A stretch of DNA of 64,000 bases. It comes from Somniosus microcephalus. Its lineage: Eukaryota. Numbering within the stretch: the stretch's first letter is position 1; the number at the start of each line of letters is the position of its first letter. The stretch covers positions 40,238,001-40,302,000 of the forward strand of contig CM126217.1 in assembly GCA_052327205.1 (NCBI GenBank), read 5' to 3'. Below, piece by piece: positions 1 to 64,000 of this stretch. Both the position numbers and the translations under genes were made by a program. The notes beneath the pieces are model-generated. The model made no database searches. It was given only the letters and a program-made list of their open reading frames with translations, and was not told where the DNA came from.

Positions 1-620
1 TGATGCCACCTGGGAGACAGTCCTCCAGTGCTACCCTTCACCTAATTCCCACAATATTATTATGGGAGAAACTTGCTTACAATGCCCGAGAAAGGCAGGG
101 GACCGAAAGGGGAATACTGGACATTAGAGAGCTAACCTCCTATGAGAAGTAGGCCTTGGAGCTGCTAGGGAGGCACTCTGCTCTCGCCATAGGAGATGAC
201 GAGATTGGTGGGACAGTGCAGGTAGCATGTTATTGAGTAAACATCTAGATAATCGCCATGGCATCCCTGAATCACAATAAATAAAAAGTTCAGGGATGTG
301 TAATGCATTGAAAGAATTATAATTGCTTTGAAGCAGAGTAAGTGGAGTAATGGCAATAGTGACAAAGGGAGACAGCATCCTGAGTGATATTACACAGGAC
401 CCCTGTGGCTGTTTGAAATTAGCCAGTGGTACAGAAATTGTGTGGGGGGGCATCTTATGCAGCCACAGACAGACCTGTGTGCAGATGATCTTGGCTGCAG
501 ATCTTTAAGCAGAAGCTGGCATAGCTATCCTTCAGCCTCTTTGGTGAAGCACACTCTTCTCACACGAGTTCCTCACTGAGATCTTAAGATCCGTGTGGCC
601 GGCAAACATTTTTTCGGGGG
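1..620 (-). pseudogene. Relic Harbinger-type transposase fragment (heavily decayed, runs off window start)
   Basis: Minus-strand translation across stops and frameshifts gives DLSEE..VRRVCFTKE..LCQLLLKDLQPR..NFCTTG*FQTATGVLCNITQ..QYSP. This is collinear with CVRRLRFRKEVVAEICHLLRRDLRP..LNFYATGSFQSAAGDIANISQ..QYSP of the intact transposase at 9578-10705. Confidence 0.7.
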
Positions 621-2816
621 GGGGGGGGAGGGGGAAGTAATATCTTGTAAGGTGCATCCTCCCCAAATGGAGCCTTACTCTCCTTTCCTCCCATTTTGTA
701 CTGCACCTCCTCCTCCATTAAAATAGAAAACAAGAGAATCTCATAATTGTTAATCAGAATCTTTTAATATAATTGGGAGAATATACCCCGATGATCTCTC
801 AGAGGCAAGGTCAGCTCTGTCCAGGTGCAACTAAAAAAGAAACAATCCCAAATCCCTACTGTAGCTCAAGCTTCCCCAGGATTGGAGCTCCAAAGTAAAG
901 CACTTCCAGCAGTACCAGCTGATGCTAGCAACAGGTACTCCTCTTTTCATTCATTCTAAGTTACCCTTGGTGCATTGGGGCTGAAGTCACGGGTTTTGGC
1001 CACTCCTACGCTGTTATCCTCACCACAATATAGTACAAGAACCTCCCAGTAGCACTGGCAGCAGCATATGTGGAAGGTCCCAGACCTGAACGTCAGCGTA
1101 CCCAGAAACCCGGCAAAAATAGGAAGAACAGGGAACCTGGAAAAATTGAATTTGGCTCAAATTTCATTCATCAGCTGATTGCTTTGATTTTGATCTTCAC
1201 TCCCAACCAACCATCTTTTTCTGTGGCAAATATTTAAACTCACAAAATTATTCTTTTCCTGTCCCACTTTTTGCCCTGCAGCACCAGTTCATCTAGAATT
1301 TTTAGCCTGGTTTGAACAATTAGAGGTTGACTTTAGAGCCAACGTAGTTTTTTTCTACCCCTCTTATTATTGACATCAACAACCTGTTCTCATTTCATTT
1401 GTTTAACAAATGAAAAAATGAAGTGTGATGTGTTGCTAGTTTTGTCCTTGTTATTTCTGTACGTCAGCAGTAGCTCTATATTTTGGACTCCAGTTCCAAT
1501 GATTTTAAACAGATAGTTGCATACTCTTCCAATACTCATTGTTCCATTTGCCTCAGATCTCCTTCACTAGCCTATTTTTTTCTCATATTGGGGCACGTTA
1601 TGTCAGAAAGACCTCTTTCTGAAATTAGTAACTGGCACTGACACTGAAAATTGTCACACAATTAATAATATGAAAAAAATAATAAAATGAAAACAAGTTA
1701 TAAAAGTGAAATTGTGCAAAGACACACCGTAAACAATGATGGATTGCAACCGATGTATTGAAATGTAACAAATCAGTTTCACTGGGGCATTTTAAAGACC
1801 ATTCTATGAATTTGGAAAAGATATGGATTATTTTTGGTTAATAATTCTACTCTGCTTTTGCCCTGAACTAGCATATTAAATGTTTTTCCCCAGGTTTTCT
1901 TTTTTGGTCTTGATTTTAAGTGAATAGATTATACTGGGGTTAGCAAAACTACAGAAAAACACTCCTGCAGTTCCACAGATTACACATGAACATTTTCAGC
2001 AGAAATACGTATCTTACAACATGCTATCTAAAACTGGTGCCACAGTGTGTAAGCATCCTTGTGTCTTCACATGCTAATTCAGTTGTGCTATTGTTGGAAG
2101 GTGCTGTATGGGGGCAAGGTGGAGAAGAGTGAAACATCATGAGGAATTTCTCGATTGCTCTTGGAGACCAGTTACAGATTGGCATTGATAGAGGGCTGAG
2201 TGTCTGTTTTCTCAGCTGGGGAGCAGCTATGCCATGGGATGTAACAACCAAAACACCTCAGCAAAAAAAACCCTGTGAGACTCTAGTTTAAACTAATTAA
2301 AACTGGTGAGAATGAAAGAGGAAATACGAGCCAGTTTCACATTCTGGACCTTTCTTATCTAATAATACAAAGGAAAGGTTAGGGCCAATTAGATATGAAA
2401 AAGAAAATCTGAGGGATGATGAAGGAGTAGTGCAGAGTGCTTTGGTTTGTTTTCACAGAAAAGTGTAATAATGGAATGAAAGAATGCAAAAGGAGGAGGG
2501 GAAGTTATCAGACTGGTGATGACCTCTCCTAAAGATGGTGATAGTGGATCATTCAAGCCATTTGATTTCATAAAGTTAAATAGTTGATACATTTCGTTTT
2601 AAAGAAACGATTTTATTTAAGGTGTCTAACCTAAAACAGAAGTTGAATTAATTTTGTTTTGAGAAGTCATATCACATATTAGACTGCTAACTTCCTCTGT
2701 TCTGGACAAATGTTAATAGATTCAACACCACAAAGCAGGATTTGATATAAATCCTTTGCTATTGGATCAATATTTTGAATTTTATTCACCTATGTGGTAT
2801 AATTTTATACCATATG

Positions 2817-3111
2817 CAGTAAACTCTTTCTTATCCGGCACCTATGGGACCAGGATGGTGCCTGTTGATGAAAAATTCTGGATAAAAGAGAGGTATACCT
2901 ACCAAGGCAATTTTTAACACAAACAAAAATAAAAAATCAAGAAATGTACTGTATAATTGGGTACTCACCTACAGAATGTTCCGTTAAATGTATGGTAGAA
3001 TCGGCAAGATTACCGGTTATTGAGGTGTTGTTTTGTATTGAAATATATCTATTTTGCCGGTTATTAAAGTATTCCGGATGATTAAAGTGCCATTTAAACA
3101 AGAGTTTACTG
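2817..3111. mobile_element. Tc1/mariner-pogo (Tigger-like) MITE
   Basis: Terminal inverted repeat CAGTAAACTCT...AGAGTTTACTG, followed by TA on the right (TG on the left); internal CCGGNTA-type subterminal repeats; no ORF. Confidence 0.6.
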
Positions 3112-3261
3112 TACTGCAGTATGGCAGACTTGGTTTTGGTAGGGAAGGAGCCATGTGTTTTCACATGAAGATGAAGTCATGGCAATTTCTCATGTGATGT
3201 ATGTCATTACAATTTGTAAATAAATTTTAAAATGGTTTGGAAACATTTTTCCTGTGTAAAG

Positions 3262-3565
3262 ATAACAACAACTTGTATTTATATAGCGCCTTTAACATAG
3301 TAAAATGTCCCAAGGTGCTTCACAAGAGCGTTATCAGATAAAATTTCACACCAAGCCACATAAGGAAATATTAGGACAGGTGACCAAAAGCTTGGTCAAA
3401 GAGGTAGGTTTTGAGGGGCATCTTAAAGGAGGAGAGAGAGGTCGAGAGGCAGAGAAGTTTGAGGAGGGAATTCCAGAGCTTAGGGCCTAGACAACTGAAT
3501 GCACAGCAACAAATAGAGGGGGAAGGAAATCAGGGATGCACAAGAGGCCAGAATTGGAGGAACAC
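3262..3565 (-). mobile_element. L2 LINE 3' fragment
   Basis: Reverse-complement similarity to the L2 3' end at 5080-5380 (CAACAAC tail, TTTATATAGCGCCTTT). Confidence 0.7.
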
Positions 3566-3582
3566 AACAGTGTAATAAACCA

Positions 3583-3715
3583 TAGGGGTCATCACAGCTA
3601 AGCCTAACTCTGAGCTCACCCTACATTGACGTGGCCACTTTGCAGCAGAGGTCCTTGATAGCTATCGGGATCAGGAACCCCGGCTGATTTTCCCCCTCGA
3701 AGCTCAAGAACCAAA
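3583..3715 (-). mobile_element. Old SINE fragment (AmnSINE2-like)
   Basis: Shares GGAACC/ATT..GGCTGATTTT core with 5600-5795. Family name is from a recalled consensus. Confidence 0.4.
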
Positions 3716-4649
3716 TCTATACTACAGAAAAATGATTATTGTTTGTTTAATGGCCTTTTCAACAACCAGCTAAGAACTCAAAATTCCATTTTGCTGGTGA
3801 GGTAATGGTAATAAAAGGCTTGTAATATTTGAACCCCAATAGTAACCACTGCTAACGTGTATAGTACCATGATGGCACTCAACTGCAACTTATTTCCTAA
3901 TAAATTCACAGTAATAAGATCACAATCATTGATCCTTATAATGTAAATGTCATCATGTATCAGCCACATGGATTGTATTACCAGTCACTGCCCTTACTGA
4001 TAGAACCTTTTGATCCTTAGTTATGTACAATAAAAATTGGAGAGCTAGAAATGAAACACACTTTACAAATGAACTGTATTTATATTATATATGTTTAAGT
4101 CTATGATCTCAAGGTTCTGTCACCAATAATAATCTGATTTGTGTGGTTTATGACATTATCTGAACCCCTTGATTTAATTACTGCCCCGTAATCCATCATA
4201 GGTATCCATTGCTCTCTACATTATGTATAATGGACATATGATTTCCTGATAATTAACTACAAATTATTTCCCTGCTGTTGTGAAGCTCCTCGACACCTTT
4301 CTGTGAACATCACATTATGCTCTGCTCAGCTCAGCTCAACTCTCATCTTAATATGGTAACCCCCAAAAAGGGCAACAAGAAAAGTCAAAAGGTAGCAATT
4401 CAAAAATTATCAGAAATATTTGCTAAAGAGACAGTGATATTAAAAGAAAATGTTTGAAATCCTTTTTTCTCATCTGAAGAACATTACAAGGTGGCCAATG
4501 CATTTCATAACTGTGGCACAAAATTTTAAATTGCATTTCTTAAAAGTGATTTTGTCATGATGAAAGCTGTTCACTCTCCTCAGTGCCTTTCCTTTCCATT
4601 TTGTCCCCCCTTCTTCTGAAGGAACTGACTCATTTTGGAGTACAGCTCC

Positions 4650-5380
4650 ATAGCTGTCAGTCACCCTCCACTATCCATCTAAACTACTTATTCTACGCCT
4701 CCGTAACACTGCCCGTCTCCACCCCTGCCTCAGCTCATTTGCCCATCTCTGCACCTGCCTCAGCTCATCTGCTGCTGAAACCCTCATCGATGCCCTTGTT
4801 ACCTCTGAACTTGACTATTCCACCGCACTCTTGGCTGGCCTCCCACAATCTACCCTACGCAAACTTGAGGTCATCCAAAACTCGGCTGCCCGTGTCCTAA
4901 CTTGTACCAAGTCCCGTACACCCATCACCCCTGTGCTCGCTGACCTCCATTGGCTCCCAGTTAAGCAACGCCTTGATTCTCATCCTTGTTTTCAAATCCC
5001 TCCATGGCCTCGCTCCTCCCTATCTCTGTAATATCCTGCAGCCCCACAACCCCCCCCCGAGATATCTGCGTTCCTCAAATTCTGCCCTCTTGAGCATCCC
5101 TGATTATAATCGCTCAACCATCAGTGGCCGTGCCTTCAGCTGCCTAGGTGCAAAGCTCTGGAATTCCCTGTCTAAACCTCGCCGCCTCCCAACTCTCTTT
5201 TCTCCTTTAAGACACTCCTTAAAACCTAGCTCTTTGACCAAGCTTTTGGTTATCTGCCCTAATTTCTCCTTAAGTGGCTCGGCATCAAATTTTGTGTTAT
5301 AATACTCTTGTGAAGCAGCTTGGGACGTTTTACTGTGTTAAAGCCGCTATATAAATACAGGTGTTTGTTGTTGTTGTTGT
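4650..5380 (+). mobile_element. L2 LINE 3' fragment (RT C-terminus and 3' tail)
   Basis: Broken ORF2 pieces LAGLPQSTLRKLEVIQNSAARVLT..PITPVLADLHWLPV..ILVFKSLHGLAPPYL..RAFS..LWNSL; ends in a (TTG)n tail. Confidence 0.9.
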
Positions 5381-5599
5381 GTGAACTAATGTTCCCTTTA
5401 ATTTTTTTTGGGTGCGTGGCCCCTTTATTGGGCTTTGCTGCCAAATTCAAATTCCCGCACATGCGCGATTTTTCCTATTGTAAGGCCGGCAAGCAGCCTG
5501 CGCGAATGCTCCAGACATCTGCACAGCCACGTGGCAGCGCAGCTTATAAGGAACATTGGTGTGAACTAGACAATGAGGATCGGCTGACTATTCAATTGT

Positions 5600-5795
5600 G
5601 GGGGTATTCTAGTCCTCACCTAAAGTGACTACACAGCAATCGGGAACAGGAATTCTGGCTGATTTTTCTCTCATTAGCCCTGGAGAACTGAGGCAAATTG
5701 TAGGAGCCCTTCTCCCACTAAGCAAGGATCAGCAAATCTGTATAGTTCAGTGCCACACGGACAGTGCATGTATTAACTGACCCATCAGGGGAACT
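5600..5795 (-). mobile_element. Old tRNA-derived SINE (AmnSINE2-like)
   Basis: GGCTGATTTTT..AGCCC..GAGGCAAATTGTAG core; minus strand starts with a tRNA-like head TTCCCCTGATGGGTCAGTT. Confidence 0.45.
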
Positions 5796-5884
5796 AAAAA
5801 ATGTCTCTCGATATGACTTTTTCTTTAACATCATTGATGATGAGCCAGGTATTTTTATCTACTGATGTAAGGACATGAACAAAA

Positions 5885-6350
5885 TAAAAGAAAGGACTTG
5901 CATTTTTATAGCACCTTTCACAACCTCAGGATGTCGCATAGAGTTTCACAGCCAATGAAGTACTTTTGAAGTGTAGTCACTATTGTAATGTAGGGAAAAC
6001 ACAGAGCCAACTTGCACACAGCAAGGTCCCACAACCAGCCATGAGATAAATAACAAATTAAACTGTCTCAGTGATGTTGGTTGAGGGATAAATGTTGACC
6101 AGGACACCAGATGAACTTCCCTGCACTTCTTCAAATCGTTCCATGCGATATTTTACATCCACCTGAGAAGGCAGAGGTGATTTGGGTTTAACGTCTCATC
6201 CAAAATATGGCACTTCAGACAATTCAGCATTCCCTCAATACTGCACTGGAGTGTCAGCTGAGATTAGGTGCTGAAGTCTAGAGTGGGGCTTGAACCCACA
6301 ACCTTCTGGGTCAGAAGCAAGGGTGCTACCAATGAGCCAAAGCTGACACC
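5885..6350 (-). mobile_element. Deu-domain SINE (SacSINE1/AmnSINE1-like), near full length
   Basis: tRNA-like head (GCTCATTGGTAG..GGTTCAAGCCC), Deu core GAAGAAG..GGTGTCCTGGTCAACATTTATCCCTCAACCAAC, and L2-like tail. Related copies at 15361, 19100 and 36985. Confidence 0.8.
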
Positions 6351-7305
6351 TTGGTTAACTGAAAGGTTGGTGATTGCTAACATGATCAATAACCACAACT
6401 TCCTTACCCCACACGCTCAAAGCACATGACCACACCCAGAAACAGTAGCATTGCCAAACTTGACAACATTTTAAAAACTCCAGTTTATTTTATAAACAAT
6501 AGACAGGAAAATAATTTAAAGGCTGTAATGTAATTGAGAGATTCAGATAATGTTTGTGCATGACTTGAGCCTTGCCCTCAAACCCCTTGATTTCACTGTT
6601 GCATTGTATCAGCCCCTCCGATTGATCTGGCATCCTGGCTAGAACCTCAACGGGACAAACTACTCAGATTTTGTGAAATGTGATAGGTGACTTGATTACC
6701 CCAGGATAGTCATAGCTCTATCTATCAAATGATTAGGGCAAACAATATGGCGCAAAGTAACATGCTGTGACAAATCCCACAGATTTCTGCACTTACCACA
6801 TGTAGCAGTTTCCTGCCTTAGTACCACAATTTTGCTTAAAAAGTCCCAGAGTCATCAAAAGCATTGCTTTCTGAACAGATTTGCATGATAACAAAGTATT
6901 TGTCCTATCAATGATTAAATGAACTGAATGTTCAGGGTCATTAAACATAGGGGCCTAGAATTTCAGTATAGCCAGTTTTGGGGCGCTAACGTTAGCGCCC
7001 GCCCGAAGTTAGCGCCCGCCCCAAAGTTGCGCCCCCTTGCCGGAAATTCAGTCGCTTCGCCCTAAGAGGTTGCTGGAGCGCTAAAAGAGGCGTTCCACTA
7101 CTATCTTTAGGCGCTAAGCCGGCGGTGCAGAGGGATAGCGCCGAGGCGGGGCGCAACGCGGGTGCGGTCGTTTTTTGATTGACAGCAGACCCCGTGGCGC
7201 CGACCAGCTCTTAAAGGGGGAAGGGACGATTTGGTCTGCTGCCACGCCCTGCACACTGCAGCTTTGCAAATAGGCCTCAACACTGCTGCTCAGCCCCAGG
7301 GAGTC

Positions 7306-9213
7306 ATGGCAACGCCAGAGAAGGCCCGTGAGCGTGCCCTGCGCTTCTCAGAGCGTGATCTGGGAATAATGGTGACAGCTCTGGAGAAGAGGCGCAGGAT
7401 CTTGTTCCCACAGACTGGGAGGAATCCGACCCACCAAGAATACACCAGAGCCTGGAAGCAGATCGCCAACAGGGTGACGGTCACCGGCGATGCCCCCAGG
7501 ACCCACACCCAATGTCGGAAAAAATACAACGACCTGACCAGGATTGTCAGGGTGAGTACCCTTTCCAGTCTCCTCCTCATTCTTGCATGTACACCTGACA
7601 TGATGGGCAAAGGGAGCTGAAAGGCCTAATGGCCAGCCCTCAGCCAGCAGCTTTGGGACAGTCATGAGCATCAATTGCCCATTCTGCACTCTACACTCTG
7701 GCCAAGCTATTCCACCATGGGAGGCAGTGCACAGTACATCAGGGCTACACTCTGGCCAAGCTATTCCACCATGGGAGGCAGTGCACACTACATCAGGGCT
7801 ACACTCCGTACTTACAGCCCGTCCTTTCTCTTGCAGGCTAAACTTGCCAATAATCGCCAGGCCCGTGCCAGGACCAGGGGAGGCCGCGCCAAGCTGCAGA
7901 AGCTCACTCCCCTGGAGGAGCGCGTGAGTGGGCTCATGGGAGCCCGGCTGATCGTGCCCACAGCGTGCGGAGTAGCCGACCCTCCACTGCCCGGCAATGG
8001 TAAGGACCTCGCCTTTTGGCCCTCTCGCGTCGCACTTGCGCATCCGAGCTACCTCCTTTGCCACTGTCCCACCAATGCGCTGAATGCCACCAGTCCTGAC
8101 TCCCTCGCTGACGCCGTCTCCTCACTCTGAAGCTACTCTTGTGCATTCCTGCTTTCAGCTGGTGACGACCAGGTCCCTGAAGCTGCCAGTGACAGCCCCT
8201 CCGAGCAGGAGGAGGAGGAGGAGGAGGAGGAGCAAGAGCAAGCCGGACCATCAGGGGAACACTCAGGTCCCGCAGGAGAGGACGAAATGATTGACACGTC
8301 CTCACTGGATGAGTGCCTGGACCAACTGTCGCAGGGGATTGCAGCTGCTGGGACCAGTGGCGTCCAGCCACCCAGGAGTCCTGCGCGTGGGCCGCGGCCT
8401 TCCCCCAAAAGGGGGGAAGGATCAGAGGGGAGTGCAGTTGATCGGGACACTCGCCGCCACCAACGTGGCAAGGTTCCCCTAGTTCGGTCCCCTGCTCCCC
8501 AGCGGGAGAGTCCCAACTCCAGTCCGGACACCTTCACCTCGGAGGAGGCGCGGAAGCTGGACAAGATGGCCGAGGATTCGGACCGGCGCCACACGGAGCT
8601 CATGCGCGTGGTGGGGCGCATGCCTGAGGCCATCGAGTCGCTGGCGACCAGTGTGCGCGAGTTCGGGGCATCAACTGCCGCGAGTGGCCGCATGCTCACT
8701 GATGCCGTCAAGTCCCTGGTGGGTGTGATGCGGGCGCACACCAGGACAACAGGGGCACTCACTGCTGCCACACGCGCTGTCTCAGGCAGGCATCGCCAGG
8801 GCACCCGCCGCGCTGCAGCATCCCAGCGAGCCGCCCCTCGGCTGATTGGTGCGGATCCTGCAGTGCGGACCCGGCCGAGTGCCAGCGTGCCACAGCACCA
8901 GCCAGCGCATCCCAGACGCCAGCTTGCCCACATTGCGCCATCCGTTGCCGCCACTCCCCCACTGGGGCGTCAAGGGCAAGCGGCTGGAGCTGATGATGGC
9001 CAGGCTCAGGTGCGCCACTCAGCAGCCGGCCCCTCGAGGCCCAAAGGCCGTGTAGGCTGCCCCCCAAGGGCATCTGGCGGAAGGACATCTGAGCCTCAGG
9101 CGCCTTCCCCCAGCCTCGCAGCAGCCACTGGGCAGAGCTTGCGAAGGAGCAGCAGACCGGGCAGGGCAGGCAAAAGGCTGGACAAGGTCTCGCCCTCGCG
9201 GGCCACTCAGTAG
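7306..9213 (+). CDS. Harbinger Myb/SANT-like (trihelix, NAIF1/MSANTD-like) DNA-binding protein; 3 exons 7306-7551, 7837-7999, 8159-9213; ~487 aa
   Basis: Motifs RFSERDL..RRRILF..AWKQIA..RTHTQCRKKYNDL and TRGGR..LTPLEERV. GT-AG introns with polypyrimidine tracts (phases 0 and 1). The joined exons total 1464 nt with no internal stop. Confidence 0.85.
7691..7806. repeat. 54-bp tandem duplication in Myb-gene intron 1
   Basis: CTACACTCTGGCCAAGCTATTCCACCATGGGAGGCAGTGCACA(G/C)TACATCAGGG x2, plus a partial third copy. Confidence 0.9.
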
Positions 9214-9442
9214 AGGGTGTGGCCAGCTTTCGTTTTATATGGCGGTGGCCATCTTTCTTTTGCCCATGGTTGTTTGGTTCGTGGGCTTATTTTTTGCGTT
9301 AAGGCCGAGGTTGAGGCCAGGTTTGTACAAATGTGGAGTTACTCCTCCCCAGTTTGTGGGAGTGAGTCGTTTGTTGGGCTTTTTGTGGGGCCCGTTGATT
9401 GTTTTTGGGGATTCATGTGGGAAGGGGTTTTCATTTTTGTGT

Positions 9443-9462
9443 AATAAATAATTATCTTTATT
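9443..9462. terminator. Opposed polyadenylation signals for the two convergent Harbinger genes
   Basis: AATAAA at 9443-9448 (+) and TTTATT at 9457-9462 (AATAAA on -), lying between the two stop codons. Confidence 0.6.
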
Positions 9463-9577
9463 CATAGAGTCTCCATGGTTGTTCTTGTTAGTGTTTGTTG
9501 GCTTCGCCGGCTGAGGGCTTGCGGAGCGGCTGCATTCATCTTCCCTCATGGCCACAAGGCATTCCCTGACAGGGGGC

Positions 9578-10705
9578 TTAGAAGTAACGTGTAATAAGGT
9601 GGCGTCGCACGGCCCTTGGCCCTGGTCGCTCCCTCCTGGGAACGTACTCCTGCTCCTCCTGCTCCTCCTCCTGAGGTGGTGGTCCAACATCAGGTGGCAG
9701 TGCCTGAGTCCTGCGGATAGCCAGGTTATGTAGCATGCAGCAAACTACCACAAATTGGGAGACCCGGTCCGGCGAATACTGCAGAGATCCTCCGGAGCGA
9801 TCAAGGCAGCGGAACCGCTGCTTGAGGACCCCAATAGTTTGCTCGATGATGTTGCGGGTGGTTTGATGGCTCTCGTTGTATGCCTCTTCAGCAGCGGTCC
9901 TGGGCACGCGGAGCGGGGTCATGAGCCAGGTACACAAAGGATAGCCTTTGTCCCCGAGTAGCCATCCTCTTGGGGGAGGTTGTGCCTCGAACATGTCATG
10001 CACAGTACTCTGCCGCAGGATAAATGCATCGTGGCTGCTGCCTGGAAAGCTGGCATTGACAGCCATGATGCGCTGCTTGTGGTCACACACCAGCTGCACA
10101 TTCAGAGAATGGTAGCCCTTCCTGTTGCAATACTGCTCGCCATGCTCCAGAGGGGCCCGCAAAGCCACATGCGTACAGTCAATGGCGCCCTGCACCAAGG
10201 GGAAGGCCGCGAGTCTTGCAAATCCCAATACGCGCTGATGCTGGCTCTCCAGGGCCATGGGGAAGGAGATGAATTGGCGTCTCCTTCTGAACAGTGCTTC
10301 GGTCACCTGGCGGATGCAGCGATGCGCGCCGTACTGGGAGATGTTAGCTATGTCCCCAGCAGCGGATTGGAAGGAGCCGGTGGCATAGAAGTTCAATGCC
10401 ACAGTCACCTTCACTTCCACCGACAGAGACGTCCTGCACCTGAGCTTTGGACGCAGATCTCTGCGAAGCAGGTGGCAGATCTCTGCAACCACCTCCTTTC
10501 GGAATCGGAGCCTTCTAACACATCGCGCACCAGTCATGTTGAGGTAGGAGCGCTGCTGGCGGTATAGCCTGACTGGGTAAGGCCTACGTGGCCGACGCCT
10601 GTTGCCCCCTCTGCCTCTAGCCAGGGCTGCCCCTCTCACAATGCGTCTGCGAGCCCTACGGACATGGCGCTGCAGCTCCGCGTTGGCACCCCATGCAACC
10701 CCCAT
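9578..10705 (-). CDS. Harbinger DDE transposase (HARBI1-like), ~375 aa, intronless
   Basis: Motifs [65 protein letters not shown]. First ATG at 10705 (the ORF track starts upstream at 10738). Confidence 0.95.
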   Translation of the reverse strand: MGVAWGANAELQRHVRRARRRIVRGAALARGRGGNRRRPRRPYPVRLYRQQRSYLNMTGARCVRRLRFRKEVVAEICHLLRRDLRPKLRCRTSLSVEVKVTVALNFYATGSFQSAAGDIANISQYGAHRCIRQVTEALFRRRRQFISFPMALESQHQRVLGFARLAAFPLVQGAIDCTHVALRAPLEHGEQYCNRKGYHSLNVQLVCDHKQRIMAVNASFPGSSHDAFILRQSTVHDMFEAQPPPRGWLLGDKGYPLCTWLMTPLRVPRTAAEEAYNESHQTTRNIIEQTIGVLKQRFRCLDRSGGSLQYSPDRVSQFVVVCCMLHNLAIRRTQALPPDVGPPPQEEEQEEQEYVPRRERPGPRAVRRHLITRYF

Positions 10706-12479
10706 CAAATCCTGGCAGTCAAATTTCCAAAAGGCCACTTGCAGCGCTCTGGCCTGAGTCCAAAAATACCTGAGCTGTTGCTGCTTGAAACCAGTTAGCT
10801 ATCCTCCTTGTTGTGTGTCCAGAAATGCGTTGCACAAGAGTGTTTGCTGCAAAATGGCTGGCCTTTATACTGGAGGGTACGTCCCCTTTAATTTGCGCCC
10901 CCCGGGGCCCGCGCTGGCTGTGTTGCGTTCCCTTTTTCAAACGCTCCGGCCACCAGCCGCACAATGGGGCGGTCCGACTGAAGTTTGGAATCGGGGCGGC
11001 CAAAGGGCGTTGCACGAGGATGTGACGTCATTTTCTGCGCACGCATCCGGGCGGGCGCTAAACTTTGCGCCGGCGCTAACGGCCAACTTAATTTGGGGCG
11101 AGGCGCAAACTGCGCTGCGCCTGGGCGCAACACGCATAGCGGCCGACATTCACTTTTCTTTAGGCGCTAACTGCTGGCGCAACCAACTGAATTTCTAGGC
11201 CAGGGATCCTAAATATACATACAGTATATTATTGTTTTTTATAAAGAGCTAGAACCTTCTGGTAAAATCACTGTGCTGCCATCTTAATAATGGCCAGTGA
11301 ACATCCTAGTGTGATAGAGCAGGTCGGGTTCCTAAAATTGAAAAGATTTTTAAAAAATTAAATACCCTAATAATGGCCCTATTCTCAGTATACATTCAAA
11401 GGTTAAAGTGAAAGTACATTTGTTTCAAATGTATTTTTGTTGGTCTCACAATATCCAAAGATAATATTCCTTCCATAACATTTTCCAATTTCTAAATTAT
11501 ATTATTGATTTTTTTTAAAGCAGACTGACGTGCTGTGACATTTCCAGGTACAGTGGACTGTGGTTAGCCCTCTGATACATTACAGAATCTGTGTGCATCA
11601 AACCATTGAACAAAACTATGGTGCAAGCTAGCAATTGACTTCACAACAGATTTTTTCACCCCAAACAATATGGAAAATTCCCTGCTGCTAAAATAAAGGC
11701 CAAAATACAGAACAGTTCATGCTTTGTTATCACAATAATATCACTGAACTGACTGGGCAGAACAGGGTCTGAACATCAATTCACGAGAGTGTGTACTCTG
11801 GTCACTCTGGCTATCTTGACGGCAAGTCTACTGACCAATCACTGGGCACTTCTTGGCATTAATCATTTACTCAAATTGCCACAACCCAGTGTTAGTTATG
11901 CAAAAAATGATCGTGTTCACATGATCTCTACATTTTTTCATTAGTCTGCCGACTGGGAGCAAAGCATTTAAATCAGAGAGGGAGGGAGGAAAGGGAGTTA
12001 TAATCTTAATGTACAAGCAGCAGCAATAAACTGTCTTAACATTTTGCGCCAATCATCAAACACCAGACAATGTGAACAGGTCTGCACTTTCTTTCATTTT
12101 ATTACATTTTTAAAAATTTGAGAAATGTTTTTTGATGATTTCAATAGACTGAATTCAAGTTTTCATGTTGTTGATGTAAAACATTGAAAATATTCATCAG
12201 TAAGTTTGATCACTTTAGTTTCTGTTTAAAGCCATTGAGAGGTCCATGGTAAAAGAATCTTTGGCACTGTGCACCCCTACATAAGGTCTCCCTAAGATAT
12301 AGTGTATCTAGATGACAAGTATGACTCATTACCTGGGGTGGCAGCTGTCCATCAACAGGTGTCCAGACTCATCTTTCAATGATCTTCTAATACTTGAGAT
12401 CTTCTGTACTTTGAATACTCATTTTTCTTTGACCTTAAAAAAAAACAAAAGAAAGTTTTGAAATCTCACCAATGTATAG

Positions 12480-13600
12480 AAGACATCACCAAGTAACCAG
12501 TAACAGTCTGTTCATTTGGTGCAAGTCAAGTAGTTGAATTTCTCTCTTGTTTCTTCATGACCACAACTGGGTGCAGTATTCAAGGTGTGATCTGACTAGA
12601 GCCCTAAAACGTTTGATCATTAACTCCTCTGACTTGTATTCTACTGTTTTGGCTATGTAGTTCAACATCCTATTGGTTTTGTTGATTACTACCCTCCATT
12701 GCTTGGACATATTTAGAGTCGACTCTAAGACTCCTAAGTCTCTTTCAGCTTCATCCTTAGCTATTTCAACATTACTAGGAAGTACATGTATCATCCATTT
12801 TCTTCACATCTGTAGCACGCAACACTTGTCTACATTAAATTTCATCTGCTATTGTTCTGCCCACTTTCAGATCTTGTTAAACTCATTCTGTAATTTCTGA
12901 GCTGCCTCCTCCAGTTCCACTGCCCCTCCTAGTTTGGTATCATCTGCAAATCTGACCACTTTATATATTTTTTTGAATCTAGGTCAATTTTGCAAATTAG
13001 AAATGTAATAGTCGCAACACTGAGTCCTGTGATACACCAATCTGTACTTCCCCCCACTTTGACATAACTTCTCTAATGAGTATTTGCTGTTTCCTTCACT
13101 TCAGCCAGTTTCTTATCCATTCCCAGGGTTTACCCTAAATCCCCATAGCTTTGAGTTTAATTAATAGCCTTTCATGTGGAGCATTATCAAAAGCCTTTTG
13201 GAAGACAAGGTGCACCATGCCTTGGGACTTTCCACAGTCCACTTAGGTTGTCACTTCCTCAAAGTTGTTGAGAAGGTTGATCCGACAGGACCTTCCCCTG
13301 CTGATTCTACGGTCACCTCTGTTAGCTAGGTTACTGTTGTAGAGATCATTCTCAAGTTTACTCCTGATAACTGATTCCATACTTTTACATGAAAAAGACT
13401 AATGGGGCTATATTTTCCTCTGTCTGTTTTGTCACCCTTTATGAATATGGGCATCACATTAGCCTGTTTCCATTCTACTAATACCGAATTCCAATGTCCA
13501 CTGCGCCCCTTATAATGATTGTCCGTGCCTCACAGATCTCCTTTCTAGTTTCTCTCAGCACTCTGATAAATACCATCCATAAATTTAGGGATTTCTTTGT
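12480..13600 (-). mobile_element. Decayed CR1 LINE ORF2 fragment
   Basis: ERDLGVL..KTNRMLNYI..ALVRSHLEYCTQLWS, and a FQKAFD-like segment at ~13190. Confidence 0.75.
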
Positions 13601-14090
13601 TTTAAGCACCTATCAAGGACTTCTGTCTCATATATAATTAAGTCATTGGTCAAAATCTTCAACTTCAGCGGGGTCGTAAAATGGGTGGTAGCGGATTGGT
13701 TGCTCATTACATACCCCACCCAATTTTCCTTTCTGTCGATATCAATGGAAAGGAAAATCGGGCGGAGTGAATAACAGGCAGCCGATTCGCTAATGCCAAT
13801 TATATGTCCCTGCCAAAGTTGAACGTTTTCCCCATTGGTTGTATTTGGGATATCTTTGAGGAGGGCAGGTTGCTCACGTCTTCCCTTGCTGAACACTTGA
13901 AAGAAATATTCATTCCAAATTTTTACTATTTTGTGCTCATCCTCAATTTCAAGCTAATTAACATCTTTTTAATTGTTGTCCTGTTTTGCTTGTTCCAGAT
14001 AGCCTGAAACACATTTTTACAAACTCTGCTGCTGTTAAAAGTGCTATTTCACGTTTAACCTTACATAACAGCTTTACCCAATGAAATTAC

Positions 14091-14336
14091 CTGCTGTAGT
14101 CACAAAACACAATAAACGAGAGCTGTGATAAAGACCGAGTAAAGCAGCAATGATGCAGCACTTCTAGATGCAAATGCTCTGTTTCCAGAAGATGCTCCTT
14201 TTCGAAGACCAAAAACTATAAGACCTTTCTCAACGGTCCGTGGCTACTCTCTCCCTCCCCCCCACCATGGAAATCGGGCAGACCTATCGAACACAAACGC
14301 TATAATCACAGAAGTGATATCGAACAAATATTCAGG
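14091..14336 (-). other. Candidate non-coding exon of a minus-strand host transcript
   Basis: Acceptor TTTTTTTTCAATTAG|, donor CAG|GTAATT; CpG-retaining unique sequence; stops in all three frames. Confidence 0.35.
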
Positions 14337-15360
14337 CTAATTGAAAAAAAAAATTAAATGATCTACTTAAATAGGAGCTCAGTTTTTCTTGGTGAGCAAA
14401 AGTTGATTTGAAATAAGCTGAGCACAATTATTAAATGTGTGAATCCATTTTCTTGCAATAATCTCAAGTTATGGATGTCTCGCTGTGTGTTTCCTCTGCT
14501 ATCATCCAGCCAAATAGTTAAAGTATTAAGGACAGGGAGCAAAGCTGTGCAAAGCAGACCACTCCTGTGCTTCCTCTGCTCACTCCCACCAAATGTACAA
14601 CGTGGCATTTTCAGTCCATTCAACAATGTGCTGTTAACACAGTATTCTTCATTTCCATTAACACTGTCAGGGTTTTTATAGAAGTGGTAAGGTTCTTTTG
14701 CTGTTGTAAAGTTAGCATTATTGTCTATTATGACTATTGGATAGTGTGAAGGGAGAGCAAAGGTGTTACCCAGTGGTCCAAGCTAATTTGCTGGTCCTCG
14801 GGAAGTTAACTACATCAATCTCTTTTTATTGATAAAGAAAAACTCTAAAACACGTATTTCTTGATTTTTATTTCCCTATGTTCTCTAGAAAGTAGATATA
14901 ATTGTTCTTTCCAGCTTAATTAAACATAGTGGATCAGTTTCCTGGCGCTGAATTTAGTATAATATATGTTGTCTGGTGAGTAACCCAGTGAGCTCCAATG
15001 TAAAACATAGAGGACACTAGCTGTCTTGGCAATGATTTTAAACTATATTCTTGCAGGAATCAATAGATGGCCTTCGAGTCCTTCCATCAACAGCTCTGTA
15101 CTGCCCTCCATCCCGTCACGTGAATATAGCATACTTCAAAGAGGCTGGCCTGACCCACCACAGTAGGCCAAAAGGAATGTTCATAACAGCTTTTATTTTT
15201 GAAGTGCAGTTGTGAAAAAATGCAAGAAATGTATTTTATATTCAGGCAGTAATAATAATTAAAATAAAAAATTTACATTTGCTGCCAAAAAGACACTTAA
15301 AAGTTGACCTGACTACTAGTTCTTAAAAAGAACAGTTTTAAGGCTATGCACTAACTAACT

Positions 15361-15610
15361 TTGAAGAAGAGCAGGGGAGTTATCCCCGGTGTCCTGGCCA
15401 ATATTTATCCCTCAATCAACATAACAAAAACAGATTATCTGGTCATTGTCACATTGCTGATTGTGGGAGCTTGCTCTGTGCAAATTGGCTGCCCCGTTTC
15501 CCACATTACAACAGTAACTACACTCCAAAAGTACTTCATTGACTGTAAAGCGCTTTGAGTCATCCGGTGGACGTGAAAGGCGCTATATAAATGCAAGTCT
15601 TTCTTTCTTT
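15361..15610 (+). mobile_element. Deu-domain SINE, 5'-truncated
   Basis: GAAGAAGAGCAGGGGAGTT..GGTGTCCTGGCCAATATTTATCCCTCAA core; tail GCGCTATATAAATGCAAGTCTTTCTTTC. Confidence 0.8.
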
Positions 15611-17745
15611 AACTGTTCAACTAGGGGTGTCACCACTCTACAAATTTTGGGTGTGAAGTTTTCAAGCCTGAGTTATTGCCTTATGGAAAAAGTATAAACA
15701 TGACTTAAAATGGCAAGCTGCACCACTCACATGAGGACAGCAAAATGATCTCAGTATATTCCTCTTTTCTCTCATTCCCTTGCTCTCCCTTTTTCTGTAT
15801 CTATCTCTTTCTTTATCACTCCTCTGGCTGTGGGAATTGCAAGTGTTTACCTTGCTTTCCCTCACTGGAGAATCAAAGCACGAGAAGAGCATCAATATGG
15901 TGCTATTACAGTATCCAAAGCAATAGTGAAAGCCCCCTCTTAAAACAATATGCCTTTAACAAGAGAAGCCAAGAGAAGTGCTTGGAATTTTACGCACACG
16001 CAGGTGTTAAATCACGATCCTTAGGGAGGGAAATCTAGATCTCACAGATAAGGTTCATGCTGATAGGCCTGGATTAACTCGAAAACAGCATGGCACTCAA
16101 CCACAGCGCACCAAACAAAACAGTAATCAGGCTCACCCATCTTATATTAAAATTGCAATACATAGCAGGTGCCCTAAATCTGGGAAACAACAAATGGCTA
16201 CGCATACAGCGCCAGTCTAGTAATACAACTGAAGGATCCTGGTGATACCGTAAGCTTCCAAAAGTCACTAGGGAGGTTTCTATTGGAGGTTGTCTGCACA
16301 TTCCCAACCATTAATGTATAATGTAGTGTTATAATTGTAAATCACACATTATTATTCAGTGCAACACTCCCTCCTCTCGACTGTCACCATCATAGTAGCC
16401 ATGGCCTAGCATCATATTATCTGGCTTCAAAACCTTCCTGTCACAAGAAATGAAGCTGCACCACAAAAACAAACGACAGCGAGGGACAATATGAGCTCCG
16501 TTTACAAAACCTAAATAACAAGTCGGAAATGGTCATCTGTACCTCTTATGGTTGGGAACAGAAGGACAGCCAACGTTCATGGAACTGTACCCCAGTAAGA
16601 ATTATCTTCAGAAGAACAGGAGGAAAAAAAATGAAAAATACTAATAATAAGCAGTTTAAAGTCTATTTATCGTCTGAGAGTACAAGCATTTATATTATGC
16701 AGTGTAATTGTAATACATTATGCACTCTATAAGTACACTATGTAAATACAATAAATACAGCATCCAGGATAATCTAAACGCACTGTATAATGTTAATACA
16801 AGTCACACTACAATATTCAATGATAGAAATCTATATACAATGTTTAGTATAGTGTACAATGTATAACATGGTGCATTAGAGTATACTTGCACTTTATAAT
16901 AACAACGTTCTATTATTATATAAATAAAAATATACCCTGTGTAACACAAAACTATGACCCAGTCTTGGGCGCAGTTAGCATTATAAACTCACCATTCAAA
17001 TTCTCCCGAGGTTGCATTAAGCTTTGTATTTCCCTCTCAGGTATCTTTATTCCTTTTGTATTTTTCTAGGGTAGGGATGGGGGATGCAGGAGGAGGCCAG
17101 AAGAGTTAAAATTACAACAGCAAACTGAAAAATATTCTGTAAGATCTTTCAGAATTTGTTTTCTTCTATTTTATTTAAATTTAAAAAACTCATGCAATTT
17201 ATCAGAATATCTGAAATTACTCTTTCTTTTAAAAAGAAAATGTCGTTTAGTATTTTACATCTGTAGTGAAATTCCTAAACCTTATAGGACTGCAAAACTA
17301 TTTTATTTAAGTATAAAATGATGTAGCGATGGTGTAAAACATTGAATGCTATTTGTACAATAAACAGAAAACTTAATTTTGGGCAAAAATAATAAGATGA
17401 GCATTAACAAGTAATGTTCCATTAATAGAAATAAATACTTTTTTTTAAAGTGCTTATGTATATGAATTTATTTACTATCAGTTCAAATTATAAATCTCAG
17501 TGGTTTCCTATATAAATCTCATGCAACATGGCATAGCCACTTGTTGCAGCACCACAGTAAAAATGCCATTTTTAAAATTATTGATTGAGCATCAACAATA
17601 ACTTGCATTTATTCAGTGTCTTTAGTGTAAAGAAACATCTGAAGGCACTTCACAAATAGGCACAAGGAAAATGTATGCCAAGCCAGGAAGGGAGACTGAA
17701 GCCAGGTCAAAGTGATGGGTTAAGAGGAATACCAGCAGACACACA

Positions 17746-17905
17746 GCGGGTAATTTTAACCTAAATCAACCGGCGGGAGACTGATGGGATCAAATCGGCT
17801 GCACGTTTTACACCCCGTCCGACATTGCTTTCTATTGACTGTAAAGAGACAACTGATCCGATCCTGTTAGTTTCCTACCAGACAGGGTGTATTAAAATTA
17901 CCCCC
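17746..17905. mobile_element. Palindromic MITE (Harbinger/Tourist-like)
   Basis: TIR GGGTAATTTTAA / TTAAAATTACCC; internal inverted arms; ACA on both flanks. Confidence 0.6.
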
Positions 17906-18815
17906 ACATTATGATTTCAATTATACATTGAACTAACCAAAAAGTTAAAACTTTATTAGAACCTGAATCACAACACAGAGGAGTCTGCATTAAGAAATGC
18001 CAAACTTAGGAAAATGTAAATTACTATTGTCTCACAGAAACAAACAAATTACTGAGAAGAAATTGACTGAAAATGCAGACTTATTGTCATATGTGGTTTT
18101 AAAATGACAAAATTATAAACTTGGAATTTCTACGGGGCTTCTTCCGATCTCCTGCCATAATTTTAACTTTCAGAGAAAGAGCCATTTTTCTGGGGTTTCC
18201 ACTGAAGTTATGGTGGAAGATCTGCAGAATTTCTACCCCATAATGTTTATACATTGAGATTAAGTTGCTCCTTTAACTGAGGTAGCATCCACTCAGCAAG
18301 GTTTCAGTACATACCTCAACGTTAGCTGAGAGACACGTTGCAAAATGAGTGCTCAAACTAACTAATAGCTACCGTGTAGATTTTCAAAAGCTGTAAATAC
18401 AATTAACAGCTTCCAAAGGAAAGCCCTTGAAACTTCCCTTTGGGTACTTTGAATCTATAACTTTTTGTTGATATTTAAAAATATATATTTTCAGGGAACC
18501 AAAATAACTAAATTTTGGTCTGAAAAATAAAAATTGATTTTAACCACCAATCAATTCCAACTTCCCCCCTAAAAAATATATTTTTAGACCCTTGCCCTCC
18601 TTATTTGCCTCAAGTAATGGAAGGTGCACTATCTTTATTGGAAAATGGCTGACAAATAAACTGTGACATCTTTCGGCAATATGCACCAAAACCCTGCCAC
18701 CATTTTGCAAAGATATTATCACACTTCTTCAATATGATGTCTTGAAAAATAAAGCATGTGGCTGATTTGGCCTCTCCAAGGTAAAGACAGTGCCTCTTAA
18801 ACACTTCAGACAAAG

Positions 18816-18966
18816 AGAGATAAATTTTTACTTTCATCGGCGGATGGTAGTGGATTGGCCGCCTGTAATGTACCCTGCCCAATTTGCCTTTCTAGCAGAG
18901 TCCATAACAGACGGCCAATCTACTACTGCCTGTTTTCCGCCCAGTGATGAAAGTTAAAATCTACCT
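18816..18966. mobile_element. Palindromic MITE
   Basis: Arms AGATAAATTTTTACTTTCATC / GATGAAAGTTAAAATCTACC, plus an inner pair GTAGTGGATTGGCCG / CGGCCAATCTACTAC. Confidence 0.6.
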
Positions 18967-19099
18967 TTTTGTTAGCATGATTTGAATTTGACAAATTGAA
19001 CACAGCAACTTTGAATTAACAAGATGTGAAGAGATAAATAATGTAGCTATATAGAAAAAATGTTATATTCAGAAATGCTCTTTCTTTTTCTTTATATTT

Positions 19100-19550
19100 A
19101 TTTCTCAGCATGGCTCTGTTGGTCGCACATCAATTCTGAGTCAGCATTTTGTGGGTTCAAGCCCCACTCCAAGACTTGAGGACATAATCTAGACTAACAG
19201 CTCAATGTAGTCATCAGGGAGTGCTGTCAAAAGTTCCATCTTTCAGATGAGAGGTTAAACTGAGGCCCTGTCTGTCTGTTCAGGTGGACGTTATAAGATC
19301 CATGCCACAATTCAAAGAACAGCAGGGTGTTCAGCTGCTGTCCTCGACAACATTTTTCCCTCAACCAACATCGCTAAAAACATATTAAGTAGTAATTTAT
19401 CCAGTTTGCTGTTTGTGAGACCTTATTGTGTGCAAATTGGCTGCTGCATTTACCAAAATTACAAAAGTGACTGCACCTGAAATGAAATTAATTGGATGTG
19501 CAACACTTTGAGGATGTGATGACGTACTATGTAAATGCAAATTCTTTTTT
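19100..19550 (+). mobile_element. Deu-domain SINE, near full length
   Basis: tRNA-like head (GGTTCAAGCCCCACTCC), Deu core and L2-like tail; homologous to 5885-6350. Confidence 0.75.
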
Positions 19551-21263
19551 TCTATATATATATCCATGTACACACACATGACTTGTCTCTTTTACGTCCA
19601 CTGCTCTAAATAGGCAAATCCAGAAAATTATAATTAGTTGTAAATTTCAGCCTCTACGTTAATGGCTGACTTTCTTTATTTGAAATAGCACATTTTGAAA
19701 AAATAAGTTACAATAATCGGTGTATCGAGGAATTATATACACAAAAAATTTATCCATATAAAAAAATTCTGTTGCCCGCTCACATTAACAAAGGTTTCCA
19801 AGTGTCCCAGAAACAAAATCTACTTTTTCCCTCACATTCTTACTGTGTATCCTGATTTGAGATTCAAATGTTGGCTTACAATTTAAGGCATTCTGTCTAT
19901 TTCTGGATTAATAAAACTGAGAAAAATAGACTTTCAGAATGTCTGATTTAATTTCCTTCATATAGATTTACAAATGAACATACTAAAATTAGATACTGTT
20001 GCACAAGTACAGCAGAATTATACAGCAGGCACTGGCAAGGAAAACGCAAGCATTTGTCCGTTACATTTCAGCCCTGTTTGAGAGTTTGGGCATCTAACTA
20101 ACTATGAATTGCATCTTTAACAAAAACAAATCAGCTACTCACCCCCGCCTCCTCACAAAAACAAATGACATCTTTGTAGCGCATTCAATCCCAAATTCCG
20201 GTAATAATGCGGCTCTTTGACTAGCTTGTATATCACGTGTTTGTCTGACAGATTGCACAGTTTGTGTCCTCTTTCCCTATCCTGTCTCTGACCGTGTGCA
20301 TTACACAATCCTTCTTGGTCAGTACAACGGGATGGTCCAGCCTGTTCATATCACTACAGGCTGTCAAATTGTCAATCGTTGATCCTTGGCCAAGGATCAG
20401 AATCATGACTGATTTTAAATATTTTAATTGAAAAAAATGCGAGAAAATATTTAGATAATTGTTTTACTTTAAGTTCCATTTAATATCAACCTTTAAAGGG
20501 TTATTGAATTAGTTATAATCATCTAATTTCCATTTTGTTTCATTTGTTGAATGCAACATCAATCTGGCAATGGCTGGTTTATCTCCTGCACTTCACTGAA
20601 ATGTTGCATTTCTTAATTTTACAAAATGAATGCTGGCATCAATTGAAAATTATTCAACCCTCCCCCTCACCATCACTGTAGTAATTAAAATTAAAGTCTT
20701 AAAACCAAACTTCCCAACTACAACCCCTCCGCCAAACAGATTCTCCTGCTGATAGTCTGCTTCTTTCTTTGAATATTAATCCATAACACATAGCGCACCA
20801 TCACTATTGATCTCCACCAGTTGAACAAGGTGAGGTCTGCATTGCAACACAACAGTTATTAACACGCTATAAAATGGGAAAATGTAGTGTTTTAGTTACA
20901 TTTATTTAAATGGAACTGATATTTCTACTCAAATCTTCTCAGCTCCGACTTTCAATCCGTCATTCTCTTCTTTTAGAATTTTACATTTCTCTTACATTAA
21001 TAGGATGGTGCTATCCCGTTATGGGATGAGGAAAAAATCTCTTAAGTTATGTTGCCACGGCAAGACACCTTACGTGCTACTGCGACATATTTTCTCTGCC
21101 TCCTATTCCAATTTAAGACAATGGACCAAAATGGGAGATCTGACTGTACTGGAATAGCTTAGCAACAAGAACCATGGCATTTTTATTCCTCCTGTTAAGA
21201 ATGAAGTGTCTTAACTGCGCGCACTAAGCTCGAACAACATGTTTTATGAAAAAAATTAATCAC

Positions 21264-21474
21264 CTGATGTTAATCCTGTAACAATTGTTCCTAGAAATAC
21301 AAATCATGTTGTTGCTTCTTTTCTTTTCCGAGTCAATGGTTTGGTGGGGTACGGTCACTGACGCCCTGTGACAGCAGACCATTGCTGTTTGAAACAAATT
21401 ATCTGAAACGTGCGGCATAGGTTTCACTGTGAGACTTCTCCACATTCTGGTTTGTCGGGTCAGTCTCTTCATTT
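21264..21474 (-). other. Candidate exon of minus-strand host transcript
   Basis: Acceptor TATATTTTAG|AAATG, donor CAG|GTGATT; one frame open (MKRLTRQ...) but no recognisable protein. Confidence 0.35.
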
Positions 21475-24168
21475 CTAAAATATAGTGTAAACAGCTCGTG
21501 CCCTGCGTGCAGTTTTAATACCAACTTGCATTTTGAATGAGTACATAGCCACAGAAAATAAGTGGCAGAAAAAGATAATTAAAAAGTAGTAAATTGGATC
21601 AGGCGAAATTGGAAACTTGAGTTTTGAGAACAAGCAGAATACGGTGAGATAAATGCAGCATTTAAACGGATAGGGAAGTAGGCTGCTAAAGAAATCTACA
21701 TTTTATATTCAAATGAGATAATGTCCATGACTATTTACTTAACTAAATAATTATTTGCTAAAAATGATAAAATAGGACAAAATATATTTGGGAAACAAAA
21801 TACTTTAACATCAGAGTATTTGAGTTTCCTGAGCCAGGATAACATGGCTTTCTGTCACATATATGAGTCTATTTTGAGTGGATTAGTTTAATTTGCTGAC
21901 CATCAGGAGTTTTCTATTAGCAGTAATGAATATGTGCTCTTAGTAAACCTGACATCAGCATGCAAAGTAATTTTTTAATGAAAATATACAATGGTTTAAT
22001 GTAGTGTAATTAAATAAATGAATGTAAAACAAAACAAGTACGATAGACACAGAGAGACAGACGGGTAGACACATGCACACGTAGAAAGGACGTTCTTTGA
22101 GCCTAGCTGACATGGATGCAATTACATTCAACTTTAAAAGAAACATGCAAACACTAATCTTTTATACAGACACTTAAAATATCAACAGCAATTTTTTTTA
22201 TTGATTTTACTCGTCTTGTGCTATCTTTCATTCAGCAGGAGAGATCTTGGTGTAAAAGGTACATTTATAATGTGGGAGCTGCCATGTTTACTGCTGCACT
22301 CTACAAAATACTGACATCTGAGAAAGACAACATCTGTTTAGAGAACAGACGATGGCAATGGTTAAATAAGCACCAACACCCAAACTGTGTTCTCTCTTTC
22401 TTAAATGCTGAATATTAAGGATCAAACCCCATGCGGCAATAATCACTTAACTGAGAATAGTTTTTATTCCGACTGGAAGCATTCAGATCTTCAATTGGAA
22501 TAAAGCACAGAAACAATCCTTGCATCATATAAAGTCAATTGGAAATAACCATAAACAGGGCCATGCACCATTCTAAGAAATGCCCCGACGCATGGAAACA
22601 ATGGATGACTACGGGGAAGTCAATACGAGGGAGCGAAACCAACCGCAAGGCATGGCTGATCTGACCAACTCAATGCAGCTCCAACTCGGAAGGTTTAGAT
22701 CATTATTTTTGCTTTGTAAGAAAGAATCACCACCAACAGATTTTAAGACATTAAAGATTTAAATTAAATATTATGTAATCAGCTAACTGGCACACACTAT
22801 GAGATGGGTTAGACTGACAACGTGTCTCAGATGATCTCAATCATCCTTTTGTGTATCGAGATCATTAAAAAAAAAATTCAGTATGAAGTGTTCTGAAACC
22901 AACATATGTAACTGAGGAAATTTTACAGTATTTAAATATATTTTTCAATTTTTTTTCAAAAAACATTATCCAATAGCTACAGGAAAAAAAGTTAAATGTA
23001 AACAGCACCTTGGAACAGCAGATCCAGGAGCCGTACCGCAAGCTTTACCATCAGGAGATTCGACTAGTACAGGGTTAATAAAAAGAGGAGGAAAAAACCT
23101 AAACGATTCAAACAAACACAAGGTTGTTTTACTACTCCGTCATATTTCAGTAATTTTATGCTTTTCTCCAAGATAACTATTTCTAAAAGTTGGTGTTTTC
23201 CAAATACGTTCAACAGCAGAAAAGCAGAAAGAAAATGACGAAATAAAAAAGTTAATAAGTTGCTTGCAGATTTCCCCAATTCCCTAAAAAAAATGCAAAC
23301 GGCAGAATTCCTTTATACAGTGTACGCGCCAAAACCGGACGACACAACACCAGGCATTCTCTAAAAGCTCATTCAATACAATCCATTCAAACAAAGCACA
23401 GAAATAGACCAACTTTACCACCTAAACAAAACCAAAAAAATAACTGCAAGAAAAGGTCAAATAGAGAGTGATAGGCAGCAATCTAATACGGGTTACTGGC
23501 ATATGGCGATGATAAATTTGTGGAAACATCACAGCACATGAGGGGACTTACTGAAAAATACTTTTAGGGAAATAAAGAAAGAACCCTGATTCCCCCTCCC
23601 TCTTTTAACCCCAGATATTTAAAACTCACTCAGTACCAAAGGAAAACGTTGTAGTCCATATTATTTATCGGAAGTTGAAAACAATCTCCAAAGCAAACGC
23701 AAAAAACAAACTGAATCTCTTATTTTCTCAGCTCTTTTAAGCTGCCCCATATCCCTGCGCCAGTAAAGGGTGGTAACCAACAGAGACACTGCATTATAAC
23801 CCAGGAAGAAGGACTGGCACCAGTCCTAGAACATGTGCACTCTGAAATAAAAGAGTCAGGAAGTAAACCCTCGCTCATCAACTGAAACTTCACAGTACTA
23901 AACAATATTTTTTAAAAAGCAAAATAGAGGAAAAAAATAGAAAGTCAACTGTGTTTGGAAAATGTTGGTAATAAGCAGGAAACCAAACACAGAGAAAGAT
24001 GGAAATTACGGCAGTCGCTGCCATCTTCAGAAAGTGAGACAGCAGCGATTTTCATAGACACGGTTTGCAAATTAAAACTTCGTTGGCTATAAGCATATTA
24101 GTCCGAGAAGCTGAAAATACAGTCCATCATTACAGTACGTCATTCAAAGAGCAATGGACGAGAGACGC

Positions 24169-24173
<5 letters not shown>

Positions 24174-24199
<26 letters not shown>
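24174..24199. repeat. (GA)n microsatellite
   Basis: Direct reading. Confidence 0.9.
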
Positions 24200-24201
<2 letters not shown>

Positions 24202-24257
24202 CTTACCCCCAAAAAAGTGTGAGAAGTCGGCAGGGGTAGACACGGGAAAGCATTCAC

Positions 24258-24273
24258 CTTGTATCTTGTCGTC
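24258..24273 (-). other. Candidate 16-nt microexon GACGACAAGATACAAG
   Basis: On the minus strand: branch-like GCTGAC, tract TGTTTTCTTGTCTGCTTTACAG|, then 16 nt, then AAG|GTGAAT. Confidence 0.5.
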
Positions 24274-24299
24274 CTGTAAAGCAGACAAGAAAACAGTCA

Positions 24300-27180
24300 G
24301 CTCCATTTTTACAAGTACTCACAGGCCTGAGTAATGGAAGGCGGTCCCTACCTAGCAACCACTTCCAGTTTTCATCTGCAGGCTTTCCCTGCCATCCGTG
24401 CCCCCCCCCCCCCCTTCAGTTGCCAACGCTGGTGACAATGGGAGGCCGAAGGGTAGCTGAAAATCAGTGTGTTAAACTCGTCTGGTAGTTAACAAGTCTT
24501 TGAATGAAGAATGTTAGCAAACAGACAAACAGCATGTCTGATGCATGCTAATAACATTGCTGGTCCAGCCTCACAACCAAGCCTATGAATTATTCAACGG
24601 GAAGAAACGACCCCCCTTCGCAGCCCAAATGCCTGCAGTGAGGAGAAAGTATTTTTTTAAATCAGCTCTCCCTTGTTTTTTTCTTCTTAGTTCTAAATTG
24701 AAAGTGAAACTAACGTGGCTTAACTCAAATTATTTATTACTTTCATTCCACAATATCATCAATAATCCTTTTCGTACTGATCTGAACATTTTCTTTCACA
24801 GCCTATTTTATGTCTTTTGTCTGGAGTTGGCACCTGTCCCAGACAGCGCTCCGCTGCACACCCTGTTCCCTCCCAATCAGTATATGAAAAAAATGAGGAC
24901 CCAGAAGTGCAGCTACTTCCACACAGCCCTCGGCACATCCACATCTAACGCCGTCCTTTCACACGCAGATGCGCAGTACAATCACAAGACCGAGCTGTTT
25001 TTTTTTGAGTGGCAGATCAGAGTACATTCATATTTTGAAGCAAGCACCACCCTAACCCGTGCAGGATTAGGTAGGCACACCGAGAAAAATTCAGTGCTCA
25101 AATCAGGAAAAATTTATTCATTTAAAAAAAACACCACAGCTGCACTAACCATCACATTACTTCAGAGAAAGCCAAAAAGGAAAAAAAAAATCATTCAAAC
25201 AAAAAATGTGAGCCTCATCTTCTGCCAACCAGTCACAATAGAGAAACAAAAAACAAAAATCCAGTTTGTCGTGTGGAGAAATCTTCTGGTCTGGCAAAGG
25301 CTGTCTGAGGGGGAGGCCCTTGCAACAGGAACAGAAGCAGCATAAGCATAGCTCAGTCGCCCTCTCACGAGTGACTGCAACTGTCTATCAAGGAGGACAG
25401 AGCAGTACCGAGAGGCCTGAGCTGATGATGAAATAGAGGCATGCTCTTCCACCACCCCCCCCCCGCCTCCCCCCTCCCGCCCGCCCCGTGTGTGAGAGCT
25501 AGCTACTTTCATCACACGGCCATGAATTGTGCAGCGACTGACACCACCGATCCTCTGGCTGAGCTGGACCGCACTGCGCCAGCGCACTCTCTGTTTCCTT
25601 GCAGCCCCCCTCCCCCAAACACACATACTCTTTTGAGCCAGGTAATGAATTAAGACATGCAGCATGAGACTGATTTCCCCACTGTTTAAAACACACACCG
25701 TTCATAGTACAGCCTTGTTAATTAACCTTTTACCTTCTACAGCTTTATCCTCAGCACTGGTAAGAGATAATGTATTATTTAAAAAAAGCACAATTTGGAA
25801 AAAGAAAGTCTTCTAAGATTATATATCAAAGGAAATCAAATTGTTACTTAGCTTTGAGAATCAATATAGAAAAGTAAATCCACAAGTAATTGAATAATTT
25901 TGTTCTCATGTCCCTGCTCTTAACCAGCTGCTCAACCAAGTTAAAACTGTTCGACCCTTACAACTATCTTGGCATGGAGTCAAAGGCTGATAAGCATTTG
26001 GGCGAGACAGCAACTGCTGTGCTGGAAGAAAAACAGCTGCCATGATTGCTGTTAGATTTAAAACGTACAGAAAGCAAACCTGGCTCTAAATACTGCACAC
26101 AAAATGCCCCTAGACTCAACTGAACGGCGCACTTTGAAACCCATTTTCTGAAAGATTTCAGCAAAAGTTTCTCTTTCTTTGCTGTATGCTTTTAAACTTT
26201 GCTTGTGCAGCGTGCTTCCCTCCCCGCCCATCCCCTCCCCCCCCCCAACAGTAACCTCAAGCAAACTTGAGGAATCGTGCCAAAAGTCACGTTGCAGCTT
26301 TAAGTGCATTTGTTGGGAGCGTTCAAGGGACTGAGCTGAGCTTCACAAGCAAATTCAAATCAGTTCTTTAGCTGGACACCATAAACTGAAAGTGGTATTT
26401 TTTTTCTTTTTAAATAATAATTTTATGATCAACATATGGCAGATTACTGTAACTCTATTGTAAAACAACTTCCTGCCCCTTTTGGCTCAAGTTCCAGAAG
26501 CTGCTAGCATAAGTTCACAGTACATATTCCTCACCCCACCACCCTTCCCCTGCTGCTGCTGAAAGACCAAGGCGAACTTTTTAAAAATGTTCCTCTCTCC
26601 CTGCTTTGACGAATTTAGAAAAAGAAAAACAGTTTACATAGACAGCTCTATTGTTGAGCATGTTGCAACCAAAGGAAGTCAAAAGTTCAGCTCGTCGACT
26701 TGTGAATCTAAAAAAAGGTGGGGTTTATTTCTGAACACTACCTCTGATAGCGCAGTTACGTTTGCTGGCTTTCTCTCCTGCATATCTGCACAGGAGACTG
26801 TGGCACTCACTCTCGGCCTCCTAAAGAAAGAAAAAAGAACCTCAGCCACTTCTTGCTGAATTTCTTTTTATGACTAACCTGTCTTTTTATTCTGACCATT
26901 GCGTGTTCCATTGAAGATGGGCCATCAAAGCCCCACTGCTAAAATGGAAATTGCCTGTGTTCTCACTAGTCTATGCCAATAACAAAACAAAACACAAAAA
27001 AAAGGCCTCCACAAGCTCTCTTAGCAACAACATTTCTTGATACGTCTGCTTTGGCACAGATCAGCGTTTCTACTTGGCCAAGTATCCTTTGCGTCACATC
27101 TCGCCATTTCTTCTGACCAATAGAAAACTTCCTGATGTAAATTTAAAAAAAAAATTTGCCCCTCCCGCTCTAATTGATAG
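24300..27180 (-). promoter_or_regulatory. Probable promoter / 5' region of an unidentified host gene or lncRNA
   Basis: TE-free; CpG and G/C runs elevated (GC box at ~25475); motif cluster TGCGTCAC, CGCCATTT, CCAAT, ACTTCCTG at 27090-27135. Confidence 0.45.
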
Positions 27181-30100
27181 TGATTAGTAAAATAATTCTA
27201 TGAACTTTAACCAAAAAGAAACTTTTGCACAAAAACATAATTTTTAATTAGTTTCACTGAAGGAATTTCTGGGTGAACAGCAAAAAGACTCAGCAGCTTA
27301 CTGGCTCTGAGAGCAGTACCTGAAGACGGGCGCATGTTTGTTCAAACTCTGTATTGAAAGGGACACATTCTTCTCCTGCTCTAGCCTGCTAGCTTACAGT
27401 AATGAAATCACAGATCAGAGCTTCAAAATAGTCTGAAAGCCTTCGAACAGACTATGCCAAAAATGCAAAGATTGGAATTATTCACGTCAAATCTCAAAGT
27501 GCTTGGAAATTCAAACTTCAAATGGTTTATTCTTCCACAGATTGAAGAGAGCAGTGTCTCAGCTTTGCTATTATATGCTACATGATAATAACAACTTCCA
27601 AAAAATATTACTAAATTTAAAAACCACATTTTTATAACAATGTAGCTGCCCTGCTTTTAGCAAAAAAAAGACGTTGCATATTTAATTTCATATGATATAA
27701 AGTCATACTTTTCTCCTGATTTTAAATGACCGTTTATCTATAAATTTTCTTTTTTTTAAATAGCACTTTATTTGCCATTTGTAGTAACCATCCTAGGTCA
27801 GAGTACTTCTTGTGCATAAATCTGGATTAGTCCAAATATGTTGCAATTTTTAAAAATTGCTTTTGGTTTCTTTTCATATAATTACTGCTGATTTTTTTTT
27901 AATCCTTGAGATAACGCAATATTTCTACATTTGTAAATTTGCAAAAATTTTTTTTAAATATACCTAATCAATCATTTCAAGTGCATATATTAAAATATAT
28001 AGGGCTACTGACATATAAATCATAATTTTAAAAAATGAGATACACATAAATTCATATTGAAAAGTGCATTGGAACTGACTGGAAAATGTCTTAAAAATTT
28101 ACAGAAAATTATGCAACTATTTCCTGTTTTGAAAACTGACAATAATCAGACTTGAAAGAAATGTGCCCATTTTTGTGTTTAAAAATAAATATCATATATC
28201 CAGAAACTGCATATTTATTATTCTGCTGAAACCACAGTGTTTTTATGCTAGTACTACCCTATAACTGCCTTCAGCTTTATATCCTCATTCCTAGGAACAG
28301 GATATCAATGTCAAGAAGTAGGACATTCACTTATTTTTCTGAATTCTACTCAAAATCTATTTAATGGTGTAAATAACAGGCTGTGGTTTTGCTAAAATTG
28401 TACAGATGTTCTGCAATAAATACCACTTTAGGTATCCAATTTGAGAATTCCTCCTTTCTTTGTTCCTGTTTATTTTGGGTGATTGCAAATGAATCAATTT
28501 TATAATAATTACAATCTGAAGCATTCACCTGCTTTGTTTCCCTATCATCAGTTTAGCTTGATCTGTTTGCTGTTTATTGTAAATAGGGGCATATCTTCAA
28601 TGTATAGATTTTCCTTAACTCTGATTAAAATGCCTGACATTTGAAGAACATTTTAATATTTACTGTACATATATATATTCTATTTTTTGAAGCACACATT
28701 CTTTCCCAGTTCCTTTAGAAAGAGAGTCATTTTTAAAACTATTTTACTGTAATATGTTTTGAGTGTTCGTCTTTTGGGAAACTGTTTTAATTCTCATTCT
28801 TTAACATGAAATTTGCTACTTCGGACACTGTCAGACTAACCACCGAGATTATTACAGGAAAAGAAGGATGATAGACACATCTGACTGATAACAGTACTTC
28901 AAATGAAACCCCTTATAAACACTTTCTCAAAATGAACAAAAATAATTCTGAAAAAAATTTAAATTAATTCTAAAAAGCTCAATGCTAGATTGCAGAAAGC
29001 AGCCACATGGAAAATTACCAATCGATTAAAAAAATCTCTTCACCCTTTCATTTAACTGACAGCAGAGAATCTTTTAAAATATATATTAGAGCATGTATAG
29101 TATTTCCTTTTCTTTCAGAGGGGGCTAGTGAGATCCTCAAAAGTATTTCTTTAATAAAAAGTTTTTGGGATCAGATCAAATCCTGCAAGTATATACAAGT
29201 TTCGCTCTCCAAGTATTGACATTAAGAAACCATTTGGTCATGACAACCAACACAGCACCAATTAGCAAATACGAACAATTTGAGAAAATTACACATTTTC
29301 GCCATCTCTTTAGGACTTCTCTACACCACTTTTATACCCAAAGCATAAACTGATAGGAGCCCCTATACTTGGCGGTTGATAAAATGTGATTTTGTATAAT
29401 GCACAGAACCACACGGGGCACTTTAAAAACAATAACTGGAAGTAACTTAACCCTTTAAGTAAATAATGCCACATTTTTGGTTTGGTAGAGAGTTGCTGCA
29501 AACACTTCATAAAAGCTCTGTTTTTTATGGATCGTTTAAAATCAATTCACAATATGCAACAAGCACAAAAGTATCTCCTTTTCTCGGATATTAGAAAGTA
29601 CAAATAGATCTTGAAGTTTACCAGGACAATTTCAGTGTTCTCAGGGTTAACCAATCTCATGATTTTTCTCTAAGTTGTGACCTGTAAGAGGTGCTCATGT
29701 ACCCCTGCTTTCTTGGGACCAATATTGCTACAGAGAAAATTACACACACTTCCGTTTTATCTTTTGTGAAAATATGATTTGAATAGAATCTTAAGGAGGT
29801 CACTAGATTCACACAAAATAATTACTCATAAGTACATGCTACCCCAGTAAACAGTGTAACCGCAGAGTGAATCCCGGATGTTTCCAACAACAGTAAGAAC
29901 AAGTATTTTTTTTAGTTCTCCTTAGTCTTTATATTAACTTTTATTTTAAAAATGTATTCAGTTGTAAATCCTTCAATTAATATAATTTTTCTTAATTTTA
30001 TTTTGTCAGAAATGGTAAAGTCTGTTCAAATCCTGTATTTCAAGCCATCACCTTTGTACTGTGAGTAAATGACTGCTGTAGTTAGCACTGATTGATGGAT

Positions 30101-33100
30101 CAGCGCAACATAACCAACTGAAGTTAGGTGCACCAACGCTTTCTGGCTGCCAGATCGTTTCAGGGCAGCAATTATATCCCAGACTCTCATCTATGAAGAA
30201 ACTTGCCAAAGTGCACACACACAAGTATTTGCAGTTCACACTCCAACAAATTACCTTTAGGTTCTGATGGAAGGTCTGGTGCTGAAGTAAAGTTGCTCAA
30301 GCCTCAATAAGATGAATTGTCAATGAGGTCTTCTTCCCTAGGTCCATGATAACGACGCTCTCAGCTCAACTAATATCCAAACTGGAATTCCAGCTTCTTT
30401 TTCTTGCTTAGAAGTGAGTAAACCTTTTTGTGGAGCAGGGTAATCACTGAGCCATAAATGGACTGTACAGATCAGGGCTTACATCCTGCTGACTTTCCAC
30501 TGAAGAGTTTTTCAAAAGAAAGGACCAACATTTCAAGAGAGAGAACTGTATTTTAAACAGCCAGGTACAGTTTAAATATGGAGTGTTTATTCCTGTATCT
30601 ATTATTTAAATAAGATCAGAAATTAATTTTTGAATTGGAGTGGGATTTGTCAGCAGATTTTTACTTCTGAATATTCTAAGAAGTAACATTTGTGGCTGTA
30701 AAATGTAACTCATGTTACTCATGTCTAGTCCGTTTGTGGTAACATTTATGTATGAAAATGCCCCTTTGAAACATTTGCCCACTGCCACACACCAAGAAGA
30801 AGGTTCTTTTTATAGCAAGATGCTAAAGGCTACTGCAAACAGCAAGTCTACAGAAAATTTACCACCAAAATACATTTAGTCAGGCTGAAATAGAACTAAA
30901 CACAAAACTTCTTTCATTTTTTTCCTGAATTTTTAAAACATTACATTATTTATTATATCAAAATGTTACAACCAGCTTCAGATATTTAGCATTTTTGTAA
31001 ATGAAATCTAGTTGTACAACTCTTAAGTCATATATTAATAAACACCTGTTCCATTTCTTCAAAATTTAGGTTCAACATTTTTCTCTTTCTTTCTAACCTT
31101 CATTATTTCTGGCCTGGAAGATGTGGCATTACAAAAGATGCCTTTAGTTCTCGGTTAGTTTTGGGCTAGTTAATGCTCGAGTGGCAAAGTCACAAATGCA
31201 GATACAATCTCAAAGCCAATACATTTCTTTGTAAATAGTCTCTTATTCAGATTTTAAGTATATATATATATATTTATGGTTGTTTGTTAACCCTTTGCAT
31301 ACTGAAAGACCATTTCAGATTTCAAAACATATTTTCCCTCATCTTTCCTACAAATCTACAAAACTGTGTTTTTAGTTCATTTGTTTCCCTTGTCATACAT
31401 TTTCAATCATGAACAATAAACTGTAAGAAATATAGGGGACACTGCCTTCATAACAAACCTTGTTTTTTGTTTTGTTTGAGAAAAGTCAAAGGCCATTTTG
31501 CCCACAATATTGTCACAAGCAATGACCTTTTCCAACAAGATTATGATGGTATAAGTAAATAGAAAAAACAAAAGACAGGCCAAAACTTACTTTTAAAATT
31601 AAAATGAAGATGATACCCCCTTTATTTCAGAATATTGCTGAATCAAAAACAAAGCAAATGTGATCGTTACAAGTAAAATTTTGGTCCAGAATTCCTACTG
31701 CAAATTTATAGGAGGAAATAATTAAATAAAAATAAATCCAGCTCTGGATCATACTGAGTGAGCTACCAAATGAGCAGCTGAGGTGTAATGCAAAACAATT
31801 GATGCGTGGTGAGATGTCAGAAGAAAAAGTATATATAATACAGTGCCTTGTTACATTTTTCAGCAAAATGCTTTACATTTAATGAATTACTTTGAACTGC
31901 AGTGACTGTTTTGTAAGCAAATGGGGCAGGCATTTTGTGCATTGCAAAATCGCATAAACAGCAATGAGGTGAACAATCAGTTAAATCTGTTTTTGGTGAT
32001 GTTGGTTGAGGTAAACAGAAATAGTATATGGTCTGATGTTAGGAAATACAGAAGTGTACAAATTTCATTAGGGAAGGGACCATTACTGCAAATGATTGAA
32101 ATCTTGGCCTTCCGTTTTCCTCCCTTTCATTTATACTTTGGAGAATGTTACGAATCTTCCCAATTTTACTAAATTGATATAGAACAAGTGCTTTTTTTGG
32201 GGGGGAAAGCTTTTTTCAGTTATGGTGAATATGGTGAAATAAATCATATTGAAACACACTATCACTTCATTACATTGTGGCATTGTGACAAAAATTACAC
32301 ACAACAATCTGGCTCTACATCTTTGACTTTTCTCAAACAAGACATCTTTTCATTAAGACATTGCCCTTTTAACAACATATTTATGTTTTTTTTATTATGC
32401 TATCAACAACAAACTCTCTGAAGTAAAAATGTATCACTACATAATATAGTGAGCAGGTGGACAGCAAACATTTCACCTGCATCTAAACCAACTCATTATC
32501 CCCACAACTGCAACAGATCAAAATTAGGACCATACCTCAGAACATGTGTACTGCTGAAATCTAATCTGAACAAGCTGTGATATTCACCTATAATGTGCAG
32601 TAAAATTAATTCCTGACACCATTACTACTGTTAAGACTGGATGATTCAAAGTCAGTGTATCCCTTTCCTACTGGCTATTTCAGGTCGATTTCAAATGTTC
32701 CAGTGAGCAGATTAAGAAGAAAGAATGGCATGAAACAGATGAAACATGTAAATAAAGATCCAAGAAAAGAATCTGTTAGGAGGAGGAGATATGTGGGTGC
32801 GGGGGCAGTGAATAACACAATTACAGATATTTTAAAAAGTGGGACAAAGCACTTTTTGTTTTGTTACAGATTTCAATATAAACCTCTGAAAGGATTAAAT
32901 GTCAGATCGGTTCATTTTTGCACAGCCGTGCTGTCGCTAAGATTTCAGTAAAGCTTCATGGTGGGCGTGTGAAAGTTTCATAAAATGTCCACTTGAACTG
33001 TGAAAAGCAACCAGCAGTACGGTTATTGAATTTGTCCTTTCAGATTTGGGTTGTGTCTGGAGAGAGAATTTTGAGTTACACAACATTGGGAAAAGTATTG

Positions 33101-33679
33101 GTGTTGGGAGGGAAAGAGTAAATTCAGGTAATAAATTCAGAGTATCACATAAAAAGTATATTGACACAGTATTAGACCAGAGTGGCTTGGGTAAGATTTT
33201 ATAGAGAGCACATTAATATCAAGATCTAAGTACATCTGGTGGCAACATTGTCACTGTATTATGATATATACTGGTCTCTTAATTACAACACAATTCTGCT
33301 TTAGAACTAGTAAATAATTTCCTTAATACACTTGTGTGAATCACAAGACTATTATTCAGTAGTGAATACATTACAGTAACCTGTTGCAGATTTCAGTGTC
33401 AATTTAGTTGTTTTTAACGGTCATTCTCATTAATATTCTCTTCATTTTATTGAGATAGTAGTAAATATTACAAAATATATCTAGTGAAGTGGAAGGTTGC
33501 ATGTTAATCTCAGAGTTAAGATAATAAAATCATACATTACCTGAACCTCTAGAGTAAATTACAGCCTCACAACTTACAATCATCCACAGTTTAGTATTCT
33601 TTCATCTCTACAATAGTGACTGTCTTATTACTGATTCTATATACTTGAGGGAAAATCACATGTGCCTTATGAACATATT

Positions 33680-35060
33680 TTATATTATAATCTATATACT
33701 GTAAGGAACACATACAGTTTATATTATAATAATTAATACACGGTAAGGGACACAGATGTTCTATATTATAACAATCTATATACTGCAAGGGACACATTCT
33801 ATATAATCTATGTACTGCAAGGGACACATTCTATATAATCTATGTACTACAAGGAAGAAATATTCTATATTTCAATCTATATACTGTAAGGATTACAATT
33901 TATATTATAATTATAATCTATGTTCTATAAAGAATGCATTTCATATTAAAATCTGCAAGGGATATATTTTATATTATAATTATAATCCAGATATTGTAAG
34001 GGGCATGCATTTTATATTATAACTATATACTGTACTGCATAAGACACATTTTTATGTAATAATCTATTTTCTGCAAGCAGCACTCACAATTTAGTTTATA
34101 ATCTATATACTTGTAAGCAGCACATTTTACATTATAAGCTATGCTCTGCACGAGACTCATTTTATTTTATAATCTACGCTCTGTAAGGGATACACATTTT
34201 ATAGGATAATCTATCTCCTGTAAGGGCCACAATTTTTATTACAATCTATGTTCTGTAATGGACATATCTTTTATTATAGCCTATATACTGTCAGGAGCAC
34301 ATTTTATATTATAATTATAATTTATGTTCTGTAAAGAACATACTTTATATTATAATCTATATACTGTAAGTGACGCAAGCATTTTATATTATAATCTATA
34401 TATCACAAGGGACACTTTTTATATTACAAATATAATCTATATATGGTAAGAAACAGGCATTTTATATAATCATAATTTATATACTGTAATGAACATTATT
34501 CTCTATATACTGCAAAGAACACAGACATTTTATACTATAATGTATATAGTGTAAGGAATGCACACATTGTAATCCATGTACTGAATGGGAAATAGTCTAT
34601 TTAGTCATCCTTCTTCTGTAAGGGATACATTTTATATACTGCCAGGAACACATTTAATATTAAAATTCTAATTTATCTTCTGTGAGGGACACATTTTACA
34701 TTATAATCTATATTCTGCACAGGAAATATTTCTATAATATAATCATAATTTATATACTGCAAGGAACACTCACATTTTACATTATAATCTAATATATTGT
34801 AAAGAACATAGACATTTTATATATTAATCCATACACTGTAAGGATGAACACATTTCACATTATAACCAAATACCTTCTGGGACATAGTTTATAATCCATC
34901 TTCTGCAAGGGACATTCTATAATCTACATACTATAAGGGACACAAATGGTTTATAATCTATATACTTTAAGGGATATAAAGTACGTAAATATAAAATCTA
35001 AGGGACATAAATTTTAGATTATAGTCTATATACTGTAAGAGACACATTTCATATCATAGT
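33680..35060. repeat. Degenerate AT-rich minisatellite, ~30-40-bp unit
   Basis: Repeated TTTTATATTATAATCTATATACTGTAAGGGACACA-like units. Confidence 0.85.
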
Positions 35061-36803
35061 TTACATATTCTATGTGGCACATACAACTCGTGCTACTACA
35101 ACCTGTATTTTAGCAATCCCACTGTAAGGAGTACACACACTGTATAATTGTAAGCTATATGCATATTTCATATTATAGTACCAACCCTCAAAATAAGTTT
35201 TATGTACAATTATGCCTAATATAATGTAGACTGCACTTATAATGTGGCTATATATGTATTAAAATTACAGCATAAAATAAGCATATCTGCTTAAGGAGGG
35301 ATTCAATACAGAACTAGGACATAAATTTTAAAGGATGCTATCCATTCACAAAGCAATGGATACAGTTTACAGTATCCATAAGACTTCACTGAGATATGAA
35401 ATGATGTGTGAAAATATTATTGGCTACAATGTGTCTCCTAATGGAACTCGCAACAGTCTGGACATTCTCTGCCAGCACGTGTCTACATTGATGCTCCATT
35501 TTGTGGTAGCGTTGTGAGGGCACTTCCCATTATACTGGGAACAAAGGCCATGGCCCAGAGGTCATAGTGTTATACTGGGAGTGCAGCTTTTCCATTGTCA
35601 GGAGCAGCACTGTTTGCTTTGTCTAGGTAAAGATTTGCTGATACATTAACTAAGGAGGATTAAGCATTATCCGTCTCAGGTTGCCACTCCCCATGCATCA
35701 CAGGACTGGTGACTGCAGACTGTCACAAGTCATCGGCACATTATTAAATGCTTGCTCATTATGCCCGGGGAAGAGGAGCCTTCCCTGTTCTAATGAAGTT
35801 AAAAGATAGAGACTCATTTACCTCAATAAAACAAAACCAGAAATTGCTGTGGTTAAATCAGATAAATTTGCATCATAAACTAAAATGCATTTTTTCTTGA
35901 AATCAACATTCTTCTTATTAAATCTCACTTTTTTAAACAATTGGGCCAATTTTCATCTCAGTTCATCGGCCCCAACTTAATTTGGGCAGTGGGCAGTTTA
36001 CTCATTGCTGAAGCTAGCTGCATTTTGAGTTCAGCAAATTTGCATGCCATGGGTGAGCCCCAGATGTGTTGGACATCTCCTATTCGATGCTCACCCGTTA
36101 GTGGTGTCAATTCTTCTTCAAGGCCTGCAGCAGCTTAAAGAAAATTTGGGTGCTAATATCCTTCTAGCTGCCCTGGGAAATACCTGTGAGCAATTCATTA
36201 TCTTGTTGCAGCAAACCCTCGTGGTCATTGGGTTAACCAAAAGGTGGGTCAGATAATGTCAATACCACCAACACTGCGCAGAGTATCTCGATTCAGGGTT
36301 GGAAAATGTTCAATGATCTCACTAGGCATGGCAAGGTAAAGGCTGCACTGTTAGCTCATAGCTGTGCTGTGCATCTACTATTACTGCTATAAAATGTTCC
36401 CCCCAACCCGTACACTTTTACAGCATTGTCCAGCTTCCTATGATGGCCTATTAGATTGCACTATACATTACTTTTCACCTCCCTTTCCCAGCACCACCTC
36501 CATCAGTGGGAGCCTCAATGGTAGAACGTGCTGCCAAAACCCCTTCCACGTACAACACCTGCATGATATCCTGACACATGGGATTTTGCTTTATGTGATG
36601 CCACCAATGTCAATTATTCAATGCGTGCCTTTGCTTTTGTGGGGAAGAGTGCATATCTTAAGGAGAGTGCATAACAAGAGGGAGAAGATGAGAGCGGGAG
36701 GAGAACTGGCAGAGCTGAATCATCTCTCCACTTTTGAGGAGCAGACCTTCCAAATACAGGGATGAGACTCAGCAGATGAAGCAGGAGAAGGCCAAGTAGG
36801 TGC

Positions 36804-36950
36804 ACTCAGTAGAATGGAGACTAAAGGAAGTATAAGTGTGTTGCAAATCCTTATCTGGGGAATCTTTCTTTAGATGGAGACTAATGAAAGACTCCCCAGA
36901 TCAGGATTTGCACCACACTTATACTTCCTTTAGTCTCCATTCTATTGAGT
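36804..36950. repeat. Long near-perfect inverted repeat (hairpin, ~68-bp arms)
   Basis: ACTCAGTAGAATGGAGACTAAAGGAAGTATAAGTGTG... pairs with ...CACACTTATACTTCCTTTAGTCTCCATTCTATTGAGT. Confidence 0.9.
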
Positions 36951-36984
36951 CACACACTCACTGACACCAAAGTATACACTTGAC

Positions 36985-37215
36985 AACAGGTCCATGCCAA
37001 TTTAAGATGGATGTTGAAGACCCCATGGCACTATCTGAAGGACAGCAGGGAGCTTGCCTGGTTTTTTTGATGAACACTGCTGTGTGCAAAGTGGCTGCCA
37101 CATTCACCAGCATAACAACAATAGCTGCTCTTCAAAGCAACTCATTGTATGTGAAGTGCTTTGGGCTGTTTCAGAGAGACATGATAAGGTGCTATATAAA
37201 TGCGAGTCTTTCTTC
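36985..37215 (+). mobile_element. Decayed Deu-domain SINE
   Basis: CCCATGGCACTATCTGAAGGACAGCAGGGAG core; tail GTGCTATATAAATGCGAGTCTTTC. Confidence 0.6.
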
Positions 37216-37639
37216 AACAAAGGAAAGGATCCCATTTACAATCTCCTGAATCCCAGTTACAATGACCTATTATAGATACTGATGATAAGTTGGATAAATT
37301 CTGATAATTTTGATACATTGAGCATGTTATTAGACTCACAGATTATTGAAAAATCCACACTGATGATCAGTTCTCCTTATTGGTACACACCTAACTATGA
37401 GGCTTCTGTTGGAAGTGAAAAGAGCTGGTACACAGCAAAATAATTCACATGCACTGCAAAAAGAGTTGGTGGGAGGGGTGGAGAGAGATAAAAGAAGAGC
37501 CCTTTTTCTCCTGGAAAATTGGACTTTAATCAGGTGCAAAGGAGATTATTGGTAATCAAAATCAAATTCAAAATCTATATGAGTCATTGTATCAATGGGA
37601 TTTTAAAAGACATTTTCAGTATACAATCAGAATGTTACA

Positions 37640-38500
37640 GCAAACAAACAGGTCATTTGGCCCTTAAAGTCTCTGCTAGTATTTTTCTCTACTTGAGCCA
37701 CATAATCTAATCCTACTTCAGCTCACTCCTCATAGCATTTAATATTCCTATTTTTCAAATGACTAATTCCCTTTTCAAAGAATTTATGGATTATGCTACA
37801 AAAACAGTTTGTGGCAGAGAATTCTAACCACCCTCTTTTTTCTAATCTCACCTTTAATTCTTTTTTTCGTAATGATCATAACACTTTACAATCTTCAATC
37901 AAATCACCTCTTAACCTTTTCAGCTCTAGCGAAAAAACACCCTCCAACCATTTCTCCATCCATCTGCCCACATTCCCATTAATTCTATGTGCCTTTATCT
38001 TTGCCATGTTTCTACTGGCTTTGTTGACCAAGGTTGTTTAATTGCACAGTAGAGCTCTTGCCCTTTAGGGGTATGTTCAGGTATTCTACCAACACCACCC
38101 ACTAATTGTCTGTAGTTTTATCCATTAATAGTTCCACCCAGTCTACTGTGGTCAATTTCTGAATTCCTATGTTTCTAGATCAGCCATGATCTAACTGAAT
38201 ATTGGTGCAGGCCCAAAAGGGGCTGAATGGCCTACTCCTGTTCCTAATGTTACAACGGTATTGTGATATCTTGTCAAATGCTGTTTAAAATGCAATTCCA
38301 TCATCTAATACTTCTTCAAAAAATTCTATAATGTTGGTCAAGCATAACCTGTCTTTTAGTAATCCTTGCTGAATGGCTTTGATTCACTCATGTTTCTCCA
38401 AGTGCTTAATAATTTCTTCCTATATTAGGGATTCTGATAATTTACCAAAAAGTGAAGTAACACTACCTGACCTATAATTTCTTTATATTCTGGCACTCTG
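37640..38500. mobile_element. Decayed CR1 fragments (mostly minus strand; plus-strand 3' tail at ~38175-38250)
   Basis: AAATCACCTCTTAACCTT and AGATCAGCCATGATC..GGCTGAATGGCCTACTCCTG, both shared with other CR1 copies in the window. Confidence 0.5.
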
Positions 38501-41500
38501 TAAGAATAACATAGGCAAGTTGTTTGTCTTTCAGTAGAGATGATTCCTGTTTAGTTATGAACTATCTCTACAACATCTGAATAGCTGAAATATGATGCAT
38601 TAGCTTAACAGGGATTCACATTGAAATATTAATACATATCATCACATCTTTGATACGAGATACCATTTGGATGTTCGACCATTAAGATCATCATAAAACT
38701 CTTGTTCAATGCTAGATAAAGCTTTGTTTTCTGAATCATTATCATAATTGTAGATGCATCTGAGAATCTACCTTAATTGCATTTCAAATATCAACAAACT
38801 AAGATGTGAACACTGTTAAGCAATTTATGAATATGGGAATGATTACAAGGCATTAATCCAAAAAGTGTTTGGATGGCCTATGTATAGAATAATGGATATC
38901 TCAGAGTGAGTTACAGGCTGCAATCAAATGGAATGATTCACAAAGTTTGTCCAACAGTAATCTGATTGAGGGGTTTGGATGACACCATAAAGAATGACAG
39001 TATAGTTCAATGTGTTAATAATCATCACCAGACCATGAGAGAAAATCACAGTTATGAAATCAATTGATTATATGTGGAAGTTTTGTTCAGTTTGGAATCT
39101 CTATTTTAGTGGCTCTCAATGTGTTGCATGATGATGCTCACATCAAGGATTTACCGATTTATGATGTTAAGTTAATTGTAGTTGATTACCACAAGATTCT
39201 TTGGCCACTATAACAATTTTTAACTATCTCAGATAGGTGGAATAATGTACAGCACCTATTTCAGGAACTCCTGAAAAATGCAACCATTTGTGTTGGCAAC
39301 TCAGCAACATGTTCCATTGAGCTAAATGGGCGATTCAACCAAAGCTAACCAGGATACAACAAGAGTCTGATATCATTACCAACAAGTAGTAAAAGTAATA
39401 GAAAAAGTAACTTTGAGTTCTCCGTATTAACACTCAACCTAAATATCATCCTCAAAGTGAATCTGTTGAGATGGGCTCTTCCAGTGTACACGTCCTACAT
39501 CAGGGTCACTGACACAAACATTGTTTTATTTCTGGAGACTTGGCAGGCACTGTAAATTAGGAAACCTTTGCTGCCAAATATTTTTTACTTTATTCATGCA
39601 TTTAAATTTACCACAAATTTAAATGAATGCATGTACCTCAAACGTTTCTCAGCAAATTAAATTTTGTGTGAAAGTGTTGGCAGCCTCAGGTTGCACAAAA
39701 TATCTTTGTGCTAACATTTTCTGATTTACTGTAATTAACTGGTTAAACACCCCACTACTGTAAAAACAAAAAAGTTCTGTGCACTTCTACAACAGCCTCA
39801 AGTCATCAAGAATTGCTCAGGTTGGGCAACCCACTAGAATGGCACTTTGATCTTACTAAGTAATTGATATTATTTTGCTGAGTATATCTGACGATACCTT
39901 TGATTAGCTGGAACAAAACGGAATGTCAAGTAATCAATAAATTGAGTATTCGTGTACAAAGGCTGTGGAGTAGTCCTTCTGTAAGCCTGGGCATATGCAT
40001 CTGGCAGAGACTTTGAACAAGCCATTTTTGTGTATATAGATCGGAAAGATATGGCTTCTCAGTAAAGATTTGGGTGATTGTCACTGTGTTTTGTATCTGA
40101 CACAATTTAATACAAGAGGCTCCCACAGAATAAATTTAGTTAACTGTATTTCAAGACTTATATGGCCTGCTCAAAAAATCAATTAAAAATTCCTTAAATT
40201 TTGGCAATTTCATGACCAGACTATCACTGAATTATTCACTGTATTTCTCTTCAATATTATATCAATTTTATTGACATATATCATTGGTCCCCAACACTGG
40301 TGCACCTGACAGGGCTCCAGACAGTTAAGCTAACCAGGCAAAGTATTGGTATGTTCAGGTGACCTGTGCATTTTTTAAGTTGTTATTTTAAAAATAAATT
40401 GAAAGTGCTATGGGTAAATATCCTAAAAGCTTCATTAGGCCTTAGGTATTACTTATACCACATTTTTTGACACAGACCACATTTTAAAAAAACCTGTGTG
40501 GACAGTGAAGATGAATTTCAAATTCACAAAGGCTGCTTTCCAGCTGTTTGAGCATAATCTTTCCTGAATAAAGCTGCAGTATATTTATATATTTTTTTCT
40601 GGTAATCGATTAATATGTATGGCAAATAGCATGTCATTAATTAAAATGTGTGTTATTCAAAAACTCTTGCAGCTTTCAAAGGGAGTCAAATCCATTAGGG
40701 TAGAAGTTATAACCCTGTAAGCAAATTGCAGTGGGATGCAAGTTTTCCATGTGTTGTTACTCCTTTGCTGTAACATGTAGTCAGTTGTCTTAAACTCAAG
40801 TCGGATTACAGCTATTCACTCTCTTACAGGAAATTTAAAAACGGACTTTTTAACTGTTTCAAAGTAGATTTATGGAAATATACAGAAGCAAACAAGGACT
40901 TAATTCTTAGCTTTCATGTAAAATAAACGAGCGTACAAAATAAAATAAAATCTTGCTACTGTTTTGATTTAGGAACTGAAATCTCCTGTGGTGTTCCAAG
41001 GGTTATCCAGCTTGATCTCCCTGCATAGTTTGACAGAGTTATCAGCTAAATACCAACACAAACCACAATTCAAACAACGCAGAACATGGTGACACAGTAA
41101 AACAAAATAATCTGTGTAAACAGCAGAGCCCAGTAAAGAACTCAAATCTAGCAATAAACAAAACTTCAACCCCTCTCAACAATACCATGCAGTTTTAGTT
41201 CCTCCCAAATAACCTTCCCTATCAATGGTCATCTGCCCATTCTCAATGAATTTCACTGCAGATTTAATCAGCAACTTCCTTGTAATTTAAAGGTATGCGT
41301 TCAAGAAAAATATGCAACGTTAGTAAAATATTAGCTAAAGCTGCTTTAGCAACACAAATTATTTAACTGCTTTTAGTGTAGATGAAAATTTTGGCTCCAT
41401 ATTAAATTTGGGCAGTTGTTACTTAAAACTATTGATATTTTAACAGAATCTATTTGCCCCCAATTCTGAAGCAGTTTTGGAGAGGATACTAATATTTTAC

Positions 41501-42590
41501 AGTGCTAACTAACGTAAACAGTGAAACAATGGCTGCAAAGGCGTTCTTTTAATTATTTTTAATTAGAATTTCTTTTATCCTTGCATAAATTATCATGAGT
41601 CATGTTTTTAAATCTATAAACATAATAGCTTTTGACATTTTAAATAATGTTTAATTCAGGAAATCATGTGGAAAACCAAGATTATTCATTTAAAATACAT
41701 CTCTCAACATTAATAAATATTACAAACAATATTCAGAAAATATAATGTAATTCTTTCCGAAGTCTTTATGTAAAAGATGGAGAGTTCCACTTTGAGGGAA
41801 ATTATGCATTTTTTTTAGTAAAATATCCCAATGTTTTAAATTTCCACTTTAAACAAACAAAGCTTCCCATTTTGCTGCATTGTCTTTACAATGATGTTTT
41901 TATTTCTATTTTGCAGCAGAATTCTTTGTACCAATGATGAATTTTAATTAACTTTTCAATGGAGCCCTTTCATTCTGGAAACAATAATTCCAGAACTCAA
42001 ACTAACAACTGTTTTCCAGTTATTCTGTGTAGTCAAAAGGTAAAGGGAGGGATTTTCCCTAAGAATAGACAGCGCAAATATCTCATGTTTCTCCATTTGC
42101 TGTTTTTGCTTAGGGTACAAATAAAATCTGTTCATCCCTGATATGTTACAATGCACTCTCAGAAATGACAAGAACTAAAGAGGCCTGAAGTTCGACATGC
42201 ACCCTGCATGGAAGGAGCTGCAGTCACATGCTGCAAAACTCACAAAAGGAGCTTCAAGTTGAATAACCACATAACAAACATCAACAATTTGACGAAGGAA
42301 TGTGATGAGGGGTGAAAATTTATAAATTGTTAATATCTGTTTGAGTATTTACACCAGAAAGTGCTTGAATTACTAATTGAAAAAAATTACAATTTGTGTA
42401 TAAAACAAATTTCTTCACTACTAATAAGTGCAATACATATTTTTTTTTAAATGACAATGTCACAATGCATACTCAGAATCATGATCTTACTAATGTTAAA
42501 ATTATTTGTGATCTAATTAATTCAGGTCAAGTTACGCTGTGTTGGTCCCTCAAAGATCTTTTTGCTCCAGTTAGATTCCACAAATCTTAC

Positions 42591-42667
42591 CTCAATCGTA
42601 TACTCCTAAGGACTTTTATCAGGAAACCTTACTATTGCTCGCCTTGAAGAGATTTTAAGAGGAAAAG
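42591..42667 (-). other. Candidate 77-nt non-coding exon
   Basis: Acceptor GTTTGTTTTGTAG|, strong donor GAG|GTAAGA; stops in all three frames. Confidence 0.35.
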
Positions 42668-45600
42668 CTACAAAACAAACCTGCCTCCATGTGATCCCGT
42701 TTCCCTTTGAGTAGCTGGCTCACTTTACAATCCGCAAGCGTTTTCCTGCAAGTGACATCTCAAATATGTCAGATTCTGTAGTTTTCATTTGCTCCAGCTC
42801 AAGTCCAGGTCAAATCAGAGAAACATACAGAAATAAGGGATGAGGTTTGATTCGGAGAGATTAATGTTAAGCCGTTTTTACACTGTAGCACTGGTTTCAG
42901 GAGAGCAGCACTTCACTCGCCTCCTGCCTCCAGCCTCCCAGCTTACATTTCTACCTGGCGCTATTCTCCATCAGACGTCGGACAGAAGTGGACCACGCCT
43001 GATGATTATTAATTGCAGTGGACAGTGAGACAACTGTGCGTTTGCTGCCGGCAGCAGTTTGTAAATGTAAAAGTGCCTATAAGCAAGTGTTTGCTAACGT
43101 GCACCCAAACATTTAAATGAGTTCCAAGCACCAAGTGGTTTTCTTTTTAAGACCACTGATCACAATGGAGTAAGGAAGCTTTAATGATTTGTAATACTAC
43201 CCCTTATATTTTTTCTGTTTCTTTAAGAGTTTGGGGTGAACTTGAGAAGGAAGGATGGGTATTAAAGAGCTTGTTCTAAGAGGGATGCACTCCATATCAG
43301 CAAAATTATTAATCACAAAATCACAACAGGATCTACACTTTTTTCATTTTATTTTCCCTCTCCAGTAATAGGGATCACAGCAAAGAGTTAAAAATCCATT
43401 AAACAGCACAACTGAGAAATGTACAGGTTGCCAGAACTGTGAAAACTAACAATGCGTGCAGTTAACACGAGTCCAAAGTTTGTTCTAAAAGATTTCAAAA
43501 CATAACATCTGCAAGCAGAGATCAATTTAAAAAATAAATCCTGCAATCATCTAGCAGGCAGAAAATCTCACCTCACATCTGCCACAATTTCTAATTGTGT
43601 ATCTGACAGCTATTTTCATCCAGTCTCTGTACTCCAAACTGCTACTACAGTTCGCTGTGTTTCAGGCACATTGTGCATCCAAACTATGTCTCACTGCCTT
43701 ATTGGACTTTTTTCCTGGCACTTTTAAAAAAGAAAGGAATGCAAATTCCTTTTACAATGCTAAACATCATCATGCAGCAACGAGTCCTATAGATGTAGTC
43801 TGGAGCGGAGAACTTATAAAGATTATTTTTTAATTGATATGAGATTTATATGCCTGCTTAAATGCACTTTATATAATGCTAGAAGTAGTACAATGTGCTT
43901 ATCAAAGGAATGAAAGCTTCTTACAGCGAAGACTATACAGACATTAATCATTAGTGCAGTGTATCTGCTGCGTGCCACTGAGGATTGTGACACTTTATTT
44001 CATGCTAGACACAGCTGCCAGTGCATCGCTGGCATGAAAGCCAAAGCACTCAGAATTCTGCGATAGTTCGAGTATTCTCAGGAGGAAGTGGTGTGTTTTT
44101 TTCCCTCCCCCTCTCTCTTTTCTTGTGGAACAGACAGCTGAGGACAGCAATTCACAGACCTTTCTCCAACTGTCATTCGCCACGCCCTGTCTGGTCCCTC
44201 CTACTATCTCTGTCTCATTAAAAACAGCGCCAAACTGGCAGCGTGCCACATGCTAAACGAACAACCTTCTTTCTCCTGAAAAAAAATTCATTTAAAAACC
44301 TGTTTATCATCATCCCCATCTTAATTCCACAAGGTTACTCTAAATTGCCAGTATCATGTTGTTTTTATAACCTCTGCCTACTGCAGCAGGCACTTGGTTA
44401 AAAAAAAACCTGCAAGACTTAGGAGGTTTGCTCCTTCTCTAGCCTCCTTCTCGTTCTTATCGAGTGAGAAACTGGCAGCTCTCCAAACCCACTGTCGCAA
44501 AGCCAGAGTCAGTCAAGGTCATGAATATCTATCTTATGCTATCATCAGGCACTAGTCTTACAGTAAATAGGCCTGCAAACTAAGGTTGTCTTAGTTCAGG
44601 GAGGACCCTTGATCTTCCAACCTCCCAAACTGGATTGTAAACATTATTATGATATCTATAAAGCTGTAAGAAGCCAAAACAGCCATGTGAGCGCAGCCTG
44701 CAACCAAACCTTGCTTTCCTTCCTCTCCCCCTTTCTCATTCTGTTCACATTTAGATATGGAGTGTCCTTTGTGTGTATAATTTCACACTTATCAGCAAAG
44801 AAAGATGCCATACTGCTTTCTGCCGGCTGATGCAGCTCCTCTGAAATGCCACAGGACTGCCCAGAGGCTCATTAATAATTGCAGATGGCTTTCCATTTCC
44901 AAACGTAAATTCTCAAGCACCGCATGATTAAGAACAGTTGTGAAAGCTGCTTGTTCCCTTACCTTCTCCAAGTAGCAGCAACTTAAGACATTCACTGATT
45001 AATTCAACAACTGCCACACAAACAGGTTAAAGAATAAATAGATTGCTGGAGTAGCTTTCTTTTTGTTAAACAAGATTTTCTGGAACTTCCTTTAAAACTT
45101 AGGCAGATTGCACTTAAGTTCTGGAGAGACAGTGTAAGTACATTTCCAACCCTGAAAATGAAGGAGGATTTTTTTTTAAATGGTCTGTGAATCCAGATAG
45201 CTATAAATAGCCAGCGTTTGATTGTTCATTGGTTGTACTTTCACCATAAGGTGACAGAGGTCTGAGCTGCCACTGTCCAAATAGCCAAGCATTATTTATT
45301 TTAGTGACAGCATTCAGCTTAAAAATGCAGCCAATTAGCACTGCAAAATGACAACATTAATTTGGACAAAACTGCCTTGCGAGAATGTTTAAGAGATCTG
45401 ACAACACTACACCCAAGGGCATCTGTTATGGAATGAGATCATCGAATCACTGAGTGCAGGTACTGTATAATAATCCCCCCAAAAATTAGTTACATTTTTT
45501 TCCAAAGAAAAACAGGAAAAGGTCAATGCTGCGAGAGCCAGATTAATGAGGTTACCTACAAGAGCCAGCACTTTGGAGTTTCCATTCCAGAAACGGTGCC

Positions 45601-47334
45601 TGTCCACAAAAAAACTTCACAACTCTTTTAATCTTTCCTTGCCATGAGGACAGTGTGAACATCCCAATGTCAAGAGATCCATGAGAGCATTCTACATTGA
45701 CTCAATTTGATTTTCCTTCCCTCTGGCCTCTACCCAGTGTTTTTTCACAAAGGCATGAATGAGACGAGAAACTAATCTGAACAGGAATAGTGAGTGGAAA
45801 GGTGTGTACAGCAATGCGTAGGAGTGCCAGCAGCCTGTGCCACTCTGAAGTTTGTAAAATGCCCCCTTTTAAGTACAGGAAAATAAAATAAGCCTTCAAA
45901 CACAATTAAAAAGCAGCACAATCAAACCCACAAACTTGAGGATCAACACGAGATTTATAGAATTATCCACAAAATCATAAGTACAGGGCAGGAGGGCTCA
46001 TCCTAGGTCACCCGCCTAAAATAACCCACAGTCTTCCATCACAGCCTCTAACTGTCTTTTAAATGACTACAATCTTTTAGCCTTAGTCGAGCGTATGTCA
46101 CAATCCCAGTTTGTGAATCAGCAAAAAAAAATTGTACAAAGGATTTTGACAAATCAAATAATTAAAAAAAACAAATAAAACACCACAAAATTAAACTGCA
46201 CTTAAATAGTCATATGTGATAATACTACAGTGAGTAGAGATTCCATTTAAAGAACTTTCTGCTCTGTTGTCCTTGGATACGGCACTTGCTCAGATAGTAA
46301 AATGCTATTTTGAGCCAATCTCTATAACACTGCTACTGTAAGGCTCGGCAGTGTGAAAAATCATTCTGGCATGATGCTACATCCTCCATCTTAGCCACAG
46401 CTGGCACTCAGCTACATGAATAAAGCTACTGCGGTCATATATTCATTGCTGTGAGAAAACCTGAATGTTTAGGCTCCTAACAACCACATAAAAAGTTCAT
46501 TGGCACTTTTTTTTAGTCAGCCTCCTCTGACCTATAAACCTTTGTGACTGGAACAAATGCAAATAAAGCTGACTTGCTTAGACAAAACACTGAAGGGTAT
46601 TCAAATCAACTGCTCCTGGCCTGCTAACACTAATTCACTGCATCACACGGCACAGACTTTTTCAAAAGAAATAGTCAGCATTTTAGGCCCATAAAACCAG
46701 AACAAGGAAGATGAAGTTAAAAACAGAGCAAAATTGTTGTTCAGTTACCTGCATCACATGCTGGAGAACTCAGGAAGTGAAACAGCACTTTCTGCAAATG
46801 TTTCAACTCGTAGGAGGATTGCTTAACAGTGGATTAATAAATTACAAACACTGATATATTTAAATATAAATACAAGCAAATATTCAAAACAATAAGGAAA
46901 GAGACTTCTGTGCACACTGTGCATGGGAACAGTAGAGAACTAAAAGAATCGCATTCACAGGTCCAGCATAAACAAGGTGAAAAACCAGAAAGAAAACTCA
47001 GATTGTGGATAAGTAGAGTATATGTGACACACTCCCACACTCTCTTCATATAGCACCAACCAGCTCAGATGATCCAAACTGTGTGTGATCTTCTCCTCTC
47101 CTCAAGTTTATTGCCAGTACTGATCCAAGTTAGTTCACTAAATTAAAAATGAAATTACCACTTTCCCTCCTCTGCTTCCATGTTAAGCCTATGCAGGAGA
47201 TATGCATCGGGCCTGCTCATGTCAGCCTGATGTAAATATTCCTTCTCACACAAAGGTTGCCTTCTTTTCCCAAGGTCAGGGCAGGGATCATAGCTTGAAT
47301 TTGATGATGTCAATTTCATTGAAATCCCAGCAAC

Positions 47335-49510
47335 ACCTTGCATTTATATCATGCCTTTAATGCAGAAAGCTTCTCCGAGCAACTTCAAAGATGTATGAGA
47401 CAAATGAATCCTGAGCCAAACAAGGGAAAAGTTGGAGTGGTGATCAAAAACTTGGTTGAAGAGTTGAGTTTTAAGGAGGGACAGAAAAGTTTAGCGAGGG
47501 AATTGCAAAATGTGGGAACTAGACAACTAAAGGCATGACTGCCAATGGTAGAGCAATGGGAGGGGGATGAACAAGAGGACTGGAGAGTTTGAGGGGAGAT
47601 TGCAGCACTTTAGAGAGATTGGGAGAGGTGAGGCTATGGAGGGATTTAAACACAAGGATGACAATTTCAAGTTTCATGCATTGGGAGAATACAGCCAATG
47701 TAGATCAGCGAAGTCAGGGGTGAAGGTGTGAGTAGAATTTTCTGCAGGGTAAAATATGGGCAGAATAGTTTTGGATGAGGTGAAATTTATAGAGGGTGGA
47801 GGATGGAAGGGTGGCAAGGAAAGGATTGGAGTTATCAAGTCTGGAGGTGGCAAAGACATGGATAAGGGTTTCAAAGGCAGGTGGGCCAAGGTAGGGGTGG
47901 AGGAGGGCAATGTTACAGAAGTGGAAGTATGTGGTCCTTGCAATAGAAAGGATATGGGGTAGGAAACTCAGCTCAGAGTCAAACAGTCTGTCAGCCTGAG
48001 AGGTGGTCTGGGAAGGGGTTGAAGGCAGGGGCCAAAGACAATGGCTTCCATCTTCCTAATGTTTAACAATTAGGAGCAGGAGTAGGCCATACGGCCCTTC
48101 GTGCCTGCTCTGCCATTCAATAAGATCATGGCTGATCTTCGACCTCAACTCCACTTTCCCGCTCGATCCCCATAGCCCTTAATTCCCTTAATGCCCAAAA
48201 ATCTAAGAATCTCAGTCTTGAATATACTTGAACATACCCCTCTGGGGTAGAGAATTCCAAAGATTCACAACCCTCTGAGTGAAGAAATTTCTCCTCATCT
48301 CAGTCCTAAATGGCCCACCCCTTGTCCTCTGACCCCTAGTTCTAGACTCTCCAGCCAGCAGAAACAGCCTCTCAGCATCTACCCTGTCAAGCCCTCTAAA
48401 AATATTATATGTTTCAATGAGATCACCTCTCATTCTTGGAGTCCAAAAATCTACCTATCTCAGCCTTGAATATACTCAACGACTGAGCATCCATGGCACT
48501 TTGGGGCAGAAAATTCCAAAGATTCACAACCCTCTGAGTGAAGAAATTCCTCCTCATTTCAGTCAAAAAAGGCCGGCCCCTTTTCCTGAGAATATTTTTT
48601 TTATTATTCGTATATGGAATGTGGGCGTCGCTGGCAAGGCCAGCATTTATTGTCCAGCCCCAACTGCCCCCGAGAAGGTGGTGGCGAGCCGCCCCCCCCG
48701 AACCGCCGCAGTCCGCGCGGTGAAGGCACCCCCACAGTGCTGCTAGGGAGGGAGTTCCAGGATTTTGCTCCATGGAGACTGCTCTTGCATTGGTCCAGTC
48801 CATATGTCCAATTCTTTCCGCACTTATCCAGTCCTACATTAAGCCCAGCTCGCCCATCACTTGGTCCTACACACCCCAACACATTCATTTCAAAATCCTA
48901 CCCCTCGTCTATAAATTCCTCCATCAACGTGCTCCACTCTAGGTTTGCAATCTGTTGCAGCTCTATACCCACCCCACAAACCCTTTGTACCTCCACACTC
49001 GTGATGTGGAGATGCCGGTACCGGTTGGACTGGGGTGGACAAATGCGAGAAGCCACACAACACCAGGCCATAGTCCAACAGCTCCAACTGAAATCACAAG
49101 CCCTCGGAGTTCTGCTCCCCCGCCAGGTGAATGTTTAGTTGCTGAAGTTAATGCTCATTCAAGAATGGATGTCGAGCAAGCTGTCTGTCAGCATGGAGAG
49201 AGCTGGTGGAGAAGGAGAGCTGGGTGTCATCAGCACTCATGTGGAAGCTGACCCCATGTCTGTTGATAATGCTGCCAAAGGGCAGCATGTAGATGAGGAA
49301 GAGAATGGGTACAAGGATGAATCCTTCAGGAACTCTGAAATGGTGCAATGGTGGGAAAAGAAGCTATTGCTAGAGATGCTCTAGCTATTATCAGTAACGC
49401 ATGAGTGGAAGCAAGCTAGGGCAGTCCGAGGGAGCTGAACAATGGAGGAAAGATGTTGGAGGAGGATGGTGTGCCTGACTCTATTGAAGGTTGCAGAGAG
49501 GTTAGGGGAG
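47335..49510 (-). mobile_element. Decayed L2 LINE, interrupted by the insertion at 48066-49129
   Basis: 3' tail at 47335; RT-like VPEGFILVPILFLIYMLP..HMSADDTQL at 49150-49350; L2 sequence is continuous across the insert. Confidence 0.8.
48066..49129 (-). mobile_element. Chimeric retro-insertion: CR1 3' end + two more CR1 3' pieces + second LINE-family 3' end + antisense L2-like piece + Penelope-type end
   Basis: Flanked by the 8-bp direct repeat AATGTTTA (48058-48065, 49130-49137). CR1 pieces match 62490-62860; segment 48596-48690 matches the reverse complement of 50828-50915. Confidence 0.75.
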
Positions 49511-50129
49511 AGATAAAACACAGTCACAACCTGAAAATCAAATGCCTCCAACATATGACATAAAAGTAAATAGCAAAAATAGACCTGGTATTAAAAATCT
49601 AATTTTTGGGGTCTGATTTACATTTTGGAGGTTTGTGGATACCACATTTAAAAACAGCAATGTTTGGTCTAATTCCAGGTAGGGGAAAACCCTACTTCAC
49701 ACCCAAGGTCAGATGTGAGCTAGGAGTATTATTTTGTACAATTGGTGTATATAAATTCTTCCTGTGTCAGTTCTGGTCAGAAAAGCAGTCATTCTGGCCT
49801 GTCCTATTTATCCTGAAGTAAACTTTTCCTCCTAATTTTCTTCCCTTCTCTACTGAAGATGGTGATTCATATTATTCTATGACAGTAGGCCTTCTGAGCC
49901 TTCCACAAGTAGTCATTCCTCAGGTTATTTATTCCTTTATTGAGAAAGCAAGGTGGAGGTCCAAGGCTCATAGTGCAGGACACACCAAGATTGAAAAAAG
50001 TAAGAGAGAATGAGGTAATTTAGGAAGTAATTGAATAAATGACACCATATTTGGTTTTAAAGATCTTAAGATTGTAGGAGGAAGGAAAGATTGAGGAAAC
50101 TAAGCAGTTTTGGAATTTTGATGTCCTGG

Positions 50130-51490
50130 GAAACTGTTTAGGGGTAGGGCCATTAAGAAATGAATGAGGCAAGCTTGTGGTGGAAAGTGAGGGAATAGCA
50201 GAAATACTAAATAAGTACTTTGCCTCAGGTTTCACAGGGATGGCGGATATTGTAAAAGCACCAAAGATGAGCATAGAACATTTGGAGGTTATTGCTCAAG
50301 GTGAGATGGTACTAAACGAGTTCATCAATTTTAAGGTAGACAGATCACTGAGGCCTGATCATTTACATTTGAGGATTCTGAGTTAAGCTAGAGAAGAAAT
50401 AGCTGAGATTCTGAATATAATGTTCCAAAATTCTTTGTGACACATGGTAAACTACTTGCGTATAGAATATGGGATGAAATCACTAAGACATGGAAAAACA
50501 GGAATTATTTAGGGCAGATCAGCAAGGATTTCTAAAAGGCAGGTCATATTTGACCAATCTTATAGAATTCCTTGAAGAAATAACAGAGATAAAGGAAATG
50601 CGGTGGGCATGGTTCATATGGATTTTCAAAAAGCATTTGTTAATGTACCACATAAGAGACTATGGCAAGATAATAGCACATGGAATTGAAGGCAATGTGG
50701 GCACATGATAGATGGATGGCCGGAAAGCATAAAGCAAAGGAAAGGGGTGAAATTTCTGGGATTAGCAAGACATGATGAGTCATGTTCCACAATGGCTTGT
50801 TTTGGGGCTACACTTATTTACTTTATGATCACCTTCTCAAGGACAACTAGGGATGGGCAATAAATGTTGGCCTTGCTAGTGACGCCCACATCCCATGAAC
50901 GAATATAAAAAAAAATCTGAATAAAGTCAAGCAGAATTATTGATTCTGTATCTAGAGGCATGAAATGCAAATGTAAGGAGTAACTGCTGAATTTGTACAA
51001 GACGTTAGTTAGGCTACATTTGGAGAATTGGGTGTAGTTTGTAAGTACACAACAACAGATATAGTACAGAGTCATTGGGATGTTACTAGGGATGAAAAGT
51101 TGCAGCTATGAAGAAAGACTTGAGAAGTTAGGGCTTTTCTTACTAGAACTGAGAAGGTTAGGGGGTATTCTGATTGAGATTGTGAAGGGTTCTGATAAGG
51201 TAAAACATAACAGTTTCCACTAATTGGCGATATGGTAACAAGAGGGCACAAATTTAAAATATTCATAAAAATAATTAATGGGAAGGTTACACAGGTGGTT
51301 AGAATGTGGAACTCTCTGCTACAAACGGTTGTTGATGGAGAGTCCATATATTCTTTTAAAGGTTCATTTAGTCGTTGTTTAAAAGGGAGCAATATGGGAA
51401 GAGAGGTAGGGAATGGGATTAGACCAGGTGGCTTATGTGGAGGAAAAAACAGTTCAGAGTTTTGGTCCAAAAACCCTGCTTCTGTGCTGT
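50130..51490 (+). mobile_element. Decayed CR1 LINE ORF2/3' fragment, with a short LINE 3'-end insert at 50828-50915
   Basis: AEILNKYFAS, QQGFLKGRSYLTNLIEF, TRGHKFK..VVRMWNSL. Confidence 0.8.
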
Positions 51491-51519
51491 AACTTGCACA
51501 CACACTTACACACAAAATA

Positions 51520-51543
51520 AACACACACACACACACACACACC
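51520..51543. repeat. (CA)n microsatellite
   Basis: Direct reading. Confidence 0.9.
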
Positions 51544-52980
51544 TGTTACAGCATTAATCTGTTACCTATACACAGACAAGCATTTCCTCACCAAAGCCTC
51601 CCTGTCTGGCCACACATTCCATTACCTCCTCCGCCCAGACCACCATGGCGGTGGGGTAACTCTTACCGTCAAATCCCATCCCTGCCTCTCCCCTGACTCA
51701 GCTGGCATCTTTGCCTCCTTTCAGCACCTCACTCTTCCATCCCCCCATCTCTCACTTAAAATCCACATTGTGCAGCTTCATCCCAAGCCCTACACTAAAT
51801 CCCTTTGTACTGTAATATATCCCACATTCTCACCTCTTTTAGTTTCAGCATACAAGCATGTTTTAAGGCCAGCATGCCTGATGTGGGGAGCAAATTAAAA
51901 TTACTAGCAACTAAGTATGAAACTTTTTTTCCCAATTAAAAAGCATAAAACAACAAGGCAGGAGGAGATCAACTCAGATGCAATAATTTTAAACCAGTTA
52001 GGTTTTTTTAAAGTTTTTTTTTCTCCATCAGCAGTTCCAGAGTGATTCACACATGCGGGAGTTCAGATTGTCTCTTAACGCCACGCTTCTTACCTGCTGA
52101 GGTGCACAAGGTTCACCGTATGATTTCCTTTCCCTTTGTCAGGAAGCACCCAGCTTCTGTTGGCATCACTCGTTGTGGCATGGCTGAGATTGAGAAATCA
52201 TTGTGTACGTTGCAGGTCAACGCTTTAGAGGTTCTGCATACTTCTAAGTTATTTAAAAACTATGCAAAAAAGGAACCATATATCATATTAGGACTGTTTT
52301 TCATGAAGTACATTTTTTCCATGGAGTTCCTGATGCTCAGTGTAAATTGGGGAGGGCTGATGAGTTATATGGACGTATCCAAAAATCTGTGTACATGAAG
52401 CTTCAGGGACTCTGCAGAAAAAAAAACACACTTTCTGAAATAAGAAAATCATTAAATCTTTATGGATTTGATGCCTGGACTATTGGTGTTAAAATGTTGT
52501 TTTTACTTACAGTAGTTCTTTTGAATAACAATAAATTTTGTTCATCTGATCTCTCCCTAATGCTGTCAGGACTACCATTTTTTTTCCAATCAAAGAAGAT
52601 TCTTCACTGCATAACAGTTTGCCAACACTCAGTCAGTACTAGTCAGAAATTATCCTTCACTTCCCTATACTTTCAGATCAATCGTTCAATGAAATAACTC
52701 ATCATTGATATCTGCTGAGTTAGTATCCACCATGAACGAAAATGCTTGTTTTCCATAGGAATGCAAAGCCAGGCAAAATACTTTGCTTCAAAGATTGGAG
52801 TTTTAAAAAAATCTCTAAATTTGAAATCAATCTACTTCCCTCTGTGATACTTTTCTATTCTCCTTCAATCTCTTTAGTTCCCTAAGCTTCATCGCCAAAA
52901 TGATAACCGATAAAAAGACCAGCAATGGAAGTTCAAGTCACAGTTTGGAACTTACTGATACTGAAACTTATCCTAAAAAC

Positions 52981-53240
52981 TGTAATGATATCAGCAAATA
53001 GTGATGGTATTTGCCTGTTTGATTATGATGCCTTACCAGCATAGTTGCCTGATTGATTACTTATGCCTGGCCAGCAGAGGGCATGTGACAGAGACAAGCA
53101 GTTTAGTTTCAGTTTCATTTTAGATGGATTTCTAGCATGGTGTCTCCTGTAAGGCTGTTAACTTGTGGAACAAGCTTTAGATTAAAAGACATTCTCTTTC
53201 ATAAATGTCTCGTCATTGAACCCACAACGAAATCAATACA
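52981..53240 (+). repeat. 5' LTR (260 bp)
   Basis: Direct repeat with 57516-57776; 6 substitutions and 1 indel by manual alignment. Confidence 0.95.
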
Positions 53241-53367
53241 TGGTGTCAGAAGTGGGATTGAAAGAGATGAAGAGGAAAAATCTGAAGTTAAATCAGCTCT
53301 CCACATATTAGCAAGCCAAAAGAGAACATTGTTACTTACCATTGGAGAATAGCTAACGAAGTGAAAA

Positions 53368-54243
53368 ATGGAAGGTTTACACCCACCGGCGAAGCTTCAG
53401 TTGACAGATAATGTGGCTGAAAATTGGAGAAGGTTCAAACAACGTTTGGAGTTGTATTTATCAGCAATCGGAGCTGACGAGAAAAGTGATAAAATGAAAT
53501 CGTCAGTGTTCTTACATGTCGTGGGTGATGAAGCGCTGGAGGTGTATAATAACTTCACATTTGCTGCTGATGGAGACAAAATGAAGCTAGATAAAATAAT
53601 GGAACAGTTTGAGGCCTACTGCATACCTAAACGTAACGTGATGTTTGAGAGGCACAGATTTTTCACATGTGTACAGAAAACGGGAGAGACTATTGATCAG
53701 TATGTGACTGAACTGAGAAACCAAAGCAAAACATGTGAATTTGGGGGATTGACAGACTTGCTGATAAAAGACAGACTGGTGTGTGGTATTCCAGATAATG
53801 GTCTAAGGGAAAGACTGCTAAGAGAGCAAGATCTAGACCTGGGAAAAGCCATAGCACTGTGTAGGGCTACAGAGACTGTGAAGTCGCAGGCAAAGGAGCT
53901 GTACAGTGACAGTAGCTGCAACATGGATGCAGTGAGAAAGAACGGACACAAACCGTTTAACAAAAAGAGCGCCAATGTGAAAAAAGAGGCGTGGCCAGCG
54001 AACAAAAATGAAAGGGGCAATCGAAAGTCATGTAGTCGATGCGGTACACAGCATCCACCAAAAAAGTGTCCAGCATATGGTAAAACATGCAATAGTTGCA
54101 ACAAAAACAACCATTATGCCCGTTGCTGCAAGAACCAAGCGCAACAAAGCAAGGTCCATGCAGTAGATGAAAGAGAGATAGAGGAGTTCAATGTGGATGT
54201 TGTGTCTGAAAACAAAAACGAAAAAAAAGAGACTGGATGTTGA
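53368..54243 (+). CDS. gag: Gag (capsid-like region plus two C-terminal zinc-knuckle motifs)
   Basis: NWRRFKQ..ERHRFF..QKTGETIDQYVTELR..IKDRLVCG; CSRCGTQH..CPA and CNSCNKNNHYARCC. Confidence 0.9.
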   Translation: MEGLHPPAKLQLTDNVAENWRRFKQRLELYLSAIGADEKSDKMKSSVFLHVVGDEALEVYNNFTFAADGDKMKLDKIMEQFEAYCIPKRNVMFERHRFFTCVQKTGETIDQYVTELRNQSKTCEFGGLTDLLIKDRLVCGIPDNGLRERLLREQDLDLGKAIALCRATETVKSQAKELYSDSSCNMDAVRKNGHKPFNKKSANVKKEAWPANKNERGNRKSCSRCGTQHPPKKCPAYGKTCNSCNKNNHYARCCKNQAQQSKVHAVDEREIEEFNVDVVSENKNEKKETGC

Positions 54244-57200
54244 CACTAAAAGTGAATGACATACACATTCCATTTAAATTGGATACTGGAGCACAAGTTA
54301 ATGTGATATCAGAGACTGATTTTAAGAAAATTAGACCCAGACCAAAGATACATGGAATAAAAGTGAAAGTGACAGGATACTCAGGTACTAATATACCAGT
54401 GAAAGGAAGATGCATTGTCAAAGTGACACACAAGGACAGAGAGCACACGCTAGCATTAATCGTGGTGCCAAAGGATGTGCAGGCCATACTAGGTTTAAAA
54501 GCCTATGAGAGACTGAACCTGGTAAAGAGAGTCCTCGTTGTGGAAAGCGAAGGAGAGACAGTCTATGATGAACTCATGAAAGAGTACAACAACCTATTTC
54601 AGGGTCCAGGCTGCCTTCCAGGAGAACACACGATCAGAGTAGATAAAAGTATGCCAACGGTCATACATCCATGCAGAAAAGTTCCGTTTGCTCTTCAAAA
54701 GCAACTGAAGGCAGAGTTGGACAGGATGGAAAGCCTGAACGTGATTCAGAAGATAGATGAGCCAACTGAGTGGGTGAGTTCCCTCGTCGTTGTGGACAAA
54801 AAGAATGGAAAGCTCGGAATTTGCCTGGATCCAAGAGATCTAAACAGAGCAATAAAGAGAGAGCACTTCAAGCTTCCTACACGTGAGGAAATCATGTCAC
54901 AGTTTGCAAATGCAAAGTATTTCAGCAAGTTAGATGCATCATCAGGATTTTGGCAGATGAAATTGGACGAGGCAAGTTCAAGACTGTGCACGTTCAACAG
55001 TCCATTTGGCAGATACAGATTCCTAAGGTTACCATTTGGCATTGCCTCAGCTCCTGAAGTGTATCACAAAACTATCCATATGATCTATGAGCACCTGGAG
55101 GGAGTTGATACATCGATGGATGACATCATAGTATGGGGAACCACGAGAACTGAGCATGACGAGAGACTGAAAAAAGTGCTGGAAGCAACAAGGAAAACAA
55201 ACCTGAAGTTGAATAGAGAGAAATGCCAGCTCGGGGTGACAGAACTGACATTTGTGGGAGATATCCTTAGCAGTGAGGGCATCAGACCAGATCCCAGAAA
55301 GGTGTCTGCCATTGAGAATATGCCAAAGCCACAATGCAAAAAGGACGTGCAGAGGTTTAATGGAATGATAAACGACATGGGTAAATTCATATCCAACCTC
55401 TCAGAAAAGATGGCGCCACTGAGACGACTAACTGAAAAGAACATAGAATGGGAATGGAATCATGAGCATGAGAAGTCATGGAGCGATCTAAAGAAACTGT
55501 TGACAGAGGAACCAGTTCTGAGGTTTTATGACCCAGCGAGACCCATTAAAATATCATCAGATGCATCACAGAGTGGGCTCGGTGCCGTTCTTCTGCAAAA
55601 ATATGACTACTGGCAACCTATTGCATATGCATCGCGCTCAATGACAGACGCGGAGACGCGATATGCTCAAATAGAAAAGGAGCTGCTCAGCATCACATAC
55701 GCCTGTGAAAGATTTCACCAGTTTGTGGCAGGACAAGCAATCAGTGTAGAGACTGACCATAAGCCCTTGATTGCATTGTTCCAAAAGCCACTAAATAGCT
55801 GTCCGCTTAGAATACAAAGAATGGTGATCAGGCTGCAACGCTATACACTGAATGTTGCGTACACCCCGGGTAAGCTGATGTATACAGCAGACACGTTGTC
55901 CAGAGCTGTTGACCCAAGTGAGCCCGCAAACACCAAAATGGATGAAAAAGTGAACGCCTACGTGGACATGATCACAAGTGCACTGCCCATAGCAGATGCA
56001 AAAATGGAGCTCATAAAGACTGAGACAAACAAAGATGAAACAATGAGACGACTGAGGAAAAGCATCTTGGATAGATGGCCCAACATGAAGCAAGACTGCT
56101 CACCTGACATGGCAGAGTACTGGAACTGCAGGGCGGAACTATCAGTGGTCAAAGACATCATCTACAAAGGAAGTAAAATAGTTATCCCAAAGAGTCTGAG
56201 AAAAGAGATGCTAAAAAGGATCCATGGAGGACATCTGGGAATCGAAAAGTGTAAGAAAAGAGCACGAGAGGTGATGTACTGGCCACGAATCAACCAAGAT
56301 GTGACAAATGAGGTGTCAAACTGCACAATATGCTTGAAATATCGAGCAAGCAATCCGGTAGAACCACTAAAACCACACCCAGCGCCAGGCAGACCTTACC
56401 AGAAGGCAGGCGCTGACCTATTCGTATGTCAAGGGAAGGACTATCTTGTAGTCACAGACTATTACTCCCTGTATCCAGAGGTGTGTAGACTGTACACCAC
56501 CACTGCAGATGCTGTGATAACATGTATGAAAGCCATATTCTCCAGACATGGCGTGGCAAGCGAGGTCTTCACAGACAACGGACCCCAGTTTTACAATGCA
56601 AGTTTCCGACACTTTGCCAAAGAGTGGGACTTTGTCCACACAACATCAAGTCGTCACTATCCACAGTCCAATGGACTAGTGGAAAAATCGGTCCAGACAG
56701 TGAAAAGACTGATGTACAAGGCAAATGACAGTGGAACTGACTTCTACCAGAGCATGCTTGTATACCGCACAACGCCGCTCGAGTGTGGTAAGTCACCAGC
56801 CCAACTCCTTATGGGACGTCTGCTAAGGTCAAACCTACCCATCCCAGAGAACCTCCTGAAAACAAAAGAGGGGGAGAAAGTGAGGAAGTTCAAAGAACAA
56901 CAGAAAGAAAAGCAAAAGTACTACTATGACAGAGGAACACAAAACCTACCTGAACTCCACACTGGTGACCAAGTAAGGTTCAAAGACAAAACAAACATAT
57001 GGACTCAGAAGGGAACTGTCCTGAGTGAAGTTCAACCAAGATCATACACCATTCAGACAGATGAGGGTGCTGTTCTGCGAAGAAATCGTCGAGATCTTCT
57101 CATGGGACCAGCCACAGCAGGTCAAAAGACTGATACTGTTGAACAACCTGATCACACAACAGGTCAAAAGACTGATACTGTTGAACAACCTGATCACACA

Positions 57201-57305
57201 GCTGAGAAACCATCATCTGAGGCAACAACTCAGATTCAAGGACAATCAATCAGAAAATCCTCAAGACACATGAAGCCTCCTGAGAGACTCATTGAGCAAA
57301 TTTAA
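54237..57305 (+). CDS. pol: Pol polyprotein (protease, RT, RNase H, integrase), 1022 aa open
   Basis: LDTGAQ; RLPFGI..SMDDIIVWG; DAS..AQIEKELL..TDHKPL..ADTLSR; HGGH..C..C; DYYS..DNGPQF..SNGLVE. Confidence 0.95.
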   Translation: MLTLKVNDIHIPFKLDTGAQVNVISETDFKKIRPRPKIHGIKVKVTGYSGTNIPVKGRCIVKVTHKDREHTLALIVVPKDVQAILGLKAYERLNLVKRVLVVESEGETVYDELMKEYNNLFQGPGCLPGEHTIRVDKSMPTVIHPCRKVPFALQKQLKAELDRMESLNVIQKIDEPTEWVSSLVVVDKKNGKLGICLDPRDLNRAIKREHFKLPTREEIMSQFANAKYFSKLDASSGFWQMKLDEASSRLCTFNSPFGRYRFLRLPFGIASAPEVYHKTIHMIYEHLEGVDTSMDDIIVWGTTRTEHDERLKKVLEATRKTNLKLNREKCQLGVTELTFVGDILSSEGIRPDPRKVSAIENMPKPQCKKDVQRFNGMINDMGKFISNLSEKMAPLRRLTEKNIEWEWNHEHEKSWSDLKKLLTEEPVLRFYDPARPIKISSDASQSGLGAVLLQKYDYWQPIAYASRSMTDAETRYAQIEKELLSITYACERFHQFVAGQAISVETDHKPLIALFQKPLNSCPLRIQRMVIRLQRYTLNVAYTPGKLMYTADTLSRAVDPSEPANTKMDEKVNAYVDMITSALPIADAKMELIKTETNKDETMRRLRKSILDRWPNMKQDCSPDMAEYWNCRAELSVVKDIIYKGSKIVIPKSLRKEMLKRIHGGHLGIEKCKKRAREVMYWPRINQDVTNEVSNCTICLKYRASNPVEPLKPHPAPGRPYQKAGADLFVCQGKDYLVVTDYYSLYPEVCRLYTTTADAVITCMKAIFSRHGVASEVFTDNGPQFYNASFRHFAKEWDFVHTTSSRHYPQSNGLVEKSVQTVKRLMYKANDSGTDFYQSMLVYRTTPLECGKSPAQLLMGRLLRSNLPIPENLLKTKEGEKVRKFKEQQKEKQKYYYDRGTQNLPELHTGDQVRFKDKTNIWTQKGTVLSEVQPRSYTIQTDEGAVLRRNRRDLLMGPATAGQKTDTVEQPDHTTGQKTDTVEQPDHTAEKPSSEATTQIQGQSIRKSSRHMKPPERLIEQI
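57119..57200 (+). repeat. 42-bp in-frame tandem duplication in the pol tail
   Basis: GQKTDTVEQPDHT encoded twice. Confidence 0.9.
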
Positions 57306-57515
57306 GGACTCTTGTTATAGAAGGAAGTAATGTTATCTTATTCTTTCTTCAAGTTCTAGGTATTTACATATTTCATGTGAACACACAAAACAAGGTTAAA
57401 AAACCTTGATAATGATAATGTAAGTTCATTAAGTGTTACAGTTAAAATGCAGATTAATACAAAGAAAACATGTTGTTAGTTAAAAGTAAAATACTTTTGT
57501 TTTAAGAAAGGGAGA

Positions 57516-57776
57516 TGTAATGATATCAGCAAATAGTGATGGTATTTGCCTGTTTGATTATGATGCCTTACCAGCATAGTTGCCTGATTGATTACTTATG
57601 CCTGACCAGCAGAGGGCATGTGACAGAGACAAGCAGTTTAGTTTCAGTTTCGTTTTAGATGGATTTCTAGCAATGGTGTCTGCTGTAAGGCTGTTAACTT
57701 GTGGAACAAGCTTTAGATTAAAAGACATTTTCTTTCATAAATGTCTCATCATTGAACCCACAAAGAAATCAATACA
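57516..57776 (+). repeat. 3' LTR (261 bp)
   Basis: Follows the PPT; followed by TSD AAAAC. Confidence 0.95.
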
Positions 57777-58499
57777 AAAACCACGACAGCAAGATCCTCC
57801 ATCTGTAATGACAATCCCCAATAGTAAAGGTAAAAATCTGATACATTAAGAAACCGCCTATCATCCAACCAATCAACACAAATAAAGGCAAACAATATCT
57901 GTTACATTAACTTACATCACTGATTTAACTTCTTCAACTGATGATATTAATGAAACCCATTAATGGCCTGGACTTTGTGGTCAGCGGCGAATGAACGGAG
58001 CTTGCTGTTCATTAGCTTACAGCTGCCCACAGACTTTTTGTGGCCTTTTGAGCGGCAACTTACTGTCATTGGGAGACTGATACAGCGTGATGCCCTCTAC
58101 AGGGAATCTGGGACCTGTGTGAACAGATTAGGCAACAGCTTGTCTCTTCAACCAATCAGATTGAAGAATCCTCACTGAGGCATGTAGGGCTAAAAATGCG
58201 ATTGCCCCCCCAAAATGGGCGAGGGGATCGTGATGCGGGATTTACCAGCGCCCGTTCGAAGTAATGCAGGCAGCACGCCAACTATGTGCTGCCTGCTAAT
58301 TAGAATGGTTGCGGCGTGCAGCCCAGCGCTGAACACGCAGCTGAGTGGCTGTACGTTTAGCAGAGGGCCCAAGTTCATGTGAGGCTAGCACCAATTAAAG
58401 CTAGCCTACACTTCTTAAAACCAGCCTGCGCCTCAAAGGGGAGGTGCATTCTGGCTGCAGCAGGTGATTCAACTGGTTGGGGAACAAAGTGTGAGCAGG

Positions 58500-60376
58500 A
58501 AGAAGTATTAATAGTAGAACAGGGGAGAGAGCATGCTCCAAGGTTCTCGGATGCAGCACTGGAGGCCTTGGTGCAGGATGTGGACAGTTGGAGGGAGGTA
58601 CTGTTTCCACAGTGGGGCAGGAGGTCCTCCAGACAAATTCAGAAAATGGGAGCAGATAGCCATCGTGGCCAATGCCAGCAGTGTAGCCCCAAGGACCTGG
58701 ATGCAGTGCCGCAAGAAGTTTAATGGCCTCACACGAATGGTCAAGGTTAGTTAATTCATCTTCAAATACCGTATCCTTACAACTGAACGACTAGCCTCAG
58801 ACACTGCTCAATCCACCACACCCCCTTCACTCACCTACCAACAATCTCTATCAATCACAACTCATACCTTCACCTCACCCTCACACACTTACCACTGCTG
58901 CAAGCCTCACACCCACATCTCACAGCTGGCACACACTGCCAGCTATTCAACCATGACAGGCACATCACTCACTGACACACTTCTCTCTCTCTTGCAGGAC
59001 AAGGTGGTTAATAACTGGAGGCAGCAGGTCCTACCCGGCGGGGGACAGGCGCACCTACATAAACTGACCCCCATGGAGGAGACGATGCTGGAGATAATTG
59101 GAGTGGCCATCGCTGAGCCCGTGGCCAGCGGCAGGACTGAAACAATACAAGATGACAGTATCCTCATACCTAATCCTCATTCACACATCCCACTTCCCCT
59201 TCATCCCACAATCTCTTCTGATTTACAGGTGGTGTAAGCGTGCACCTCCTGCTTTTCCCCCACCCTCACTGCTCCCCTCACCGCAACCCTACCCTTGTGC
59301 CCTTCTCCTTTCAGATAGTCAAAAACTGCAACCTGGCCAGGCAGTGGTGGAGGAGCAGGAAGTGCAAGAGGAAGGAGGAAGTCTTGCAGAATACCCACCG
59401 TCACTCGATTCCACAGTCGCAACCACCAGCTCAGATACTGACACTCCGCGTACTTTAGAGGATACGTTAGACGCGAGATCTGCATGTGGTGAGACACCGG
59501 GCATGAGTGGCCTGCAACCAAGGCAGGAGGAATGAATAGCGCAGGTGCTAGCTCCCCGGAGGGTGAGGTCACACACAAGTACTGCTGCACGGGACTCAGA
59601 GGGGTGGCCTACAGAAGAAGGCTGATGGGTATGCACAATGAAATGCTTGGTGCATTGGCAGGCCTGCCAGAAAGCCTGAGTGCAATGTCAAGGAGCATGG
59701 AGGAGTCCGGCACCAACCTTGCACAGGGCTTTGCGCAGAGCTTGAAGCCCATCCTTTCCAGCATGGAAGTGATGGGTAACTCCAGGAGCACACTTGTGCT
59801 GATGCAGTGCCTGATAGCACATTGCAGCACAAGCAGAAGCCACCCAACATGTGAGTGCTGCAGCGGAAGCTCAGACTGAAGTCACGCAAGCTCAGCTTGT
59901 TGCCACGCAAGCACGGACTACTGTCATCATGGCTGCAGTTACCAGTGTTGAAAGGGGCCTGCAGCGTGTCACAGCAGTCCAGCAATCTGTCCTCCCAACA
60001 GATTATTAGGATTGCTGAGGCGCTGCCCAGGGGGAGTGGCAGTGGCTCCGTGGAGCCCAAACCTGCTGTCCTCTGTCAGGATGACAGTATTCATCCTCTC
60101 ACAACTGCCACTCCGCCAGTGCCCTTTCTGTTGCCTGTCAGCCAGCCAGCCCAGACTGCTACCGCCCATGCCGAGGTGGTGCAGTTTAAAGACGGGTCTT
60201 CTAGGCCTAGAACTGCTCGAGGTCATCCTTCAAGGCCATCTATAGTCTCCCCTGCGGAAAGTCAGCAGCCTTCCACTAGCCATGCTGCAGCCACTGGGGG
60301 AGCACTGCGTAGGAGCACTAGGACACGAAAAGGGACACAGAAGATAGCGACTAAGGGAATGCACAAGGGTGATTAG
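58500..60376 (+). pseudogene. Harbinger Myb/SANT gene pseudogene (exons ~58500-58745, 58998-59157, 59315-60376)
   Basis: APRFSDAALEALV..VLFP /frameshift/ WEQIA..PRTWMQCRKKFNGL; DKVVNN..GGG..LTPMEE; C-terminal AAATGGALRRS. Confidence 0.8.
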
Positions 60377-60536
60377 TTGACTTTGTTATGTAATATTGGA
60401 CGGATTGATGCATAAAATTGGTTTGGAATGTTTGTTTTGTGGTGGCTTTTATTTGGCGAAGAGGACATTGTGATGGTCAGTAACAGAGGGAAGGAAAGGA
60501 ATGGGACTGTGGGTGAATGGGGAACCGGGGTTGCGT

Positions 60537-61657
60537 TCACTGGTACCGCAGTCGGATCAGTTGGTCACGGGCAGCCCAGCCAGAAAGGGGCTGTTTTATT
60601 TGCCTCCTCCTCCTCTTCCTCTTTCTCAGCTCGTTGCTGTATACCTGGTGGCAAGGGCTGTGCCTTCATGATGATGAAGTTGTGCAGCATGCAGCAGAGC
60701 ACTTGAATCTTGAGATGCGCTCTGCAAGTTCTGCAGTGCTCCTCCAGAGCGGTCCAGGCAGCGGAAGCATTATTTAAGCACCCCAATGGTTTGCTCAATC
60801 ATATTCTGTGTGGTACCATGGCTTTCGTTATATACATGCTGCCCATGTGTGGTTGGGTTACGCACCAGAGTCATGAGCCAGGTGGTCAGCGGGTAGCCCT
60901 TGTCTCCCAGTAGCCACACTCTGGTTTATTGTGGTGGCTGAAAAGCAGATGGGACAGCGGACTGCTGCAGAATGAAGGCATCATGGCTGCTGCCAGGATA
61001 TCGAGCATTGACTTGAATGATGCGCTGAGTATGGTTGCACACCAGCTGGACATTGAGGGAGTGGAATCCCCTCCGGTTGTGGTACATCGCCGAGTTTACA
61101 TGCAGCGCCTGCAAAGCAATGTGTGCACAGTCAATGGCACCCTGCATCATATGGAAGCCTGCTATCCTGGTGAAACCATGTGCTCGCTCTGTCTGCTTCT
61201 CCTTGGCAAGAGAGAATGAAATGTATTCACCTCTCTTTGTATACAGAGCCTCAGTGACCTTACTTATGCAACGGTGAACGGCGAAGTGTGAGATGTTGCA
61301 AATGTCGCCTGCTCCAGCCTGGAACGAGCCCGATGCATACAAAGTCATGGCCTCGCTCAACTTCACAGCCACTGGCAATGACGTCCTATCCCTGCTCTGA
61401 GGCTGCAGATCTGCCTGCAACAGGTGGCAGATTTCAGTGAGCACCTCCTTAGTGCAGTGGAGTCATCGCATGCACTGTTTCTCACTGAGAATGAGGAAGG
61501 AGAAGTGGTCCCTCAAGACCCTGGGTGCATATGGCCTCCTGCTGAGAGCCCGTCTCCCCCTCCTCCCTCTTTGAGCAGCTTGTCCTCCTCTGTGTTGCCT
61601 CTGCTCATTCTTTCTATCATGCTGCAGGCCAAGGGGGATACAAACTACAGCACCCAT
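60537..61657 (-). pseudogene. Harbinger transposase pseudogene
   Basis: [60 protein letters not shown]; internal stops and frameshifts. Confidence 0.9.
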
Positions 61658-62482
61658 GTCTGGGAGCAACTGGTCTGAGCAAAAGTCTTGAAGTAACCTG
61701 CCACACGACTCCCTGGACACTTCAGCAACTTCAAATAAGATACCATACCAAGAAACACCTCTACAAACTCACCAAGAGCCAGTAGAAATCAATCAGCAAC
61801 TAACCTGAAAGCAGGTGATGATCCCTTTGAATAGCACTGGTGGGGGGGGGGTCCTTCCTGCTGCTGAATACATGTGCAGCTGTGAGAGGTTAAGAAAGAG
61901 CATTAGCTCCAGCGTTGAGGTCAAAAATGGCAGTGCTGGCGTCAAATCAGCATTGCATGCTGATTGACGTCACAATCTGCGTACTCTGCATATTTCCGGC
62001 TCACACTCCCTGCGCCAATGCAAACGACCTCACCAAAATGGCGTACGGACGTCATTTTGGACAAGAAACGGCACCCGTAGCACCGAAAAATGGGCACTAC
62101 GGAGCCAAATTTCTAGGCCGCATAGGCTAAACCAGGAAGTGTAAGTTAGAATATTTAATTCAAAGAGCCGGAATTAGCGATGGGTAATGACGGCGAACTA
62201 ACAGCGTTCGCCTTCATTACCCCTTAGAAACTGACCGCAACTTCAGGATATAGCGCATGCGCATCTAAACTCAGAAATCCTGAAGTTGCAGTCAGTCATC
62301 CACTGCTCCGACACTGGCTGCATGGTGCCCATCTCCCTCCCCACCCCCACCATAGCCAGAAATCAGTGTAATCAGTGAAATCAGTGAAACTGACGAAAAC
62401 TTGGGCTTTTCTGCGGTAATATCGCTGTTAAATACTTCATTAAATGTTAGGCCTTATTGGATTAGGTGTAACTGGGGTTTTA

Positions 62483-63250
62483 GAACATAAGAAATAGGAG
62501 CAGGAGTAGGCCATTTGGCCTCTCAAGCCTGCTCTGCCATTCAATAAGATCATGGCTGATCTTCTACCTCAACTCTACTTTCCTGCACTATCTCCATATC
62601 CCTTGATTCCCTTAATGTCCAAAAATCTATCGATCTCTGTCTTGAATATACTCAACGACTGAGCCTCCACAGACCTCTGGGGTAGAGAATTCCAAAGATT
62701 CACCACCCTCTGAGTGAAGGAATTTCTCCTCATCTCAGTCCTAAATGGCCGACCCCTTATTCTGAGACTGTGACCTCTGGTTCTAGACTCCCTAGCCAGG
62801 GGAAACATCCTCCCTGCATCTACCCTGTCAAGCCCTGTAAGAATTTTGTGTGTTTCAATGTGTTTTAACAATCTCCTGTGTGGCACCTTATCGAATGCCT
62901 TCTGAAAATCCAAATACACCACATCCACTGGTTCCCCCTTATCTATTCTGCTAGTTCCCACCTTAAAAGCTAACAGATTCATCAAACACAATTTCCCTTT
63001 CATAAATCCGTGTTGACTCTGCCCAATCCTATTATTATTTTCCAAGTGCCCTGTTACTATGTCCTTAATAATAGATTCTAGCACTTTCCCTACTACTGAT
63101 GTCAGGCTAACTGGTCTGTAGTTCTCAGTTTTCTCTATCTCCCCTTTCTTAAATAGTGGGGTTACATTTGCTACCTTCCAATCCGCAGGAACCGTTCTCG
63201 AATCTATGGAATTTTGGAAAATGACAACCAATGCATCCACTATCTCTATA
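62483..63250 (-). mobile_element. CR1 LINE 3' copy with a large internal deletion
   Basis: DWKVANVTPLFKKG..NYRPVSLTS..QHGF..LDFQKAFDKVPHRRLL fused directly to IETHKIL..RTRGH..LWNSLP; TTCTTATGTTCT tail; flanked by GTTTTA (62477-62482, 63251-63256). Confidence 0.85.
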
Positions 63251-63646
63251 GTTTTAACAGCATATTGACTGCTAAACAAACGTTATGGCCCTGAAAACTA
63301 ATTTGAATTTTGTGGCATGTCAAATTTCTCCATTATGATAAAAATTGCTATTTTTAAGAACATTTATTTTTTGAAAGCTTATTCATATTTATTTTAGGTT
63401 CTACCTTATCCCCATGTGAGCGCCCCAATCTTTGTTTTGCTCTCTGTAACATTTTTAAAAAGTCAGGATAAAAGCAGCTTCTCATTTCCGGCTTCTCTCT
63501 CTGTGAGAATTCTACAATGTAATTGGCTGCGTGGACAGCTTGTTGACGTCACAGCAGATTGCGTTAGGGATTCCCTATTCTATTGCACTGATATCACTTA
63601 AGTGTCAAAAAAGGCAAACTTTTCGCCACTGAGATCGCGAGAGCTT

Positions 63647-64000
63647 TCACAGAAATCACAGAAACCCCACAGTGCAGATAGAGGCCATTTCGGCCCATCG
63701 AGCCTGCACCGACACATATCCCGCCCGATCCCCATAACCCCTACACCAACACATATCCCACCCTATCCCCGTAACCCCACGTATTTAATCCCCCTAACAC
63801 TAAGGGTCAATTTATCATAGCCAATCAACCTAACCTGCACATCTTTGGACTGTGGGAGGAAACCGGAGCACCCGGAGTAAACCCACGCAAACACGGGGAG
63901 AATGTGCAAACTCCACACAGACAGTCGCCCGCGGCCGGATTCGAACCCGGGTCCCTGGCGCTGTGAGGCAACAGTGCTAACCACTATGCCACCGTGCTGC
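63647..64000 (-). mobile_element. HE1/V-domain tRNA-derived SINE (5' end at window edge)
   Basis: A box TGGCATAGTGG, B box GGTTCGAATCC, V-core CTGTGTGGAGTTTGCACATTCTCCCCGTG..CTCCGGTTTCCTCCCAC, and a CR1-like tail. Confidence 0.85.

Follow-up and report, generated by a model that had tools for sequence, protein, structure and literature searches.

The DNA analysed here (the window; 64,000 nucleotides, G000:C16:40238001-40302000 of a 6.4-Gb genome whose repeats resemble those of cartilaginous fish) carries at 48064-49131 a 1,068-bp retrocopy of an RNA from a locus on contig C15, and we consider it very probable that this RNA was hyper-edited from adenosine to inosine by ADAR before a LINE enzyme reverse-transcribed it into germline DNA. 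Genome search and alignment place the donor at C15:129129886-129130947, with 93.6% identity over 1,068 columns. An earlier note on this DNA had proposed the same route, editing followed by write-in by a LINE reverse transcriptase, and the donor, a target-site duplication and two pairing partners at the donor locus now support it (positions below are those of the window unless a contig is named).

Structurally, the copy is flanked by an 8-bp target-site duplication on the plus strand, with AATGTTTA at 48058-48065 (its last 2 nt common to the copy's 3' tail) and the right-hand unit at 49130-49137 (its first 2 nt common to the donor's loop). It splits an older repeat that occupies 48011-48057 and resumes at 49138, as projected from L099, in which this element is uninterrupted; the projection across the insertion site matches at 37 of 55 letters, and the matching 8-mer is present once in L099 and twice around the retrocopy. 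Insertion begins at 48064, and not at 48596 where the earlier note had set the start of the feature. Read on the minus strand, the copy ends inside a CR1-like tail and is 5' truncated relative to the donor, and since a LINE tail at the 3' end, 5' truncation and a target-site duplication are together the anatomy of a LINE-made retrocopy, the RNA strand is fixed, with the RNA sense on the minus strand. From the 3' end, all on that strand, the copy consists of two incomplete CR1-like LINE pieces with a LINE tail at their end, where priming likely took place (48064-48595, unedited), the 3' tail of a second LINE family (48597-48767), a low-copy middle that has no inverted partner and is unedited save for one A>G (48768-49000), and the 3' arm of a Penelope-like inverted repeat (49035-49131). 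The CR1-like pieces had been described as adjacent and unaffected; unaffected they are, but they form part of the same insertion. Domain searches found RVT_1 in a related CR1-like stretch of L079 and in L027, a copy of the second LINE family. CR1 is a provisional name for the pieces at 48064-48595, and the mobilising enzyme is putatively of the CR1 clade. Among 12 hits to the low-copy middle, near-full-length matches are confined to three loci, in the window, on C15 and on C6. A 4-nt insertion at 49020-49023, private to the window copy and outside the paired arm, duplicates neighbouring letters. The window at large has GC-rich islands at 7001-11000 (about 0.57-0.65) and 58001-62000 (0.51-0.55), the rest being near 0.38.

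The direction of each change was set by an unedited paralogue on contig C6 together with family majorities, and the spectrum is given on the RNA strand. Within the two paired arms 27 of 77 As have become G, versus 4 of 207 elsewhere in the copy (Fisher p=1.3e-13); one of the 77 is donor-specific, with a family majority of C, which leaves 76 ancestral. Neither T>C nor T>G occurs among the 57 arm Ts, and G>A occurs at 1 of 54 Gs, giving a strand asymmetry of 27 A>G to 0 T>C (p=4e-7). Against the donor, 15 of the A>G changes lie at 48661-48743 in the LINE tail and 12 at 49046-49123 in the Penelope-type arm, where they account for 12 of 16 differences; in the part covered by C6, A>G makes up 19 of 30 window-specific substitutions. 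Family majorities are A at all 27 clustered sites, and the G>A signature of APOBEC-type deamination is not seen. When the window was scanned at the 3,512 positions with a majority from at least five copies, only these two segments were flagged. The earlier note had thus been right on a sense-strand A>G cluster in the LINE tail, on the same polarity in the Penelope-type piece and on the creation of CpGs (7 to 12 in one arm, 2 to 3 in the other). Its comparator was less fortunate: the eight differences from 50828-50915, five of them T>C, were correctly counted, but one T>C is a change in the comparator rather than an edit, and the supposed sister copy is an unrelated family member and not the source, the true donor being on C15. 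That comparator (50830-50916, plus strand, 81.6% to 48594-48680) is an ordinary unedited copy of the second-LINE-tail family.

Two further arm As, at 49087 and 48657, now read T and C, respectively, changes of a kind found at 0 of 207 As outside the arms and too few for a test; they possibly reflect inosine misreading or later mutation. At 48692-48699, editing made a G/C run from a mixed stretch, and this run exceeds its donor counterpart by one base. At L077:1410-1505 the run is even longer and has a short tandem duplication next to it; edited copies may thus promote slippage.

In the 20 kb of donor sequence searched there are exactly two inverted matches to the copied segment. The Penelope-like arm has its partner at C15:129129789-129129884 (96 nt, 94.8%), directly 5' of the junction, with a predicted hairpin of ~96 bp, and the LINE-tail arm has an antisense LINE-tail partner at C15:129131108-129131277 (170 nt, 87.6%), 160 nt 3' of the copied part. 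Folded alone, the hairpin has a 4-nt loop and a predicted energy of -177.3 kcal/mol (z -25); the 5' junction of the retrocopy maps to this loop or right next to it. The arms are predicted to pair in the donor RNA, the modelled fold joining 25 of the 27 edited As to the two partners. Both partners lie outside the copied part, and editing therefore likely took place on a longer precursor. The antisense LINE at the donor is 7.8% diverged from its family majority and so is likely older than the retrocopy. Inverted CR1-like copies are found only about 10 kb or more from the donor, at about 80% identity or less.

ADAR editing before reverse transcription would equally be expected if the duplexes had formed in trans, between this RNA and antisense repeat transcripts of other loci. 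Both edited families are indeed transcribed on both strands, the partners lie outside the copy and so need not have been part of the same RNA, and only part of the LINE duplex is edited. However, the CR1-like family is likewise transcribed on both strands, and the CR1-like pieces of the same molecule are unedited, which favours pairing in cis; moreover, the Penelope-type edits end at 49046, within the arm, whose limit is 49035, even though family sequence continues to about 49001, and the C6 sister is unedited. We therefore regard pairing in trans as very unlikely, and pairing in cis within a C15 transcript as the preferred reading.

Inverted second pieces occur within the 3-kb locus at 12 of 28 Penelope-type loci (L032-L060), directly or nearly adjacent in 7, and this frequency makes the family a rich source of hairpin RNA. 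The family has a GIY-YIG lead (atlas scores of 0.96-0.97, with GIY-YIG on 31% of one cluster's members), for which Pfam was blank. An Rfam hammerhead match was not significant (E 0.9), and a hammerhead-like core at L002:1150-1190 was recognized by eye against the motif in the accessible part of PMC4209133; the expected cleavage site coincides with the 5' end of neither the window copy nor L079. About 48 kb upstream of the donor stands a 12-kb tandem array (L134-L136, G000:C15:129069800-129081900).

The C6 paralogue (L003, G000:C6:266738428-266739867), 95% identical to C15 over about 1.45 kb, offers an unedited comparison. It has no Penelope-type insertion or hairpin, starts inside one SINE and stops at the tail of another just before the antisense LINE, and 1 of its 53 As has become G, which is what a sister made without the partner would show. 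We infer that C6 is itself a retrocopy, and C15 may be a repeated donor. Private changes outside the arms number 14, 13 and 14 in 756 columns across the three copies, and judged by these lineage-specific changes C6 split at about the same time as the window copy.

Deamination might instead have acted on DNA, in the DNA strand of an RNA:DNA hybrid formed during reverse transcription or in an R-loop, and ADARs are able to edit DNA in model DNA:RNA hybrids (as given in the available text of PMC12925331). The spectrum speaks strongly against this, since deamination of antisense first-strand cDNA would be expected to appear as T>C on the RNA strand, where 0 of 57 are observed, and a hybrid would cover the whole copy rather than the partnered segments alone; given the RNA direction, which the tail and the junctions set, we hold it to be very unlikely.

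GC-biased gene conversion, or conversion from a GC-rich subfamily, would fit the rise in GC and the location of the changes in high-copy repeats. Such conversion would have to produce the one-strand A>G excess described above, with T>G at none of the arm Ts, whereas the earlier note had expected strand-symmetric changes from it. A multi-copy subfamily sharing the edited bases, likewise named beforehand as evidence against editing, did not appear: relatives share at most 3 of the 15 edited sites among 29 LINE-tail alignments and 1 of the 12 among 40 Penelope-type alignments, and two pattern scans gave only one or two other hits each. Conversion is, on these counts, extremely unlikely, and editing of the RNA remains the preferred reading.

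Genome-wide, pattern scans returned 3, 2 and 10 matches; the patterns were narrow, so these counts are a lower bound and not a rate. The earlier note had suggested a scan for similar copies flanked by target-site duplications; the pattern scans yielded four further places with A>G clusters (L077, L079, L108 and L106), with a duplication given for L079 (5 bp). At L077, on C19, 30 of 67 As read G, versus C at 4 of 43 Ts, and the copy reaches into LINE body absent from the donor, which makes it a separate event; its edited sites overlap those of the window copy beyond chance (p=0.027 after exclusion of three motif sites). L079, on C12, is arranged like the window copy, with an edited Penelope-type piece at its 5' end (10 of 24 As, no other change), followed by 1,364 bp that match C23 at 96.3% with no A>G excess (8 of 50 differences) and then a CR1-like tail; no pairing partner can be shown for L079, since its nearest relative, C23, has no Penelope piece. 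Counted beyond the searched motif, A>G affects 16 of 52 As at L108 and 5 of 15 at L106, with more in an adjacent piece. L108 sits within a block of at least 3 kb (L125-L129) that is present five times on C37 at 95-98%, and the edited SINE piece and its edits are common to all, recurring in four diverged duplicates. Searches for an unedited donor of L077 and of L108 found none. Set against a background A>G of 4.1% from 77 SINE alignments, the ten hits of the A>G SINE motif comprise two with a clear further A>G cluster, six at background, one ambiguous (L101) and one without an alignment (L107). A G>A control motif gave 15 raw hits, of which none had a non-CpG G>A cluster; the control thus had more raw hits than the A>G motif, and a triple change alone is no evidence. 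L078, considered as an edited copy, was rejected as a junction of nested repeats.

Neighbour context was pooled over the window, L077 and L079, the counts taking in motif-selected sites and some tail As. On the 5' side the edited fractions fall in the order U 13/21 (62%), A 25/61 (41%), C 20/58 (34%) and G 9/28 (32%) (p=0.13; U versus G, p=0.048), and on the 3' side G 18/29 (62%), A 24/60 (40%), C 17/47 (36%) and U 8/32 (25%) (p=0.027; G versus U, p=0.005). This order matches the one reported for hADAR1 in the accessible part of PMC3113232 (5' U>A>C>G, 3' G>C~A>U), the 5' effect being weak. In the window copy alone, a 3' G is favoured (8 of 14 edited) and a 3' U avoided (1 of 13). The depletion after 5' G that the earlier note had looked for is absent from this copy taken alone, where 5 of 15 such As over the whole arms are edited; its remark that surviving As mostly follow C or G does hold between the first and last edits (13 of 15, p=0.02-0.065, boundaries chosen afterwards), but it does not extend to the arms as a whole. 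A burst of reverse transcriptase errors in structured RNA, for instance from nucleotide imbalance, would also be expected to leave one-strand, one-class clusters, and two arm As did change to C or T. Against it are the changes themselves, which affect about 35% of As in two paired patches set apart by a clean gap, together with the ADAR-like 3' order and the hot spots common to independent copies, and such a burst is, like gene conversion, to be thought extremely unlikely.

Short-read contigs of X1, X2 and X3 (X1 and X2 from one sample, perhaps the assembly's source, and X3 from another sample of the same study) match 49024-49250, which holds the Penelope-type cluster, with 0 differences over 228 letters, in answer to the earlier note's call for independent DNA reads. 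An X2 contig matches 48537-48633, and X1 contigs match the donor's low-copy parts. Run X4, labelled as another organism, gave no coverage of the 5' junction, an uninformative result. An assembly or base-calling artefact is barely credible given these exact matches and the recurrence of the L108 edits in diverged duplicates, even though trace data can contain clustered G-to-A-type mismatch artefacts (according to the available text of PMC2873906) and no contig spanning the LINE-tail cluster at 48655-48745 is among the matches listed.

Transcription of the donor was sought in two RNA runs of unspecified tissue, of which 24% and 31% were read. The low-copy middle had zero depth in both, which gives no support for present transcription of the donor, and there was almost no depth upstream of the hairpin; reads over the arms are swamped by those of the families, and editing there cannot be judged. 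A Pfam scan of 20 of 144 mostly non-repeat ORFs in the 200 kb around the donor found only retroelement domains and no host gene, and no promoter was found for the donor either. One candidate promoter was an LTR element lying on the donor strand 1.1 kb upstream of the hairpin, but identity of its repeats over 211 nt makes it likely younger than the retrocopy, and we rejected it. A young Ty3/Gypsy-type LTR element at L073:4744-9021, with repeats that are identical over 211 nt, has protease, RT, RNase H and integrase with two stops, and is followed by a 20-bp tandem array. By domain search, A_deamin domains are present at six loci of the genome.

Mechanistically, the process may have begun with a germline transcript of at least 1.5 kb crossing the donor on its plus strand, which would have folded in cis into the ~96-bp hairpin and the ~170-bp duplex, where ADAR would have converted about a third of the paired As. 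A CR1-type reverse transcriptase would then have primed inside this RNA at the CR1 tail and read inosine as G, as inosine is read during reverse transcription (according to the accessible text of PMC5224506). Synthesis would have stopped, or been resolved, at the apex of the hairpin, leaving both partners behind; the copy would subsequently have been fixed with its gained CpGs, and the G/C run would later have slipped by one base.

Write-back of RNA edits into inherited DNA is usually argued indirectly, and here the controls lie within one genome, with pairing partners that predict where the changes fall. The proposed route leads from A-to-I editing to a permanent, clustered change that makes CpGs and homopolymer runs. 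We think it likely that RNA editing is a recurrent and datable source of inherited clustered mutation in the germline of this vertebrate, in which edited inverted repeats are written to DNA by internally priming LINE enzymes and spread by segmental duplication, and that the genome thereby preserves, molecule by molecule, the extent, fold and ADAR specificity of ancient germline RNAs, among them transcripts that have since fallen silent. The features of this copy also provide a recipe for a genome-wide search by which past germline ADAR activity and RNA structure could be read. On the practical side, edited copies distort repeat dating, and reads mis-mapped between them and their relatives can mimic RNA editing.

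Through target-primed reverse transcription, LINE tails can mobilise host sequence that lies upstream of them. The window copy resembles such products in its 3' LINE tail, 5' truncation, target-site duplication and 2-nt microhomologies, but differs in that the passenger RNA appears to have been edited beforehand and a longer precursor was likely primed internally. A-to-G hyper-editing is on record for the avian retroviruses RAV-1 and ALV (Felder 1994; Hajjar and Linial 1995, as cited in the available text of PMC12925331 and PMC8586724), where dense A>G changes in an inverted-repeat region (nearly 50% of As, compared with about 35% in the window copy) were likewise attributed to ADAR and recorded through reverse transcription; in contrast, the present case concerns a host, non-viral, composite transcript that was copied by a non-LTR route and fixed in the germline, and its donor, both partners and an unedited sister remain in the genome. 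ADAR hyper-editing of cellular RNAs, to go by the accessible part of PMC4365171, shares the clustered A>G in repeats near an inverted partner and the enrichment of a downstream G, but its record is in RNA only whereas ours is in DNA, and the depletion of upstream G is weak or absent here. With the APOBEC-edited LTR retrotransposons of vertebrates (PMC4866542, as far as its available text goes, which describes other mismatch classes as very rare) our copy has in common strand-biased deaminase clusters in germline copies, polarised by source and consensus; those are G>A changes made on cDNA and confined to LTR elements, unlike the A>G changes tied to RNA pairing in a non-LTR copy. L1 RNA itself is without ADAR1 edits in cell culture (accessible portion of PMC5224506), and the accessible part of PMC12548423 mentions, without an ADAR context, that one endogenous mouse provirus has an excess of A>G. 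Germline-fixed edited non-LTR retrocopies are not described in the available portions of PMC4365171, PMC2873906, PMC5974252, PMC4209133, PMC7186786, PMC12548423 and PMC3197674, and no description of ADAR-edited ones was found in the literature at the level of abstracts, which does not establish their absence from print. Compared with all of these systems, the components are known, and what this case adds is a complete natural control, with donor, partners and unedited sister, at a locus without evident function.
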